A stretch of 64,000 bases of DNA from Nitrospirota bacterium (GTDB lineage Bacteria; Nitrospirota; UBA9217). The stretch spans positions 31,178 to 95,177 of the forward strand of contig JAKAHZ010000001.1 of the NCBI GenBank assembly GCA_021814615.1, written 5' to 3'. Below the pieces are notes generated by a model. It was not told where the DNA came from. It saw nothing but the letters and a program-made list of their open reading frames with translations, and ran no database searches. Shown one piece after another: positions 1 through 64,000 of this stretch (position 1 is its first letter; each line of letters starts with the position of its first letter). A program made the position numbers and the translations under genes.

Positions 1-3
1 GCC

Positions 4-1302
4 ATGAGCGCCACGCTCAACCTGGACCGCCTGCTCCGGATCATCCTGACCGCCGCCACCATGGGCGGTACGGGCCTGGGATTCAACCGCGCGATCCTGC
101 TCCTGACGAACGAACGTACCAACGTGCTCCAGGGCATGATGGGCGTCGGCCCCTCGTCATGGGAGGACGCAAGCCGCGCCTGGACGGAGGTGGCCCGGAA
201 GCACAAGAGCCTGCTCGAGTGGATCCAGACCGGCGAGCTCTTCGAGCCTCGGGACACGGAGATCAACGCCATCGCCCGCACCATCCGCATCCCCCTCGAA
301 CCTGCGTCCGGCGTCCTTGCAATGACGGCTCTCGAAAAGCGGCCCTTCAACATCGTCGATGCTGCATCGGACCCGCTCGTGCGGCCGGGCCTTCGGGACA
401 TCCTCAAGGTGGATAGTTTCGCAACGGTGCCGCTCATGGCAAAGAGCCGCGCCATCGGCGTGATCCTCGTGGACAACATGTTTACGAAGAGGCCCATTAC
501 GGAACACGACATCCGGTTCCTGACCATGTTCGCCCAGCAGGCGGCGCTGGCCATCGACAACGCCATCAACCATTCCAACGCCGAGACCATGAACCGCGAC
601 ATCCGCGTCATGCACGAGCAGCTCGCCCAGTCCGAAAAAATGGCAGCCCTGGGCGTCATGATGGCCGAGATCACCCACGAGATCCGCAACCCTCTCGTCT
701 CCATCGGCGGGTTCACGCGGCGGCTTGCGCGGAAGCTCACTGACCCCGAGGCGATCCGGTACATCGACATCATCCTGGGCGAGGTCGCACGGCTCGAGGG
801 CATCATCCACGACAATCTGGCCTACGTTAAGAATGTGAGCCCCCTGTTCACCCGGCAGCGGCTCAACCCCCTGCTCGACGAGATGCTGGCGGTCTTCGAA
901 GAGGAGATGCGTCAACGGGGCATCCGCCTGGAGAAGAGCCTCGCCGACAACCTGCCGGATGTCGAGATGGACGCACAACAGATGAAGCAGGCCGCGGTCA
1001 ACCTGGTGACGAATGCCATGGAAGCCATGGAGCGCGGCGGATTGCTCACGGTGCGCACCTCCCTGAGCGCGGAAAAGAACGAGGTCGTTCTGGAGATCGG
1101 CGACACGGGACCCGGTGTTTCATCGGAAGCGATGCATAACCTGTTCAATCCCTACTACACGACCAAGGTCAAGGGCACCGGCCTGGGCCTGCCGATCACG
1201 CACCGGGTCATCAAGAGCCACAAGGGGACCATCGTCTTTCGCAACAAGGAAACGGGCGGCGCGCTGTTCATCGTCCGGCTGCCGCTGCCGAAGGAAGCCT
1301 AG
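4..1302 (+). CDS. Sensor histidine kinase with GAF-like N-terminal region (5' end truncated by window edge)
   Basis: H-box '[13 protein letters not shown]' and HATPase G2 box 'GTGLGLPI' in the translation; ORF runs from window start so true start is likely upstream. Confidence 0.8.
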
Positions 1303-1347
1303 CGGCTGCTTCCTGTGCTATACTTAGAGGCGTACGGAGGAGGAGAA

Positions 1348-1698
1348 ATGAAGAAGATCCTGGTCGTCGACGACGAAGAGAACATCTGCCGGCTCTACCG
1401 CGAAGAGCTCGAGGATATGGGCTATGAAGTGACCACGGTCTGCGACGGCACCTCGGCGCTCGATGCCATGGACAAGGCAGTGTATGACCTCGTGACCCTG
1501 GACATGCGCATGAAGGGCATCGACGGCATCGAAACGCTTCGCCGGATGAAGGAGAAGAACGCCAACCTCCCGGTCATCATTTCCTCCGCCTACGAGGAGT
1601 TCAAGAACGATTTCGGCAGCTGGTGCTCCGACGCCTACATCGTCAAATCCGCTGACACCACCGCACTCCGCGAAACCATCAAGAAGATCCTCGGATGA
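1348..1698 (+). CDS. Response regulator receiver domain protein (CheY-like, single domain)
   Basis: 'KILVVDDEENI...LVTLDMRMKGIDG' receiver motifs with phospho-acceptor Asp context; strong RBS GGAGGAG 6 nt upstream of ATG at 1348. Confidence 0.8.
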   Translation: MKKILVVDDEENICRLYREELEDMGYEVTTVCDGTSALDAMDKAVYDLVTLDMRMKGIDGIETLRRMKEKNANLPVIISSAYEEFKNDFGSWCSDAYIVKSADTTALRETIKKILG

Positions 1699-2984
1699 AC
1701 GAACAAGCGACCGTCCGCATCGAGAAGCTCGTCCACGGCGGCGAGGGCCTCGCCCATCTGGATGACGGGAGGGCCGTCTTTGTCTCCGGCGTCCTGCCCG
1801 GCGAGCTCGTCAGGATCGAGCTGCGCGGCAAGCGCAAGGGCTCCTTTGTGGCCCGGCTTTCCAAGGTGCTCGAACCGTCGGCGGACCGCGTCGCCCCGCC
1901 CTGCGGCGGGGAGAAGCAGTGCACCGGCGCCACCTGGACCCACATCGCCTACCCTGCCCAGCTCCGGCTGAAGCAGGAGATCCTGCTCGAGACCCTGCAG
2001 CGCACCGGCGGCATGTCGCCCCGCCGCCTCCAGCCCATCATTCCGTCTCCGCATCAGGACCACTACCGGCTGCGCACCCAGTTCAATGTGCGCATGAAGG
2101 ACGGCGTGCAAAGGCTCGGATTCTTCCGGCAGGGCTCCTACGACCTGGTCGAGGTCGAAGATTCCTTCCTGATCCATCCGGTCATCAACCGCACGCTCGC
2201 CGAAGTCCGGAAGCTCGTCGGCCTCCTGCCGCCGCTCGAGGAGGTGCACATCAACGCGAGTCCCGCGGGCGATGTCCATCTGCTCCTTTTCGGCACCGGG
2301 GCATCCTTCCCTCCGGCCCGGGAGTTCTTCGAGAAGCTGCGACAGGCTGTTCCGGGCGTCATCGGCGTGACCGGATTCGCCGGCAGGAAGAAGAGCTTCT
2401 CCCTCGGCGAGAGCCGCCTGGTCCTCGAAGTGGAAGGCCTGACGCTTCACGCCACGGAGGGAAACTTCTTCCAGGTGAACTGGGAGCAGAACCGCGCCAT
2501 GGTGCGGACCGTGCTCGATTTCGCCGGTCTTGCGGGCGGCGAGACCGTGCTGGACCTGTACTGCGGCATCGGGAACTTCGCCCTGCCGCTCGCCCGGAAG
2601 GCCGGCCGGGTCTTCGGGATCGAATCGGGCTTCTCTGCCATCGAGAATGCGAAAGCCAACGCGAAGCTGAACAATATCGCGAACGCGGAATTCTTCGCCG
2701 ACGATCTTCAGCGCGGACTCAAGCCCCTGCTGGAGCGGAAGCTTCGCGCCGAAGTGGTGGTGCTGGATCCGCCGCGCGCCGGCGCCACGCTCAAGACCCT
2801 GGAACGCATCCTCGCCTTCGTGCCGCGGAAGATCGTCTATGTCTCCTGCAATCCCGCGACCCTCGCCCGGGACCTCAAGTTCTTCCACCTCTTCGACTTC
2901 CGGCTCGACCGGCTGCAACCCGTGGACATGTTCCCCTGGACCTACCACATCGAGTGCGTCGCCGAAATGGTGCGGGAGGGCTGA
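1695..2984 (+). CDS. rlmD: 23S rRNA (uracil-5-)-methyltransferase RumA/RlmD family (TRAM + SAM-MTase)
   Basis: N-terminal TRAM-like region; SAM motif 'LDLYCGIGNFALPLA', 'VLDPPRAG', C-terminal catalytic Cys region; ATGA overlap with upstream regulator. Confidence 0.75.
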   Translation: MNEQATVRIEKLVHGGEGLAHLDDGRAVFVSGVLPGELVRIELRGKRKGSFVARLSKVLEPSADRVAPPCGGEKQCTGATWTHIAYPAQLRLKQEILLETLQRTGGMSPRRLQPIIPSPHQDHYRLRTQFNVRMKDGVQRLGFFRQGSYDLVEVEDSFLIHPVINRTLAEVRKLVGLLPPLEEVHINASPAGDVHLLLFGTGASFPPAREFFEKLRQAVPGVIGVTGFAGRKKSFSLGESRLVLEVEGLTLHATEGNFFQVNWEQNRAMVRTVLDFAGLAGGETVLDLYCGIGNFALPLARKAGRVFGIESGFSAIENAKANAKLNNIANAEFFADDLQRGLKPLLERKLRAEVVVLDPPRAGATLKTLERILAFVPRKIVYVSCNPATLARDLKFFHLFDFRLDRLQPVDMFPWTYHIECVAEMVREG

Positions 2985-3006
2985 TGCGGGAACCGTCAGG
3001 ATTCCG

Positions 3007-3035
3007 TTGACAGCCGTGCCCTGTCGGGATATCAT
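3007..3035 (+). promoter_or_regulatory. Sigma70-like promoter TTGACA-N17-TATCAT upstream of ferritin-like gene
   Basis: TTGACA at 3007-3012, 17-nt spacer, TATCAT at 3030-3035, about 60 nt upstream of ATG 3096. Confidence 0.4.
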
Positions 3036-3095
3036 CTTGGTACCGAAACCGCCCCGATGCGGTTCTGTTCACACTTCAGCATCAAGGGAGACCTC

Positions 3096-3560
3096 ATGAA
3101 CAAGTACAATATCGATGAAGTGCTCGAAATGGCAGTCCAGACCGAGCGTCTGGGTTATCAGTTCTACACGTCCATGGCGGAGAAGTTCAAGAACGACAAG
3201 GCGCTGGTGGACCTCTTCTCCACCCTGGCAAGCAAGGAGCGGAACCACGAGAAGGTCTTCACGGACCTGAAGAACATGGTGACCAAGTCGGGCACCGACC
3301 CGGTGGAGTGGCAGGAAGTGTCGAACTACATGCGCGCCTTCGTGGAGTCGGAGTTCTTCCTCGGCCGGGGAAAGTCCCTCCCCTCCATGGACCACATCAA
3401 GTCCGTGAAGGACGCGGTCAAGTTCGCCATGGGATTCGAAAAGGAAACGCTCCTCTACTTCCTGGCGCTGCGCGGCGTGGTGCGGGAAAAGGAGATGGTC
3501 GACGAGGTGGTGAACGAGGAAAAGAGCCACATCATGTGGCTTGCGGCGTTCAAGATCTAG
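3096..3560 (+). CDS. Ferritin-like diiron four-helix-bundle protein (rubrerythrin family)
   Basis: Two E...ExxH motif pairs ('QTERLG','KERNHEK','FEKETL','NEEKSHIM'); RBS GGGAGA upstream of ATG. Confidence 0.6.
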   Translation: MNKYNIDEVLEMAVQTERLGYQFYTSMAEKFKNDKALVDLFSTLASKERNHEKVFTDLKNMVTKSGTDPVEWQEVSNYMRAFVESEFFLGRGKSLPSMDHIKSVKDAVKFAMGFEKETLLYFLALRGVVREKEMVDEVVNEEKSHIMWLAAFKI

Positions 3561-3582
3561 CCTATCACCCCTGACGGAACAC

Positions 3583-3613
3583 AAAAGGCCCGGAGCAATC
3601 CGGGCCTTTTGTT
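3583..3613. terminator. Rho-independent terminator (bidirectional hairpin)
   Basis: Perfect 12-bp stem 'aaaaggcccgga'/'tccgggcctttt' with 4-nt loop and flanking T/A runs, between convergent genes. Confidence 0.7.
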
Positions 3614-3680
3614 GTCTCGCGTCATTGATTGCAGGTGAAGTTGTTTACACACAGCCCCCGCACAGCACTTTCACAGGACA

Positions 3681-4454
3681 TTACTTCTTGAGCAGGTCGC
3701 CGATCGTCACGAGCTCGTATCCTTTCGCGCGAAGCTGTTTCACGATCTCGGGCAGCACCTCCGCGGTGCGGACGCCGTTCCGGTTCATGTGGAAGACCAG
3801 GATGCTGCCGCCTTTGGCCTCTTCGAGAACGGAACGGATGATCCTCTTCGCGGAGAGCCCCGGATCGGGATCGCCTGACGCGACATCGTACTGGATCGTC
3901 ACCAGACCGGCCTTCTTCGCCAGATTCGCCACGCGTTCGTCCACTTCGCCGAAGGGCGGACGGAAGTACCGCGGCTTCTTCCCCGTGGCCTTCTTGATGA
4001 TGGCCTGCGTGCGCCGGAACTCGGCGAGCACGCGATCGTCGCTTTTCTCCATCAGGTGCGGGTGCCAGTAGGCATGGTTGCCGATCTCGAACTGGGGAAG
4101 TGCAGCGAGTTCCTTCGCCCGCTCCGCGTTCTTCTCCACCCACCGGCCGCTCATGAAGAGCGTTGCAGGCACCTTTTCCTTGAGCAGGAACTCGACCACC
4201 TTTGCGTCATATTCGTCTTCTTTGGTCGTGGGACAGGCGTCAAAGGTGAGCGCGATCTTCTTCGAATCCCGCGGACCATGCTCGATGATCGGAGCTGCGG
4301 AATCCTGGCCCGCCCGGACGACGGCGCGGCCTGACCCGAAGAGGATCATGAGCGTCACAGAAAGGACCAGAAGCCCGGCCGAGATTACTGTCCGGGAATG
4401 CGGTTGCAGAGGCAAGTGCGGGCGGGGAAGCATGTTCCAGCGTTGCTCACTCAT
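3681..4454 (-). CDS. Polysaccharide deacetylase (NodB homology domain) family protein
   Basis: 'LTFDACP...' and 'HAYWHPH' His motif typical of NodB-type deacetylases; N-terminal TM/signal segment. Confidence 0.7.
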   Translation of the reverse strand: MSEQRWNMLPRPHLPLQPHSRTVISAGLLVLSVTLMILFGSGRAVVRAGQDSAAPIIEHGPRDSKKIALTFDACPTTKEDEYDAKVVEFLLKEKVPATLFMSGRWVEKNAERAKELAALPQFEIGNHAYWHPHLMEKSDDRVLAEFRRTQAIIKKATGKKPRYFRPPFGEVDERVANLAKKAGLVTIQYDVASGDPDPGLSAKRIIRSVLEEAKGGSILVFHMNRNGVRTAEVLPEIVKQLRAKGYELVTIGDLLKK

Positions 4455-4527
4455 GACTTCGACACTATACCACGATCCTTCCGGGTTTTCTGTGTTTTCG
4501 CCCTCCCAAATCCCTTATAATGCATGG

Positions 4528-5520
4528 GTGAACATCGCCGAAACCCTGAAAGCGAATCCCCTCGTGCTCGCGCCCATGGCAGGCATCACGGACCTGCCCT
4601 TCCGCGTGATCTGCCGCGAGCTGGGCGCCGGCATTGTCTACTCCGAGATGGTGAGCGCTGAGGCACTGATCCGCAATCAGCCGCGCACCCGGGAAATGCT
4701 CGTGACCGTTCCTTCGGAGCGGCCCGTGGCGTTCCAGATCTTCGGCTGCCGGCCCGCATCCATGGCGGGCGCTGCCCGGATCCTTTCCGAGCTCCCGATT
4801 GACATCATCGACATCAACATGGGCTGTCCCGTGCCGAAGGTGCTCCGGAGCGGCGCGGGATCGGCGCTATTGCGGGACCTGGGACTGGCGCGGGAGATCA
4901 TGGCAGCGGTGGTCGAAGCGTCGGCCAAGCCCGTGACCGTCAAGATCCGGCTCGGATGGGACGCAAAGAGCATCATCGCGCCGGAACTCGCGCGCATGGC
5001 GCAGGATGCGGGCATTGCCGCGGTCACGGTGCACGGCCGCACCAAGGCGCAGGGTTTCTCGGGATCCGCGGACTGGACCATGATCCGGAAGGTGAAAGAA
5101 GCGGTTGCACTTCCCGTCATCGGGAACGGCGATGTCCGCTCAGCGCAGGACGCATGCCGCATGCTCGACGAAACAGGTTGCGACGGCGTGATGATCGGCA
5201 GGGCCATCGAGGGCAATCCCTGGATCTTTCGCGAGGCGAAGTCCCTGCTTTCCACCGGCGCGGTTCCGCCCCATCCCACGCTGGAGGAACGGCAGCAGGT
5301 CATGCTCCGCCACCTGGACGATGTGGTCGCCATGCTCGGCGAGAACGTCGGCATACGCGAGATGCGCAAGCACCTCTGCTGGTACACCAAGGGTCTCCAG
5401 GGCGGAGCGGAATTCCGGGAGCAGGTGAATCACATCGAAAGCAGGGAAGCGGTCATCAATGCCATCCGCTCCTATTTCAGCCATCTCAGCCGGGAAGTTC
5501 AAGGACATGTTGTGTGGTAA
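4528..5520 (+). CDS. dusB: tRNA-dihydrouridine synthase B
   Basis: 'LAPMAGITDLPFRVICRELGAG', 'INMGCP', 'IGRAIEGNPWIFRE' align with E. coli DusB throughout; probable GTG start near 4528; upstream part of listed ORF overlaps deacetylase antisense. Confidence 0.85.
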   Translation: MNIAETLKANPLVLAPMAGITDLPFRVICRELGAGIVYSEMVSAEALIRNQPRTREMLVTVPSERPVAFQIFGCRPASMAGAARILSELPIDIIDINMGCPVPKVLRSGAGSALLRDLGLAREIMAAVVEASAKPVTVKIRLGWDAKSIIAPELARMAQDAGIAAVTVHGRTKAQGFSGSADWTMIRKVKEAVALPVIGNGDVRSAQDACRMLDETGCDGVMIGRAIEGNPWIFREAKSLLSTGAVPPHPTLEERQQVMLRHLDDVVAMLGENVGIREMRKHLCWYTKGLQGGAEFREQVNHIESREAVINAIRSYFSHLSREVQGHVVW

Positions 5521-5529
5521 AAACCCCGT

Positions 5530-5702
5530 GCGAAAATCCAGGCATGTGACCGAGTCCGAGTGTTAAACATTTCGGATGTCCGAAGCCCGCAGGGCAAGTT
5601 TCCGAAATGTCCCGAGGACGACCGAACATGCCGTGAAGGATTTTCGCGGGGTGCCGTTCTTTGGCGCCACCTTTCTTCGGGCAAGCAAGAAAGGTGGCTG
5701 GA
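5530..5702. repeat. Copy 1 of ~150-170 bp structured intergenic repeat family (MITE/REP-like)
   Basis: Near-identical to 23197-23375 and 30348-30520 (reverse orientation) and partial 34085-34135; internal stems 'catttcgga...tccgaaatg' and 'gccacctttctt...aagaaaggtggc'. Confidence 0.7.
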
Positions 5703-5871
5703 GTTTTTCTCAGGCTAGCTAATACAGCATAATGTGGTTATAGAGAGATACGCACAGAAAGTCAAAAAAGCCCCTTTATTTCTACCACGAACAATTCACC
5801 CTGCGAAACCACACCAGAATGAGTCTTGCCGGAGCGCTGCAAATAACGCACCCCTTGGAGTATAATGTCCC

Positions 5872-6693
5872 ATGTCCCGGATCGCAAAACCGCTGGAACT
5901 TTTCAAACACCTTCCCCGCACGAACTGCGGCGACTGCAGGATCTCCACCTGTCTCGCCTTTGCCGCGGCGGTCATCAAGGAAGAGAAGCGGCTCGCCGAC
6001 TGCCCGCACCTGGACCGGGATCTCGTCACGAAGCTGGATGGTTCGATCGAGCGGCAGGTTAACCTGGAAACGATCCAGGAGGACCAGCTGCGGGAATTGC
6101 AGGGAAGGATCGCCGGGATCCCGCTCTCCGGTCGTGCTGCAGCCATCGGCGCAACGATGGGCAGCGGGACGCTCGTCGTCAATTGTTTAGGCAGGAACTT
6201 CGAGGTCGATGCGGCGGGAAACGTGCGGTCCCATTGCCACACCCACCCCTGGTTCTCCCTTCCCCTGCTCGACTATATCCTCACGAGCACGGGAGGCGCG
6301 GCCTCGAACCGGTGGGTTCCCTTCCGCGAGCTCACGCACGGCCGAACCTGGCAGCAGCTCTTCGAGCGGCGATGCGAGCGGCCGCTCAAAGAGCTCGCGG
6401 ACAGCCACAGCGAACTCTTCGACGAGCTGACGTCGCTCTTCAGCGCGGCCTCGTCGGACCGTATGTTCGATGCCGATATCTCCGTTCTGCTCCAGCCCCT
6501 TCCCCGCGTGCCCCTGCTGCTTTGCTACTGGAAGCCCGAGGACGGCATGGAATCGAAGCTCCACCTCTTCTTCGACGCTTCCGCCGAGGAGCACCTGCAT
6601 ATCGAGTCGCTCTTCACGCTCGGCACCGGCATGGTGCGCATGTTCGAGAAGATCATGCTGAAGCATACGGACAAGCGCCTGGAGATCCTGTAG
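5872..6693 (+). CDS. Fe-S cluster domain protein (CFeSP/RnfB-type N-terminal Cx2Cx4Cx16C motif; DUF3786-like remainder)
   Basis: 'NCGDCRISTCLAFAAAVIKEEKRLADCPH' matches the 4Fe-4S motif of corrinoid Fe-S protein large subunit / PF04060-type domains. Confidence 0.55.
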   Translation: MSRIAKPLELFKHLPRTNCGDCRISTCLAFAAAVIKEEKRLADCPHLDRDLVTKLDGSIERQVNLETIQEDQLRELQGRIAGIPLSGRAAAIGATMGSGTLVVNCLGRNFEVDAAGNVRSHCHTHPWFSLPLLDYILTSTGGAASNRWVPFRELTHGRTWQQLFERRCERPLKELADSHSELFDELTSLFSAASSDRMFDADISVLLQPLPRVPLLLCYWKPEDGMESKLHLFFDASAEEHLHIESLFTLGTGMVRMFEKIMLKHTDKRLEIL

Positions 6694-6707
6694 AAGTTCC
6701 TGCGGCC

Positions 6708-7217
6708 CTACCACGCGTTCCGGTGAATGCGGCCCGCATCGAACCGGTCGGCGCGCCCGGGATTTTGCGCAGGGTAGCCGAGCGGAACGAGCGAAAGCGG
6801 AACGACCTCGTCGGGCAGATTGAGGAGTTTTCGGATTCCCGCGATGCGCTCGTCGAAGGGATAGATGGCCGTCCAGACCGAGCCCAACCCTTTCGCCGTG
6901 GCCGCGAGCAGCAGGTTCTCCGTCGCCGCGGAACAATCCTGGACCCAGCAGCCCTTGTATTTTTCGAGCCGCAGGTCCCCGCAGACGAGCACCGCCACGG
7001 AAGCGTGCTTCAGCATGGCGGAATAGGGATGGAACGCCGGGATCGCGTCCAGGATCGTGCGTTCCGTGATCACGACGAAGTGCCAGGGCTGCTCATTCCC
7101 CGCCGACGGAGCAGCCATGGCGGCCTTGAGCAGCTCCGCGACCATACTCTCCGACACGGGTTTGGATGTATACAACCGCACGCTCCGCCTGCCCAGGATC
7201 GCGTCAAAGGTATCCAT
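6708..7217 (-). CDS. Nitroreductase family protein
   Basis: 'RRSVRLYTSKPV...APSAGNEQPWHFVVI' FMN-nitroreductase fold motifs. Confidence 0.75.
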   Translation of the reverse strand: MDTFDAILGRRSVRLYTSKPVSESMVAELLKAAMAAPSAGNEQPWHFVVITERTILDAIPAFHPYSAMLKHASVAVLVCGDLRLEKYKGCWVQDCSAATENLLLAATAKGLGSVWTAIYPFDERIAGIRKLLNLPDEVVPLSLVPLGYPAQNPGRADRFDAGRIHRNAW

Positions 7218-7305
7218 GACTCACCGTCCTTTCCATCTTTCTCGACCAAGACATGACTGTTTCCCTTCGTGATCTTCGTGTCCTTCGTGGTAAATCCGTC
7301 CAGAC

Positions 7306-8376
7306 TCACCGGTCCACAAAACACTGCGGGTCGTCGCTCAGAAAATCGCCTGATCCGCGCGCCAGCGCATCGGCATACGCGATCGCCCTGCAGCCCCTGC
7401 ATTCCTCCCAGTGGCCGCAGGAACCGCATTTCCCCGAATATCTGCTTTTGTCGCGCAGTGCCTCGAGCACCGGCGAGGCCGCCCAGAGTTCGCGCAGCGA
7501 ATGGGTCCGCACATTCCCGATCGGCAGGGGCATGCGGCGGCAGGGAACGACCGTTCCGTCGGCAAGCAGCGTGAGACCCGAAACGCCGGCCGAACATCCT
7601 CCCGAGGGAACCCCGCCCGTCCGGTCGCGTTTGCGCCTGCCGGGATGCTTCATCGACCGTTCCCGCCGGTGCGCGGCTGCAACGGGGTCTCCGGTCACAA
7701 TCTCCAGCCCCGGGATGTCGGTGGCGAACAATTCTTCGTACAAGCTCCTGACCTCCGCGGCGGACAGCATCGCCTGTCCCAGGCCCGCCGCTTTTCCCGC
7801 GGGAACAAGCCGGGAGAATCCCAGGCGCTGGGCGCCGATGTGGGAGGCGAAGCGCACGACCTTCTTCATGCTCTTCGCGTTCAGCCGGGACAATGTAACG
7901 TTCAGGGTCACGGGCACACCCGCGTCGAGCAGATGTTCGATGCCGTCCGACGCCCGTTCGAAACTGCCCGGCCCGCGCACCGATTCATGGATCTCCTCGC
8001 ACCCCTCGATGCTCACCTGCGCGCCTTTCACGCCCAGCTCGGCGATCCGGCGGGCGCGTGTGCGGTCGATGAGCGTTCCGTTCGTCAGGAGAAAGGTCTC
8101 GTAGCTCCGCGCATGCAGCAGGCCCAGCACCTGCTCCAGATCCGGCCGCAGGAGCGGTTCGCCGCCGGTGATGTTGAAGCTCGGCTTGATCGAAACGTCA
8201 TAGGCGCGCCGCCAGGCCCCGAACATCTCGTCGATCTCTTCCAAGGTCTCGTTGATTTCCTCAAGGGAAAGCTCGCTTCCCGGCGTGCCGGTCTGATAGC
8301 AATGCGAGCAGGCAAGGTTGCATCGTTCCGTCAGATGCCACTGGATCAGGAAATCATGGGTTTCGGTCACGGACAT
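7306..8376 (-). CDS. Radical SAM enzyme with C-terminal SPASM domain (peptide/protein-modifying maturase family)
   Basis: Radical SAM 'CNLACSHC' (Cx3Cx2C) near N-terminus; SPASM Cys cluster 'GGCSAG...PC...CGSCGHWEECRGC'; likely start MSVTE with GAGGA RBS (alt ATG at 8415). Confidence 0.75.
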   Translation of the reverse strand: MSVTETHDFLIQWHLTERCNLACSHCYQTGTPGSELSLEEINETLEEIDEMFGAWRRAYDVSIKPSFNITGGEPLLRPDLEQVLGLLHARSYETFLLTNGTLIDRTRARRIAELGVKGAQVSIEGCEEIHESVRGPGSFERASDGIEHLLDAGVPVTLNVTLSRLNAKSMKKVVRFASHIGAQRLGFSRLVPAGKAAGLGQAMLSAAEVRSLYEELFATDIPGLEIVTGDPVAAAHRRERSMKHPGRRKRDRTGGVPSGGCSAGVSGLTLLADGTVVPCRRMPLPIGNVRTHSLRELWAASPVLEALRDKSRYSGKCGSCGHWEECRGCRAIAYADALARGSGDFLSDDPQCFVDR

Positions 8377-8476
8377 GTATCTGTTCCTCGTGTGGGCCAT
8401 CGGAAACGCGTGCATGGCTGTCCGCGTCTTACCGGGAAGATATCCTCCGCTGAGAGACTGCGGAATGTTGATGGAC

Positions 8477-8578
8477 TAAACCTATCACGGAGACAGGGAG
8501 ACCCAGAGAAAAGCAATTTGCATATATGATGATTTATTCAGTGTCCTCAGTGTCTCCGTGGTGATAATCGACTTTTCG
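8477..8578. repeat. ~95-nt hairpin element (copy 1 of 2); inverted repeat cacggagacag.../...ctcagtgtctccgtg
   Basis: Near-identical copy at 59603-59705; long imperfect stem flanking an ~60-nt AT-richer loop containing 'gcaatttgcatatatgatgat'. Confidence 0.7.
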
Positions 8579-8685
8579 ACTTCACCCAGGTTGGACGGAA
8601 AAGAAGAGCAGGGTCCCGCGTTTCCGGCCCCTGCTCCTGATGGTGTTGCCGACCGGCAACAAGAGCGTCAGCTCTTTCAACCCTT

Positions 8686-8784
8686 TCATTTCCTGCAGGC
8701 AGACCCTGCGGGCGCGGCTTTCTTGAGGTTTTCCCAGAGCGCCGCCTCCTTGGCAAGGTCCTTCAGGCTCATCGCCTTCTTCAT
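8686..8784 (-). CDS. Candidate 32-aa peptide MKKAMSLKDLAKEAALWENLKKAAPAGSACRK (possible radical-SAM substrate precursor)
   Basis: Unlisted small ORF found by reading the - strand; strong SD GGAGGTGA 6-7 nt upstream of ATG; same strand and upstream of the rSAM/SPASM gene; not in the >=60 aa ORF track. Confidence 0.35.
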   Translation of the reverse strand: MKKAMSLKDLAKEAALWENLKKAAPAGSACRK

Positions 8785-8903
8785 CCTGTCTCACCTCCCG
8801 TCATCGTCGATATGCATCAATGATAACACAAAACGTAAGGCCGTTGCGTCCTCCGGGAAAGCAGTGATTCACCGGCATCTGCATGGTATAGTGCAGGAGC
8901 GGA

Positions 8904-11333
8904 ATGCGATTCCCCTGTCGGAAGCAGCCGCAGGCCATGACCAAAGAACTGAAGCTCATTACCATCGCGCTCCGCGACTTTGCGCTGCCAGTCCCGCGCT
9001 TTGGAAGCATCGAAGCCCTCTCCGGGTACGGCCCTGCTGCGCGCGAAGGACAGGAGATCCACAGCCGCGTTCAGCGGAAGCGCCGGAAAGCCGATCCAGC
9101 CTACGAATCCGAGGTTGCCGTCAGCCACACCTTCGATCGCGGCGGGTACGGATTCCGGATCACGGGCCGCATGGACGGCATCTTTCATCACGACCCCGCG
9201 AAGATCGAGGAGATCAAGACGGGCTTCGCCATCCGTGAGCTGGCGGCGAGGCTTGCAGCAGACCCTTTCAGCCATCCCTACGGCCTTCAGCTCCTCACCT
9301 ACGGCTATATCCACGGGAAGGAGCAGGGACGCATTCCCCTCCTCTCCTTCCATCTCGTCTCGAGCAGGAGCAAAGACGCGCTCGATCTCCCGATCGCCTT
9401 CGATCTTGCCGCCTACGAACGATGGCTCGACGCCAGGCTGAACGAACTGGTTGAGGAGGCGCGGGCAGCGGAAAAGCGGGCGGCCCGGCGCAGAAAGATC
9501 GCGGCGAGTTTCCCCTTTCCCTTCCCGGAATCCCGTCCCGGACAGCGGGAGATGATCGCAACGATCGAAGAAGGGATCCGGCAATCCCAGCCGATGCTCC
9601 TCCAGGCCCCCACCGGCCTGGGCAAGACCGTGGGTGTGCTCTTTCCGGTGCTGCAGGACGCGCTCGACCGGGGCCAGCGCACGGTCTACGTCACCCCGAA
9701 GAACAGCCAGCACGCTGTTGCCGAGGACGCCGTCAACCGGTTCCACGAAGCGGGAGCGAAGATCAAGTCCCTCACCATCACGGCAAAGAGCAAGATCTGC
9801 TTCCAGAACGAACCGCTCTGCGACCCCGCGTACTGTGAATTCGCAGAGGATTACTACGGGAAGGTCCAGCGCGGGAATCTCCTTGGCCTCCTGGCGCGGA
9901 AGCGGCGTCTCACCGCCCGTGCCTTCCGCAGCCTGGGAGAGGAATACGAGGTCTGCCCTTTCGAACTCCAGCTCGACGCAGCCGTCGAGGCCGATCTCAT
10001 CATCTGCGATTACAACTACGTCTTCGCGCCCCGATCCGCCTTCCGCAGAATCGCGGGCATCGGCGTGGATCAGGAGGGCAGGCCGAACCTGGTGATCGAC
10101 GAGTGCCACAACCTCCCATCCCGGGCCATGGACTACTACTCCCCGTCGCTCTCCACCGTCTCGCTCGAACAGCTCCGGCCGGAGCTCCGCGCCCTGGCCG
10201 CTCCCTTCTGCGCGGAAGCGCAATCCCTGCTTAACGAGTGCATCGGCGTGATCGTTGCCTGCAGGCCGGAAAACACAAAAGCTCCGGCGCGGATCGAACC
10301 TCCTGTCGAAGCGTTCCTCGAACAGGACCTTCGGCTGCGCTCTTTCCTTTCCCGGTATCTGGACCGGAAGGAAGAAATCGAGCGGGGCGATCCGGTCCTG
10401 CGGCTGTGCTTTTCCTGGTCCGAGTTCAGCGAAGCGCTCGCCCTTGCCGCCGATGCCGAGTGGAACGAATTCTTTTTCACCTTTCATCCCTCGGACAACG
10501 GAGGGATCGTCAAGATCACCTGCTGCGACGCATCGGCCATGATAGCGGACCGCTACGACGACTACGAGCAGACCGTCGGGTTCTCGGCCACGTTAAAGCC
10601 CTTCGAATACTATGCCCGGCTCTCGGGACTCGATCCCGGCGGGATCAGGACCGCCGAGTTCGCGAGCCCCTTTGACCGGGAGAACCGCAAGCTCCTGATC
10701 ATCCCGCAGGTCTCGACAAAGTACGCGGACCGGGAGCGGAATTACGGGAAAATTGCGGAAGCTGTCGGCAGGATCGCGGCGATCAGGCCGGGCAATTACT
10801 TTGTCTTCTTCCCGAGCTTCGAATTTCTCGACCGGGTATGCGACGCCTTTCCTGCGCCGGAGGGTTTTCGGATCGTCAGGCAGCACCGGGAGATGAAAGC
10901 CGCGGCGGTCGAAGAGGTCCTGGAGACGCTCCGGGAAGGAAAAGGGCCGACCATCGTCTTCGCGGTCCAGGGCGGGAGTTTCGCCGAAGGAGTGGACTAT
11001 CCCGGCCACATGGCCATCGGCGCCTTCGTGATCGGTCCGCCGCTCCCGGTCTTCGACCTCGAGCGCGAGCTCATGCGCGAGTACTACCAGCGGCAGTACC
11101 GGGCGGGATTTGACTATGCCTACGCTATTCCCGCCATGGCCAAGGCGGTCCAGGCAGCGGGCAGGGTGATCCGGTCGGAAACGGACCGCGGACTGATCGT
11201 GCTCATGGACTCCCGGTTCATCGAGCCGGGCTATGCCCGGTCCATGCCGCGCGACTGGTTCGAATCGCACGCTGGCGAGCTGGTGTCGGAGAGCATTTTA
11301 CAGGAAGTGAAGGAGTTCTGGGAGAGAGGATAA
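8904..11333 (+). CDS. RecB-family PD-(D/E)xK nuclease domain fused to Rad3/XPD/DinG-type Fe-S helicase
   Basis: N-terminal 'GRMDGIF...IEEIKTG' (D...ExK) and 'QLLTY' (QhxxY) nuclease motifs; Walker A 'APTGLGKT', DEAH 'VIDECHNL', four Cys 'CFQNEPLCDPAYCEF...CPF' Fe-S insertion; start may be ATG 8937. Confidence 0.75.
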   Translation: MRFPCRKQPQAMTKELKLITIALRDFALPVPRFGSIEALSGYGPAAREGQEIHSRVQRKRRKADPAYESEVAVSHTFDRGGYGFRITGRMDGIFHHDPAKIEEIKTGFAIRELAARLAADPFSHPYGLQLLTYGYIHGKEQGRIPLLSFHLVSSRSKDALDLPIAFDLAAYERWLDARLNELVEEARAAEKRAARRRKIAASFPFPFPESRPGQREMIATIEEGIRQSQPMLLQAPTGLGKTVGVLFPVLQDALDRGQRTVYVTPKNSQHAVAEDAVNRFHEAGAKIKSLTITAKSKICFQNEPLCDPAYCEFAEDYYGKVQRGNLLGLLARKRRLTARAFRSLGEEYEVCPFELQLDAAVEADLIICDYNYVFAPRSAFRRIAGIGVDQEGRPNLVIDECHNLPSRAMDYYSPSLSTVSLEQLRPELRALAAPFCAEAQSLLNECIGVIVACRPENTKAPARIEPPVEAFLEQDLRLRSFLSRYLDRKEEIERGDPVLRLCFSWSEFSEALALAADAEWNEFFFTFHPSDNGGIVKITCCDASAMIADRYDDYEQTVGFSATLKPFEYYARLSGLDPGGIRTAEFASPFDRENRKLLIIPQVSTKYADRERNYGKIAEAVGRIAAIRPGNYFVFFPSFEFLDRVCDAFPAPEGFRIVRQHREMKAAAVEEVLETLREGKGPTIVFAVQGGSFAEGVDYPGHMAIGAFVIGPPLPVFDLERELMREYYQRQYRAGFDYAYAIPAMAKAVQAAGRVIRSETDRGLIVLMDSRFIEPGYARSMPRDWFESHAGELVSESILQEVKEFWERG

Positions 11334-11682
11334 TGCGAACTATTTGACAGGGATAATACGGATTGACGCAGATTGGCAAAAGTTTGGGTAGGTGCGGCTT
11401 TAGCCGCTCAAACACAGATCGAAACGAAACGAACGGCGAACTGGACACGGATGAACACGGATAAACACAGATTAAAGTGCTGAATAGGCCCTGGATATAG
11501 TAACGCCCTGGGCAGGGGCGGCTTCTGCCGCCCATGGAAAGCTGAAGCCTCCCGGTGTCAGAGCGATCACCCGCTAGTGTATCTGTCCCCGCTCTCTTCG
11601 CGAGAAGAGGTTCTCCGCGGAAGTGGTCCGCCTTTCTCTGCGCCCTGCGGCACTGCAAGAGATGCCTTTGCTTCCGACTGAA

Positions 11683-12687
11683 TCAATGCTCCAGCGTGCC
11701 GACCATGGGGATCAGCCGCTGGTACTGCTCGTAGGGGATCTGGGAATGCCAGTGCCCCGTCGCTACGCCGATGCCGATGACGGCATAGAACAGCGCGACG
11801 AGCAGCACCGCGTACAGCACCGGCTTGAGCACCCGGACGGTCTTCCCGGCCTTCAGGGTGATGTCGAGTGCGCCTTCGGCGGGGCAGCGGCTCACGCAGG
11901 TCATGCAGCCGAAGCATTCCGCGGACGAAACGACCTCCTGCTTCTCCACGTCGATCAAGGTGGGACAGTGCTTGGTGCAGGCATGGCAATGCACGCACTT
12001 CGCGTCGTTCCGCCGCACCTTGACCGGGCTCAGTTTCGACAGGAGGCCCAGGAGCGCGCCGTAGGGACAGAGGTAGCGGCACCAGACATTCTTGTACAGG
12101 AGCGACAGACCGGCCAGGATGCCGATGACCCACATGCTCAAGCTGGACATGTCGGTGAAGAACTTGAGCATCTTCACGTCGGCGACCATGTAATAATCGC
12201 TCATGAAGAACATGACGATCATCGTCGTTCCCATGGCCACGACGATGACCCAGAAGAACGCCGACAGCAGGAGATACTTGATCGCCCGCAAGCCGATGTC
12301 GGTGTACCGCTCGACCCGGAAGTTCCTGCCGAAGATCTTCTCGCCTGCCATCCAGACGTACTGCGAGATCGTGCCGATGGGGCAGATCCAGCCGCAAAAG
12401 CCCTTCTTGAGCAGGAGCGAGACGCCGCAGATCGCGATGAACATGATAAGGCCCGAGGGGTGGAGCGGCTCCACCTGGAAGCTCGCCACAAAATACTTGA
12501 AGGCCATGAGTCCGCCGATGGGCAGGTAGGCGTCCACCGACGGCGGCCGTTCGACAAAGGGCTTGCCGGGCTGCTCGAAATGCTGCACAAAGTGATAGAA
12601 TTGCCATCCCGCGACGAGCGTGATCACCAGGAACAGCGCCTGGACGCCGTAGCGGAGATACCGGAGGGAAGTGCGTGGATAAGTCAT
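11683..12687 (-). CDS. NapH/MauN-type membrane-bound polyferredoxin (4Fe-4S binding protein)
   Basis: TM helices with 'FCGWICPIG' and 'CRYLCPYG' plus two ferredoxin CxxCxxCxxxCP motifs. Confidence 0.75.
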   Translation of the reverse strand: MTYPRTSLRYLRYGVQALFLVITLVAGWQFYHFVQHFEQPGKPFVERPPSVDAYLPIGGLMAFKYFVASFQVEPLHPSGLIMFIAICGVSLLLKKGFCGWICPIGTISQYVWMAGEKIFGRNFRVERYTDIGLRAIKYLLLSAFFWVIVVAMGTTMIVMFFMSDYYMVADVKMLKFFTDMSSLSMWVIGILAGLSLLYKNVWCRYLCPYGALLGLLSKLSPVKVRRNDAKCVHCHACTKHCPTLIDVEKQEVVSSAECFGCMTCVSRCPAEGALDITLKAGKTVRVLKPVLYAVLLVALFYAVIGIGVATGHWHSQIPYEQYQRLIPMVGTLEH

Positions 12688-12956
12688 GATGGATTATACC
12701 TGCAGGGCAGCCTGCTCCCTATGACCCAGGTCATAGTTCCCGCCTCGGGCAATGGGGCGTGTGTTTTTCGGGAAACCGGCATACCGGCAACGGATCAAAG
12801 AGTCGCGAATACGGGCAACAAACTGATATCTCATAATAAACACGAACGCCGCTTCTGTCAAAGGACTTCGGCCGGCGTCGCGGGCAAAATTATATTGACA
12901 TCAACAAGATATAATGTGAAAATGTTTGTCACATCGGCCTGTGGGGGAGGTTTGAA

Positions 12957-13871
12957 ATGGTCCGGTTCTTTATACGCGCCCTGCCGCGGATGATCCTCGT
13001 GTTCCTTGCATCGGTCCTGGTTTGCATTCCCTCGACGTCCTTTTCCGAACCCGCCCAGAAGAAGCTTCTCATCGGCCTCATCCCGGAGATGAACATTTTC
13101 AGGCAGAAGGAGCGGTTCCGGCTGCTGGGAGATTATCTGTCGCGCAAAACCGGCATCCCCGTGGAATTCACGATCCTGAGTCGGTACGGAAATATCCTCG
13201 AAAGCTTCAATGCGGAGAACATGGACGGCGCGTTCTTCGGATCCTTCACCGGCGCCCTGGCGATCCGGAAGCTCGGCGTCGTACCGATCGCCCGCCCCGT
13301 GAACCTGGATAAAACCGCCACCTACCAGGGCTACATTTTCGTGCGCAAGGACAGCGGCATCACGACCGCCCGGGCCATGCGCGGAAAACGCATGGCCTTC
13401 GTGGACAAGGCGACCACGGCCGGCTACCTCTTCCCCCTCGCCTGGCTCCACGAGAACGGAATCCGGGACACTGCCGGATTCTTCAGCGAACGGATCTTCG
13501 CCGGGAGCCACGACGCCGCCATGCAGGCGGTGCTTGACGGAAAGGCGGATGTCGGCGCGGCAAAGCACAGCGTGTACGACCGCATACGGAAGGAAAACCC
13601 CCGCATCGACCGCGAGCTGACGATCCTGGCCCGGTCGCCCTGGGTCCCGTCCAACGGCCTCTGTGTGCGGAAGAACCTCGACCCGGGGCTGAAGCAGCGT
13701 CTGCTGGACGCGCTGCTCAGCCTGGAAATGGAAACCGAGGGCAAGGCCGTGCTCGAGAAGATCGGCGCGCTCCGGTTCATCGAAACCTCGGTCAAGGATT
13801 ACGACCCGGTCTTCGACCTGGCGAAGAAGGCGGGCATCGACATCAAACACTATAACTATGTGAATAAGTAG
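12957..13871 (+). CDS. PhnD/SsuA-family periplasmic substrate-binding protein (phosphonate-type SBP)
   Basis: Signal peptide; PhnD-like fold signatures along the length; RBS GGGGGAGG; immediately upstream of GGDEF-EAL sensor. Confidence 0.65.
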   Translation: MVRFFIRALPRMILVFLASVLVCIPSTSFSEPAQKKLLIGLIPEMNIFRQKERFRLLGDYLSRKTGIPVEFTILSRYGNILESFNAENMDGAFFGSFTGALAIRKLGVVPIARPVNLDKTATYQGYIFVRKDSGITTARAMRGKRMAFVDKATTAGYLFPLAWLHENGIRDTAGFFSERIFAGSHDAAMQAVLDGKADVGAAKHSVYDRIRKENPRIDRELTILARSPWVPSNGLCVRKNLDPGLKQRLLDALLSLEMETEGKAVLEKIGALRFIETSVKDYDPVFDLAKKAGIDIKHYNYVNK

Positions 13872-13907
13872 CGGTCGCCTTACGGGCGGCCGGCCGATCT
13901 GCATTGC

Positions 13908-16403
13908 ATGAAACGAAAGATCATCATATCCCTGCTCCTCCTGTTCCTGCTGTCCGCTTCCGGCGGGGTGCTGGCAACATACTACATTGCTGATACCACC
14001 ACGACGCTCAGCCGCCTCATCACCCTCCATCAGATCGAAGACCTGCGCCAGAACCTGATCATGTCCATCCAGACGGTTCAGTCCGATCTGTACACGATCC
14101 ATACGCGCATGGGCCACAAACTCGACACCATCGTTGACAACGTGAACAAGCTGGATGCCGACGCGATGACCTGCAGCGGCTGCCATCATGTGCCGGAGGT
14201 CGCGGCGGACATCAAGCAGGTCCAGGACCTCGTCGACGAGTATCAGAATTCGCTCAGCTACTATATCACCGTTTCTGCGAACAAGCGCCTGATCGACCGG
14301 TACCAGTTCGACGCCGCGAATATCGGCAACCAGCTTCTGGAGGAAACAGGAGCCATGTCCGCCAGGGCAAGCAAACGCCTGGAGCGAACGACCAAAGAGG
14401 TTATGGTGAGGATCCGCCAGGCCCAGTTCATCCTTGGTTTCACGATCATCGCCACCCTCCTCCTGGGCGCGGTCGTCGCGTTCCATCTCATCCGTTCGGT
14501 CAGCCGGCCCATTCAGGCCCTGGTGAACGCCACCCGCGTCATCGCCATGGGAGACCTGGGCCACACGGTCCAGACCGACGACCGAACGGAGTTCGGCGAG
14601 CTGGTGAACCACTTCAACCACATGAGCGGCGCGCTCAAGGAGAACTACGAGGAGCTGACCGAGGAGATCAAGGAGCGCAGGCAGGCGGAAAAAGCGCTCC
14701 GGGAGAGCGAAGAACGGTATGCCCTCGCCGCGCAGGGCGCCAACGACGGCCTGTGGGACTGGGACATCTCGAAGAACGACATTCACTACTCGTCGCGGTG
14801 GAAGACCATGCTGGGGTACGGCGAGACCGAGCTCGGCAACCAGCTCGATGACTGGTTTGATCTCATTCACGATGACGACCGGGAAACGGTGAAAACGAAG
14901 CTGCTTGCCCATATCGACGGCCATTCCGCCCAGTTCGAGGCAGAATACCGCATACGGCACAAGAGCGGCGCCTACCGGTGGGTGCTGGCCCGGGGCGTGG
15001 CCGTTCGCGACGAGTCAGCGAAAGCCTACCGCATGGCCGGCTCCCAGACCGACATCACGCCCCGCAAGGACGCCGAGGCCCAGCTCATCCACGACGCCTT
15101 CCACGATTCGCTCACGCAGCTGCCTAACCGGGCGCTCTTCATGGACCGCCTGGAGCATGTCATCGATACGACCCGGCGTCATACCGGGCATCTCTACGCC
15201 GTCCTGTTCATCGATCTCGACCGCTTCAAGGTCGTGAACGACAGCATGGGTCACCCCGTGGGCGACGCCCTCCTGATCGAGGTGAGCCGACGCCTGAAGG
15301 AAACCCTCCGCCCCGGCGATACCGTCGCCCGGCTGGGCGGCGACGAGTTCTCGGTCCTGCTCGAGGATCTTCTGAGCCCCGAGGATATCCGCGAGGTCGC
15401 CGAACGGATCCTGCACATGCTCTCCGATCCCTATATCATCCAGAAGCAGGAGCTGATCATCACGCCCAGCATCGGCATTGCGGTCAAATCGCCGAACTAC
15501 GACAAGCCCGAGCAGATCCTGCGCGACGCCGACATCGCCATGTACCAGGCAAAGACCAAGGGCCGGGCGCGCTACGAATTTTTCGACGCCGACATGCTGG
15601 CCACGATCCTGGACCGCCTCCAGCTCGAGGGCGACCTCCGCATCGCCGTCGAGCATCACGCCGGCATGATGCTGCACTACCAGCCCATCATGGCCCCCCG
15701 GAACAGCCGCCTCATCGGCTTCGAAGCGCTCGTCCGGTGGAACCATCCCAAGCGAGGCATGATCTATCCGCTGGAGTTCATCCCGCTGGCAGAGGAAACC
15801 GGCATCATCATGCCCTTGAGCGACTGGATCCTCGAGGAGGCCGTCAAACAGCTCGAGGCATGGCAGCGCCTCTTCCCGGCGGACCCGCCGCTCACCATGA
15901 GCATGAACATCTCGAGCCGCCAGTTCCTGCAGCCCGGCTTCGTCGACAAGGTGCGCAAGGTGCTGAAGCGTCACTCGATCCCGGACGGATCGTTCGCCAT
16001 CGAGATCACGGAGAGCGTGCTCATGGAGCAGTCGGAAGCGGCCGTTCAGACCATCGAGCAGCTCCGGGACATGCACGTGCAGATCCACATCGACGATTTC
16101 GGCACCGGCTACTCGTCGCTCAGCTATCTGCACAATTTCCCGGTGAACGCCCTCAAGATCGACCGGTCCTTCATCGAAAAGATCTCCGGCAACAACGACA
16201 ACCTGGAGATCATCCGTGCAATCATGGCTCTCGCCCAGAGCCTCAATCTCGAAGTGATCGCCGAGGGCGTGGAGAAGGACCACCAGCTGTCGGTCATCAC
16301 GGACATGGACTGCAAATACTGCCAGGGCTTCTTCTTTTCCAAACCCCTCTCCCCGGAAGCGCTGGAGCAGTGGATCCGGTCCGACACAAAGTATCTCTCC
16401 TGA
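13908..16403 (+). CDS. Membrane signalling protein: HAMP-PAS-GGDEF-EAL (diguanylate cyclase/phosphodiesterase)
   Basis: TM + HAMP, PAS ('NDGLWDWDI'), 'RLGGDEFSVLL' GGDEF, 'FEALVRW' EAL and 'QGFFFSKP' motifs. Confidence 0.85.
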   Translation: MKRKIIISLLLLFLLSASGGVLATYYIADTTTTLSRLITLHQIEDLRQNLIMSIQTVQSDLYTIHTRMGHKLDTIVDNVNKLDADAMTCSGCHHVPEVAADIKQVQDLVDEYQNSLSYYITVSANKRLIDRYQFDAANIGNQLLEETGAMSARASKRLERTTKEVMVRIRQAQFILGFTIIATLLLGAVVAFHLIRSVSRPIQALVNATRVIAMGDLGHTVQTDDRTEFGELVNHFNHMSGALKENYEELTEEIKERRQAEKALRESEERYALAAQGANDGLWDWDISKNDIHYSSRWKTMLGYGETELGNQLDDWFDLIHDDDRETVKTKLLAHIDGHSAQFEAEYRIRHKSGAYRWVLARGVAVRDESAKAYRMAGSQTDITPRKDAEAQLIHDAFHDSLTQLPNRALFMDRLEHVIDTTRRHTGHLYAVLFIDLDRFKVVNDSMGHPVGDALLIEVSRRLKETLRPGDTVARLGGDEFSVLLEDLLSPEDIREVAERILHMLSDPYIIQKQELIITPSIGIAVKSPNYDKPEQILRDADIAMYQAKTKGRARYEFFDADMLATILDRLQLEGDLRIAVEHHAGMMLHYQPIMAPRNSRLIGFEALVRWNHPKRGMIYPLEFIPLAEETGIIMPLSDWILEEAVKQLEAWQRLFPADPPLTMSMNISSRQFLQPGFVDKVRKVLKRHSIPDGSFAIEITESVLMEQSEAAVQTIEQLRDMHVQIHIDDFGTGYSSLSYLHNFPVNALKIDRSFIEKISGNNDNLEIIRAIMALAQSLNLEVIAEGVEKDHQLSVITDMDCKYCQGFFFSKPLSPEALEQWIRSDTKYLS

Positions 16404-16613
16404 CCCATCGACGTTCATCCCCTTCCGTTCGCCTGGCGCCCGATCTTTCCCATCCCCACCCCGGCCCTCCCCTTGCAACCGGCTTCTCCCCCTTCCGCAG
16501 GCAGCTGAAAAAGCCTGGTTTCCTCTCTGCTGTTGATCCTGTTGTGCGACCGTTCACACGGTGGGACGCCGAGCGCTGAAACGTCTTCTTGTGAGGATCG
16601 TCGAAGGGAGACG

Positions 16614-17363
16614 CTACGCAGGATGGTTCGGAAGCGGCACCAGATGCTCGCGAATAAACTCCCGGATGAGTTCCCGGTCCTCCGGCGAGATGGCGACGAA
16701 TTTCATGCCCATGCCGGGTTCCTTATGGGGCCCCTCGCCGAATCCGTAGATATAGAGCACTTGTGCCTGAGCCTTCACGATGTGCTTGGCTATGACGAAG
16801 GTGACGGTATGGCGGGAACCCACAGGTCGGGGATTCAGGGTCTTGATGAAGAGGCCGCTGTCCGAGAGCGCGGTGACAATCTCGGAAGCTCCCTGGCCCG
16901 AGCCGTCCACGGATGCCTTGAGAAAGGCGGTAACGCGCAGGGCCGTGCGGGGCGTCGGTTCCACGGCAGCCTGCACGGCCCGGAACAGCTCCTCGGCAGC
17001 CACGGGTTTGCGCAGGTACCCCGCGCACCCGATCCGGCGGCAGTGGCTCTCGCTGTCGATGTCGCCGAGCCGGGTTTGGATGACCACGGGGATCGAGGCA
17101 AGTTTCTGGTCTTTTCGCATGCGTTCGATCAGTTCGAACCCGCTCTTGCCGGGCAGCTGCAGTTCAGTCACGATGAAATGCGGAATCGCGACGGCAAAAA
17201 ATTCGAGCGCCTCTTCGGCGCTCTTTACCGTCGTGACGGTGTACCCGAAATTCTGCAGCAGCATGCCCGTTTCGTGCACATCCCGGACGTCGCTGTCGAT
17301 GACGAGCACCAGCCGTTTTTTCCGGAGCTCTTCCTCTGATGCATGAGCCTGCTGTTCCGTCAT
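16614..17363 (-). CDS. Response regulator receiver fused to C-terminal PilZ (c-di-GMP-binding) domain
   Basis: Receiver 'LVLVIDSDV...IVTELQLPGKSG'; C-terminal PilZ-like 'GMGMKFVAISPEDRELIREFI'; start chosen at MTEQQ (listed ORF start is GC-rich read-through). Confidence 0.65.
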   Translation of the reverse strand: MTEQQAHASEEELRKKRLVLVIDSDVRDVHETGMLLQNFGYTVTTVKSAEEALEFFAVAIPHFIVTELQLPGKSGFELIERMRKDQKLASIPVVIQTRLGDIDSESHCRRIGCAGYLRKPVAAEELFRAVQAAVEPTPRTALRVTAFLKASVDGSGQGASEIVTALSDSGLFIKTLNPRPVGSRHTVTFVIAKHIVKAQAQVLYIYGFGEGPHKEPGMGMKFVAISPEDRELIREFIREHLVPLPNHPA

Positions 17364-17458
17364 GGTCCCGCTCTCATCCCCTTCGACGCCTCGTTGGCCG
17401 GAGAACGAGCTGCATTCACGGCTTGTTTCGATTATACCAAAGGAAGGGCGGTGCGGCA

Positions 17459-19087
17459 TCAGCGCGGGGAAGGAAGGCCGGTGAACGAGATCCTGTCGCC
17501 CGGCGCAAGGCCGCTGCCGGCCGCGGTCTCGATGACCCATCCGACCGGCCCGCCCGAAGGATAGATCTCGGCGCCGCCCGGCCGGCAATGATCCGCCACC
17601 CCGATCACCATGCCCTGCTGATCCACGAATACGATGTCGATGGGATAGGAAACGCTCGCCATCCAGAACGTTACCTGCTGGGGCGGCCGGAAGAAGAACA
17701 GCGCCGCCTCGTTCTCCCTGAGCCTGCGGAAACCCTGGAGGCCCTGCGCCTTCTCCTCATCGGTCTCGCGCAACAGGACCACGGAGAAGGAGCGCGCGGC
17801 TGCTCCTGCCTTTGCCGGCATCACGGAGATCGCCGGCCGGTCTGCCGCTGCTTCGGCAAGCCTGATCTCTGCGGCAAGCACGAGGATGCCCGCGCCGATG
17901 GTGATCACCGTGACCAGGGCTCCCACGCGGAGGTATTCCAGGAAGCCGATCTCGACCCGCTTCCTGGCCTGCTGCGCCACGATCAAGTTCGCCACGGACC
18001 CGATGAGGGTCAGGTTCCCGGCCAGGGTGCTGCTCATGGCAAGGGTAAGCCACAGGACCCGCTCCCCTCCCAGGGATTCGATGAAGGACTTGAGCAGCAT
18101 GACCGCCGGCACGTTGCTCACCACGTTCGAGAGCGCCGCCGAGAGCACGGAGAGCCCCGCGATCCGGGCAAGGGGCGGCACTCCGGACAGATCGCCTGCC
18201 CAGGCAATGATCTTCCCCGCAAGACCCGACGCCTCCACGCCGCGCATGACGATGAACAGCCCGGCAAAGAACAGCAGCAGGGTCCAGTCCACCCCTTCGA
18301 GCACGCGCTCCGTGCGCACCCCGCCCAAAAGCATCAGCGCGACCCCGCCCGCGGCTGCCGACAGCGAGTACGGAAAGCCCGCCGAAAAGGCGACGAGGAC
18401 CCCGGCGCATACGAGCAGGGAGAGGATGAGCAGCCTGCGGTCGACTACGGGCGCCGGAACAGTCGGCTGGTGGTCGAACCGGGTCTTGGCCAGGTCACCG
18501 CGATAGATGAGCCGGATCACGGCGATGCTGACCACGAGCCCGATCGCGGCCACCGGAACAAGGGCGGCGAAAAACGGGAGGTAGGGCACGCGGGAATAGA
18601 TCCCGATCAGCATGTTCTGCGGATTGCCGGTTATGGTCATGACGCTCCCGATGTTCGACGACGTGGCGAGCGCAAGCAGGTAGGGCATCGGATTGACCCG
18701 CAGCTGCAGCGCAACCTCGAGCACAATGGGCGTGAAAAGCAGGCAGATGGTGTCGTTCACGAAGAGCGCCGAGAGCACCGCCGAGGAAAGCGAGACGAGG
18801 GTGAGCAGCTGCAGCGGCGTGCGGGAATGGGTGATGATCCTGCCTGCCATGAGCTCGAAGAACCCGGCGATCCGGAGATAGACCGTGATGACCATCATGC
18901 CGAAGAGGAGCAGGAGGGTGTGCAGGTCCACGGCGGCAAACGCCTCGTCCAGCGTCAGGACGCCGGTAACGACCATCAGCACCGCGCCGACGAGCGCGCC
19001 CGCCGGGCGGTCGATGTGCACCCGCGGGATCTGGCGGAGGCCGATGAACAGGTAGGTGATGAGGAAGATGACGGTCGCAGTCAGCAC
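17459..19087 (-). CDS. ArsB/NhaD-superfamily anion permease fused to C-terminal DUF192 domain
   Basis: ~12 TM helices with permease motifs; C-terminal 'LFFFRPPQQVTFWMASVSYPIDIVFVDQQGMVIGV' is canonical DUF192/COG1430; GTG start. Confidence 0.65.
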   Translation of the reverse strand: MLTATVIFLITYLFIGLRQIPRVHIDRPAGALVGAVLMVVTGVLTLDEAFAAVDLHTLLLLFGMMVITVYLRIAGFFELMAGRIITHSRTPLQLLTLVSLSSAVLSALFVNDTICLLFTPIVLEVALQLRVNPMPYLLALATSSNIGSVMTITGNPQNMLIGIYSRVPYLPFFAALVPVAAIGLVVSIAVIRLIYRGDLAKTRFDHQPTVPAPVVDRRLLILSLLVCAGVLVAFSAGFPYSLSAAAGGVALMLLGGVRTERVLEGVDWTLLLFFAGLFIVMRGVEASGLAGKIIAWAGDLSGVPPLARIAGLSVLSAALSNVVSNVPAVMLLKSFIESLGGERVLWLTLAMSSTLAGNLTLIGSVANLIVAQQARKRVEIGFLEYLRVGALVTVITIGAGILVLAAEIRLAEAAADRPAISVMPAKAGAAARSFSVVLLRETDEEKAQGLQGFRRLRENEAALFFFRPPQQVTFWMASVSYPIDIVFVDQQGMVIGVADHCRPGGAEIYPSGGPVGWVIETAAGSGLAPGDRISFTGLPSPR

Positions 19088-19211
19088 AGGGGCAGTCTAC
19101 CATGGCCGGAACCGGGAGTCCAGCGCGAGCAAGGCCGCATTCCCTGTTTCCTTCTTCGGCCCGGCATGCTATACTTTGGGTGCGTTGCCATCCCCTTCGA
19201 GGAGCGTATCG

Positions 19212-19577
19212 ATGATCGAACGCAGGGGTGAAAAGATCGGCTGGACCGGCGGCTTTCTCGGCGGCTTCCTCTGGGTGCTGGTCCTCTCCCTCATCGCCCT
19301 TGCCCAGGGGAGACTCCTTTCGGGAACGATCGGACTTCTGCTCTTCCTCGTGGCGGTCGCATCGGTCATCATTTTCGCTCCCTGGCGCCATCCCGACGCA
19401 CGCTATCACCTCCTGATGACACCGATCTTCCTGGTCCTGGTTCTCTCCGTCCTCTGGGCATACTCGCTCTTCGCCGGCGGGCTCGGACCGTGGTGGTCCC
19501 TGCCCCTCGTAATCCTTGTATTCGCCATATTCTGCCAGATGCGCGGCAAGAGGTGGAGCGACTCCGGAGCGCGCTGA
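19212..19577 (+). CDS. Small integral membrane protein (3-4 TM), hypothetical
   Basis: RBS GGAG before ATG 19212; hydrophobic helices; stop 4 nt before next gene. Confidence 0.45.
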   Translation: MIERRGEKIGWTGGFLGGFLWVLVLSLIALAQGRLLSGTIGLLLFLVAVASVIIFAPWRHPDARYHLLMTPIFLVLVLSVLWAYSLFAGGLGPWWSLPLVILVFAIFCQMRGKRWSDSGAR

Positions 19578-19580
19578 TCT

Positions 19581-20063
19581 ATGCGATCCTTGACGCTCCT
19601 GCATGCATTGGTCCTTCCCCTGCTGTTCCTTTCGGCTGTTGATGCGGATCAGAAGGCGGCTGGTACGGTCCTTCGCGATTTCACAAGCGACGGATGCAGC
19701 CTCTTCCCCGACGGCACGCTCAGGGACCGGGCGAAGTGGTGCAGCTGCTGCCTGGAGCATGATATCGCCTACTGGCGCGGGGGAACCGGGAAAGAACGGA
19801 AGCAGGCGGATGAGGCGCTCCGCGACTGCGTGCGCGAACGGACCGGCGACCAAGCGCTCGCGGAAACCATGTACGTCGGCGTGCGCGCCGGCGGCCATCC
19901 CGCCTTTCCCACGTGGTACCGCTGGGGCTACGGCTGGGACTACGGGAGAGGCTACAAACCGCTGACGGAAAGCGAGCGGCAGTCAGGGGAAGCGAAGATC
20001 AGGGAATACTACGAAAAACATCCTGCCGGGTATTGCGCGGAAAAACATACACAACAGGAATAG
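19581..20063 (+). CDS. Secreted protein with phospholipase A2-like CC-x2-HD-x2-Y motif
   Basis: Signal peptide; 'CSLFPDG...WCSCCLEHDIAYW' resembles PLA2 catalytic His-Asp network motif (CCxxHDxxY). Confidence 0.4.
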   Translation: MRSLTLLHALVLPLLFLSAVDADQKAAGTVLRDFTSDGCSLFPDGTLRDRAKWCSCCLEHDIAYWRGGTGKERKQADEALRDCVRERTGDQALAETMYVGVRAGGHPAFPTWYRWGYGWDYGRGYKPLTESERQSGEAKIREYYEKHPAGYCAEKHTQQE

Positions 20064-20256
20064 ATCATTGGACACGGGTTTGCGCGGATCAGATCTGATG
20101 AAAGCTTCGATCTATTACTGATCTATCCGCTTTTATCAAAGCCTTATCCGCCTTGATCCGTGTCAAAAGTCTTTCGTCAATTCCTTTGAGCTCGGATTTA
20201 CACCGATAATATCTGGTGAAAGCCATAACGTCCAAGTGGGTGAAAGGAGCCTGACC

Positions 20257-20823
20257 ATGAGAAAGCTCGGTTCCCTGGCACTGCTCTTCGTCATGTTCTG
20301 GGTGTTCCCGTCAGTTGCTGCGGAAAAGAAGGAACGGCCGGAAAAGTGGGCGCGGCCGGTGAAGGCGGAATTCCTGCGGAACTGTTTTCAGCTGGACAAC
20401 AAGGTCTACCGTGCGGCGCAGCCCGCAAAGAAAGGGTTCCTGGAACTGCGTCAGCTGGGCGTGACGGACGTGCTGAACCTGAGGGACTTTCATTCCGACG
20501 ACGAGGACGCGAACGGGGCGGGGCTGAACCTCCATCGCGTCAAGATGGAGGCCGGCGATATCGAGACCGCGAGCGTGGTCAAGGCGCTCCGGGTCATCAG
20601 GAATGCGGAAGGCCCGGTGGTGATCCACTGCTGGCATGGCGCCGACCGCACCGGCATGGTCGCCGCGTTCTACCGCATCCTGTTCCAGAGCTGGTCCAAG
20701 GAAGATGCCATCGACGAGCTCGTGAACGGAGGGTACGGATATCACGCGATCTACAAGAACATCCCCGAATTCATCAGGAGCGCGGATATCGAGGAATTAC
20801 GAAGACAGATTTCGACGCCGTAA
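20257..20823 (+). CDS. Secreted dual-specificity/tyrosine protein phosphatase
   Basis: Signal peptide; P-loop 'VIHCWHGADRTG' (HCx5R); RBS AAAGGAG. Confidence 0.75.
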   Translation: MRKLGSLALLFVMFWVFPSVAAEKKERPEKWARPVKAEFLRNCFQLDNKVYRAAQPAKKGFLELRQLGVTDVLNLRDFHSDDEDANGAGLNLHRVKMEAGDIETASVVKALRVIRNAEGPVVIHCWHGADRTGMVAAFYRILFQSWSKEDAIDELVNGGYGYHAIYKNIPEFIRSADIEELRRQISTP

Positions 20824-20878
20824 CACCGGGGTGGCGCGTTGCCGCCCCTCGCGAGGTAGGGCCCGTCGGGTTTCAGTT

Positions 20879-21244
20879 CTACTGGCTGCCTGTCTTGAGC
20901 TTGATGACTTCCTTGGTCTTCAGATCCAAGGAATAATATTCATCCTTTTCGGTGGTGATAATAAGCTTCTCATTCTTTATCGTCAGATTCGTTATAAAAA
21001 CATCTTGAACGTCCTTCTCGAGCAACGGATTGATCCGCGCCTCATAGATCCTCTTTTCCCATAGTTTCTTTCCTGTAGTATTATCGAAGGCAACAACGTG
21101 CCCCATCTGCGACACAGGCGCCTCGTACCGTACGCCGCTATACACAACAGGATCAACATCTCGCGGCGCAGCACGTTTTGCCGAAGCGGGAAGAGCCGCA
21201 ATAAGAACGATGAGGATTGAAACTTTAAGTATTCTTGCGCTCAT
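20879..21244 (-). CDS. Small secreted hypothetical protein (low-GC insert)
   Basis: Signal peptide 'ILIVLIAALPASA'; local GC ~42% versus ~65% surroundings. Confidence 0.45.
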   Translation of the reverse strand: MSARILKVSILIVLIAALPASAKRAAPRDVDPVVYSGVRYEAPVSQMGHVVAFDNTTGKKLWEKRIYEARINPLLEKDVQDVFITNLTIKNEKLIITTEKDEYYSLDLKTKEVIKLKTGSQ

Positions 21245-21265
21245 GTTTTAGCATCCTGTCGGGTT

Positions 21266-21667
21266 TCACTTCGTTCTCCCCGACCTACGACCTGAGGTTA
21301 ATAGCGTTATTCTAGCTTTGCTCGAAACAATCCTTATCTTATTAGCGCAGGCTCTGTCATGGCCATAAAGTCTGAACGTATATTCATGAAATCGACGCCC
21401 GGAAACGATTACTTCTTTGTGTAGTATCCGATCAATTGAACCTGCCCAGAGATTGTCTTTGACCCCATTAAAATCGATCTGCTTGTTAACATTTTGCACA
21501 TTGTCAAATTCGGCTCTGACTTTTCTTCTCTTAGCACCCCAAACGAGACCGGGATATATTTCTGCTTCTATAGATATTTTTGTCTTATCTTTCTTCGTAA
21601 GTGGGTAAACATAGCTAACCCTAATGATATTACCATCGTGCCAATATGGCGTTGATATCAATTCCAT
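21266..21667 (-). CDS. Hypothetical protein (low-GC insert)
   Basis: ORF in AT-rich segment tandem with 20879-21244; start taken at MELISTPYW. Confidence 0.4.
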   Translation of the reverse strand: MELISTPYWHDGNIIRVSYVYPLTKKDKTKISIEAEIYPGLVWGAKRRKVRAEFDNVQNVNKQIDFNGVKDNLWAGSIDRILHKEVIVSGRRFHEYTFRLYGHDRACANKIRIVSSKARITLLTSGRRSGRTK

Positions 21668-21689
21668 GATCGCGAGCAGTCGCTCCCTT

Positions 21690-22751
21690 CTATTTTTTAC
21701 TTTCTTCCATCCTCTCCAGCAGCTTGAACTGCACCCGCGCCCGATGCAGGTTGTGGCCGGGGTAGCGGATGCGGAAATAGGTGTCCCCGCGGAGATAATC
21801 AGCAAGGAACCGGATGCCGAGCTCGAAGGTGATCACCTGGATGGAGAGCGGCAGCAGCTCGATCTCGCGCTTTGTCAGGAACGATCCGGCGGTTTCGAGA
21901 TATCCCGCTTTGATCGTTTCATACAATCCGGCGTCGAAGCGGACCGCGTCCAGATCCGGCGCATCCTCTCCTTCCGGATTGGCCGCCGACCGCACGCAGT
22001 CGCCGAAATCGAAATGCACGATCCCTGGCTTGACCGTGTCCAGGTCGACCATGCAGATCGCCTTGCCGGTTCCCTTGTGCACCATCACGTTGTTCACCTT
22101 GGGATCGTTGTGCACCACGCGCAGCGGGATTTCTCCGGTTGCGATGTGGTCGGTCAACGCTGTTGCCAGTGATCGGCGGCGGTAGACGAATTCGCGTTCC
22201 GCCATGATTTCGCGCGAACGGTTCTTCGGATCGGTTCGGAGCGCCTGGTCGAATTCGTCAAGATACCGGCCGGTGTAATGGAACCCGGGCAAGGTGTCGT
22301 GCAATTGGTCAGGATGGAGATCGGAAAGGAGTTCCTGGAAGGACCCCAGCGCCCGTCCGATCTCGAAGGCGTGTTGCTCTCCCTGCACCGTGTCGAAGAC
22401 CTCGCCGGATTCGATGAAATGGAACATGCGCCAGTAATCGCCCTTCCCGTCGACAAGATAGGTCTTGCCGTCCCTTGTCCGGAGCAAGGCAGGCGTTGTA
22501 TTCTCGGGATCGGGGATGCCCGCCCTGCGCAGCCGCTCCTGCACATGGGTGGTCACGGTCTCCACATTCGCCATCACCTGCTTGGGATGCAGGAACACGT
22601 GCTGATTGATCCGCTGGAGAATGTATTTCCTGACGCCGGCGTCGGACGCGATCTCGCAGAGATAGGTTTCGTTGATCAGGCCTGAGCCGAACCGCTCGGC
22701 GCGCTGGAGCGTGCCGGGAAGGGAGAAGTGCCTGATGATCCGCTCTTGCAT
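21690..22751 (-). CDS. Phosphotransferase (APH/choline-kinase fold; possibly sugar 1-kinase)
   Basis: Catalytic loop 'VVHNDPKVNNVM' (HxDxxxxN) and 'MVDLD' metal-binding motif. Confidence 0.6.
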   Translation of the reverse strand: MQERIIRHFSLPGTLQRAERFGSGLINETYLCEIASDAGVRKYILQRINQHVFLHPKQVMANVETVTTHVQERLRRAGIPDPENTTPALLRTRDGKTYLVDGKGDYWRMFHFIESGEVFDTVQGEQHAFEIGRALGSFQELLSDLHPDQLHDTLPGFHYTGRYLDEFDQALRTDPKNRSREIMAEREFVYRRRSLATALTDHIATGEIPLRVVHNDPKVNNVMVHKGTGKAICMVDLDTVKPGIVHFDFGDCVRSAANPEGEDAPDLDAVRFDAGLYETIKAGYLETAGSFLTKREIELLPLSIQVITFELGIRFLADYLRGDTYFRIRYPGHNLHRARVQFKLLERMEESKK

Positions 22752-23196
22752 GATGGGAGCATTGTACTGATTCGCGAGTGGATTAGCAAGGCGGGCGATG
22801 GGGCTTGAACCGCGAAGAAAATGAAGGAGCGGATCAACAGCCTCTTACCGCGAAGGCGCAAAGGACGCGAAGAACTGCAGGTCTTCCGCCGTTTTTTCCG
22901 GTTTTACTCGCGTTCATCCGTGTTCATCCGCGTCCTATTGCTTTCTTCTGACGTTTATTCCGGTTTTTATCCGTGTCCATCCGTGTGCGTCCGTGTCCAA
23001 ATGATTTTAGTTTTATCCGCTCTTATCCGCGTTCATCCGCGTCCAAACTAATGGGATCTGTGTTTCGGCTTTTGCGCTCTCTCTGTGCTCTCTGTGTCCT
23101 CTGTGGCAAATTCCGTAGTTGTTTGTTTTGATCCGCGTTCATCGGCGTCCCAAGCCGACTTTGAGTCCTCGCGTCTTCGTGGTAAAGGAGTTGGTT

Positions 23197-23375
23197 CCTC
23201 ACCTTTCTTGCGTGCCCAAGAAAGGTTGAGCCAAAGAAGGGCACCCGGCGATCATTCTGATCCGTCATGCTCGGTCGTCCTCAGGGCATTTCGGAAACTC
23301 GCCCTGCGGGCTTCGGACATCCGAAATGCTTTTCCTTCGGACTCTGTCGCCTGACGGGAATAATCGCATGGGAAC
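23197..23375. repeat. Copy 2 of ~150-170 bp structured intergenic repeat family
   Basis: Aligns with 30348-30520 and reverse complement of 5530-5702. Confidence 0.7.
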
Positions 23376-23593
23376 GGTAGTCAACGGCAAAGGCTCGTCG
23401 TTGGCTGGATTGATCCGCCGTTATCCGCATTCATCCGCGTCCAAAAATCTTCCTGTTTTTTCGTATCTCTGTTTTGTTTTCCCTCTGTGCTCTCTGTGTC
23501 CTCTGTGGCAAATTCCGTAGTTGTTTGTTTTGATCCGCGTTCATCCGCGGCCCAAGCCGACTTTGCGTCTTCGCGTCTTCGTGGCAACGTTCT

Positions 23594-24883
23594 TTACAAT
23601 CCCGTCGCCATGGTCTGGAAGAACGTGACGGCATCGACGGCAAAGGGCAGGGCGCAGTTGTCGTGCGTCGTGGGCTGCGAGCCTGCATTGCAGTTCACGA
23701 GCGTCACCGACGTCGATCCGTTGTTGGTCATGGCTGTCAAGGCAGTCGTTGCATTGGCATAGGGCACGATATCGTCCGCCTGCCCGTGGAAGAGCCGGGT
23801 GGGAACCTTGGGCGCCCAGTTGTAGATGTCGTTCCCAGCGACATGCGCTTTGAGCGCGGCCTCGCCCGAACCCAGGTAGCTCGACACGAATGCCGGGTTC
23901 AGCAGCGTCGTGGTCGCCACGCCCGGCCCGCCGAGGGCGCTGCTGATCTCGCTCCTCGTGTAGCTGCCGTTGAAGTAGGCATTGACCACAGCCGTGTAGG
24001 CGGAGGAAAAGTAGTAATCGATCGAGCTCGGGCTGTTGTACAGCGTGTCGTAGGCCTTGATAAAGAACGCGGTGAACGCGGGCTCCACCTGGCTCGGGAG
24101 CGCCACAACATAATGGGCCGTTCCCGTGAGATCGTAGGGCCCGTCGCCGGCCGCCGATGCGGTGATCGGGAATTCCGCGGACAGGCTTTGCTCCATCAGC
24201 TTCTGCGTGGCGATCGTCGCGTAGCCGCCTTCGGAATACCCGGTGAGAAAGAGCTGGCCGTTCGTGGAGGCGTTCACGGACGGATCGGCGAAGAAGGTCC
24301 GCGCCGCACGGTTCATGTCGACCGTGGCCGAGGCAAGCGTTGCCGCATGCAGGTAGGGATGGACCATGCCGAGGGAATCGCCGAATCCCAGGTAGTCGGG
24401 CAGCACGGTAATGAATCCCATGCCCGCAAGAGCAGCGCCGATCAGACCTTCGGAAGCGGTCACCGAGCTTGCCGAAAGTCGCGACGGCGCATCGCTGTCC
24501 TTGAAGATCGTGCCGTGCTGATAGCTGATCACCGGCCGGTTCGCGCTCCCGGGCGACGGCAGGCAGACCAGGCCCGAGGCGTTGACCAGCGCGCCCGAGG
24601 GATCGGGCGTCCCATAGGTGAGCCGGTAGCAGGCGGCCCCGTTCTTTGCCGTAATACCGGTGATGCCCAGGGCCGAGATGCCGAGGTTCAACAGATCAGC
24701 GCTGAAGGACGCTGCCGGGGACCAGGACATGAGCTGCCCGGCCGTTGCGGGCTGCGGCGGCGCGCTGCTCTTGGAATGCCCGCAGCTCATGAGCATCGAG
24801 GCCGCGAGGAGGGCGACAAGGATGCCTGCCGGACGGTTCGCCCGCCCAAAAGATCGATAGATTATTCCTGCTGTGAATTTCAT
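23594..24883 (-). CDS. Secreted lipase/esterase lipoprotein (alpha/beta hydrolase, LIP-like)
   Basis: Lipobox 'LMSCG'; nucleophile elbow 'GYSEGG'; Ser/Thr-rich linker. Confidence 0.65.
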   Translation of the reverse strand: MKFTAGIIYRSFGRANRPAGILVALLAASMLMSCGHSKSSAPPQPATAGQLMSWSPAASFSADLLNLGISALGITGITAKNGAACYRLTYGTPDPSGALVNASGLVCLPSPGSANRPVISYQHGTIFKDSDAPSRLSASSVTASEGLIGAALAGMGFITVLPDYLGFGDSLGMVHPYLHAATLASATVDMNRAARTFFADPSVNASTNGQLFLTGYSEGGYATIATQKLMEQSLSAEFPITASAAGDGPYDLTGTAHYVVALPSQVEPAFTAFFIKAYDTLYNSPSSIDYYFSSAYTAVVNAYFNGSYTRSEISSALGGPGVATTTLLNPAFVSSYLGSGEAALKAHVAGNDIYNWAPKVPTRLFHGQADDIVPYANATTALTAMTNNGSTSVTLVNCNAGSQPTTHDNCALPFAVDAVTFFQTMATGL

Positions 24884-25153
24884 GATGAGAACCTCCTGAA
24901 ACGGTGCTTGGATATTTGATATAAGGGTAGCACCTGTTTACGGCTGATGCAATCGGCGGGATAAAGAGAGGAGAACAAGCGACGAGCGAGGACCCTTCCG
25001 TGTTCATCCGAGTCCAAAACGTATTTCTTCGAGTCTTTGTGCTTCTCTTCACGAATAAAGCCGGAGAGATCGTTCTCTCCGGCCTGGAAATTCACATCCC
25101 TGCAACGTCATTGACGCTCCCTCCCCCGCAAAGCGGAGCAGGGACTTTCGCAT

Positions 25154-26059
25154 CTATATGCCGAATTGCTTCGTTGCGACCCATTTCATGCTCAGGAGCG
25201 ACCAGAAATCCATTGCCATCCTGTTGAGAACATAGTCGTAAGGGAGCCATCCATAGCCGTTGTCGCCCCATGTCGTGCCCCAGGAATTGCGGATGAGCAA
25301 AGCTCCCGTGGCTTCCCTGTTACATTTCGTATTCCTGATCTTCTTGCTGTCATCGTAACCCACCGCGACGATGGCATGGCCCCATTGCGCCTGTTCTCCC
25401 GGGCACGGATAGGGAATGCCGCCCTTGACGTCGGTATTATTGAACGAAGGAAATCCCCAAAAACCGAACATGGACGGGACCCCCGCGGCAAGATACTGCT
25501 TGACCGACGCAAGCACCGTGGCGGGCGGCACGTTCGCAGCCTGTGGATCATGACAGAAATATCTGAGCGCTTCGTATGCATCCGCGATGGCGTACACAAA
25601 GGCAGTCGGTTCCTTGTCGAAATCAGGCACCGTATAGGGCCAGTATTTTTCTGCAGGGATGCCGCAGAGGCAGAGCGCGCCCATTACGTTTCTCAGCCAT
25701 GCCCCGGAATCGCCCGTCACTTTCATCAGGTTGCGGGTCGTCTTGTACAGGAACAGCCGGGAGCCGTCGATATACTGCCCGAAGGCCCTTCGTTCGAAAT
25801 ATTCCACGACCCCCATGCCCGCATGTGCCGAACAGGAACCGAGATTCAGCTGGTTCTCGATCGGGGAGCACCATTGCCTCAGATCGATGGTTGACGGCGC
25901 GGACAATGCCCGGCCGCCCAGACCGAGCCCTTTCGACAATTCCGCGATTACCGGGTGTTCCGCCGAATAGTCCCGCAGATCGGGCAGAGGCGGCAACCAC
26001 CCCGTTCCGACGACTTCTCCCGTGCCGGAAAGCTCCACTTTGCCGTAGAGGGAATACAT
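25154..26059 (-). CDS. Papain-like cysteine protease (C1 family)
   Basis: 'QLNLGSCSAHAG' (catalytic Cys), 'GHAIVAVGYDD' (His), 'NSWGTTWGDNGYGW' (Asn-Ser-Trp) triad context. Confidence 0.8.
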   Translation of the reverse strand: MYSLYGKVELSGTGEVVGTGWLPPLPDLRDYSAEHPVIAELSKGLGLGGRALSAPSTIDLRQWCSPIENQLNLGSCSAHAGMGVVEYFERRAFGQYIDGSRLFLYKTTRNLMKVTGDSGAWLRNVMGALCLCGIPAEKYWPYTVPDFDKEPTAFVYAIADAYEALRYFCHDPQAANVPPATVLASVKQYLAAGVPSMFGFWGFPSFNNTDVKGGIPYPCPGEQAQWGHAIVAVGYDDSKKIRNTKCNREATGALLIRNSWGTTWGDNGYGWLPYDYVLNRMAMDFWSLLSMKWVATKQFGI

Positions 26060-26096
26060 TTCACGTGCCTCCTTTCTTTGAGAAGCGGTTGGTCTC

Positions 26097-26435
26097 TTAG
26101 TCCATCAGCACCGTCGCCAGCGTCTGTCCCCTGTCCGTTCCCCGTTCGGCAGCGATCGCAAAAATATAAACGCCGGCTTTCCAGGTCTGCGTATTGATGG
26201 GAACGACATTGATGTGATAGAAGCCGGGCAGCCTTCCTGCCGTGACGCCGGTCATGTTTACCAGCGCTCCGCCGGGCCCGACGATCATGGGGTCCACCTT
26301 GAAGTTGGACATGCCGAGCCCCGTGACCGGTGCGCCGTTGACATCCGTTGCAGACACAATGATGTAGTTGGGTTGACGATTTCCCGGCGCCGCGATCGTG
26401 TCCTCAGAAAAAGCCGTCAGAACCAGTCGTGCCAT
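26097..26435 (-). CDS. Small hypothetical protein co-transcribed upstream of C1 protease
   Basis: RBS AGGAGG before ATG at 26435; 112 aa. Confidence 0.45.
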   Translation of the reverse strand: MARLVLTAFSEDTIAAPGNRQPNYIIVSATDVNGAPVTGLGMSNFKVDPMIVGPGGALVNMTGVTAGRLPGFYHINVVPINTQTWKAGVYIFAIAAERGTDRGQTLATVLMD

Positions 26436-26818
26436 AGTGACCTCCTTGTGTGAACTTGCCTCTTTCGGCTTCGCGGGCTGTGCCCGCGTTGTTGCCTGTT
26501 TCCGTGTGCAGGAAGCACGAAAGGAATGCCGATTACGCGATGGTGATCCATCGAAGGCGCGCCTCCTGTATCTCAGGAGGCTAAAGCTTATCACAGCGGG
26601 CAAGATTGAAAACTACTCGATCGGGTAGGAACGCGGAGTATTTTTCGGGGATGACCGAAGGTAGTAGGAAAAAAGAAACGGCAAATACGAGCTATCGCGA
26701 GATCAGGGGCATGAAAGGGAGGGCAAAAACCGGATGGTGATTATTCTTGTCCGTTCAATAACGAGACCGTTAAAAATCTCGATAACCGGCGGCGTTCATG
26801 GCGCCGGTGACCGGTTCC

Positions 26819-28309
26819 TTACTCAGCCGGTCCGGCCGCATCCACCTTGAAGAAGGCCATCGTGTTTCGGACCTGCATGGTCCGCGCGGAAAGCTGTTCG
26901 GAGGTCGCGGCCATCTCCTCGGCGATCCCGGCGTTCCGCTGGATCACCTGGTTCAGCTGCTGGATCGCCTCGCTCACCTGGCCCGTTCCCGCGGTCTGTT
27001 CGCGGTAGGCCGCGCTGATCTCCTGCACCAGTTCCGCCGTGCGCCGGATGTCCGGGATGAGCTTGCCGAGCAGGATCCCCGTCTGCTCCGCGACCTCGAC
27101 GCTGGACCGGGACAGGTTCGTGATCTCCTCGGACGCAATGCGGCTCCGCTCGGCGAGTTTCCGGACCTCGGCCGCCACGACCGAGAACCCCTTGCCGTGT
27201 TCGCCCGCGCGCGCAGCCTCGATCGCCGCATTCAGCGCCAGGAGGTTCGTCTGGCGGGCGATCTCCTCGACGATCGATATCTTTTCGGCGATCTCCTTCA
27301 TGGCGTCCACCGTGCGGGTGACGGCGGACCAGCTCGCGTTCGCGTCCTCCGACGACCTGGCGGCGATCGTCCCGATCTGGGCTGCGCTCTCCGCGTTCTG
27401 CCTGATCAGGGAAGTCATCTCCTCCATCGACGACGCCGCTTCCTGGATCGACGCCGCGTACCCTGCCGCGCCCTCGGAGACCTGCCGCGCGCCCGAGGAC
27501 AGCTCGGAGCTTCCGCGGGCCACATGGTCGGAAGCTTCCTTGACGTTCGCGACCACCTCCTGCAGGTTGCGGACCATGACCACCATCGCGGAGAACAGCT
27601 GACCGACCTCATCCTTCGATCCGGCCGTGACCGTCACAGTCAGGTCGCCGTTGCTTAGCGCGCCCAGCTTGGACCTGAGCGCGGACAGCCGCTGGAGACT
27701 CCTCCGGACCATGACGGTGACCGCCACGGCAACCGAGAAGATGCCCATGAGGCCCAGCATGATGTAAACGGTCTGCATCGCCCGTATCTTGGCCAGCGGC
27801 GCGGACAAGGGCACCGAAATGCTGATCGCGCCCAGGACCGTTCCGTTGGCAACATCGTGACAGCTGCCGAGACAGTTCTTGCCCATGAAATCGGCCGTCG
27901 CGGTGTAGGGATACACGCCCCGCATGCGGTCGCCGTCCACGACGACCCGTTCCCTGCCGGTTCCCAGGACCTCACGCTCCAGCGCGTCCTTAGCGTAGTC
28001 CTCCGCCGGCCCCCTGCCGTACTGCCGGTCGAGCACCTCGGCGCGCACGATCCGCACGTCGGCGATATGGGTCATCTGCTCCAGGAACGGCCGTTCGGAT
28101 TCCCGATAGCCGCCCGCGATCATCATGGTCGTCAGGGCGTTCTGCATCGTGTCCCGGTAGGCCGGAAGCGTGGAATTCCGCACCTCCTCCATGAGCATGC
28201 GCCGCGTGTTGATCGTGGTGACGAAGACGCTGATGATGATGCCCAGGATGACGAAAAGGATGATCGGGATTGCGATCTTCCAGCGCAAGGACAGGTCCTT
28301 CAACGGCAT
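26819..28309 (-). CDS. Methyl-accepting chemotaxis protein with periplasmic sensor domain bearing CX3CH motif
   Basis: Two TMs, HAMP, MCP signalling domain; periplasmic '[10 protein letters not shown]'; RBS GGGAGG. Confidence 0.8.
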
Positions 28310-28545
28310 TGCGGTTCCTCCCGGGCAGAACGGATTCGGGGCATATTAACTGAATAAGGATTTTGGGACAAGCCAATAAAAACCAGGCTGGCCTTCTCCC
28401 GGTTATTTTCCCGCGAGAGCGGAAGGAACACTGCCCCATCGGCAGATACCCATGTGAAACGTACGAAGTAAAGCACGACGCTGCAGGCTGAATGAGCCGG
28501 CATGTTTTGCCGTTTTCCGATCCTGCCCATCTCGGCTCTGGTCGC

Positions 28546-29100
28546 ATGCCTCCGCAGGTTTTCGTTGAATTCGGCCGGGTTCTATGCGAATATGCAGCTG
28601 TGAACGGGAAACGGGAAATCGTCGCTGCAGTCATCCTCATCGCGCTCGCAGCGGTCAGCTTTGCGCGCGATGCGGTCTACTCCGATCCGATCCGGCTCTA
28701 CACCGATGTGGTTGCAAAATCCCCCGACAAAGCCCGTCCCCATAACAACCTCGGCCATTACCTGAAGATCGCCGGCCGCCAGGCCGAGGCGCAGGCCCAA
28801 TTCGAGAGGGCGCTCGCCCTGATGCCGGAATATCCCGACGCGCTGAACAACCTCGCAACGATCTACACCAACATCGGCCGGCGGCAGGAGGGCATCGCCC
28901 TGCTCCAGAACTGCCTCCTCCTGAACCCGGCGCATATCCAGGCGCGGTACAACCTTGCCATGCAGTTCTATGAAGGGGGATTTCTGCCCGAGGCGGAGCG
29001 GGAATACTGGAACATCATCAAGATCGCGCCGCAGAGCGGCGAGGCCGCCTTTGCGCAGCGAATGATTCAGATGATCCAGAGCGGGAAAAGGATGCAGTGA
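28546..29100 (+). CDS. TPR-repeat protein
   Basis: Repeated 'AxxxLGxxxxxxGxxxEAxxxFxxAL' TPR units; start uncertain (ATG 28546 or GTG ~28603). Confidence 0.55.
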   Translation: MPPQVFVEFGRVLCEYAAVNGKREIVAAVILIALAAVSFARDAVYSDPIRLYTDVVAKSPDKARPHNNLGHYLKIAGRQAEAQAQFERALALMPEYPDALNNLATIYTNIGRRQEGIALLQNCLLLNPAHIQARYNLAMQFYEGGFLPEAEREYWNIIKIAPQSGEAAFAQRMIQMIQSGKRMQ

Positions 29101-29559
29101 AATCAGAGATGAGTAAGAGCAATAAAAGGCTTGTCTCGCGCAGAGCCGCGGAGACCGCAGAGAACGGCTAGAACCAGAGACGAGAGTCAAAAGATTCTGT
29201 TTAGCTACTATTTATCCGTGCCCTCCATGTTGATCCGTGTCCAATCTTTAATCCGAATTTATCCGCGTTCATCCGCGTCCCAATAGTACTTCTTCGAGTC
29301 TTAGCGTCTTCGCGGCAAAATCTTTTCCTCTCGCAGAGACGCAGAGGAGCAGCGAAAAGCTAAGGATTGGCTCTTGCAAAGACGCAAAGGCGCGAAGAAA
29401 AGCAGCGGCTAAATCCGGGACGACGATCTAAAGACCTCATCCGTGTTCATCTGTGTTGATCCGTGTCCGATCTCTAATCCGAATTTATCCGCGTTCATCC
29501 GCGTCCCACTGGCTCTTCTTCGCGTCTTTTGGTGTCTTTGTGGCAAAGGTTTTTGATTC

Positions 29560-30261
29560 TCACTCAAAATAATTGAACTTCACGATGGCCCAGAGGGCCG
29601 AGAACCCGTCCTTCCACCCGATCTTCTTTCCTTCTTTATAGGACCGCCCGCCGTAGGAGATGCCGATCTCATAGAGCCGGTACCGCCCCCGGGCAACACG
29701 CGCCGTGATCTCGGGTTCGATGGCGAATCTATTCGAGACGAGCTTGGGCGCGATTTCCTGCAGCGCCTTCTTCGTGAACATCTTGTAACACGTTTCCATG
29801 TCGGTAAGATAGAGGTTCGTGAAGGCGTTGGAAAAGGCGGTGAGGAACTTGTTCCCGAGATAGTGCCAGAACCGCAGAACCGCGTGCGGCCTGCCGCTCA
29901 TGAACCGCGACCCGTAGACCACTTCGGCCTTGCCGTCCAGGATCGGCTTGAGCAGGTCGGAAAACTCAGCCGGATCGTATTCCATGTCGGCGTCCTGGAT
30001 CACGATATAGTCGCCTGTCGCCGCCGCAAACCCCGTCCGTACCGCAGCGCCCTTCCCGCGGTTTTTCTCGTGAAAGATGACGCGGAGCGGCGGCTGGAGC
30101 TTGGCGAGATACTCCCGCGTGCCGTCCCGGGACCCGTCGTCCACCAGGATGATCTCCTTCTCGATGCCCGCCGGCAGCGGCGCATCGACCACGCGTTTCA
30201 GGCTCTGTTCGATGGTGCGGATCTCGTTGTACACCGGCATGACGACGGTCAGAACGGCCAT
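29560..30261 (-). CDS. Glycosyltransferase family 2 (polyprenyl-phosphate sugar synthase-like)
   Basis: 'VVMPVYNE', 'LVDDGSRDGT', 'IQDADMEYDP' GT-A DxD motifs. Confidence 0.8.
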   Translation of the reverse strand: MAVLTVVMPVYNEIRTIEQSLKRVVDAPLPAGIEKEIILVDDGSRDGTREYLAKLQPPLRVIFHEKNRGKGAAVRTGFAAATGDYIVIQDADMEYDPAEFSDLLKPILDGKAEVVYGSRFMSGRPHAVLRFWHYLGNKFLTAFSNAFTNLYLTDMETCYKMFTKKALQEIAPKLVSNRFAIEPEITARVARGRYRLYEIGISYGGRSYKEGKKIGWKDGFSALWAIVKFNYFE

Positions 30262-30347
30262 GGGATCTCCTTATATTGGTCTTCCGACTTTCGCGTGGGG
30301 GAGTATCTTGAGATTGTTATGCTGTTACCAGTCCTCAGACGACCCTC

Positions 30348-30520
30348 CGGCCACCTTTCTTGCTTGCCCGAAGAAAGGTGGCGCCCAAGAAGAACACCCC
30401 GCGACTATTCTGTTCCGTCTTGCTCTGTCGTCCTCGGTACATTATAGAAACTCGCCCTGCGGGCCCAGACAGTCTGAAATGTTTCACCCGCGGACTCGGT
30501 CGCATGACGGGAATGTTCGC
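30348..30520. repeat. Copy 3 of ~150-170 bp structured intergenic repeat family
   Basis: Reverse-complement match to 5530-5702. Confidence 0.7.
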
Positions 30521-30672
30521 AGGGGGGGCAGGCAAAACCTTAATAACTGTTACTCAGCATGTTCCCGGAACGTTTTCTACGCGCCTTTGCGTCGCTGCGA
30601 CAAAACAAGCTTTGCTTGTCTAGCTGTTCTCCGCGCCCTCTGCGGCTCTGCGGGAACATGCCCTGGCATTGC

Positions 30673-31260
30673 CTATTTCCAGCGCGGAATATTATACAGC
30701 TTCGTGCAGATCGCGTCGAACTGAATTTCCTCGCTCCGCAGGCGGTCCCGGTATCGCTCGATGTCGCCGTCCCGGCCCTGGAGCTCCGGCGAAACGAGGC
30801 AGAGTTTGAACCCCGCGTCCTTGAGCGTGCGGAAGGCAGCCTTGTCGATCGGGAGCTTCGTAAAGCAGTCCACCCAGACCCAGTCCACTCTTCCCCTGAG
30901 CGCCAGCACCGTGTCCAGCCCCTCATACTCCGAATAGCGGACCGCGATGTTTCGCTCTCCCTGCGACGAGAGCAGCATCATCATGGGAAAGGATGAGTCG
31001 AGGAAGAAGTAATCGCGCACGCCGGCTCGCCGGATCAGCTCCAGCACGCGATGCTCGATCCGTTCGCTCTTGATGTTCAGGATGAGCGTGCCGTGGCGAT
31101 ACCCTGCGAGGTATTCCTCGAAGTCTTCGCCGTCGGTGAACGGGTCGTGCTGCAGGATCAGCCGATCCCCCCGGTCGCGAAGATCAAGCTCCACGCCGTA
31201 TTCCACGGGTACCTTGGCCAGCTCGTCTTTCCTGTTGATGCGGTGGGCGATGAACTTCAT
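30673..31260 (-). CDS. Glycerophosphodiester phosphodiesterase-like (GDPD/PI-PLC superfamily) short protein
   Basis: 'FIAHRINRKDEL...VELDLRDRGDRLILQHD' resembles GDPD His/Glu/Asp catalytic motifs; ATGA overlap with upstream GT2. Confidence 0.4.
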   Translation of the reverse strand: MKFIAHRINRKDELAKVPVEYGVELDLRDRGDRLILQHDPFTDGEDFEEYLAGYRHGTLILNIKSERIEHRVLELIRRAGVRDYFFLDSSFPMMMLLSSQGERNIAVRYSEYEGLDTVLALRGRVDWVWVDCFTKLPIDKAAFRTLKDAGFKLCLVSPELQGRDGDIERYRDRLRSEEIQFDAICTKLYNIPRWK

Positions 31261-31961
31261 GACGACAACCCCTTCTTGAGCCGCACGCTGAAATCGAGCG
31301 TGCGCTTGATGAACTTCCATTTCGACCGGAGGCCCGTGTTCCAGCTCGACGCGCCGTGGATGCGCGGCGGAAACCGCACCGGGAACCGGACGATCTCGAA
31401 TCCCCGCTTCCGCGCGAGGTAGAGCGCGTAGAGATCGAGGGAAAAATCGTCGGGCGGGTTCGTCCAGCTCTCGAGGAACCGGCGCGGAAAGAGGTTCGGC
31501 TGGGCATTGATGTCCCAGAGCCGCTGCCCGAGGTACAGCGTCTCGAACAAGCTCATCCCCACGGTGAACACCTGGTCGAAGAGCGGCCGTCCCCGGCGGC
31601 TGCCCTTGACCAGAATGGCCCCCGGATTGCCGCGACGCTCGATAATCTCCAGCGCGCGCAGCGCATCGGAGGGGTCGGTCTGCAGGTCGGCGTGGGTCCA
31701 TCCCGCGTACTCGCCGCGGGCCGCCGCCAGTCCCTGCCGGATCCCGTAGCCGTATCCGCGGTTCACCGGCACGAGCACGGTGCGCGCGAAGGGATAGCCC
31801 GGCAGCAACTCGTCCAGCACCTTCTGGCTGCCGTCCCGCGATCCATTGTTGACCAGGATCGCCTCGACATCGGGCCGGGTGATCGCCGCCTTCAGCCGCT
31901 CCAGGATCAGCGGGATGTTTTTCGCTTCATCGTAGCAGGGGATGACGAGCGAGAGTTTCAT
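31257..31961 (-). CDS. Glycosyltransferase family 2
   Basis: 'LVIPCYDE', 'VNNGSRDGS' GT-A motifs; 4-bp overlaps on both sides. Confidence 0.75.
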   Translation of the reverse strand: MKLSLVIPCYDEAKNIPLILERLKAAITRPDVEAILVNNGSRDGSQKVLDELLPGYPFARTVLVPVNRGYGYGIRQGLAAARGEYAGWTHADLQTDPSDALRALEIIERRGNPGAILVKGSRRGRPLFDQVFTVGMSLFETLYLGQRLWDINAQPNLFPRRFLESWTNPPDDFSLDLYALYLARKRGFEIVRFPVRFPPRIHGASSWNTGLRSKWKFIKRTLDFSVRLKKGLSS

Positions 31962-33589
31962 GGCTTCTTCCGGTCCCGGTGTTCGTACACGGTCAGATAG
32001 AAGCCGTTCGATCCGTTCTTCGTCTTGTTGCTGAAATCGAGTTCCGTCTCCGACGGCGCCTCGCGCAGGCCCGTGGATTCGAAGCCATCCTCCGCGAGGA
32101 TCGACGCGATCTGCTGCGGGAGCGGCCCCCGGTGGCTCACGAAGACGATTGCCCCGTCGTGAGGAATGCGGCCGATCAGTTCCCGCTGCAACGACGGAGC
32201 GTAGTAATTGAAGTTCGTCACCACATTGTAGTTCCGCATGACCGACGGCATCAGTAGGAGGTTCATGGTCCAGTCGTACTCGATCGCCAGCGCTTTTTTA
32301 TGCGCGGCAAGCACGGAGACGATCTCGCGCTCGTCGAAGGGATCCCGGCGCGACGCGAAGACTCCCGGCGCCGACGCAAGGAAGAGGAGCGCCATGACCG
32401 CGGCAAGGCCGGGTGCAGACCAGGCGCGGAGCCGCGCGGCGATCCCTTCCCGCCTCACCTTGCCGATGAGATACGAAAGCCCCTCGCCGATGCCGATGGC
32501 GAAGAGCGGGAGCAGGATCAGCGTATGACGCGTGGGCCCGAAGGAAAGCCGCCGCATCACGATGAGGACCGCCCAGGTGAGGGCGGTCACGCCGGCGAAG
32601 AGGCCGAGCATCCGCCGATGGCGGTCCTTGGTATCGATGCAGCTCGCCGCACCGGCGATAAAGAGCGCCAGGAGCAGGTATTCCAGAGGCGCGGCGAGGG
32701 GATGGCCCGCCGGAAGCAAAGCCACCGTGTTCCGGAAAACGGCGATACCGTTCTCCCCGAAGAACCGGACCGAGTACCACGCCGCTTCGAGGATCCCGGA
32801 AGGCAGCGAGAAGGCATACTCGCCGTTCACGCCCCCGTTCCAGCTGATATAGGCCGCCTTCTGCGGCACGGTCCTGATGAAGAAATAGTAGAGCGGCGCA
32901 ATGAAGAGAAGCACGACCGCGAGGGTAACGGCAAGGTTCGCTGCGGCATCTCGCATAGCCTCCCGCGATCCGCCCCGGCTCACAAAAAGCGCAATGAAGA
33001 CGCCCGGCAGAAAGAACAGGATCTGGTACTGGGCCGTGCAGAGCACACCCAGGCCCAGGCCCAGGAGCAGCATTCGCGGATAGGTCCAGGCGCCGGGCTT
33101 CAGCATTCCCTGGAGCAGGAGCAATACGGCAACAGCAGCCGGAATGCCGATCGCGTAACTCGACATCTGCTTCGCATAGATGATGTTCTCCCAGGAGAAA
33201 GCGGCTACGGCGACGGCAAGGAGCATCGACGGGAAACCTTCGCTCCCCCGGAAGCGCCAGTACCAGACGGCCAGCAGCGCGAGCCCGAGAGCGCCGGCAA
33301 GGAAAGACGGAAACCGTCCCCACCAGAGCACATCACGGTACGGCTGGTCGGAAGAGATGAGCAGCGCCGTGAGAAGGTACTGGAGCGGCGCATAGGTCGT
33401 CCTGTTCGCCACCGCATAAACCTTGTCAAGATATCCCGCTTCGCGCGGCCCGTCCTGGGCGTTGTTGATCGCCACCGCCACGTTCAGATCGTCGATATGG
33501 CTGAAGTGCGATCCCAGGCCGGCAAGACGGACGGCGATTCCCAGGAACAGCAGGCAGCACAACGCGATGATCCAGGTTCGTTTATTCAT
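31958..33589 (-). CDS. GT-C fold membrane glycosyltransferase (ArnT/PMT-like, family 39/83)
   Basis: Multi-TM with first-loop 'SHIDDLNV' acidic motif and large loops typical of polyprenyl-P-sugar-dependent GT-C enzymes. Confidence 0.65.
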   Translation of the reverse strand: MNKRTWIIALCCLLFLGIAVRLAGLGSHFSHIDDLNVAVAINNAQDGPREAGYLDKVYAVANRTTYAPLQYLLTALLISSDQPYRDVLWWGRFPSFLAGALGLALLAVWYWRFRGSEGFPSMLLAVAVAAFSWENIIYAKQMSSYAIGIPAAVAVLLLLQGMLKPGAWTYPRMLLLGLGLGVLCTAQYQILFFLPGVFIALFVSRGGSREAMRDAAANLAVTLAVVLLFIAPLYYFFIRTVPQKAAYISWNGGVNGEYAFSLPSGILEAAWYSVRFFGENGIAVFRNTVALLPAGHPLAAPLEYLLLALFIAGAASCIDTKDRHRRMLGLFAGVTALTWAVLIVMRRLSFGPTRHTLILLPLFAIGIGEGLSYLIGKVRREGIAARLRAWSAPGLAAVMALLFLASAPGVFASRRDPFDEREIVSVLAAHKKALAIEYDWTMNLLLMPSVMRNYNVVTNFNYYAPSLQRELIGRIPHDGAIVFVSHRGPLPQQIASILAEDGFESTGLREAPSETELDFSNKTKNGSNGFYLTVYEHRDRKKP

Positions 33590-33974
33590 AGGACAAGGCG
33601 CTCCTCCGGAAAACCAGCCATTTCATGCCGATGAAATTCAGCACCGTGCTCGTACCCGTGGCGGCGAGCACGGCGAAAAAAACCGCGCCGGGCAGAAGCA
33701 GCAGGCAAAGTTTGTTGACCAGCACGTTGGCGCCGAGCGTCGTTGCGTAGACCGCGGCGAACCGAACCGCCTCGGCCAGGGACCGGCGCTTCTGTTCGAA
33801 GGTCCAGTGCTTGTTCAGGAAATAGGACACCACGGTGCCGCAGACGAAGGAAACCGCCTTGGCGGGCGAGTGGCTTGTCACGTTCAGGAGCAGATAGTAG
33901 GTCCCCCAGTCCGTTCCGACGGCAAGGGAACCGACAACAAGGAACCGCTTGATCTCTTTCGTCAGTCGATGCAT
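33582..33974 (-). CDS. GtrA-family membrane protein (polyprenyl-P-sugar flippase-like)
   Basis: 4-TM ~130 aa 'FLVVGSLAVGTDWGTYYLLL...KHWTF' GtrA signature; overlaps GT-C gene. Confidence 0.7.
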   Translation of the reverse strand: MHRLTKEIKRFLVVGSLAVGTDWGTYYLLLNVTSHSPAKAVSFVCGTVVSYFLNKHWTFEQKRRSLAEAVRFAAVYATTLGANVLVNKLCLLLLPGAVFFAVLAATGTSTVLNFIGMKWLVFRRSALSYE

Positions 33975-34287
33975 GGTAAAATCACCTTTGCCGCGAGGGC
34001 ACGAAGACACAAAGGAACGGCAGACAACCAAGATGCTATGACCTCAAAAAACGCTGCGCTTGAACTCGCCTTCCCCATGCGGAAAGGATTTTCGCGGGGT
34101 GCCCTTCTTTGGGTCACCTCTTCGTGTCATTGCGACTCGTGATAAACAGCATTTATATGATGAACTCGTAAAAAGGCTTTCGCCACAGAGGTCACCGAGG
34201 ACACAGAGAAAAATATCTTGTTTTATGAAGCATTATCTCTGTGATCTCTGTGTGCTCTGTGGCAGATTTTGACTTTCTACGATTCTG

Positions 34288-35934
34288 TCATATATGCTTC
34301 TGGCAGAACTCCCGGTACTTCCTGTCGAGCTGTCCTACCCTCTCCGGATTCATGGTCACGTCCTTGTCCAGGCGATAGGGATGCCAGGCGCATTTATGAA
34401 AGAAACTCTGCCAGTACTCGTAGGTCCGGAGGTCGTTCGGCGTTCCCCAGCACAGGTAGCTGTCCACCGGGAAGACCTTGACCCGGAGCCCCATGCCGAT
34501 AAGCTCGTTCACCGTGCTGTCCACGTAGAACTCGTTGTTCACCCGCACGTTCCTGTCCGTCATGCGCCGGAGCGCCTCGGTGAAATGCCGAACCTTCCGG
34601 AACCAGAAAGTGCCCACGATCGCGTGATCGTTGTAGGGGTCCATCGAGACGGGCACCTTGACCGAAACGGCTTGCACGTCGTTTTCCCCCGTCGTCCTGA
34701 GCCAGCCGTACATGTGCGGATTCCGCTCAGCCGACGGATGCCTGCGGAAGCTCCAGACCACGGCATCGACCGCAGGGGCCTCCACGAGCCTGCGAAAGGC
34801 CTCACCGTCCCAAAGCATGCCGTTATCGCAGGCGCCGATCAGGAGCTCCGCCTCGGGATCGGCCTTCCGGAGGCCGATGGCGCAGGTGACAGCCTGGCCT
34901 TCCGTCACCGCATCGAGGCGCACCACGTTGGCCTCGGGATAGGCCGCGCGGATCGCCTGCTCCAGCGGATAGGCGCGGGCATGCTCGTCCAGGCAGACGA
35001 AGGTCTGCCGCTCCGCCTTCGGGAGATAGGCCGCGGCCTGCACGATCATGGGCTTCCCGCTCACTTCGATCAGGGGCTTGGGAACGGTGTAGCCCTCTCT
35101 GCGGAACCGCTCCCCTTTGCCTGCCAGCGGGATCAGCAGGATGCTGTTCCTTCGCGCGGCACCGTCGGGCAGCGGCCCGATGATCCTGCGGAAGTAGTCG
35201 GACCAGGCCTGGTACTCCTCCAGATCGCGCGGCGTGCCCCACTGGAGCATGTGCTGGATCTCGTAGATCGAGACCGTAAGTTTGTCGGCAACGAGCAGGT
35301 TATAGACCATGCTCACGTAGTACTCGCCCTTCACGTGAATGTCGGCGTCCATGAGCTTCCGGAAATACTTTTTCACCAGGTCGCCGCGCCGGAAATAGTA
35401 GGTCCCGTCGGAGGCGTACTCCTGCGTCCGGTCCTTGGTGAAGGGCTCCTTCTCGCGGATCTCGAGCATCCACTGTTCGCGATCGCGCATGAAGGCGTAG
35501 TTCGTGCTGCCGAGCATGTGGGGATGGAAGCCTTTATACGCCGGGATCGCGCCGTCGGCCTTCCGGCCCCGCGTGTGGCGAAGGAAACCGGCGTAGTCCC
35601 AGTACTTGGCGAAGTCGCAGTAGTTGACGATCACTTCCTCGTCGTCGGCGATGCGGTCGAAGATCCGGGCCACCGCGTAGACCGGCCCCTTCTTGTGCGG
35701 CGCGATCTCGACGATCTCGCCCGCCGGCGCGGCGCGCAGCAGGATCTCGCGCATCTTCGTGGTCCGCAGGTGGTCGCTGTTGCAGATGAAGGTGAACTTC
35801 GTCTCGCCGGGAAAGAGCGCGATCACGCGCTCGATGATCGTCTTGCCGTCCGCCTCGATCAACGGCTTGGGCAGCGTGTACCCCGCGTCAAGGAAGCGCT
35901 TGCCCGTGCCGGACATGGGAATGATGATGTGCAT
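34288..35934 (-). CDS. Tandem double nucleotidyltransferase (two NTP_transferase/GT-A-like domains)
   Basis: Two G-x-G-x-R-F loops 'IIPMSGTGKRF' and 'LIPLAGKGERF' ~270 aa apart. Confidence 0.6.
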   Translation of the reverse strand: MHIIIPMSGTGKRFLDAGYTLPKPLIEADGKTIIERVIALFPGETKFTFICNSDHLRTTKMREILLRAAPAGEIVEIAPHKKGPVYAVARIFDRIADDEEVIVNYCDFAKYWDYAGFLRHTRGRKADGAIPAYKGFHPHMLGSTNYAFMRDREQWMLEIREKEPFTKDRTQEYASDGTYYFRRGDLVKKYFRKLMDADIHVKGEYYVSMVYNLLVADKLTVSIYEIQHMLQWGTPRDLEEYQAWSDYFRRIIGPLPDGAARRNSILLIPLAGKGERFRREGYTVPKPLIEVSGKPMIVQAAAYLPKAERQTFVCLDEHARAYPLEQAIRAAYPEANVVRLDAVTEGQAVTCAIGLRKADPEAELLIGACDNGMLWDGEAFRRLVEAPAVDAVVWSFRRHPSAERNPHMYGWLRTTGENDVQAVSVKVPVSMDPYNDHAIVGTFWFRKVRHFTEALRRMTDRNVRVNNEFYVDSTVNELIGMGLRVKVFPVDSYLCWGTPNDLRTYEYWQSFFHKCAWHPYRLDKDVTMNPERVGQLDRKYREFCQKHI

Positions 35935-36102
35935 GGTATGGTTAGACCAGGATCATGTTCTCACGAAGCCGCAGAGACACGAAGATAGCCCTATACCCCT
36001 TTCGTCCTTCGTGCCACCCCGTGGACCCGATTTTACAGTGTGCCTTCCACGAAAGCTTAAGCTGCCTCGCCGTGTCTTCCAGTCGCCCGGTTGCCTTGTC
36101 GG

Positions 36103-37197
36103 TCACTTCTTCCTCCGGTACTGCTCCGCCTCCCAGTTGCCGAGATAGCGGAGCTCCTCCGCGTTCAGGGAGCAGGCGCTGCTCCCCGCCGCGGCAAGCG
36201 TCATGAGCTGAAACTTGCAGACTTCCTCCGCCTCCCGTGCCTTGCGCACGCTCGCACCGGTGAAAAAAAGCTTCTCTCCAAACAACACGACGCGAGGAAG
36301 CTCGCCGTACTGTTCCACATAGCGTGTCACGGGATCGCGGTCGTCGAGACTCATGATCTCCACTGCCGTGGGGCCGCAGTACACCATGCCGTCGGGGCAG
36401 AAGGGAGCCGTGAACAAAAGCTGCCGATGGTCCTTGACGAGCGCGGCAAGGTCCGCGTCGCAGGAGAGATAGCTGACCACGCCGGAGCCGCCGTCATTCA
36501 CGAGCAACGAGATCCTGTTCGTCAGTTTGAATCGCTCCAGGTCAAGGCCGAAGGCCTTTTCGAGCGCAGCACAGACACGCTCAGTCGCATCCCCTGCCTC
36601 GTCCGCATCGTCGCCGCTTGTGATCAGGCCGTGGTTCTGGAGAAAGAGGACCTGCGGCTTTCGTCCCCGCTCACGGACCGCATCATCGACCGCCCGCTTG
36701 AGCAGAAGCGCAAGTTCGAGACCCGGCGTGCCGTAGGGCACGAACACAGCGTCCCCGCCAACCGCTTTCGCCAGCGTTTCCTTCCAGTCGCTCCGGCAGG
36801 CAGCGATGTTCACGACCAGCGGATGGGTGTGGAGCGTGAACCGGTCCAGCACCGCGTGCAAGAACGTCTCGATTGAGGGACGGGACCCCTGGTCCGTCGC
36901 GCAGGCCAGAAGCCTCTTCGTCGCCACGGCATCGCGCTCCCGCTTGTCCGGGATCGCCGCGAGCGTTGGATCGTCCAGGAGCGCCAGAACCGCAGCGAGA
37001 TCGACGCGGCTGTAGCCGCTGTTTTCCGTTACCTCGCTCAGCTGCACGCCCGACGCCTTGATGAGCATCGTGCCGTCGCCGTGCTTGACCGACGTGTTCC
37101 CGCCTCCGGCCTGGATCAGGTCGAACCGCTCGCCGGCCCTGCGGGACATGCGGACGAATGACGCCGTTGCTTCAGGAAAGGTGGCTGAGGATCTCAC
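36103..37197 (-). CDS. Class II aldolase/adducin-domain protein with C-terminal extension
   Basis: 'LIQAGGGNTS' and 'HTHP' class II aldolase zinc-site motifs. Confidence 0.6.
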   Translation of the reverse strand: MRSSATFPEATASFVRMSRRAGERFDLIQAGGGNTSVKHGDGTMLIKASGVQLSEVTENSGYSRVDLAAVLALLDDPTLAAIPDKRERDAVATKRLLACATDQGSRPSIETFLHAVLDRFTLHTHPLVVNIAACRSDWKETLAKAVGGDAVFVPYGTPGLELALLLKRAVDDAVRERGRKPQVLFLQNHGLITSGDDADEAGDATERVCAALEKAFGLDLERFKLTNRISLLVNDGGSGVVSYLSCDADLAALVKDHRQLLFTAPFCPDGMVYCGPTAVEIMSLDDRDPVTRYVEQYGELPRVVLFGEKLFFTGASVRKAREAEEVCKFQLMTLAAAGSSACSLNAEELRYLGNWEAEQYRRKK

Positions 37198-37855
37198 GAA
37201 GGTCCTTTACTTCCGTTGCGTTCGCCGGGAGCGGATGGGTCTCCCCCGACCGGTTGAGCCAGAATGACGGGATGCCGAGGCCCGACGCGCCCAGGATATC
37301 CCGGGCGAAACTGTCGCCGACCATGCAGACCCGGCCCGCGTCCATGCCGAGCTTCCGGAGCGCAAGCAGGAAGATCCAGGGATGGGGCTTCTCCCTTCCC
37401 GCCTCCTCGCTCGTGACCACGTGGCGGATGCGTCCGGCAAGCCCGAGCCTCTCGATCTTCCGGTACTGGATATGGGCCGTAAGATCGCTCACCAGGCAGA
37501 TCGGCCGGTTCCCTACACTGTCCAGGAACGACCGGGCGGCGGCGTCCATGATCATGTGCTCCAGAAACACGTCCCAGTACCGGGTGTAGAGCGCGAGGGC
37601 GTGCGCAAGAGGATCGGCGTCCAGGAGCTCGAGCATGCGCTGGAAATAGAGCAGCCGGTTGTGCGATGCCGCGGTCTCGGCGAGTTCGCGGTGCACCTGG
37701 CGGCGGCCGGCGGAAAAGGCCTCCCGGCAAGCGGCAGCGGAAACGCCGCAGCGCTCATGGGCAAGGCGGATCGCCGCTTCGAGCGCGGGCCGGTGCGCGG
37801 CCTCATAGTCGTAGAGCGTGTTGTCCAGGTCCAGGAGGATGCCGTCACACTTCAC
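37172..37855 (-). CDS. HAD-superfamily hydrolase (subfamily IA)
   Basis: Motif I 'LLDLDNTL', motif III/IV 'MVGDSFARD'. Confidence 0.75.
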   Translation of the reverse strand: MKCDGILLDLDNTLYDYEAAHRPALEAAIRLAHERCGVSAAACREAFSAGRRQVHRELAETAASHNRLLYFQRMLELLDADPLAHALALYTRYWDVFLEHMIMDAAARSFLDSVGNRPICLVSDLTAHIQYRKIERLGLAGRIRHVVTSEEAGREKPHPWIFLLALRKLGMDAGRVCMVGDSFARDILGASGLGIPSFWLNRSGETHPLPANATEVKDLREILSHLS

Positions 37856-39887
37856 GTTCCCGGCCCTCCTCGCGGATCTTTTCGCTCAGCACGAGCAGCA
37901 CCACGAGCTGCACGAACCCGCGATAACCGTCCTGCCACGAGACCCCGGCAGGAATGAGCTCCTGGATGTTCGGGATCACCTCGTAGGCCACGGACCGGAT
38001 CGTCTCGACGCGCGGGGGCGTGGCAAGCGTCACATACTGGTTCTTCAGGTCGTCGGAATAGTCCCAGGCGGCGGCGACCGACGCGGCTTCGAGCCGCTTC
38101 AGAAGCTCCTCGATATGCACGTTCGAGCTCAGCGTGACCTTGAGCGTCAGGCGCTGCTCCGCGTTCTCCCTGCCGTCCCCGGCGCCGTAGCAGACCGTCA
38201 CATCGGCGTGCTCCCGCTGGGGATGGATGTACTTCCGGGCGTCGTCCATGCGGCGCTCGATCTGCTCCAGCACCTTCCGCTCGTCGTAGCCCCGGTTCTG
38301 CATGTCCCGGGAGATCTTCCAGCGCCGCCGCAGCGCTTCCTCGGTGTCGAGGTAGATCTTGAGATCGATGACCTTGCGCGAGATGGGAAGATAAAAGGGA
38401 TGGAGGCCCGACAGCACGATGAAGTCCCGCGGCTCGATCTTCCGCTCTTCCGTGAACCGGCCGGTGTCGTGGTCGTACTCGGTCCTGCTGATCCGCCTGC
38501 CGTACTTGAGCTCCAGGAGGTCTTCGGCCTGCTTGTGCAGATAGTTCGCCTTGGGATCGAGATGGGTCAGGCTCTGCCAGTGCTCGTCGCCCCGCTCCCA
38601 GCGGTGGTCCGCGTCGCCTTCGAGCTCGAGCAGCCGTGTGCCCAGGAGGAGTTTCAGGTCCGTCAGGAGCGTGGACTTGCCCGAGGCGCTGTCTCCGCCG
38701 ATGCCGATGATCAGGTTGTGCGTCCGGCGGTAGACGGCGTTGCTTTTGACGCCGAACTTGTACATGGAATAGATCGTCGCGAAGAGCACGACCTCGAGCA
38801 CCGAATAGGCCATGTTCCTGAGCTTCTCGTCGCGCACCTTGAGATCGATGGGGCCGCCGAGGAAGGAAAGGTCCTGGTAGTCGGGAAGATGGAACACGAT
38901 GAAGTAGACAAGGTACATGGCGCAGAGCGCAGCATAGAGCGCCACGATGGACTCGTGCTTCGCCGAATACTGGATGAAGAAGATGCTCAGGAAAGGAATC
39001 ATCCACAAATACCACGCCGGCGAGGGAAGGATCAGGAGCACGAAAGCGGCGAAGAGCATGCCCAGGAAGGAATGGAAGAGATCGCTGTTGATCTTGGGAT
39101 AGGCGGCGAACCGCGCGTAGAGCGCCGCCACGGCGAAGACGGGCAGATAGATCTTCACGTCCCCCATGGAGAAGACGGCATCGAACAGCTTCATCTGTTT
39201 CGGGTTCCGGAGGACCATGACCGAGTACCCCTCGCTTGCCAGGAAGGGGGAGCTGATCGCCAGGTACACCGCGGCGGGAATGAGCGCAAGGGGAATCAGG
39301 AACGCCTTCTTGCCTGTCCGGAACTGGTAGATCAGCATGAGCGGCAGCGCGGCGACTACATGGAACTTGATGCTCATCGCCAGGCCAAGGAGCAGGGCGG
39401 ACAGGACAACCCGTTCGACCGACAGGCTGACGACCGCAAGCATCAGCACGGCCATGGGGAGCAGGTCGAGCTGGGAGTGCATGTACGACGCATAGAGCAC
39501 AATCGGCGAGGCGAAGTAGAAGAGCATGACCTCGCGAAACCGCGACGGGAAGAGCCTGAGCAGCACAACGGCGATCGCGAGGTCGGCCGCCAGGGTCGGC
39601 AGCTTGAAGAAGAAGTTCTGGGCCGCCACGCTCCCGATGCCCAGGAGATGCACCGGAAGATACGCAAGCGATTCTATATAGAGCATCAGCGGCGGATAGG
39701 GGAACATATCCGGCTGCAGGTTCTGGAAATGCTGCCAGGGATTGCCGCCGTGGGTCAGGAAGTACTGGACGAAAGGCAGGAACAGCTTGTCCTGATACTC
39801 CGAGGAAAAGAGCGCAAGGACGACGATTTTGCACGCGATAATCAGCAGGATAACGCGTTTCTGCGCGGCGCTGAGGCGACGGAACAA
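37845..39887 (-). CDS. Fusion protein: N-terminal GT-C/mannosyltransferase-like polytopic membrane domain + C-terminal uridine kinase/phosphoribulokinase-like P-loop domain
   Basis: ~9 TM helices over residues 1-380; then 'IIGIGGDSASGKSTL' (uridine kinase/PRK Walker A) and a soluble C-terminal domain. Confidence 0.6.
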   Translation of the reverse strand: MFRRLSAAQKRVILLIIACKIVVLALFSSEYQDKLFLPFVQYFLTHGGNPWQHFQNLQPDMFPYPPLMLYIESLAYLPVHLLGIGSVAAQNFFFKLPTLAADLAIAVVLLRLFPSRFREVMLFYFASPIVLYASYMHSQLDLLPMAVLMLAVVSLSVERVVLSALLLGLAMSIKFHVVAALPLMLIYQFRTGKKAFLIPLALIPAAVYLAISSPFLASEGYSVMVLRNPKQMKLFDAVFSMGDVKIYLPVFAVAALYARFAAYPKINSDLFHSFLGMLFAAFVLLILPSPAWYLWMIPFLSIFFIQYSAKHESIVALYAALCAMYLVYFIVFHLPDYQDLSFLGGPIDLKVRDEKLRNMAYSVLEVVLFATIYSMYKFGVKSNAVYRRTHNLIIGIGGDSASGKSTLLTDLKLLLGTRLLELEGDADHRWERGDEHWQSLTHLDPKANYLHKQAEDLLELKYGRRISRTEYDHDTGRFTEERKIEPRDFIVLSGLHPFYLPISRKVIDLKIYLDTEEALRRRWKISRDMQNRGYDERKVLEQIERRMDDARKYIHPQREHADVTVCYGAGDGRENAEQRLTLKVTLSSNVHIEELLKRLEAASVAAAWDYSDDLKNQYVTLATPPRVETIRSVAYEVIPNIQELIPAGVSWQDGYRGFVQLVVLLVLSEKIREEGREREV

Positions 39888-40113
39888 GCTTAACCACCTT
39901 TATGCAGGAAGGCGATTCTCCGACAAACGGACTCACGAAATCTTATAGTATCCGGCCCGGCCAAGTCAACTGAATTCTCCGGGGCAGACGAATGAACCTG
40001 TTGATTTGGCGGATAATTTCTGCTATCGTACCGCTGATTTCGTTTTCCCCCGGTGTAAGCCGATCCGGAGCCTTCCTCCGGGAAAGCTCTCATTGCCCAA
40101 GGCGGTGTGACAC

Positions 40114-40542
40114 ATGAGCCTGAAATCCCGCGTCATTCCCCCGGCTGTCGCCCTTGCCGTCATCATCCTCACCGTCATCCTCTATCCTCAGCCGCTCAAC
40201 ACGCTTCAGGCGCTGGGGCAGGCGGGCGAAACGCTCTTCTCCCCCGATCTGTTCCTGCAGCTCGCGCGCCAGGCGGGAACGCCGCGGGCCGGTGAACAGG
40301 TGCTCCCGCCCCAGGTCCAGGCCATGCTCTTTCTGCTGCGGACGAATAACGTGACATCCTACTGCTATTCCGCGTCCATCGGAAAAAACGAAGAGATCAG
40401 GCAGCGCCTGATCGAGGGCGCCCTTCCCGCCCGTTTCAGGGAAACGGCGCCTTATGTGCTGATGATCGAAAGCGAACAGGCGCCGCGTCCCTGCAGATCC
40501 CTGGCGTCGCGCGAAGGAGTGCTCCTTGTCTATTGCCCTTAG
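40114..40542 (+). CDS. Hypothetical protein with N-terminal TM/signal anchor
   Basis: ORF with hydrophobic N-terminus; overlaps downstream membrane gene by 17 bp. Confidence 0.4.
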   Translation: MSLKSRVIPPAVALAVIILTVILYPQPLNTLQALGQAGETLFSPDLFLQLARQAGTPRAGEQVLPPQVQAMLFLLRTNNVTSYCYSASIGKNEEIRQRLIEGALPARFRETAPYVLMIESEQAPRPCRSLASREGVLLVYCP

Positions 40543-41902
40543 TCTTTTTCTGCCGGTCCTCTTCGGAATCGGGTGGCTCGTCATTCAGCTGGCCCCTTCC
40601 GTGGCGGAGGGAGCGCACACGAGACAGGATGCGGCGCGCCTGCTGTCCCTTGCGCTCATGCTCGGCCTCCTGGTCAACTACGCCGTTGTGCTTATTGCCG
40701 GCAGCCTCGTCATTGCCTTCCTGATCGCGGCCGCATTGGCGGCCGGGGGCTGGTTCTTCGCCCTTCGAAAGACCGGGACGCTGCGGGCCGTCCTCGGCCT
40801 CGGACGGCTGGCCTGGGTCGTCCTCCTTGTTCTGGCGGTGCTCTTCGCACTGTTGATGCTTTTCCTTCCCGCCGCCGAATGGGATGCCAGGTCGATCTGG
40901 CTCTTTCACGGGAAAATGATCTTTTTCAACGACCGTGCACTGAACCTCGCGGGGGGATGGGACCAGCCCTTTGCCAGTTTTTCCCACACCGGCTATCCCG
41001 AGCTGGGACCGATCCTGTTCGCGCAATTCGCGACACTTGCCGGATTCTGGAACGAATATTTCCCGAAAGCCGGTTTGCTGGCGCTCCTGCTGCCCGCGGT
41101 GATCGGCCTTTTCGCCTTCGTCCGCAAACCCGGAACCAGCGGCGTCTACCTGTTGATCATGACGGTCTTCTTTCTGGGGGGATGGCTCTGGAACGGATAT
41201 ATGGACGGGTATCTGGCGCTCTATGCCGCCGTGGCCTGCCTGTTCCTCGGACGGTGGATCACGGGCAATGATCGCCGCGACGGGATCGCGGGAATCGCCG
41301 GCCTGGCCGTTACCGCCTCGCTCAAGAACGAAGGCGACCTCGTGATCCTTGTCGCGCTGATCAGCCTGGCGGTGATCGTTCTTCTCCGCGATCGATCGCT
41401 GCGCCCGCTCGCGAACCTGATCTCCGGCAGAACCTGGTCCCTCGCCGCATCCGCCTTCCTCGGCCCGATCGCCTGGATGGCGATCAAGAAGCTGTGGCAC
41501 CTTCCCGGGGACATGCCTTCTTCACCCACCGATCTTCATCTGATCGCGGAAAGGCTGGGCCAGGGAGCTGCGGGCGCCATCGCCACGGCGCTGTTCGTCA
41601 AAGCAGAGGGGGCAAAGGCAGCCGGGATCGCTGCCGTCTCGATCGTCGCGGCATTGACCGTGAAGCGGCGGGTTCCCGTCGCGGCATGGTTCCTGCTCCT
41701 TACCGCCGCCCTCTACGGGACCGCGATGTTCTGGATCTACCTGACGACGAACGCCGACCTGAACTGGCATCTCGGCACGAGCGCCGGCCGTACCACGCTG
41801 CCGGTGATCGAGCTCCTGGCCGCCGCGGCTTTTGCATGTTTGTTCGATTTGGAAGATCCCGGGGGGCCGGCGCCCCGCGCCGGTCGCCGGCCCTCTCGCT
41901 AG
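40526..41902 (+). CDS. Polytopic membrane protein, hypothetical (possibly GT-C-like)
   Basis: ~12 hydrophobic helices; no catalytic motif recognised. Confidence 0.45.
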   Translation: MSIALSLFLPVLFGIGWLVIQLAPSVAEGAHTRQDAARLLSLALMLGLLVNYAVVLIAGSLVIAFLIAAALAAGGWFFALRKTGTLRAVLGLGRLAWVVLLVLAVLFALLMLFLPAAEWDARSIWLFHGKMIFFNDRALNLAGGWDQPFASFSHTGYPELGPILFAQFATLAGFWNEYFPKAGLLALLLPAVIGLFAFVRKPGTSGVYLLIMTVFFLGGWLWNGYMDGYLALYAAVACLFLGRWITGNDRRDGIAGIAGLAVTASLKNEGDLVILVALISLAVIVLLRDRSLRPLANLISGRTWSLAASAFLGPIAWMAIKKLWHLPGDMPSSPTDLHLIAERLGQGAAGAIATALFVKAEGAKAAGIAAVSIVAALTVKRRVPVAAWFLLLTAALYGTAMFWIYLTTNADLNWHLGTSAGRTTLPVIELLAAAAFACLFDLEDPGGPAPRAGRRPSR

Positions 41903-42345
41903 GCCGAGTCCGCCTTGCGGTACCGGGTCACGGCCCAGAAGAAAAGGAAATACGAAGCCAGGCCGGCAACAAGGCCGGCGACGAGCGATCCGGCCACAAA
42001 GGGCCAGAGGAAGGGCTTCAGGATCGTGAAGAGCTCGCGGAACCCAATCTCCCTCCAGGAGATCTCGGGGATCACCATGTCCGAGCCCGTGAGCTTGACG
42101 CCGAGCCAGAGATTGAAGGCGTACATGGGCACCATGGTCCAGGGATTGTTGACGAAGGTTGCGGTCAGGACCACGACCTTGCTCACCCTGAATATCCAGG
42201 CGAAGAAAATGCAGGAAACGATATGCAGCCCCAGCCAGGGGCTGAAGGCGATGAACACGCCGATGGCCGCGGCAAGCGCCAGCTTGTGCGGTGGATCATT
42301 GAGCTTCAGGATCCCGTGAAAGCGGTCCCGTATATACTTCCTCAC
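41899..42345 (-). CDS. DUF2062-family membrane protein
   Basis: 'AAAIGVFIAFSPWLGLH...LWLG' DUF2062 signature. Confidence 0.5.
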   Translation of the reverse strand: MRKYIRDRFHGILKLNDPPHKLALAAAIGVFIAFSPWLGLHIVSCIFFAWIFRVSKVVVLTATFVNNPWTMVPMYAFNLWLGVKLTGSDMVIPEISWREIGFRELFTILKPFLWPFVAGSLVAGLVAGLASYFLFFWAVTRYRKADSA

Positions 42346-43373
42346 CTGCCCCGTCTCCTTGCATAGCGCGATGTCGCGCCAAAATGATCGTACCCTGACG
42401 GACGGAGAACTGTTCTCTTGCCATCGATTCCGGAAAGGATTATTGTCCTTCTCCTGGTCAGGAACCCTATCGCCGTTGCATCGATTGGAAGCTTTTTAAC
42501 CCTTCTCCATTTCTCACGCGGAACAGTAAAAAGAAGCTCGTAATCCTCTCCTCCCGACAGGGCATATTCCAGCGGCGATCGTCGCAAAGTAGACACAGAA
42601 CATAAACTTCGTGAAAGCGGCACATTCTTGGCGAGAACAAGCGCGCCTACACCGCTTTCTTCGCAAATATGCTCCAAGTCGGAGGAGAGACCATCGCTTA
42701 CATCGATCATCGCCGACGCTATACCTGCAAGTGCGAGTTTCCGCCCTTCGTCAACTCGCGGCCTTGGCCGCAAATGTTTCTCGATCAGTTTTTTGAAAGT
42801 ACTCGTGCGATGCGCTACTTGTCCTTTAGCCTCTGCTTTCAAGAGCTCCAATCCGGCCGCAGAATCTCCTAATGTACCGGTCACGAAGATAATATCGCCC
42901 ATCTGAGCACCTGAACGTTTAAGTACTTGCCTTGCTGGAACCTCACCCAAAATAACTATGTTTACAATTAGATCCCGCAGAGAGCCACAGGTATCGCCAC
43001 CCACAAGCGACACTTTATGTCTCTTTAGCAGTGCATTAAGCCCTCGATAGAAAGCAGAGATGTTCTCGACAGTGACGTGACGTGGAATTGCCAATGTTGC
43101 CAAACAGAACCGCGGCGTGCCGCCCATGGCGGCGATGTCGCTCAGATTCACTGCAGCTGACTTCCACCCCAGCGATCGGAAGTCCGTCGTCCGTAGGTCA
43201 AAGTGTACACCTTCGAGCAACATATCCGTCGTGGCAAGCAGCTCTGCGCCGGGTGAACATCGCAACACCGCTGCGTCATCGCCGATACCGATCTGGACAC
43301 CTTTTCTTATGCGACCCGCTGTTTTCCTGATGCGTTTGATGAGACCGAACTCACCGATATCGGATATCTTCAT
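42342..43373 (-). CDS. thiL: Thiamine-monophosphate kinase
   Basis: 'GIGDDAAVL', AIR-synthase-related fold motifs; 4-bp overlap with downstream gene. Confidence 0.75.
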   Translation of the reverse strand: MKISDIGEFGLIKRIRKTAGRIRKGVQIGIGDDAAVLRCSPGAELLATTDMLLEGVHFDLRTTDFRSLGWKSAAVNLSDIAAMGGTPRFCLATLAIPRHVTVENISAFYRGLNALLKRHKVSLVGGDTCGSLRDLIVNIVILGEVPARQVLKRSGAQMGDIIFVTGTLGDSAAGLELLKAEAKGQVAHRTSTFKKLIEKHLRPRPRVDEGRKLALAGIASAMIDVSDGLSSDLEHICEESGVGALVLAKNVPLSRSLCSVSTLRRSPLEYALSGGEDYELLFTVPREKWRRVKKLPIDATAIGFLTRRRTIILSGIDGKRTVLRPSGYDHFGATSRYARRRGR

Positions 43374-43514
43374 AGTATCGTCGCGACCGCAAAGACACAA
43401 AGGCACTAAGCGTTCGAAGTATTCCTTCGTGTCTTAGTGCCTTGGCGGCCGGTCTTAATTGTGCAGCTTTCTTACTCCTGTCTACTGACTTCTGTCTCCT
43501 GTGTTCTGTGCTTC

Positions 43515-45929
43515 TTAATGCGTCGCCCGCGACCGGCCGGGTTTCCTGGTCTTGCGCACCACGTTCCCGGCCCTCTTTTTCCCGAAAGCCGTCCCGAGCA
43601 CGTCGTCCATGGTCTCGGCAAAGACGAAGTGCATGCCTTTCTTGATCTCCTTCGGGATCTCCTCCAGGTCCTTCTCGTTCTGCTTCGGCACAATGACGGT
43701 GGTGATGCCTGCGCGCCGGGCGGCCAGGGTCTTCTCCTTCAGGCCGCCGATGGGCAACACCCGGCCGCGAAGCGTCACTTCGCCGGTCATGGCCAAGTCC
43801 TTGCGCACCGGCGCTTTCGTGAAGACCGACGCCAGAGCCGTGGCCATGGTCACGCCGGCAGATGGTCCGTCCTTGGGGATGGCGCCCGCCGGCACATGGA
43901 TATGCACATCGGTCTTGGCGAACTGCTCCGTGTTGATGCCCAGGGAGGAGGCGCGTGACCGGATGTAGGTCAACGCCGCGTGGGCCGACTCCTTCATCAC
44001 GTCGCCCAACTGGCCGGTCAAGGTCAGCGTGCCCTTGCCCTTCATGGTCGTGGCCTCGATGTACAGCACGTCGCCGCCCGTTTCCGTCCAGGCAAGCCCG
44101 GTGACCACGCCCACTTCGTCCTTCTTCCGCTCCTCCTCGGGCAGGAACTTGGGCGCGCCCAGGTAGGTATGCACGTTGGCGGTGGTGATCGTGAAGAGGC
44201 CCGTTTCTCCCTCGGCGATCTTGCGCGCAACCTTGCGGCAGAGGTGCCCGATCTCGCGCTCCAGGTTCCGGACGCCTGCCTCGCGCGTATACTCCCCGAT
44301 GATCTTGAGGAGCGTCTTGTCCGGGATGGCGATCTGCTTTTCCGTGATGCCGTGCTCCTTCAGCTGGCGCGGCACCAGGTAGTGCGTGGCGATGCCCAGC
44401 TTCTCGTGCTCCGCATACCCCGACAGCCGGAGGATCTCCATGCGGTCCTTGAGCGGCCCGGGAATCGGATCGGTCATGTTCGCCGTGGTGATGAACATGA
44501 CGTTCGACAGGTCGAAGGGCAGCCCGATGTAGTGGTCGCTGAAGGAATTGTTCTGCTCCGGGTCCAGCACCTCCAGAAGCGCCGCCGACGGGTCGCCGCG
44601 GAAATCCGCGCCGATCTTGTCGATCTCGTCGAGCATGAACACGGGGTTGTTCGAGCCGGCGCTTTTGATGCCCTGGATGATCCTGCCGGGGAGCGCGCCC
44701 ACGTAGGTCCTGCGGTGGCCGCGGATCTCCGCTTCGTCGCGCACGCCGCCCAGGGAGATGCGCACGAACTCGCGGCCCAGGCTGCGCGCGATGGACTTGC
44801 CGAGCGAGGTCTTGCCCACGCCCGGAGGGCCGACGAAACAGAGGATCGGGCCCTTCATCTTATCTTTGAGCTTGCGGACCGCAAGGTACTCGAGAATGCG
44901 CTCCTTCACCTTTTCCAGGTCGTAGTGGTCTTCTTCGAGGATCTTCTGCGCCGCTTTCAGGTCCAGGTTGTCCTTCGTCGCTTTGCTCCAGGGCAGCTCG
45001 GACAGCCATTCGATGTAGGTGCGCGTCATCGACGCCTCGGCGGCGTCGGGATGCATCCGCTCCAGCCGGCGCAGCTGCTTTTCCGCCTCTTTGTCGGCCT
45101 TGTCGGGCATCTTGGCGGCCTTGATCTTGTCCTTGAGCTCGCGCATTTCCTCGCCGCGGTCGTCGGTCTCGCCCAGCTCGCGCTGAATGGCCTTAAGCTG
45201 TTCGCGCAGGAAGTACTCGCGCTGCGTCTTGTCGATCTCGCCCCGCACGTCCTGCTGGATCTTCTGCTGCATGGACAGAAGCTCGATCTCCTTGCCCAGA
45301 AGCTCGTTGATCCGCTTGATGCGGCTGATGGGGTCGGTGATCTCGAGCACTTCCTGCGCCTGCTCGACCTTCAGGCCCATGTTGGCCACGGCCAGGTCGG
45401 CCAGTTTGCCCGGATCGTCCACGTTCTCGATCACGACCATGATGTCCGGCAGGATCACCTTGCCGAAGGAGACAAGCTTCTCGATCTGCTCCTTCACGTT
45501 CCGCATGAGCGCTTCGAGCTCCAGCGTTACGGCGATCGGCGCGTCGGGATGGGTCTTGATCTCGACGAGATAGTACGGTTCCTTCTGGAGGAACTTGACG
45601 GTCTTGGCCCGCGACACGCCCTGGACCAGGATCTTGATCCTGCCGTCGGGGAGCTTCAGCATGCGCATGATCACGCCGACGGTGCCCATGGAATAGAGGT
45701 CCGACGGCGCCGGGTTCTCGACGCTGATGTCCTTCTGGGAGGACAGGAAAATCATGCGGTTCCCTTCCAGGGCGACCTCGATCGCCTTGATCGACATGTC
45801 CCTGCCCACGAAAAGGGGAAGGACCATGCTCGGGAACACGACGATGTCGCGGATGGGAAGCAGCGGGATCTTCTTCGGGATCTCGATGGTCTGCTCGACC
45901 TCGGCGGTTTTGACCTCTGATTTTGCCAC
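43515..45929 (-). CDS. lon: ATP-dependent Lon protease
   Basis: LON N-domain, Walker A 'GPPGVGKTS', protease Ser '[15 protein letters not shown]'; GTG start with AAAGGAG RBS. Confidence 0.95.
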
Positions 45930-46153
45930 TCAGGACTCCTTTTGCCGCTCTCGGCGCGGCCGGGGATCATACAGGGAGAACGAACTGCTCGATAATAGAC
46001 TCGCAAAAAAAATCTATTTAGCCACAGAGGTCACAGAGAACTCAGAGAAACAATTTCAATCTCTAAAGATCTACCTCTGTGCTCTCTGTGCGCTCTGTGG
46101 CAGCTCTTGACGTATTACGATTTTCATCAATCGATGAAACCACTCCACTGCCG

Positions 46154-47023
46154 TCAAACCTTCAATTTCCGGAGATACTCGCGGAACTCGCCGCCGAACT
46201 CGGGATTCTTGAGCCCGAACTCCACCGTGGCCTTGAGAAAGCCGAGTTTGTCGCCGGCGTCGTACCGCGTTCCCTGGAACTCGTAGGCGTAGATCGGCTG
46301 GTCTTCCATCAGGATCCGGAGACCGTCGGTCAGCTGGATTTCGCCGCCCTTGCCCGGCCGCGTGCGCTCCAAGGCATCGAAGATCTCCGGCGTCAGGATG
46401 TACCGGCCGATGATGGCCAGGTTTGACGGCGCTTCGTCGGGAGCGGGCTTCTCCACCATGTCCTTCACGAGATAGACGCCCTTCTCGATCTTCTTGCCGT
46501 CGATGATTCCGTAATGCTGGGTTTGGGACCGCGGCACCTTCTGGATCGCCAGGATCGTGGCGGGATACCGCTTGTACACGTCCATCATCTGACGGAGCGC
46601 GGGGACCTTGCCGTCGATGATGTCGTCGCCCAGGAGCACGGCAAAGGGATCGTTGCCCACCACGCGCTTGGTCGTGAGCACCGCGTGGCCCAGGCCGAGC
46701 GCCTTCTTCTGGCGGATGTAGCAAAAGGTCACCATGTCGGCGATGCGCTGGACCTCGGAGAGCATCTTGTGCTTGCCCTTCGCCTTCAGCTCTTCTTCGA
46801 GTTCGAAGGCCACATCGAAATGGTCCTCGATCGCCCGCTTGCCGCGGCCCGTGACCAGCACCACCTCGCCAATGCCCGACGAGACCGCCTCCTCCACCAC
46901 GTACTGGATCAGCGGCTTGTCCACCAGGGGCAGCATCTCCTTGGGCGATGCCTTGGTCGCCGGCAGGAACCGCGTGCCAAGGCCCGCTGCGGGAAAGACC
47001 GCTTTCGTGATTTCCTTCTTCAA
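46154..47023 (-). CDS. galU: UTP--glucose-1-phosphate uridylyltransferase
   Basis: 'KAVFPAAGLGTRFLPATKASPKEMLP' canonical GalU N-terminus. Confidence 0.9.
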   Translation of the reverse strand: MKKEITKAVFPAAGLGTRFLPATKASPKEMLPLVDKPLIQYVVEEAVSSGIGEVVLVTGRGKRAIEDHFDVAFELEEELKAKGKHKMLSEVQRIADMVTFCYIRQKKALGLGHAVLTTKRVVGNDPFAVLLGDDIIDGKVPALRQMMDVYKRYPATILAIQKVPRSQTQHYGIIDGKKIEKGVYLVKDMVEKPAPDEAPSNLAIIGRYILTPEIFDALERTRPGKGGEIQLTDGLRILMEDQPIYAYEFQGTRYDAGDKLGFLKATVEFGLKNPEFGGEFREYLRKLKV

Positions 47024-47175
47024 AGGCCGTTCCTCCGGATGCGTATTCTAGGGAAACAGGTGGTAAAAGTCAATGATCAGAACAAAACCTGCCACGAGGG
47101 CGCTAAGGCACGAAGGGATGCCTGCATTCCATGTCTTCACGCCTTCGAGTCTTTGCGGCAAAAAAGCCGCGGCGA

Positions 47176-48597
47176 TTACTTCGGCATCGGCACGCTGCCG
47201 AGCAGGTACTTCAGGTCGTCGTCGTCGAACTTGAGGCCCGCGCCGATAAAGGCCGCGCGCCGGTCCACGTTCAGGATGTTATCGTAGCCCGCGTTCACGA
47301 AGAACAGCTTGTTGATGCTCCACGTCGCCGTGGCCTTCGCGTGGGCGTGCTCGTTCCTCGGCTCCTTGCTGTTGAAGTTCCAGGCGTCGACGCTGAACTT
47401 CACCCGGTCGTCGAAGGCATAGAAGTCGGTGCCGACGCCGCCCTGGGACTCGATCAGGCCCATGCGGAGCGCCAGGTTGCCCCAGCGCTTGGCGAATTCG
47501 AGGCTGAAGAGCAGCTTGTCCTCGTAGGACTCGGTCACGACCGTTCCGCCCGGCGGCGTGGTCACCGTCTCGACGCGCTTGTACTTGGCGAAGGGATCGG
47601 AGACGATCTCCGCGATGTAGTACTGGTCGGGCCGGGGCTTCAACTCCAGCGTGAAGTAGCTCTTCGAGTCGGGGAACATATATTCGCTCCGGAAGGCAAT
47701 GGTCGTCTTCAGCCGCTCCACCCGGCCGACATAGTCGCTCAGGCCCTTGGCCGCGGAATCGATGTTGTTGTACATGCTGTCGTCGGATACGAGCTTGCCG
47801 ATCGTGCCCTCGCCGCGATCGATCCGCTTCGTCACGTTCTCGATGGACGCCAGCGCCAGCTCGGCGTTCTTCGACGCCTCGCGCACGTTCTCCAGCGTCA
47901 TCTTCAGGTTGTCCCGGTTGTCCTCCACCACGGCATTCAGGTTCAGCGCCAGCTCGTTCAGCCGCGTAACGAGCTCGCTGCCGTCGCCGCGCAGCGCGTA
48001 GGAGAACTCCCGGATGTTCGACGTGGTCTGGCGCAGGTCAGCCAGGATGTCCTCGAGCGAGCGTTCGCCCTTCTGGCTGCCGAAAACGTTCCGGAGCGAC
48101 GTGGTCACCTGCTTGATGTCGTCGGCGATCGACGAGAGCTTGCTGATCAGCTGGTCCGCGTCGCTGGCAGCCAGGGTCTGCTCCATGCGGTCGCCGTCTC
48201 GGTAGAATCCCTGTTTTCCCGCTGCCGCCGGAGCGCCTTCGCGGGTCGTGAGCTGCGTTGCCGGGACGATGTCCACGTACTTGTCGCCCAGAAGGCCCAT
48301 GGTCTTGACCGCGGCCTCGGACCCGCGCAGGATCTTCACGTCGGGATTGATCCGGAGCACGAGTTTCGCCCGGCTGTCGTCGAGCGTCACCGCCTCCACC
48401 GTGCCGATCTGCACGCCCGCCATACGCACCGCGGCCTTGGCATCGAGGCCGGCGACGGAATCGAAGACCGCGGTCAAGCGGTATCCCTTCGCCTGCCCGA
48501 ACTCGAACTTGCCTACCACCATGGTCATCCAGAGCAGGATGACGGAACTGCCCAGGACCAGCAGGCCGACCTTTGCTTCCGCAGTTAGCTTCGCCAT
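47176..48597 (-). CDS. mlaD: MlaD/MCE-domain protein (long form)
   Basis: N-terminal TM + MCE domain; last gene of mlaFED-like operon. Confidence 0.75.
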   Translation of the reverse strand: MAKLTAEAKVGLLVLGSSVILLWMTMVVGKFEFGQAKGYRLTAVFDSVAGLDAKAAVRMAGVQIGTVEAVTLDDSRAKLVLRINPDVKILRGSEAAVKTMGLLGDKYVDIVPATQLTTREGAPAAAGKQGFYRDGDRMEQTLAASDADQLISKLSSIADDIKQVTTSLRNVFGSQKGERSLEDILADLRQTTSNIREFSYALRGDGSELVTRLNELALNLNAVVEDNRDNLKMTLENVREASKNAELALASIENVTKRIDRGEGTIGKLVSDDSMYNNIDSAAKGLSDYVGRVERLKTTIAFRSEYMFPDSKSYFTLELKPRPDQYYIAEIVSDPFAKYKRVETVTTPPGGTVVTESYEDKLLFSLEFAKRWGNLALRMGLIESQGGVGTDFYAFDDRVKFSVDAWNFNSKEPRNEHAHAKATATWSINKLFFVNAGYDNILNVDRRAAFIGAGLKFDDDDLKYLLGSVPMPK

Positions 48598-48658
48598 GAA
48601 CTCTCCGTCAACTAAGACTGGTTCTTTGTACTCGGTACGTTGTACTCAGTACTGTTCT

Positions 48659-49417
48659 TCATTCCGCCGTAATCGGCCCCACCGCGCTGCCGGTGATGAA
48701 CTGCTTCACAATCGGGTTCGTCGTATTCTTTATATCGTCGGGCGTCCCCGTCTCGAGGATCTCGCCCTTGTACAGCATGGCGATCCGGTCCGAGATCTTG
48801 TAGGCGCTGTGCATGTCGTGGGTGATGGCAACGGACGTGACGCCCAGTTTCTTCCGGAGATCGACGATCAGATCGTTGATCGCGTCGGCCGTGATCGGGT
48901 CCAGGCCCGTGGTGGGCTCGTCGTAGAGGATAATCTCCGCATCCATGGCGATGGCCCGCGCCAGGCCCACGCGCTTCCGCATGCCGCCCGACAGGTCCAC
49001 GGGCATCTTGTCCTCAACGTTCTTCAGGCCCACGAGCGCCAGTTTCTCGGTCGCGATCTTCCGTATCTCCCGGTCCGACAGCTTCGTATGCTGCTTCAGT
49101 CCGAAGCCCACATTCTCCCAGACCGGGAGCGAATCGAAGAGCGCGGCCATCTGGAAGAGCATGCCGAACTTCTTCCGCACCTCGTTCAACTGCTGGGCGT
49201 CCAGGTTGTTCAGCACCTGGCCGGCGACCTTCACCTGGCCCCGGTCGGGAAAGAGCAGCCCGATGATGTGCTTGATCAGCACGCTCTTGCCGCTGCCGCT
49301 ACCGCCGATCACGGTCACGCTCTCGCCCTTGCTGACCGCGAGATTCACGCCGCGCAGCACCTGCAGGCTCCCGAAGCTCTTGAAGAGGTCCGTTATCTCG
49401 ATCATCGTCTCGGGCAT
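48659..49417 (-). CDS. mlaF: ABC transporter ATP-binding protein MlaF
   Basis: Walker A 'GGSGSGKS', ABC signature 'LSGGMRKRV', Walker B 'ILYDEPT'. Confidence 0.85.
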   Translation of the reverse strand: MPETMIEITDLFKSFGSLQVLRGVNLAVSKGESVTVIGGSGSGKSVLIKHIIGLLFPDRGQVKVAGQVLNNLDAQQLNEVRKKFGMLFQMAALFDSLPVWENVGFGLKQHTKLSDREIRKIATEKLALVGLKNVEDKMPVDLSGGMRKRVGLARAIAMDAEIILYDEPTTGLDPITADAINDLIVDLRKKLGVTSVAITHDMHSAYKISDRIAMLYKGEILETGTPDDIKNTTNPIVKQFITGSAVGPITAE

Positions 49418-49421
49418 GGCC

Positions 49422-50194
49422 TCACCACAGGAGCGCGGACAGGAAATAGTCCAGGATCAGGATCAGCATGCACGAAACGACGACCGCGCCCGTCGTGGCC
49501 TTGCCCACGCCCTCGGCGCCGCCTTCGGTGTTGAACCCCTTGTAGCAGCCGATCAGGCCGACCACGGCGCCGAAGACCAGGGACTTGATCAGGCCGTACC
49601 AGATGTCCTGCACTTCGGTATTGTTGATGCTCTGGTTCATGTAGGTGACGGGATTCGTGCCCAGCACCTTGACGCCCACGAAGTAGCCGCCCGCGATGCC
49701 GACGAACATGCCCGTGGCCGACAGAAAGAACATCATGATCGTGCTCGCCAGGAACCGCGGGACCACGAGGTACTTCATGGGATTCGTGGCCAGCGTATAG
49801 AGCGCGTCGATCTGCTCGGTCACGCGCATGGTGCCCAGCTCGGCGGCCATGGCCGCTCCCGCCCTGCCCGCCACCATAAGGCCCGTGAGCACCGGCCCGA
49901 GTTCCCGGGTCATGGAGAGCGACACCACCGCGCCGATCAGGGACTGGGCGCCGAAACGCTTGAATCCCGTGTAGCTCTGGAGCGCGAGCACCATGCCCGT
50001 GGAGATGGCGGTGGTGAGCACCACGGGGACGGAGTTCACGCCGATCTGCTCCATCTGCTTCAGCAGGTTCTTGAGATAGAAGGGACTGCTGACGGTCCAG
50101 CGGAGCGTCTGGCCGAAAAAAAGGAGGACAGCCCCCATCTCCCGGATGAAGTTCCCCGCCTTCCGACCGATCAGTTCAAGCCAGGTAGTCATAA
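49422..50194 (-). CDS. mlaE: ABC transporter permease MlaE
   Basis: Aligns to E. coli MlaE from N-terminus; ATG 50194 preferred over TTG 50213. Confidence 0.8.
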
Positions 50195-50264
50195 AGATCA
50201 GTACTGAGTACAAAGTACAGAGTACAGAGTGTAATCAAAATCATATCTCCTAGTCCGGGTTTTT

Positions 50265-50327
50265 GGTACTTGGTACTTGGTACTTGGTACTTGGTACTTG
50301 GTACTTGGTACTTGGTACTTGGTACTT
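50265..50327. repeat. Perfect heptanucleotide microsatellite (GGTACTT)x9
   Basis: Nine uninterrupted 7-mers directly upstream of mla operon and overlapping alr stop codon. Confidence 0.95.
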
Positions 50328-51498
50328 AATTTACGATCCTCGGCACCCTCGCCGAGATGGCGCAGAGCACTTCGTAGGGGATCGTGCCGGTTGTTTCGGC
50401 GATGTCCTGCGCGGTGATGCGTTCCGCGCCCTGGCTCCCGATCAGCACGACGTCGTCGCCTGCTGAAACGCCCGGCACGTCCGTCACATCGAGCATGGTC
50501 ATGTCCATGCAGACCCTGCCGGCAACAGAAACGCGCCTGCCCCGTACCAGGGCACGGCCTGTGTTCGAGAGCAGCCGGTTGAACCCGTCGGCATAACCGA
50601 TGGGGATCGTGGCGATCAGGCTCTCCCGCCTCGTTACGAAGGTCCTGCCGTAGCTGATCGGCACCCCCGCCGGTACGCGTTTCACATGCGCGATCCGTGT
50701 TGCCAGCGAAAGCACGGGCCGGAGCTCGGCTGCGCTTCCGCCTTCCAGGGGATTATACCCGTACAACATAAGGCCGGGCCGCACCATGGTCAGGTGCGCC
50801 CGGTCGTAATCGAGCACTGCCGCGCTGTTGGCCGCGTGCCGAAGCGGCACGGCGATCCCCCGGCGTTCGAGGGCGGCGATCAGGGACGAGAACCGCTCGA
50901 GTTGCCGTCCGGCGAACTCCTTGTCCCGGAGATCGGCATCGGCAAAATGGGTCATCAGCCCTTCGACGGCGATGCCGGGGAGATTCGCAAGCCCGCTTAT
51001 GAACTCCACCGCTTCCTCGGGAACGAGCCCGATCCTGCCCATGCCCGTATCGATTTTTACATGGACCGCGATCTTCTTGCCCGCGTCCTGGGCTGCTTCG
51101 GATAACGCCCGCGCAACGGGCAGGGAGAAGACCACAGGCGTCAGGCCCGTGTCCACAACCGCGGGCGCCTGCTCCGGGAAGATCGGCCCCATGATCAGCA
51201 CCGGCGCGGGTATGCCGCTCGCGCGGAGCTCACGCCCTTCCTCCACGAGCGCAACGCCAAGCATCGGAACACCCAGTTCCACCAACCGCTTCGCCACGGG
51301 AACGGCGCCGTGGCCGTAGGCCTGCGCCTTTACCACCGCCAGCACCTTCCTGCCTCCGATACGCGAAACGACCTGACCGAGGTTGTGAGCCAGGGCGGTC
51401 AGGTCGATCCTCGCGGCCGTGGGCCGGCCGGCCGGCGATGAGGAAGCGCCGGCTGGGGACGAACAGGCGTCCGTTCCCTCAGTGGATGGTGCTCTCAT
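50326..51498 (-). CDS. alr: Alanine racemase
   Basis: PLP Lys 'VLAVVKAQAYGHGA' and C-terminal Alr motifs; N-terminal low-complexity extension so start uncertain. Confidence 0.85.
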   Translation of the reverse strand: MRAPSTEGTDACSSPAGASSSPAGRPTAARIDLTALAHNLGQVVSRIGGRKVLAVVKAQAYGHGAVPVAKRLVELGVPMLGVALVEEGRELRASGIPAPVLIMGPIFPEQAPAVVDTGLTPVVFSLPVARALSEAAQDAGKKIAVHVKIDTGMGRIGLVPEEAVEFISGLANLPGIAVEGLMTHFADADLRDKEFAGRQLERFSSLIAALERRGIAVPLRHAANSAAVLDYDRAHLTMVRPGLMLYGYNPLEGGSAAELRPVLSLATRIAHVKRVPAGVPISYGRTFVTRRESLIATIPIGYADGFNRLLSNTGRALVRGRRVSVAGRVCMDMTMLDVTDVPGVSAGDDVVLIGSQGAERITAQDIAETTGTIPYEVLCAISARVPRIVN

Positions 51499-51673
51499 TC
51501 ATTTCCTCAAACGTGTCCGTGGCAGGCAGGACATCGATCTTGTCGAACGACTGGGCGCAGTCCATGCATTCCCAGTGGTGAATGGTCCAGTACTCGGTCT
51601 CCAGTTCGAGCCCGAAATCATCGTCCTGGAAGAGGTTCGTTCCTCCGCAGAACGGGCACATGATCGGTTCCAT
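51479..51673 (-). CDS. Small zinc-ribbon protein (CxxC...CxxC)
   Basis: 'CPFCGG' and 'CMDCAQ' pairs; RBS GGAGG 6 nt upstream; overlaps alr start by 20 nt. Confidence 0.5.
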   Translation of the reverse strand: MEPIMCPFCGGTNLFQDDDFGLELETEYWTIHHWECMDCAQSFDKIDVLPATDTFEEMNESTIH

Positions 51674-51875
51674 AACAGCCTCCGCTGTTCATCCGGAACA
51701 CTGCCATCCAAGATGAAAATGCGCGGATAAACAGATAGTTCTCAGGTGGGATAAATCTATCACAGAGGGGTGCTTTTTGCAAAACTATTTTGGTCCTCGT
51801 TCAAGCGGAAGAGAGCTGTCTGAGCGGATACAATTGTTTTGACAGCCTTTCCCGTTCTCTTTATAATCAACACCT

Positions 51876-52877
51876 ATGACCGAACCTATTGGCGTGATCG
51901 GCGCGGGCGCCTGGGGCACCGCCCTGGCGCTCCTGCTCGCGGACAAGGGCCATCCCGTTACACTCTGGATGTACGAAAAGGACCTTGCCGAAGAGGCGAA
52001 CCGGACCCGGGAGAACCGCGTCTATCTTCCCGGCGTCGCCCTCCCCCCGAACCTCACCGTCACCTCGTCCCTGGAAGAGGCCGTCAGCGGTAGAAAATAT
52101 CTTCTCGCTGTCGCACCGTCCCATACGGTGCGCGCGGTTTCCACGGCCTTCGCTCCCTTCCTTTCCCCCGGCGCCGTGATCATCAACGCCTCGAAGGGCA
52201 TCGAGATCGACACGCTCAAGCCCCTGGCCGAGGTGTTCAAAGACACATTGCCGAAGGAATTCCACCGAAACCTCTGCTTCCTTTCCGGCCCGAGCTTTGC
52301 CAAGGAGGTGGCGCAGAAGATGCCCACCGCCGTGGCCCTGGCTGCCTATGACGCAAGGGCGGGCAAGGCGGCGCAACAGCTCCTGAGCACCTCCTATTTC
52401 CGCGTCTACACCAACCAGGATGTGATCGGCGTGGAACTCGGCGGCTCGATCAAGAACGTGATCGCCATTGCCGCGGGCGTGCTCGAAGGCCTGGGGTTCG
52501 GCCATAACACCATGGCAGCCCTGATCACGCGGGGCCTCGCAGAGATGTCCCGCCTGGGCGCGGCAATGGGCGCGGACCAGCGGACCTTCGCAGGCTTGGC
52601 CGGCATGGGAGACCTGGTGCTCACCTGCACCGGCGGCCTCTCGCGCAACCGCACCCTGGGCGTGCGCCTCGGCAAAGGCGAGAAGTTCGATGACATCATG
52701 AAAGGTATGAAGACCGTTGCCGAAGGCGTAAAAACCGCCAAGGCTGCGAAGGAGCTGGCGAAAAAGCACCGCGTTGACATGCCGGTGGTGGATGAGGTCT
52801 ACCGCATCCTCTATGAAGGCAAGGATCCGCGCCTCGCCCTCCGGGACCTGATGAGCAGAACGCTGAAGGAAGAATAA
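51876..52877 (+). CDS. gpsA: NAD(P)H-dependent glycerol-3-phosphate dehydrogenase
   Basis: 'IGVIGAGAWGTALA' Rossmann and full-length GpsA similarity. Confidence 0.9.
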   Translation: MTEPIGVIGAGAWGTALALLLADKGHPVTLWMYEKDLAEEANRTRENRVYLPGVALPPNLTVTSSLEEAVSGRKYLLAVAPSHTVRAVSTAFAPFLSPGAVIINASKGIEIDTLKPLAEVFKDTLPKEFHRNLCFLSGPSFAKEVAQKMPTAVALAAYDARAGKAAQQLLSTSYFRVYTNQDVIGVELGGSIKNVIAIAAGVLEGLGFGHNTMAALITRGLAEMSRLGAAMGADQRTFAGLAGMGDLVLTCTGGLSRNRTLGVRLGKGEKFDDIMKGMKTVAEGVKTAKAAKELAKKHRVDMPVVDEVYRILYEGKDPRLALRDLMSRTLKEE

Positions 52878-52882
52878 TAACG

Positions 52883-54022
52883 ATGAAGTTCAAAGTTCAA
52901 AGTTCAGAGTTCAAGAGTCCTCTCTCCTGGACTGCCCTCTGCATCTCCGCTTGCCTCCTATTGTTCGCGACAGCCGCCCGTGCCGAGATCAAGGTCATCG
53001 AGGCGGATGCTGCCTATGCCATGGGCGACAACGACAGCAAGGTGGATGCCCGGAGGATCGCGACGCAGGAGGCGAAGCGCAAGGCCCTGGAGCAGGCGGG
53101 AACTTACGTTGCCAGCCTCACCCAGGTGAAGGAATACCGGCTCACGAAGGATGAGGTGACGGCTTATACCGCGGGCATTCTGGAAACAGACATTATTGCC
53201 GACGAGTCGCGGGGATCAGCGTCAAAGCCCGAGCTCTATATTAAGGTACGCTGCAAGATCGACACTGCCGTGCTCCTGGCGCAGATCGATCAATACCGGG
53301 AAAACGAGGAGCTCCGGGACCAGATCGAGGATGCCGCGAAACAGCAGGCTGAGCTCAAGAAGGAGCGGGACGAACTGGTACGGCAGCTTGCAGCGGAAAA
53401 AGACAAGGCCAAGGCAGCTGAGACGCAGAAGAAACTTGCGAACGTCCTCACGAGTGAAGAAACGGGCGAACAGACGAACCGCGCCTGGGCACGAACCGCC
53501 AGCCAGGTTGACCTCTACAGCGGGAGCGAAGTGAACCGCGGCGTCAAGCTCGCCGACCTGGAAGATTCCGCCGATGCGCTCGAACAGACAGTGCAGACGA
53601 ACCCGGGGAACGTGCAGTCAGCGGTGCTGCTTTCCGCCCTTTATGAACAGAAGGACGACCGGAAGCGTGCCGAAGAAGTCCTGCGCTCGGCAATCAGCCG
53701 CAACCCCGGCAATCCCTTTCTGCATCTCCGGCTCGGCATCGTGCTGCGGGAGCAGGGAAGAAATACCGAGGCCTTGAAGGAATTCCGGGTCATGGAACAG
53801 AAGCGGCCCAACCAGCCGAACCTGCTCTTCCAGCTGGGGCTCACGCACAAGGCGAACGGCAACTGCCGCCTGGCGTCGGGATACATGAAACGGTTCCTGA
53901 TGTACACCAAACGGATCGACAAGCCGCGCATCAACGCGCTCAAGCCCAAGGCCCGGGAGATCGTGGAGAAGTGCGGCGATTTCCCGCCCGAGCGGAGGGC
54001 CCGAAAACATTCCCGGCCGTAA
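52883..54022 (+). CDS. Secreted coiled-coil/TPR-repeat protein; 5' coding region contains (AGTTCAA)x4 heptamer repeat
   Basis: Signal peptide 'ALCISACLLLFATAARA'; coiled-coil K/E-rich middle; TPR-like C-terminus; tandem 7-mers at 52887-52914. Confidence 0.6.
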   Translation: MKFKVQSSEFKSPLSWTALCISACLLLFATAARAEIKVIEADAAYAMGDNDSKVDARRIATQEAKRKALEQAGTYVASLTQVKEYRLTKDEVTAYTAGILETDIIADESRGSASKPELYIKVRCKIDTAVLLAQIDQYRENEELRDQIEDAAKQQAELKKERDELVRQLAAEKDKAKAAETQKKLANVLTSEETGEQTNRAWARTASQVDLYSGSEVNRGVKLADLEDSADALEQTVQTNPGNVQSAVLLSALYEQKDDRKRAEEVLRSAISRNPGNPFLHLRLGIVLREQGRNTEALKEFRVMEQKRPNQPNLLFQLGLTHKANGNCRLASGYMKRFLMYTKRIDKPRINALKPKAREIVEKCGDFPPERRARKHSRP

Positions 54023-54226
54023 GAAAGGCCTTGCTCACCACGAAGAACACGACGGAATGAGATATTCCTCGCTTGCGGGATTTTCTTCGTGCCCTTCGCG
54101 TCCTTCGTGGTTCAAAGATCGTAATTCCGGCGATATTATGTTTTATCCAAGATGTGCTTCGTGCGCTTCGTGTCCTTCGTGGTTAATGGTTTTGCTTCAG
54201 TCCGAGATATTACTTAGGATGACCAC

Positions 54227-54982
54227 ATGAATTCCTCAGACCTCGCCCGGCTCCTCGAAAGCGTCCAGTCCGGCAAGACCAGCGTCAAGGCCGCGCTCGA
54301 TCGCCTCAAGCACCTGCCCTTCGAGGACGTGGTCTACGCGCACATCGATCATCACCGCAGCCTGCGCCACGGCGCTCCCGAGGTGATCTACTGCGAAGGC
54401 AAGACGACCGCACAGATCACGGGCATCGTGAAACGCATGCTCAAGGCAGACTCGGACATCCTCGCCACGCGGGCGAACGTTAAAGTCTTCCAGGCGGTGA
54501 AGAAACTCGACAAGCGGGCGGTCTGGCACGAGGCATCGCGGGCCATCGTGATCACCCAGAAGGCAAAGAAGCCGACAACAGGCATCGTCCTGGTGCTGAC
54601 CGCAGGCACGTCGGACATCCCCGTTGCCGAGGAAGCGGCCGTCACGGCGGCAACGCTGGGCAGCACGGTCCGAACGGTCTATGACGTGGGCGTTGCCGGG
54701 ATCCACCGCATCTTAAGCAAGCGGCAGATGCTGGACGAAGCGCGAGTGATCGTGGTCGTCGCCGGCATGGACGGCGCCTTGCCGTCGGTCGTGGGAGGGC
54801 TTGTGGACAAACCGGTGATCGCCGTGCCGACCAGCGTTGGCTACGGCGCGGGGTTCCAGGGCCTGGCCCCGCTCCTGACCATGCTAAATTCCTGCGCCTC
54901 CGGCGTCGCGGTCATGAACATCGACAACGGCTTCGGCGCGGGCATGCTGGCGCACAAGATCAATATGCTGGGGGAGACGTGA
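54227..54982 (+). CDS. larB: Nickel-pincer cofactor biosynthesis protein LarB (NaAD carboxylase/hydrolase, PurE-like)
   Basis: N-terminal LarB-specific region plus PurE-like 'GIVLVLTAGTSD...VVAGMDGALP'. Confidence 0.75.
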   Translation: MNSSDLARLLESVQSGKTSVKAALDRLKHLPFEDVVYAHIDHHRSLRHGAPEVIYCEGKTTAQITGIVKRMLKADSDILATRANVKVFQAVKKLDKRAVWHEASRAIVITQKAKKPTTGIVLVLTAGTSDIPVAEEAAVTAATLGSTVRTVYDVGVAGIHRILSKRQMLDEARVIVVVAGMDGALPSVVGGLVDKPVIAVPTSVGYGAGFQGLAPLLTMLNSCASGVAVMNIDNGFGAGMLAHKINMLGET

Positions 54983-54987
54983 GATTG

Positions 54988-55036
54988 GCTGTCATTGCGA
55001 GGAGCGTAAGCGACGAAGCAATCTCGTAGTTGATTA
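54988..55036. repeat. Left inverted repeat of GIY-YIG mini-element
   Basis: 'ggctgtcattgcgag...gcgacgaagcaatctcgtagttgatt' is the reverse complement of 55320-55360; third direct copy at 55401-55452. Confidence 0.75.
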
Positions 55037-55323
55037 TGGAAAGACACTATTACGTTTACATCATGACGAATCCGACGCGAACTGTTCTGTACACGGGTGT
55101 GACAAATGATCTTCAGAAACGCGTTTTCCAGCATAAAGAAAAAACGGTCCCGGGATTTACCGAAAGATATAATCTCAACAAACTTGTTTTCTTTGAAACA
55201 ACTCCGGACGTGAAAAGCGCCATCCTACGCGAGAAGCAAATCAAAGGCGGTTCCCGAGCGAAGAAGATCGCACTCGTCGAGGCGATGAATCCCAAGTGGA
55301 ACGACCTCTACGAAACACTCTAA
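55036..55323 (+). CDS. GIY-YIG nuclease family protein (small stand-alone type)
   Basis: 'YYVYIMTN...VLYTGVTNDLQKRVFQH' GIY-YIG motif with catalytic Arg/Glu context. Confidence 0.8.
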   Translation: MERHYYVYIMTNPTRTVLYTGVTNDLQKRVFQHKEKTVPGFTERYNLNKLVFFETTPDVKSAILREKQIKGGSRAKKIALVEAMNPKWNDLYETL

Positions 55324-55360
55324 CTACGAGATTGCTTCGCTTCGCTCGCAATGACAGCCT
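55320..55360. repeat. Right inverted repeat of GIY-YIG mini-element
   Basis: Reverse complement of 54988-55036. Confidence 0.75.
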
Positions 55361-55466
55361 TTTGTTCACGCCGAATCGCCTGATTTGTCATCTTTTATTT
55401 GTCATTGCGAGGAGTGTTCTTTGCGACGAAGCAATCTCGTAGTTGATTTTCGATTCTGACTTTTGA

Positions 55467-56642
55467 ATGACCATGCCTCTCGCCTACTTCGACATATTCT
55501 CCGGCATCTCCGGCGACATGACCCTGGGAGCCCTGGTGGACGCGGGCGTTCCCTTCGACCATCTGCGCTCGGAGCTGGAAAAGCTCGGGCTCTCCGGCTA
55601 CCGCATCACGGCCGAGAAGGTCCGCCGCTCCGGGCTTGCCGCGACCAAGGTGAATGTGCAGTTGGACGACCAAAAGCAGCCGGCCCGCAGGCTCGGCGAC
55701 ATCCGCAAGATCATCGACTCTTCCGGCCTTGCTTCTGCAGTCAAGGAGAAGAGCCTCCGCATCTTCCAGCGCCTCGCTGAAGTGGAGGCGAAGGTGCATG
55801 GTTCCACGATCGAGGCTGTCCATTTCCACGAGATCGGCGCCGTGGACGCCATGATCGATATCGTCGGATCCGTGATCGGCATGGAGCGCCTCGGCATCAC
55901 CGAGATCGTCGCGTCGCCGTTAAACGTGGGCTCGGGCAGCGTCAAGACCGCACACGGCATCCTGCCGGTGCCCGCTCCCGCCACCGCCGAACTCCTGAAG
56001 GGCATCCCCTTCTATTCCTCGTCCACGAATTTCGAATTGACCACGCCCACGGGCGCGGCGATCATCAGCACCCTGGCAACGTCCTTCGGCCAACTGCCGC
56101 AGATGCGGACCGACACGATCGCCTACGGCGCGGGAGACTCGGATTTTCCCGGCCATCCGAACGTGCTCCGCCTGTTCATCGGCGAGCATGCGGCCACCTA
56201 TGAAGAGGACAGGTCGGTCCTGATCGAAACGAACATCGACGACATGAATCCCCAGATCTACGACCACGTGATCAGCAGGCTGCTCGCCGCCGGAGCGCAT
56301 GACGCCTATCTCAGCCCGGTGATCATGAAAAAAGGCCGGCCCGGCATCCTCCTGTCGGTGCTCACGGACACCAGGAAAGAGGACGCGCTTCTGGACATCC
56401 TCTTCCGGGAAACCACCAGCATCGGCGTGCGCATCAGCGAGGTGGGCAGGAAAAAGCTCTCGCGCGAGATCACGACCGTGGAAACGCCCTATGGTCCGGT
56501 CCGGGTCAAGATCAGCAGGAAAGGCAGCGAGGTCCTGACCATAACACCGGAGTACGAGGACTGCAAAAAGATCGCAGAGGAGAAACAGATACCACTCAAG
56601 CAAGTCATCGACAACGTAAAGCGCATTGCCAATGGCATTTAA
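55467..56642 (+). CDS. larC: Nickel insertion protein LarC (DUF111)
   Basis: 'YFDIFSGISGDMTLGALVDAG' canonical LarC N-terminus and full DUF111 length. Confidence 0.8.
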   Translation: MTMPLAYFDIFSGISGDMTLGALVDAGVPFDHLRSELEKLGLSGYRITAEKVRRSGLAATKVNVQLDDQKQPARRLGDIRKIIDSSGLASAVKEKSLRIFQRLAEVEAKVHGSTIEAVHFHEIGAVDAMIDIVGSVIGMERLGITEIVASPLNVGSGSVKTAHGILPVPAPATAELLKGIPFYSSSTNFELTTPTGAAIISTLATSFGQLPQMRTDTIAYGAGDSDFPGHPNVLRLFIGEHAATYEEDRSVLIETNIDDMNPQIYDHVISRLLAAGAHDAYLSPVIMKKGRPGILLSVLTDTRKEDALLDILFRETTSIGVRISEVGRKKLSREITTVETPYGPVRVKISRKGSEVLTITPEYEDCKKIAEEKQIPLKQVIDNVKRIANGI

Positions 56643-56737
56643 CTCTGGGCTCTCTGCGGCTCTGCGAGAGACAGGAATTGTCTTTTCTTTTCATCTTTGC
56701 GAGAAACCGCTTTGTACCTTGGTCATATATTGAGAGA

Positions 56738-58450
56738 ATGACTATGAGAACGCTCCGCATTTCCAAGGCCCAGATCAACCCAACCGTGGGCGATCTGGCA
56801 GGCAACCGCGACAAGATCATCGACGGCATCCGCAAAGCGAAGAAGCTCGGAGCGGACATCGTCGCCTTCCCCGAGATGGCGGTGACCGGGTATCCGTCCG
56901 AGGACCTGCTGCTCAAGCCGCAGTTCGTGAAGGACAACCTCCGGACGCTGCGCGAGATCCAGAAGGCCACGCCGGACATCGTCGCCGTCGTCGGCTTCGT
57001 GGACCGGCAGGAATTCCTGTACAACGCCGCGGCGGTCCTGTACAAGGGAACGAAAGCATACGTCTATCACAAGATCATGCTGCCGAACTACGGCGTCTTC
57101 GACGAATACCGCTATTTCCGTCCCGGCGGCCGCTACCCGCTCGTAACGGTGCGGGGAGTGGTCGTCGGTGTGAATATCTGCGAGGACATCTGGTTCCGGG
57201 AGGGGCCAACGCGTTCCCAGGCGCTGGCAGGCGCGGAAGTGATCGTGAACATCAACGCGTCGCCGTACCACAAGTCCAAGGGCATGGAGCGCCACCTGAT
57301 GCTGACCGAGCGGGCGCGCGAGAACGACGTGGTCATCTCGTACACCAATACGGTCGGCGGCCAGGACGAGCTAGTCTTCGACGGCCAGAGCATGGTGATC
57401 GACCGCACCGGCAGGCTCATGGCCATGGCAAAGCAGTTCGAGGAAGAACTCCTGACTGTTGACCTCAGGCTGCCGGACCGGGTGAAGACAGTGGCCGAAG
57501 AAAGCCGGTTTGTATCCGTCGATCGCGTCGTGCTGTCCGACAGCCCGGGGCCGAAAAAGAAACCCCTGCCCCCGCTCCGGAAGATCGAGAAACCCTTGAG
57601 CCAGTGCGAGGAGGTTTACCGCGCGCTGGTGCTCGGCACGCGGGATTACCTGCGCAAGACCGGATTCTCCACCGCCGTGATCGGGCTCTCCGGCGGCGTG
57701 GATTCGGCCCTCGTCGCGGCCATCGCAACCGAAGCGCTCGGCAAAGAACACGTAGTCGGCGTGTTCATGCCTTCCCAGTTCAGCTCCCGCGAAAGCCGCG
57801 AAGACGCCTTCGGCCTGGCAAAGAACCTCGGCATCAGGATCCACGAGATCCCGATCAAGGACACCTTCGAATCCTACCTCAGGACGCTCCGCGGGATCTT
57901 CGCCAAGACTCGTCAGGACGTGACCGAGGAGAACCTCCAGGCGAGGATCCGCGGAAACCTGCTCATGGCGCTCTCGAACAAGTTCGGCTGGCTCGTCCTG
58001 ACCACGGGGAACAAGAGCGAGATGTCCGCGGGCTACGCGACGCTCTACGGCGACATGGCCGGCGGCTTCGCCGTGATCAAGGATGTGCCCAAGACCATGG
58101 TCTATGACATCTGCCGGTGCGTGAACCGGCTGGCGGGAAGGACGATCGTCCCGAGGCGCGTCATGACCAAGGCGCCGACCGCCGAGCTCCGGCCGAATCA
58201 GAAGGACAGCGATTCCCTGCCGATTTATCCGGTGCTTGACCCGATCCTGAAGGCCTACGTGGAGGATGACCGGGAGTTCGGCGAGATGCTCAAGATGGGC
58301 TTCGACCGGAAGACCGTGGAGCGCGTGATCCGGCTCGTGGACACGAGCGAATACAAGCGCCGCCAGGCCCCTCCGGGCGTCAAGATCACGCCGCGCGGCC
58401 TGGGCAAGGATCGGCGCTTCCCGATCACGAACAGGTACAGAAGCTACTAA
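56738..58450 (+). CDS. nadE: Glutamine-dependent NAD+ synthetase (CN-hydrolase + NAD synthase domains)
   Basis: Nitrilase-like N-domain ('FPEMAVTGYP', 'NICEDIW'); PP-loop 'GLSGGVDSAL' in C-domain. Confidence 0.85.
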   Translation: MTMRTLRISKAQINPTVGDLAGNRDKIIDGIRKAKKLGADIVAFPEMAVTGYPSEDLLLKPQFVKDNLRTLREIQKATPDIVAVVGFVDRQEFLYNAAAVLYKGTKAYVYHKIMLPNYGVFDEYRYFRPGGRYPLVTVRGVVVGVNICEDIWFREGPTRSQALAGAEVIVNINASPYHKSKGMERHLMLTERARENDVVISYTNTVGGQDELVFDGQSMVIDRTGRLMAMAKQFEEELLTVDLRLPDRVKTVAEESRFVSVDRVVLSDSPGPKKKPLPPLRKIEKPLSQCEEVYRALVLGTRDYLRKTGFSTAVIGLSGGVDSALVAAIATEALGKEHVVGVFMPSQFSSRESREDAFGLAKNLGIRIHEIPIKDTFESYLRTLRGIFAKTRQDVTEENLQARIRGNLLMALSNKFGWLVLTTGNKSEMSAGYATLYGDMAGGFAVIKDVPKTMVYDICRCVNRLAGRTIVPRRVMTKAPTAELRPNQKDSDSLPIYPVLDPILKAYVEDDREFGEMLKMGFDRKTVERVIRLVDTSEYKRRQAPPGVKITPRGLGKDRRFPITNRYRSY

Positions 58451-58726
58451 GTCAACGTTCTCACCGCGAAAGCGCCAAGAACGCGGAGAAATAGATTCAA
58501 TACGGGAATCATTCTCGCACAGAGACGCAGAGAAAGACAATTCTAAAGCAATGTGATTTCGCGCAAAGCACGCTAAGAGCGCAAAGGACAGAAGGATACA
58601 ATTAAACGCTGAAAAAGCTATGAGCAGATCTATGCTGTTCGCCGATAAATCAATATTAGGATTCTTCATAAGTCCTCGGCGTCGATCAGCGTTGAATTAA
58701 CCTGATTTCTTGGCGTCCTTCGCGTC

Positions 58727-59578
58727 TTGGCGGTAATGGGTTATTCTCCTATGACTCCCGGTACTCTCTACATCGTCTCCACGCCCATCGGCAACCTCGA
58801 GGACATCACCCTCCGGGCGCTGCGGATATTGAAGGAAGCGGACGTGATCGCTGCCGAGGACACGCGCCACACCCAGAAGCTCCTGTCCAAATACGACATC
58901 CATACGCCGCTCACGAGCTACCACGATCACAACAAGGAAGAAAAAGGGCCGGTCCTCGTCAGCCGCCTGCTCGAAGGCAAGAACGTTGCGCTCGTGTCCG
59001 ATGCCGGCACGCCCGGCATCTCGGACCCCGGCTACTTCCTGATCAATCTCGCCGTGGATCAGCAGATTCCCGTGGTCCCCATCCCCGGTGCCACAGCAGC
59101 AATTGCCGCGCTCTCCGTCTCCGGCCTGCCAACGGACAGCTTCGTGTTCGAAGGATTCCTGCCGGGCAAGCATCAGGCCAGGCTGAAGCGGCTGGAGCTG
59201 CTCAAACCGGAAACACGCACGCTGGTCCTGTACGAGGCGCCGCACCGGATCCACCAGGCGCTTGAGGACATGCTCTCGGTCCTGGGTGACCGGAAAGCGG
59301 TTGTCATGCGCGAACTGACCAAGATCCATGAACAGGCGCTCCGCGGAACGCTTTCTTCCATCAGGGAACAGCTCCGGACCGGTTCGGATAAAGGCGAGTT
59401 CACCCTCGTGGTGCATGGCAAAACCGACGAGCCGGCACAGCAGGATATCGACATCGCGGAACACTTGAAGAACCTGATGCTCCACCGGGGAATGACCAAG
59501 AAAGAGGCCATTGCAGCTGCAACCGAGGAGCTGGGGCTGCCGAAGAAGGAGATATACAAGGAAAGTTTAAAGCTATAA
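58727..59578 (+). CDS. rsmI: 16S rRNA (cytidine1402-2'-O)-methyltransferase
   Basis: 'LYIVSTPIGNLEDIT', 'AAEDTRHT', 'SDAGTPGISDPG' match RsmI; start 58727 or 58751. Confidence 0.85.
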   Translation: MAVMGYSPMTPGTLYIVSTPIGNLEDITLRALRILKEADVIAAEDTRHTQKLLSKYDIHTPLTSYHDHNKEEKGPVLVSRLLEGKNVALVSDAGTPGISDPGYFLINLAVDQQIPVVPIPGATAAIAALSVSGLPTDSFVFEGFLPGKHQARLKRLELLKPETRTLVLYEAPHRIHQALEDMLSVLGDRKAVVMRELTKIHEQALRGTLSSIREQLRTGSDKGEFTLVVHGKTDEPAQQDIDIAEHLKNLMLHRGMTKKEAIAAATEELGLPKKEIYKESLKL

Positions 59579-59602
59579 ACGTGATGGACTCGTAAGAATT
59601 CA

Positions 59603-59705
59603 AAACCTACTACTGAGACACGGAGACACAGAGAAAAGCAATTTGCATACATGATGATGTTTCAGTGTCCTCAGTGTCTCCGTGGTGATAATCGACTTTT
59701 TTACG
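59603..59705. repeat. ~95-nt hairpin element (copy 2 of 2)
   Basis: Matches 8477-8578; inverted repeat 'cacggagacacagag...ctcagtgtctccgtg'. Confidence 0.7.
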
Positions 59706-59814
59706 ATATCATCAACATTCAGCGATCTTTTTTCTGTCCGAATACACCCAAACAGGGTACTATTCCTGTTGCCGCATACTGATGCAGCATTTCTTTTCAT
59801 GAATGGAGACGAAT

Positions 59815-60303
59815 ATGTCGGGACACATCAAATCGAGCATGGGCGTTGAGCTGAAGGTCAAGGACGTGATGACCAAGGGTGTCATCACGATCACGAAATT
59901 CGAGAGCATCGTCACGGTCGCGGACATCCTGCAGGAAAGGAACATCAGCGGCCTGCCGGTGGTGGACAAGGACAACAAGGTCGTGGGGATCATCACCCAG
60001 GCGGACATCCTGTCCATGGTGGGCGTGGGCAGGGATCATACGTTCAAGGACCTGCTCAAGTACATGCTCGGCGAACCGCTGCCGGGCAAGAAGCTGGGCG
60101 ATACGGTCGGCGACATCATGACCACGCCGGCGGTGACGATCAAGGCGGATGCGAACATCGCCGAAGCGATCCAGCTCATGGACGACAAGAAGATCCGGCG
60201 GCTGACCGTGGTGGACGACAAACAGAAGCTCCTGGGCATCATTACCCGCGCCGACATCCTGAAGGCAGTGCTGAACAAGGTCAAGGAACTCCGCAAAGGA
60301 TAG
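59815..60303 (+). CDS. CBS-domain pair protein
   Basis: Two CBS motifs ('VMTKGVITI', 'GLPVVDKDNKVVGIIT'; 'IMTTPAVTI','RLTVVDDKQKLLGIIT'); RBS GGAG. Confidence 0.75.
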   Translation: MSGHIKSSMGVELKVKDVMTKGVITITKFESIVTVADILQERNISGLPVVDKDNKVVGIITQADILSMVGVGRDHTFKDLLKYMLGEPLPGKKLGDTVGDIMTTPAVTIKADANIAEAIQLMDDKKIRRLTVVDDKQKLLGIITRADILKAVLNKVKELRKG

Positions 60304-60305
60304 CG

Positions 60306-61430
60306 ATGGCAACGGTCTATTTCTCCTCAGCCCGCACGCTCAGGTGGAACTACCTGCACAGCGTCCCGGGCAAGCTGGAAGCGCTCCTGGAGAAGCTGGA
60401 TCTCGCGAAGCGCTTCGCCAAGGACGACTGGGTCGCGGTCAAGACCCATTGGGGGTCCCCCGGCGCCTTCCGCATCATTCCCGCCGCCATGCTCCGGAAG
60501 GTCGTTGACGCCGTGGGAAAAACCGGAGCCAAGCCCTTCGTGACCGACACGGTCAGGATCAAGGGCCTGGACTATCTCGAAGTGGCGAACCAAAACGGCC
60601 TGAATCACCTTTCCTGCGGCGCACCCCTCGTGCTTGCCGACGGACTCTACGGCAAGGACAGCATTCTCGTCAAGGCAGGTCCGCTGCTGGGCGCCATCGC
60701 CGTGGCTTCGGTGATCCACGACGCTCCGGCCATGATCGTCTGTTCGCACACCAAGGGCCACATCAATTCCGGCTATGCCGGCGCGATCAAGAACCTGGCG
60801 ATGGGCTGCGTGAGCGGACGCCACCGCGACCACGGCTGGCAGAAGGGCCGCGGCTCCATGCATTGCCACGGAGAGAAGGGCCTGCAGTGGGACCCCGAGG
60901 TCTGCACCTTCTGCGGCCAGTGCGCGGAGATCTGCCCGCTCGATTCCATCGAATTCAAGGACGGCAGGTTCGCCTACGACGCGGACACTTGCTGGCACTG
61001 CGGCAGGTGCAGCAGGGTCTGCCAGGAGGGCGCGCTCACCCTGCCCCAGGACGACGAGACCTTCATGAAAACCATGGCTGAATCCGCGGCAGCGGTGCTC
61101 TCCACCTTCCGGCCCGGCAAGGTTGTCTATGTCAATTTCCTCTTCCAGATCCAGCCGGAATGCGACTGCATGCCCGTGGCAGACGTGCCGGTGATCCAGG
61201 ACCAGGGCATCATGGTCTCCGACGACCTCGTGGCTATCGAGCAGGCGTCGGTCGACATGCTGCGAAAGGCATCTCCCCTCCCCCAGTCCGCCGCAGCGGA
61301 CGCAAAAGTCCCACCCGGAAATGATATACTCTCCTCATTGAATCCCCGGCCCCTGCAGCTCCAGATCGACGCGTGCGAGCGGCTGGGCCTGGGCTCGAAG
61401 CAGTACGAGCTGATTACCATAGAACCATAA
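60306..61430 (+). CDS. DUF362-domain protein with inserted 2x[4Fe-4S] ferredoxin domain
   Basis: 'CTFCGQCAEICP' and 'CWHCGRCSRVCQ' ferredoxin motifs inside DUF362 scaffold. Confidence 0.6.
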   Translation: MATVYFSSARTLRWNYLHSVPGKLEALLEKLDLAKRFAKDDWVAVKTHWGSPGAFRIIPAAMLRKVVDAVGKTGAKPFVTDTVRIKGLDYLEVANQNGLNHLSCGAPLVLADGLYGKDSILVKAGPLLGAIAVASVIHDAPAMIVCSHTKGHINSGYAGAIKNLAMGCVSGRHRDHGWQKGRGSMHCHGEKGLQWDPEVCTFCGQCAEICPLDSIEFKDGRFAYDADTCWHCGRCSRVCQEGALTLPQDDETFMKTMAESAAAVLSTFRPGKVVYVNFLFQIQPECDCMPVADVPVIQDQGIMVSDDLVAIEQASVDMLRKASPLPQSAAADAKVPPGNDILSSLNPRPLQLQIDACERLGLGSKQYELITIEP

Positions 61431-61471
61431 TGTGATCTTGCAAGCTTGTCGCCTTGTCAGCGGAGGCATTC

Positions 61472-62902
61472 GTGAAACGCACCAAGATCCTCGCCACCAT
61501 CGGCCCGGCTTCCAGTTCCCCGGAAATCATCAGACGCCTCATAAGGGCCGGCATGGACCTCGCGCGCCTGAACTTCTCCCACGGCGAACGAAAGGACCAT
61601 GTCGAACGCCTTCGGATGATCCGCAGGGAATCGGCACGCGCGGGAAAGCATGTCGCCGTGGTCCAGGACCTCCAGGGGCCGAAGCTCCGGGTCGGGAGCA
61701 TGCAGAACGACGGCGTGACCCTGCGAAAGGGCGATACGGTAACGCTCACGGCGAAGAAAGCCGCCGGCACGGCCAGTCTGATCTCGATCACCTATCCCCG
61801 CCTTCTGCAGGACCTCGCGGCCGGCGATGCCGTCCTGTTCGACGACGGCAGGCTATCGGTCGTGGTCACCGGCAGGAAAGGCGGCAACCTCACGGCCAAG
61901 GTCGTGCGCGGCGGCGTGCTCAAGAGCCACAAGGGTGTGAACCTGCCGGGCGCGAAGCTCTCCCTCCCGTCCCTCTCCGTCAAGGACCGGCAGGACCTGC
62001 TCTTCGGCATCGACCAGGGCGTGGATTACATCGCCCTCTCCTTCGTCAGGACGGCACGGGACATCGAAACAACGCGGTCCTTCGTCGCGAAAGCGGGCGC
62101 GAAGATCCCGATCATCGCCAAGATCGAAAAGCCCGAGGCCATCGAGAACCTCGACGAGATCATCGCGGCTGCCGACGGCATCATGGTCGCCCGCGGCGAC
62201 CTGGGCGTGGAGATGTCGCCGGAGCAGGTCCCCCTGCTCCAGAAGCGGATCATCAGGGCCTGCAACGAGGCGGAGAAGCCCGTGATCACGGCGACGCAGA
62301 TGCTCGAGAGCATGATCGAGAATCCGCAGCCCACGCGGGCCGAGGCGTCGGACGTGGCGAACGCGATCCTGGACGGCACGGACTGCGTCATGCTCTCGGG
62401 CGAGACCGCGGTCGGCAAGTTCCCGGTGCAGGCCGTGGAGGTGATGGCGCGCATCGCCGCGAGCGCCGAAACCCAGCTGGCGCCGCGCCCGCCGGACCAG
62501 CACATCGGCGGCATCGACGAGAGCATCGCCCACGCCGCCTGCCGCGCGGCCCAGGAGCAGCAGGTCCGGGCCATCGTCACCTTCACCCAATCGGGCAGTA
62601 CCGCGCTCCTCGTGTCCAAGCACCGGCCGTCGGCGGACATCATCGCGCCCACGCCCTTCGAGCGCGTGGCCCGCAGGGTCTCGCTCTACTGGGGTGTGAT
62701 CCCCGTGATCCTGAAGCCCCGGCGGACGACGGACGACATGCTTGCGGGCATCGAGGCCATCATGCTCCGCAAAGGGCTCGTGCGAAAGCACGACCTGATC
62801 GTGCTGACCGCCGGCGTTCCCATCGGCGTGGCAGGCAGCACGAATATGATGAAGGTGCACAAGGTGGGAGAGACGAAGGGACTGGAACGGAAGAACCGAT
62901 AG
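61472..62902 (+). CDS. pyk: Pyruvate kinase
   Basis: 'KILATIGPAS', 'MVARGDLGVE', 'TQMLESM' PK motifs; GTG start with GGAGG RBS. Confidence 0.9.
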   Translation: MKRTKILATIGPASSSPEIIRRLIRAGMDLARLNFSHGERKDHVERLRMIRRESARAGKHVAVVQDLQGPKLRVGSMQNDGVTLRKGDTVTLTAKKAAGTASLISITYPRLLQDLAAGDAVLFDDGRLSVVVTGRKGGNLTAKVVRGGVLKSHKGVNLPGAKLSLPSLSVKDRQDLLFGIDQGVDYIALSFVRTARDIETTRSFVAKAGAKIPIIAKIEKPEAIENLDEIIAAADGIMVARGDLGVEMSPEQVPLLQKRIIRACNEAEKPVITATQMLESMIENPQPTRAEASDVANAILDGTDCVMLSGETAVGKFPVQAVEVMARIAASAETQLAPRPPDQHIGGIDESIAHAACRAAQEQQVRAIVTFTQSGSTALLVSKHRPSADIIAPTPFERVARRVSLYWGVIPVILKPRRTTDDMLAGIEAIMLRKGLVRKHDLIVLTAGVPIGVAGSTNMMKVHKVGETKGLERKNR

Positions 62903-62933
62903 CGGCAAGGGGAACAGGAACGGATGAGAATAT

Positions 62934-62962
62934 GGGCGCCCGAGAGGGCGCCTTTTTTAGTT
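62934..62962. terminator. Rho-independent terminator (bidirectional) after pyk
   Basis: 'gggcgcccgagagggcgcc' hairpin followed by tttttt. Confidence 0.65.
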
Positions 62963-63010
62963 GCCCCGCAGGAAGAGCGCGGCAACGGAGTGCATGCCGT
63001 TACGGGGATC

Positions 63011-64000
63011 TCACTCCCTGCTGGCGGCGACGAGATAGCGGAAAAAGAGCGACGGCTTGTCTTGGCCGTAGAGCTGCGAACGGTAGCGTCCCCAGAGATC
63101 GGACGCGGCCTGCTTCTTTCCCTGCATCAGCCTGCCCGTCATACCCGCCGCGACAACATAGCTCAAGGGTTCCTTCGGAAGATCGCGGTCCTCCTCAAGG
63201 ATCGCAAGAGCCGATTCCTCCATCCCGCGGCCGTCACGGTTCCCGATCGCCTTCAACAGGCGAATCCAGCCGCGCTCTTTCGGCGAGAGGACCGGGAAAC
63301 AGGCGCCGGCCTCCAGCCTGCGCCAGACATCCGCCATCTCCCTGCTCGTCAGAAAGGGCGTCATTCCGATGCCGACCGTGTGATAGGAAGCGAGAATTCG
63401 ATCGTCAGCGCCGCTCCGGCAGTCCTGCCGGAAACGGCGGACAAGCTCCTCGGCATCCGCTTTCATTCCTTCCGGCAGCATCTCCTCATCGTCCCGGAGC
63501 GCCCCCCCCATCACGAAGCCGCGCACGACTTCGGCGGCATAGGCTTCATAGGAGATATTGTAATCCTCGGCCGGACTGACCGTTCCGCGCTCTTCCGGCC
63601 GGCGGGAGCCGAAGAGCAGTTCGGCAAGCGGCAAGGGGCGCTTGCCGAACGTGATCAGCTCAGTTGCCGAGGAGCCGAGAAACCGCGTGCGTGCGGCGTT
63701 CTGATCTACCACCGGATCGTAGTCCCTGTTCTCCCGTCCCGTGAAGGAATCCAGCAACGGACGGAAGAAGGCTTTGTTCCCGATCCTGCGAAGCGCCAGG
63801 TCACGGGGGCCATTGACATCGATCCGGCTCAGGAGGGGGCGCAGGGCTGGCGATTCGAGGAACTCGCGATCGGGCCCCGCGAGCGGAGCGTGGTTCCGGG
63901 CGATGATGATCACGTCGTTCATGGTGGCTGCGTAAATCTCGAAGTCGTCGAAAGACGCCGAAAGCGCCTTCAGCACCGACAGCACCTGGTTCGTGTCGAT
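63011..64000 (-). CDS. Hypothetical protein (5' end beyond window)
   Basis: ORF continues without stop to window edge in frame; no recognisable motif. Confidence 0.4.
   Translation of the reverse strand: MDTNQVLSVLKALSASFDDFEIYAATMNDVIIIARNHAPLAGPDREFLESPALRPLLSRIDVNGPRDLALRRIGNKAFFRPLLDSFTGRENRDYDPVVDQNAARTRFLGSSATELITFGKRPLPLAELLFGSRRPEERGTVSPAEDYNISYEAYAAEVVRGFVMGGALRDDEEMLPEGMKADAEELVRRFRQDCRSGADDRILASYHTVGIGMTPFLTSREMADVWRRLEAGACFPVLSPKERGWIRLLKAIGNRDGRGMEESALAILEEDRDLPKEPLSYVVAAGMTGRLMQGKKQAASDLWGRYRSQLYGQDKPSLFFRYLVAASRE

Follow-up and report, generated by a model that had tools for sequence, protein, structure and literature searches.

To our knowledge, almost no intergenic heptamer repeats have a demonstrated function, and the hmw repeats with RNase III are the sole worked example. 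In Haemophilus influenzae, the (ATCTTTC)n repeat of hmw1A tunes expression from the 5′-UTR, and in the transcript the (AUCUUUC)n repeats make up the left arm of a 5′-UTR hairpin that is processed by RNase III (PMC12721329). RNase III also cuts the stems that terminal inverted repeats form in intervening sequences (IVS; PMC4990558). In Geobacter metallireducens, tandem 7–9-mers are found in opposite-strand pairs at variable distance, with one pair located between proB and proA (PMC2700814). Heptanucleotide units are reported to be the most abundant class of long simple sequence repeats (SSRs) in prokaryotes (Mrazek 2007, via PMC4679880), and the number of TTTTGAT heptads at ctxAB of Vibrio cholerae is variable.

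The locus described here comes from an uncultured Nitrospirota bacterium and lies in a 64-kb window, by which we mean the whole stretch of DNA that was analysed. It is part of a co-directional string of five genes on the reverse strand. The first is a 64-residue zinc-ribbon ORF (51479–51673), whose end overlaps the start of alr, the gene for alanine racemase (390 aa, 50326–51498; Pfam PF01168 and PF00842). The permease gene mlaE (256 aa, 49422–50192; PF02405) and the ABC ATPase gene mlaF (252 aa, 48659–49417; PF00005) follow, with 4 nt between the mlaE stop and the mlaF start. The last gene encodes an MlaD/MCE-domain protein of 473 residues with a long helical extension (mlaD, 47176–48597; PF02470), for which precomputed matches to PF28544 and PF27164 also exist. 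Gene calls from independent assemblies support ATG 50192 as the mlaE start, and so do homologues opening with MNYWLEL. An earlier note made from the DNA letters had spoken of an mlaFED operon; the mla genes are indeed present, and the order is mlaE-mlaF-mlaD, which that name fits only loosely.

The alr stop codon and the mlaE start codon are separated by a perfect heptamer tract at positions 50265–50327, called arm 1 here, which reads (AAGTACC)9 on the coding (reverse) strand and (GGTACTT)9 on the forward strand (63 nt). Tandem Repeats Finder (TRF) places it at 50263–50327 with a period of 7, 9.3 copies, 100% matches and a score of 130; together with the motif search, this bears out the tract that the earlier note had seen. 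Arm 1 begins within the alr stop TAA (50328–50326), sharing the two final bases of that codon, and AAAAACC follows directly on the 3′ side of the arm on the coding strand. The tract is genuine and is not an assembly artefact, since six independent assemblies span it. Being uninterrupted over nine units and 63 nt, it is of a length capable of slippage.

The repeat is strongly concentrated at this locus. GGTACTT occurs 13 times in the 64-kb window against 1.66 expected, and nine of the 13 are the contiguous units at 50265–50327. A search for two GTAC words spaced by three nucleotides (GTACNNNGTAC) gave 14 matches in 64 kb (expected 0.06), all 14 inside three arrays, and this count was equalled in none of 100 shuffles. 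The only spacers with GTAC heptads in the window are those of alr-mlaE and mlaF-mlaD, which belong to one operon; around 50 other intergenic regions of the window contain no GTAC-heptad array. Outside the arrays, GTAC occurs 131 times against 127 expected, and avoidance or enrichment linked to restriction-modification was thus rejected.

The second array, arm A (50191–50229, reverse strand), is a GTAC array in inverted orientation. TRF detects it at 50200–50230 (period 7, 4.4 copies, 87% matches; four GTAC units), which agrees with the imperfect 7-mer array noted earlier beside the mlaE start, and its heptads stop 7 nt 5′ of the mlaE ATG, into which the arm as a whole runs. No motif resembling a Shine–Dalgarno (SD) sequence was found in the 25 nt 5′ of this ATG. 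We rejected the missing SD as a special feature of mlaE, as 4 of 12 neighbouring genes are also without one; mlaD has its own (GGAGAG).

Arms 1 and A enclose a loop of 35 nt (50230–50264), which carries an SD-like AGGAG at 50251–50247 and a small ORF of 22 codons, MILITLCTLYFVLSTDLYDYLA, starting at ATG 50244 or TTG 50238. Its frame stays open across arm A as far as a stop at 50176, which is 14 nt beyond the mlaE ATG. In one assembly (L211), an A>C change at 50241 (coding strand) replaces Ile by Leu in it. No gene caller reported the ORF; it is real as a sequence, and its translation is a possibility.

The third array, arm B, reads ATGAAGAAC AGTACTG AGTACAA CGTACCG AGTACAA AG and occupies 48624–48662 (reverse strand) in the mlaF-mlaD junction, where it was identified from the sequence, the GTACNNNGTAC matches and the inverted repeats I1 and I2. 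It begins on the mlaF stop TGA (48661–48659), and 26 nt separate its end from the mlaD ATG (48597). Its four GTAC cores, spaced by 7 nt, lie at 48628–48652, and they account for the ‘gtact’ words that had been noticed in this junction. What the earlier note overlooked is that these words are an inverted copy of the arm that precedes mlaE. Arm A (50191–50229) and arm B (48624–48662) form the inverted repeat I1, which is 39 nt long, 87% complementary and flanks mlaEF; among inverted repeats within 4 kb, it ranks first in the window as a whole. The complementarity reaches past the heptads into the regions of the mlaF stop and the mlaE start.

Arms A and B are degenerate, with invariant GTAC cores and variable linkers. 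As judged from their letters, arms 1 and B are direct paralogues, because they share the boundary ...GTAC(C/A)AA(A/G)AACC (family D1). The perfection of arm 1 beside two degenerate sister arms implies recent slippage.

The earlier note compared the tract with heptanucleotide tracts of promoter or 5′-UTR regions. A scan of the spacer revealed no sigma-70-like promoter (no −35/−10 pair) and no terminator; the scan was based on consensus and covered sigma-70-type promoters only. The sole perfect sigma-70 promoter (51839–51867, forward strand) belongs to gpsA. The order alr-mlaE-mlaF-mlaD is kept in most Nitrospirota relatives examined, and in five of them alr and mlaE abut or overlap. Because of this conserved order and the spacer without promoter or terminator, the tract, 3′ of the alr stop codon and 5′ of the mlaE start codon, appears to be an intercistronic part of one transcript and probably lies outside any promoter; co-transcription is read here from gene order and absent consensus signals only. 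Lying in an untranslated spacer, the 7-nt unit has no reading frame that it could switch.

We then considered the predicted pairing of the arms in RNA. The duplex of arms A and B has a predicted energy of −50.7 kcal mol−1, and that of arms 1 and A −32.9 kcal mol−1. Against shuffled sequences, the duplex between the region upstream of mlaE and the mlaF-mlaD spacer has z = −7.3. The local fold of the spacer reaches −39.7 kcal mol−1 with a modest z of −2.4 to −2.7, and four of the nine arm 1 units pair in it. In the predicted minimum-energy fold, the four GUACU units of arm A are joined to units 1–4 of arm 1, and the mlaE AUG is paired with the final alr codons. The arm 1 linkers (CA) are not complementary to those of arm A. 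These values have to be read with the palindromic core in mind, because of which any GTAC repeat outfolds its shuffles. The spacer folded as a DNA cruciform was no better than shuffles (z = −0.45), and an Rfam scan of 46–54 kb gave only sub-threshold miRNA-like matches, which reflect mere hairpin potential.

Our tentative reading, which we regard as a serious possibility, is that slippage has expanded the 5′ arm of a hairpin-type, IVS-like element between the cistrons into the present tract, and that this element works at the level of RNA. The spacer would be transcribed together with the operon. Arm A could then pair locally with arm 1 (approximately −33 to −40 kcal mol−1), in 5-bp helices with 2×2 loops between them, or alternatively at long range with arm B (approximately −51 kcal mol−1), in a near-continuous duplex of 39 bp. 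Both pairings would mask the mlaE initiation region and form a double-stranded RNA substrate of the RNase III type. Pairing over 1.5 kb of mRNA would be broken up by translating ribosomes. Through translation occlusion or coupling and mRNA processing, the element might determine how the level of MlaEF compares with those of Alr and MlaD. The number of pairing registers and the spacing would depend on how many copies the perfect arm has, giving a graded effect and no on/off promoter switch. The perfect array itself may have been born by replication slippage of one unit within an older degenerate arm.

Comparison with relatives shows that such an element is dispensable for the operon. None of the loci of 80 relatives has three or more GTAC heptads, and their alr-mlaE spacers are unrelated and variable. 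In relatives with the same operon, the structure of the spacer is not conserved and long-range complementarity is lacking (z = −1.3 to +1.0), and an ancestral regulatory structure was rejected for this reason. By sequence comparison, the GTAC arrays are restricted to this lineage. The protein database contains nothing between 100% and approximately 75% Alr identity, and hence no sister species in which arm covariation could be followed.

As arrays, structure and pairing are all missing from the relatives, the element could be selfish or neutral, an explanation that we find plausible though on the unlikely side. The arms would then be remnants of a decayed ‘empty’ cassette or local inverted duplications in a tolerant spacer, the nine-unit array would be an ordinary slippage SSR, and no regulatory role would exist except for incidental effects. 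Consistent with this are the absence of the arrays from all 80 relatives’ loci with their unrelated, variable spacers, the reported abundance of heptanucleotides among long prokaryotic SSRs (Mrazek 2007, via PMC4679880) and the richness of this genome in other intergenic repeat hairpins. The loop in the window is also without a cargo gene, and GTAC units in metagenomes drift among neighbouring units: GGTGTTT passes into GGTATTT and then GGTACTT in L101, and GGTGCTT flanks GGTACTT in L174. This explanation fits less well with three arrays in the two spacers of one operon against none in around 50 other intergenic regions, with arms A and B being 87% complementary past the heptads, up to the mlaF stop and mlaE start, or with invariant GTAC cores among variable linkers. 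The array length is moreover identical in all assemblies, including those with a substitution variant.

Metagenomes suggest where such arms may come from. A PF05635/TIGR02436 gene adjoins the array in 10 of 120 metagenome contigs with GTAC heptads. In five contigs, inverted arms bracket this gene, and one contig is a true 23S rRNA IVS. When PF05635 genes were fetched by protein homology alone, the same arms were found, with their beginning on the stop codon of the preceding gene and their end immediately 5′ of the following ATG. Such a stop-to-start layout of the arms is seen in L212–L221, L135 and L168. Across the PF05635 cassette loci compared (L095, L135, L150, L168, L176, L193 and L212–L221), the arms are complementary within each cassette, and the linkers differ between orthologues. 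The distance from metagenome arrays to the flanking ORF ends was discarded as a measure, because many units contain TGA or TAG and array edges therefore trivially bound stop-free stretches. No association of GTAC heptads with mla genes was seen in the metagenomes, where only generic ABC ATPases matched. Neither the loop nor any other part of the 64-kb window contains a PF05635 gene (tblastn and Pfam).

GTAC heptad arms might accordingly be read as widespread, undescribed IVS-like cassettes, usually with an Avd-like PF05635 gene, of which an empty cassette and a solo arm bracket mlaEF; we consider this broader reading unlikely. Such cassettes would insert precisely between a stop and the next start codon, and also into 23S rRNA, and would be dealt with as RNA, by pairing of the arms and RNase III. 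The window has the complementary terminal arms and the stop-to-start layout of the IVS-like cassettes and lacks their PF05635 ORF. If this reading were true, the housekeeping lipid-transport genes mlaEF would share the mode of processing of rRNA intervening sequences, and one arm would have grown secondarily into a mutable nine-unit microsatellite that tunes the system.

It is doubtful that the arrays serve as protein-binding sites. A dimeric DNA-binding or an oligomeric RNA-binding protein would recognize the palindromic GTAC at 7-nt spacing and possibly bridge the three arrays, in the manner of tandem met boxes, of the paired sites proposed for a global regulator in Geobacter or of the proteins proposed to bind TAACTGA repeats. 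One candidate would be an Avd-like protein of family PF05635 with its gene outside the window. The conserved part is exactly the palindrome, with linkers and orientation left free, and GTAC arms do co-occur with PF05635 genes. There is also precedent in proposals that the paired sites of G. metallireducens bind IHF/HU-type regulators (PMC2700814) and that heptamers beside SD-less starts are sites for S1, Csp or CsrA-like proteins (PMC4679880). On the other hand, the operon and the window encode no candidate regulator, PF05635 is absent from the 64 kb, and a regulon-type motif should recur, yet it is found in none of around 50 intergenic regions. The way in which arm linkers covary within a cassette favours pairing over site recognition.

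The earlier note regarded the tract as a contingency locus, at which frequent slipped-strand changes in copy number would switch or tune mla by phase variation. The perfect 63-nt tract, with the recent slippage that it implies, and its position 5′ of an envelope-related operon speak for this, as do the heptamer precedent of hmw1A and the variable TTTTGAT number of V. cholerae ctxAB. A comparison of the window with L001 over 13 kb gave a single difference, and it falls inside the tract. The repeat number, which the earlier note had wished to see compared, is nevertheless nine in all six assemblies that span the tract, including the two in which unit 5 has a T>G substitution. Alignments of the spanning assemblies over 2–13 kb contain no indels. 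As the six are consensus sequences from near-clonal populations (at least 99.95% identical outside one recombined patch), the constant length is modest evidence against hypermutability. Assembly breaks at the tract were rejected as signs of length heterogeneity: L007 and L008 are short-k-mer contigs ending inside the repeat, and the break in ERZ27237541 coincides with the loop SNP, which explains it. Further arguments against a contingency locus are the intercistronic site within a conserved housekeeping operon and the lack of a flanking promoter in the consensus scan. The tract is perfect, slippable and adjacent to mlaE, and hmw1A offers a precedent for tuning, so this part of the proposal stands; phase variation is unsupported, a phase-variation switch is unproven, and we consider a contingency locus improbable.

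A DNA inversion switch, in which the 39-bp inverted repeat would flip the 1.5-kb mlaEF segment, is hardly credible: it could draw on the best inverted repeat of the window bracketing two genes and on a 32-nt heptad arm that lies in opposite orientations in the orthologous loci L212 and L219 of other bacteria, yet the mlaEF segment has a single orientation across all assemblies, the 13 genes called within approximately 6 kb include no recombinase, and the invertons known to us flank promoters, never whole transporter genes.

A literature search with the exact heptamers (AAGTACC, GGTACTT, AGTACTG and others) gave no relevant paper, and the locus has to be judged against systems with other units. 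With classical phase-variable SSR loci, it shares a perfect tandem tract near an envelope-related gene. In contrast to them, no copy-number polymorphism was detected, promoter spacing and reading frame are unaffected, and the tract belongs to a housekeeping operon whose uncultured host is known from metagenome assemblies only. The TAACTGA repeats of marine Beggiatoaceae and the cyanobacterial heptamers (PMC4679880; bioRxiv 10.1101/2022.06.06.494920) likewise adjoin SD-less starts, and a role in translation has been proposed for them. In those genomes, one fixed and mostly unpaired unit is repeated at many loci, whereas here the unit is AAGTACC or NGTACNN, its core is a palindrome, the arrays pair in inverted orientation and, within the window, they belong to one operon.

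The ‘global regulator sites’ of G. metallireducens (PMC2700814) resemble the present arrays in having three to five tandem 7–9-mers arranged in opposite-strand pairs, also inside operons. Their core is different, they are multicopy genome-wide and their function is hypothesised; the GTAC heptads are confined to one operon within 64 kb. Other intergenic repeat hairpins are abundant in the present genome, and the window’s other 9–10-mer hairpin elements closely resemble Geobacter class 2 (TCTCCGTS[Y]x3).

The 23S rRNA IVS and PF05635 cassettes (PMC4990558) have complementary terminal arms in common with the alr-mlaE spacer, and the metagenome cassettes also share its GTAC-type heptads and its stop-to-start layout. 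The window differs from them in its loop, which measures 35 nt and has no PF05635 gene, in its better-matched arm pair, which flanks the resident mlaEF and no cargo gene, and in the expansion of one arm to a perfect nine-unit microsatellite. The association with PF05635 leads to the hypothesis that repeats of this kind form the stems of selfish cassettes that are processed as RNA. Even if the element is inert, the locus records the birth of a microsatellite from a degenerate repeat arm.

By analogy, the closest precedent for the proposed hairpin-type element appears to be the 5′-UTR hairpin of hmw in H. influenzae. Both hmw1A/hmw2A and the present locus have a tandem heptamer 5′ of a start codon and a proposed post-transcriptional action. 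The long imperfect hairpin of hmw, with its right arm adjacent to the gene, has a predicted counterpart here in which four of the nine units pair. The hmw repeats belong to a monocistronic 5′-UTR with its own promoter, whereas the alr-mlaE tract lies between two cistrons. Their copy number is widely variable (at least 11 units) and controls expression, while every sample has nine units here. At the present locus, the right arm consists of heptads as well, and a second partner for it, predicted to be stronger, lies 1.5 kb downstream. The locus would thus place an hmw-like logic, in which a repeat arm pairs with a start-adjacent arm, in a housekeeping operon for the envelope, in an uncultured organism, and would add to it a much stronger long-range partner that brackets two cistrons.

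The alr (50326-51498), mlaE (49422-50192) and mlaF (48659-49417) genes and the gene of a 473-residue MlaD-domain protein (47176-48597) were assigned on the minus strand by using Pfam. TRF and a motif search both confirmed the perfect (GGTACTT)x9 array that an earlier note had placed between the alr stop and the mlaE start (50265-50327; 9.3 copies, 100% matches, score 130 in TRF). GGTACTT occurs 13 times in the whole window against 1.66 expected, with nine occurrences contiguous. The imperfect array reported near the mlaE start was recovered by TRF as (AGTACAG)x4.4 at 50200-50230, 7 nt before the ATG. On the coding strand, the region reads ...RIVN-TAA, GTACC(AAGTACC)8, AAAAACCCGGACTAGGAGATATGATTTTGATTACACT, CTGTACT CTGTACT TTGTACT CAGTACT GATCTTT ATG(mlaE), and the alr stop codon contains the start of the nine-unit array. 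The 'gtact' words seen at the mlaF-mlaD junction are four GTAC cores at an exact 7-nt spacing (48628-48652). All 14 matches to GTACNNNGTAC in the 64 kb fall inside the three arrays (0.06 expected), and the heptad excess is far beyond chance. The arrays and related words are real, but the earlier note saw less structure than there is: three arms, with a 39-nt inverted repeat bracketing mlaEF.

The repeat search identified the halves of this inverted repeat as 50191-50229 (arm A) and 48624-48662 (arm B), which are 87% complementary and separated by 1528 nt; no other inverted repeat within 4 kb, anywhere in the window, scores higher. Arm A consists of the four-heptad array and GATCTTTAT, and extends to the 'AT' of the mlaE ATG. 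Arm B begins on the mlaF stop (A-TGA-AGAAC AGTACTG AGTACAA CGTACCG AGTACAA AG), and the complementarity continues past the heptads. In these two degenerate arms, the GTAC cores are invariant (32/32 positions) and the linkers variable. Arm B and the perfect array (arm 1) are in addition direct paralogues, 77% identical over a stretch that takes in a common boundary, ...GTAC(C/A)AA(A/G)AACC (family D1). The simplest history is that one unit (AAGTACC) of an older degenerate arm resembling arm B slipped to give the nine perfect units.

Most probably, the tract lies between cistrons of a single transcript and is not a promoter element, since the alr-mlaE-mlaF-mlaD order is kept in most of the 14 Nitrospirota relatives fetched (Alr identity 49-73%), and a consensus scan of the alr-mlaE spacer found no sigma-70-like promoter or intrinsic terminator. 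By tblastn, mlaE follows alr in 11/14 relatives, and the complete string is present in 10/14. Rfam gave nothing real. A conserved-looking 64-residue zinc-ribbon ORF (CPFC...CMDC; 51479-51673, minus strand) with a good GGAGG Shine-Dalgarno (SD) sequence runs 20 nt into the start of alr; gene callers report it in every assembly, and it is probably the operon's first cistron. This overlap and the 4 nt between mlaE and mlaF suggest translational coupling among the operon genes. The mlaE ATG (50192) is the start chosen by gene callers in independent assemblies and aligns with the MNYWLEL N-termini of homologues. It has no SD-like motif before it, as the first reading had it; 4 of 12 neighbouring genes are the same, so this alone is not remarkable. 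Farther upstream, a perfect TTGACA-17-TATAAT promoter (51839-51867, plus strand) ends 8 nt before the gpsA ATG (51876), and the gpsA mRNA is probably leaderless.

Folded locally as RNA, the 161-nt spacer reached -39.7 kcal/mol, against -30.2 ± 4.0 after shuffling (z = -2.4; a repeat run gave -2.7); as single-stranded DNA, the fold was not significant (z = -0.45). Array units 1-4 are predicted to pair with the four GUACU units in 5-bp helices between 2x2 loops, and the predicted basal helix joins the last alr codons (UCGUAAA) to UUUAUGA, mlaE AUG included. The loop carries AGGAG followed by an ATG (spacing too short) and a TTG (spacing about 7 nt); these starts open a putative 22-codon ORF that runs through arm A to a stop 14 nt past the mlaE AUG. 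The predicted duplexes are -32.9 kcal/mol for arm 1 with arm A and -50.7 kcal/mol for arm A with arm B. The predicted pairing of the 76 nt upstream of mlaE with the mlaF-mlaD spacer scores z = -7.3 in this organism and z = -1.3 to +1.0 in nine relatives. We tentatively propose that the tract is the expanded arm of an IVS-like (intervening-sequence-like) intercistronic hairpin element that acts on the operon mRNA. If the genes are co-transcribed, arm A would pair in vivo either with arm 1 or with arm B, the stronger partner. Such pairing would hide the mlaE initiation region and provide double-stranded RNA for processing, and array copy number would modulate any effect on expression without on/off switching.

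The alr and mlaE genes touch or overlap in five relatives; in others, 90-300 nt of unrelated sequence separates them, with a terminator-like hairpin in one case. None of 80 related loci has three or more GTAC heptads, and a 5.8-billion-protein database holds no Alr homologue between 100% and about 75% identity; the arrays are therefore lineage-specific, with no sister species for covariation tests. This distribution is consistent with a neutral or selfish remnant that underwent ordinary microsatellite expansion, a possible but rather unlikely account to be weighed against the predicted pairing of arms A and B.

A scan of JGI metagenomes for at least five GTAC cores at 7-nt spacing returned at least 120 contigs (GC 0.31 to 0.73). 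Among the matches listed, AGTACYN units dominate, the CAA-linker class of the window occurs at least 13 times, most arrays look intergenic, and many keep GTAC with variable linkers; none of the 120 contigs listed links the heptads to mla genes. Kept cores would suit arrays bound by a protein recognising the palindromic core, a reading that we consider unlikely. Unexpectedly, 10 of the 120 listed contigs have a gene of the PF05635/TIGR02436 family ('23S rRNA intervening-sequence protein', or Avd-like four-helix-bundle protein) beside the array, and 11 of 12 such ORFs in 634 kb of listed contigs lie within 600 nt of one. Inverted GTAC arms bracket the gene in contigs L135, L150, L168, L176 and L193, and L095 is a genuine 23S rRNA intervening sequence. 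Contigs L095, L099 and L197 also have the gene and inverted GTAC-type arms. In loci fetched by PF05635 homology alone (L212-L221), the 5' arm starts on the upstream gene's stop codon (gacTAGTACcctGTAC...), and the 3' arm (...GGTACtattttATG) leaves about 7-20 nt to the next ATG, which has no SD. Orthologous cassettes differ in arm sequence and keep complementarity within the cassette (flank duplexes: cognate mean -76 kcal/mol versus -59 non-cognate). In the orthologous loci L212 and L219, a 32-nt heptad arm 3' of the PF05635 gene (CCACTGGTTACTCAGTACCGGGTACTGGGTAC) is oppositely oriented; inversion of small heptad arms is apparently possible. Exactly this stop-codon-to-start-codon arm layout is found in the alr-mlaE spacer, but its loop is only 35 nt and lacks a PF05635 gene, and the window as a whole has none either. 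We found no description of the link between heptad repeats and PF05635 cassettes in the searchable literature. Possibly general, it is the most interesting aspect of this analysis.

The perfect array had been read in the earlier note as a possible site of slipped-strand phase variation of mla expression. An identical Alr is encoded by eight contigs drawn from ENA, NCBI and Logan assemblies; six of them read across the tract, each with nine units (GCA_027348025.1 is among the matching assemblies). L001 and L004 (GCA_027425575.1) share a T>G change in unit 5 (AAGGACC); over 13 kb, L001 departs from the window only inside the tract. Alignments of 2-13 kb among the assemblies show no indels and 0-6 substitutions, except for one patch in a TPR gene of L004. 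This patch (53266-53437; 23 substitutions within 172 nt, the majority at third codon positions, in a contig otherwise almost identical to the window) has the look of DNA imported by recombination from a diverged strain. The place where the ERZ27237541 assembly breaks matches an A>C SNP within the loop, not a length change; two Logan contigs end within the repeat, as is typical of short-k-mer contigs. No copy-number polymorphism is visible in these consensus sequences of almost clonal populations, so the uniform nine units count moderately, not decisively, against hypermutability. Phase variation is thus unproven and disfavoured by the population data, and we consider it very unlikely. A TPR lipoprotein gene has an (AAGTTCA)x4 array in codons 2-10 (52886-52914; MKFKVQSSEFKSPLSWTALCISAC...), where adding or losing a single unit would put the gene out of frame; the assemblies show no length variation in it. 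DNA inversion of mlaEF between arms A and B we regard as extremely improbable.

The source genome is prone to such repeat elements. Sets of three tandem 9-10-mers built on a YTYNGYG core (CTCTGTG, CTTCGTG, ATCCGTG and others) and ending in ...GTGG(C/T)AA occur in many of the window's intergenic regions (7264-7292, 8470-8600, 11445-11472, 22900-23590, 29136-29560, 34184-34262, 35960-36010, 43390-43510, 46020-46105, 47090-47165, 54040-54190, 58460-58726 and 59610-59700). The triple-array pattern has 11 matches in the window versus 0 in shuffles, and the arrays often form inverted pairs, giving hairpins in which cores pair and linkers mismatch. Loci of Desulfobacterota, NC10 and Acidobacteriota (L034, L069, L079) show this architecture too. 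The elements at 8470-8600 and 59610-59700 are near-identical copies of one hairpin (…GAGACACAGAGAAAAGCAATTTGCATA…TTCAGTGTCCTCAGTGTCTCCGTGGTGATAATCGACTTTT), an indication that it may have spread in the manner of a miniature transposable element. Inverted CGCAGAG-type arrays (29136-29172/30619-30655 and 29354-29401/30573-30620; 37 nt, 84% complementary, 1.4 kb apart) bracket a family-2 glycosyltransferase gene (29560-30261) in the same layout as arms A and B around mlaEF. Inverted copies of GTCATTGCGAGGAGCG..GCGACGAAGCAATCTCGTAG (54983-55029, 55324-55362 and 55400-55442) lie on both sides of a gene for a small GIY-YIG nuclease (55030-55323). The gene-free 842 nt at 22752-23593 are filled with TTATCCGYG/TCATCCGYG 10-mers in tandem and with CTCTGTG hairpin units in duplicate; the TTATCC words are reminiscent of DnaA boxes.

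The closest worked precedent for the alr-mlaE tract is H. influenzae hmw1A, in which an (AUCUUUC)n repeat is transcribed in the 5'-UTR and forms the left arm of a long imperfect hairpin processed by RNase III (PMC12721329); our proposal of an RNA-acting, IVS-like hairpin follows from it. Terminal inverted repeats likewise form the stems of IVSs, which are RNase III substrates (PMC4990558). In Geobacter metallireducens, paired 'class 2' sites, TCTCCGTS[Y]x3, and paired heptanucleotide sites, MTYCTGA x5, have been described, the latter, for example, between proB and proA (PMC2700814). The YTYNGYG arrays of the window closely resemble the class 2 sites. The GTAC arrays share conserved cores, free linkers and inverted pairing with the Geobacter-type sites but differ in core and period. 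The element belongs, as a variant, with heptamer repeat hairpins, IVS-like arms and Geobacter-type paired repeats.
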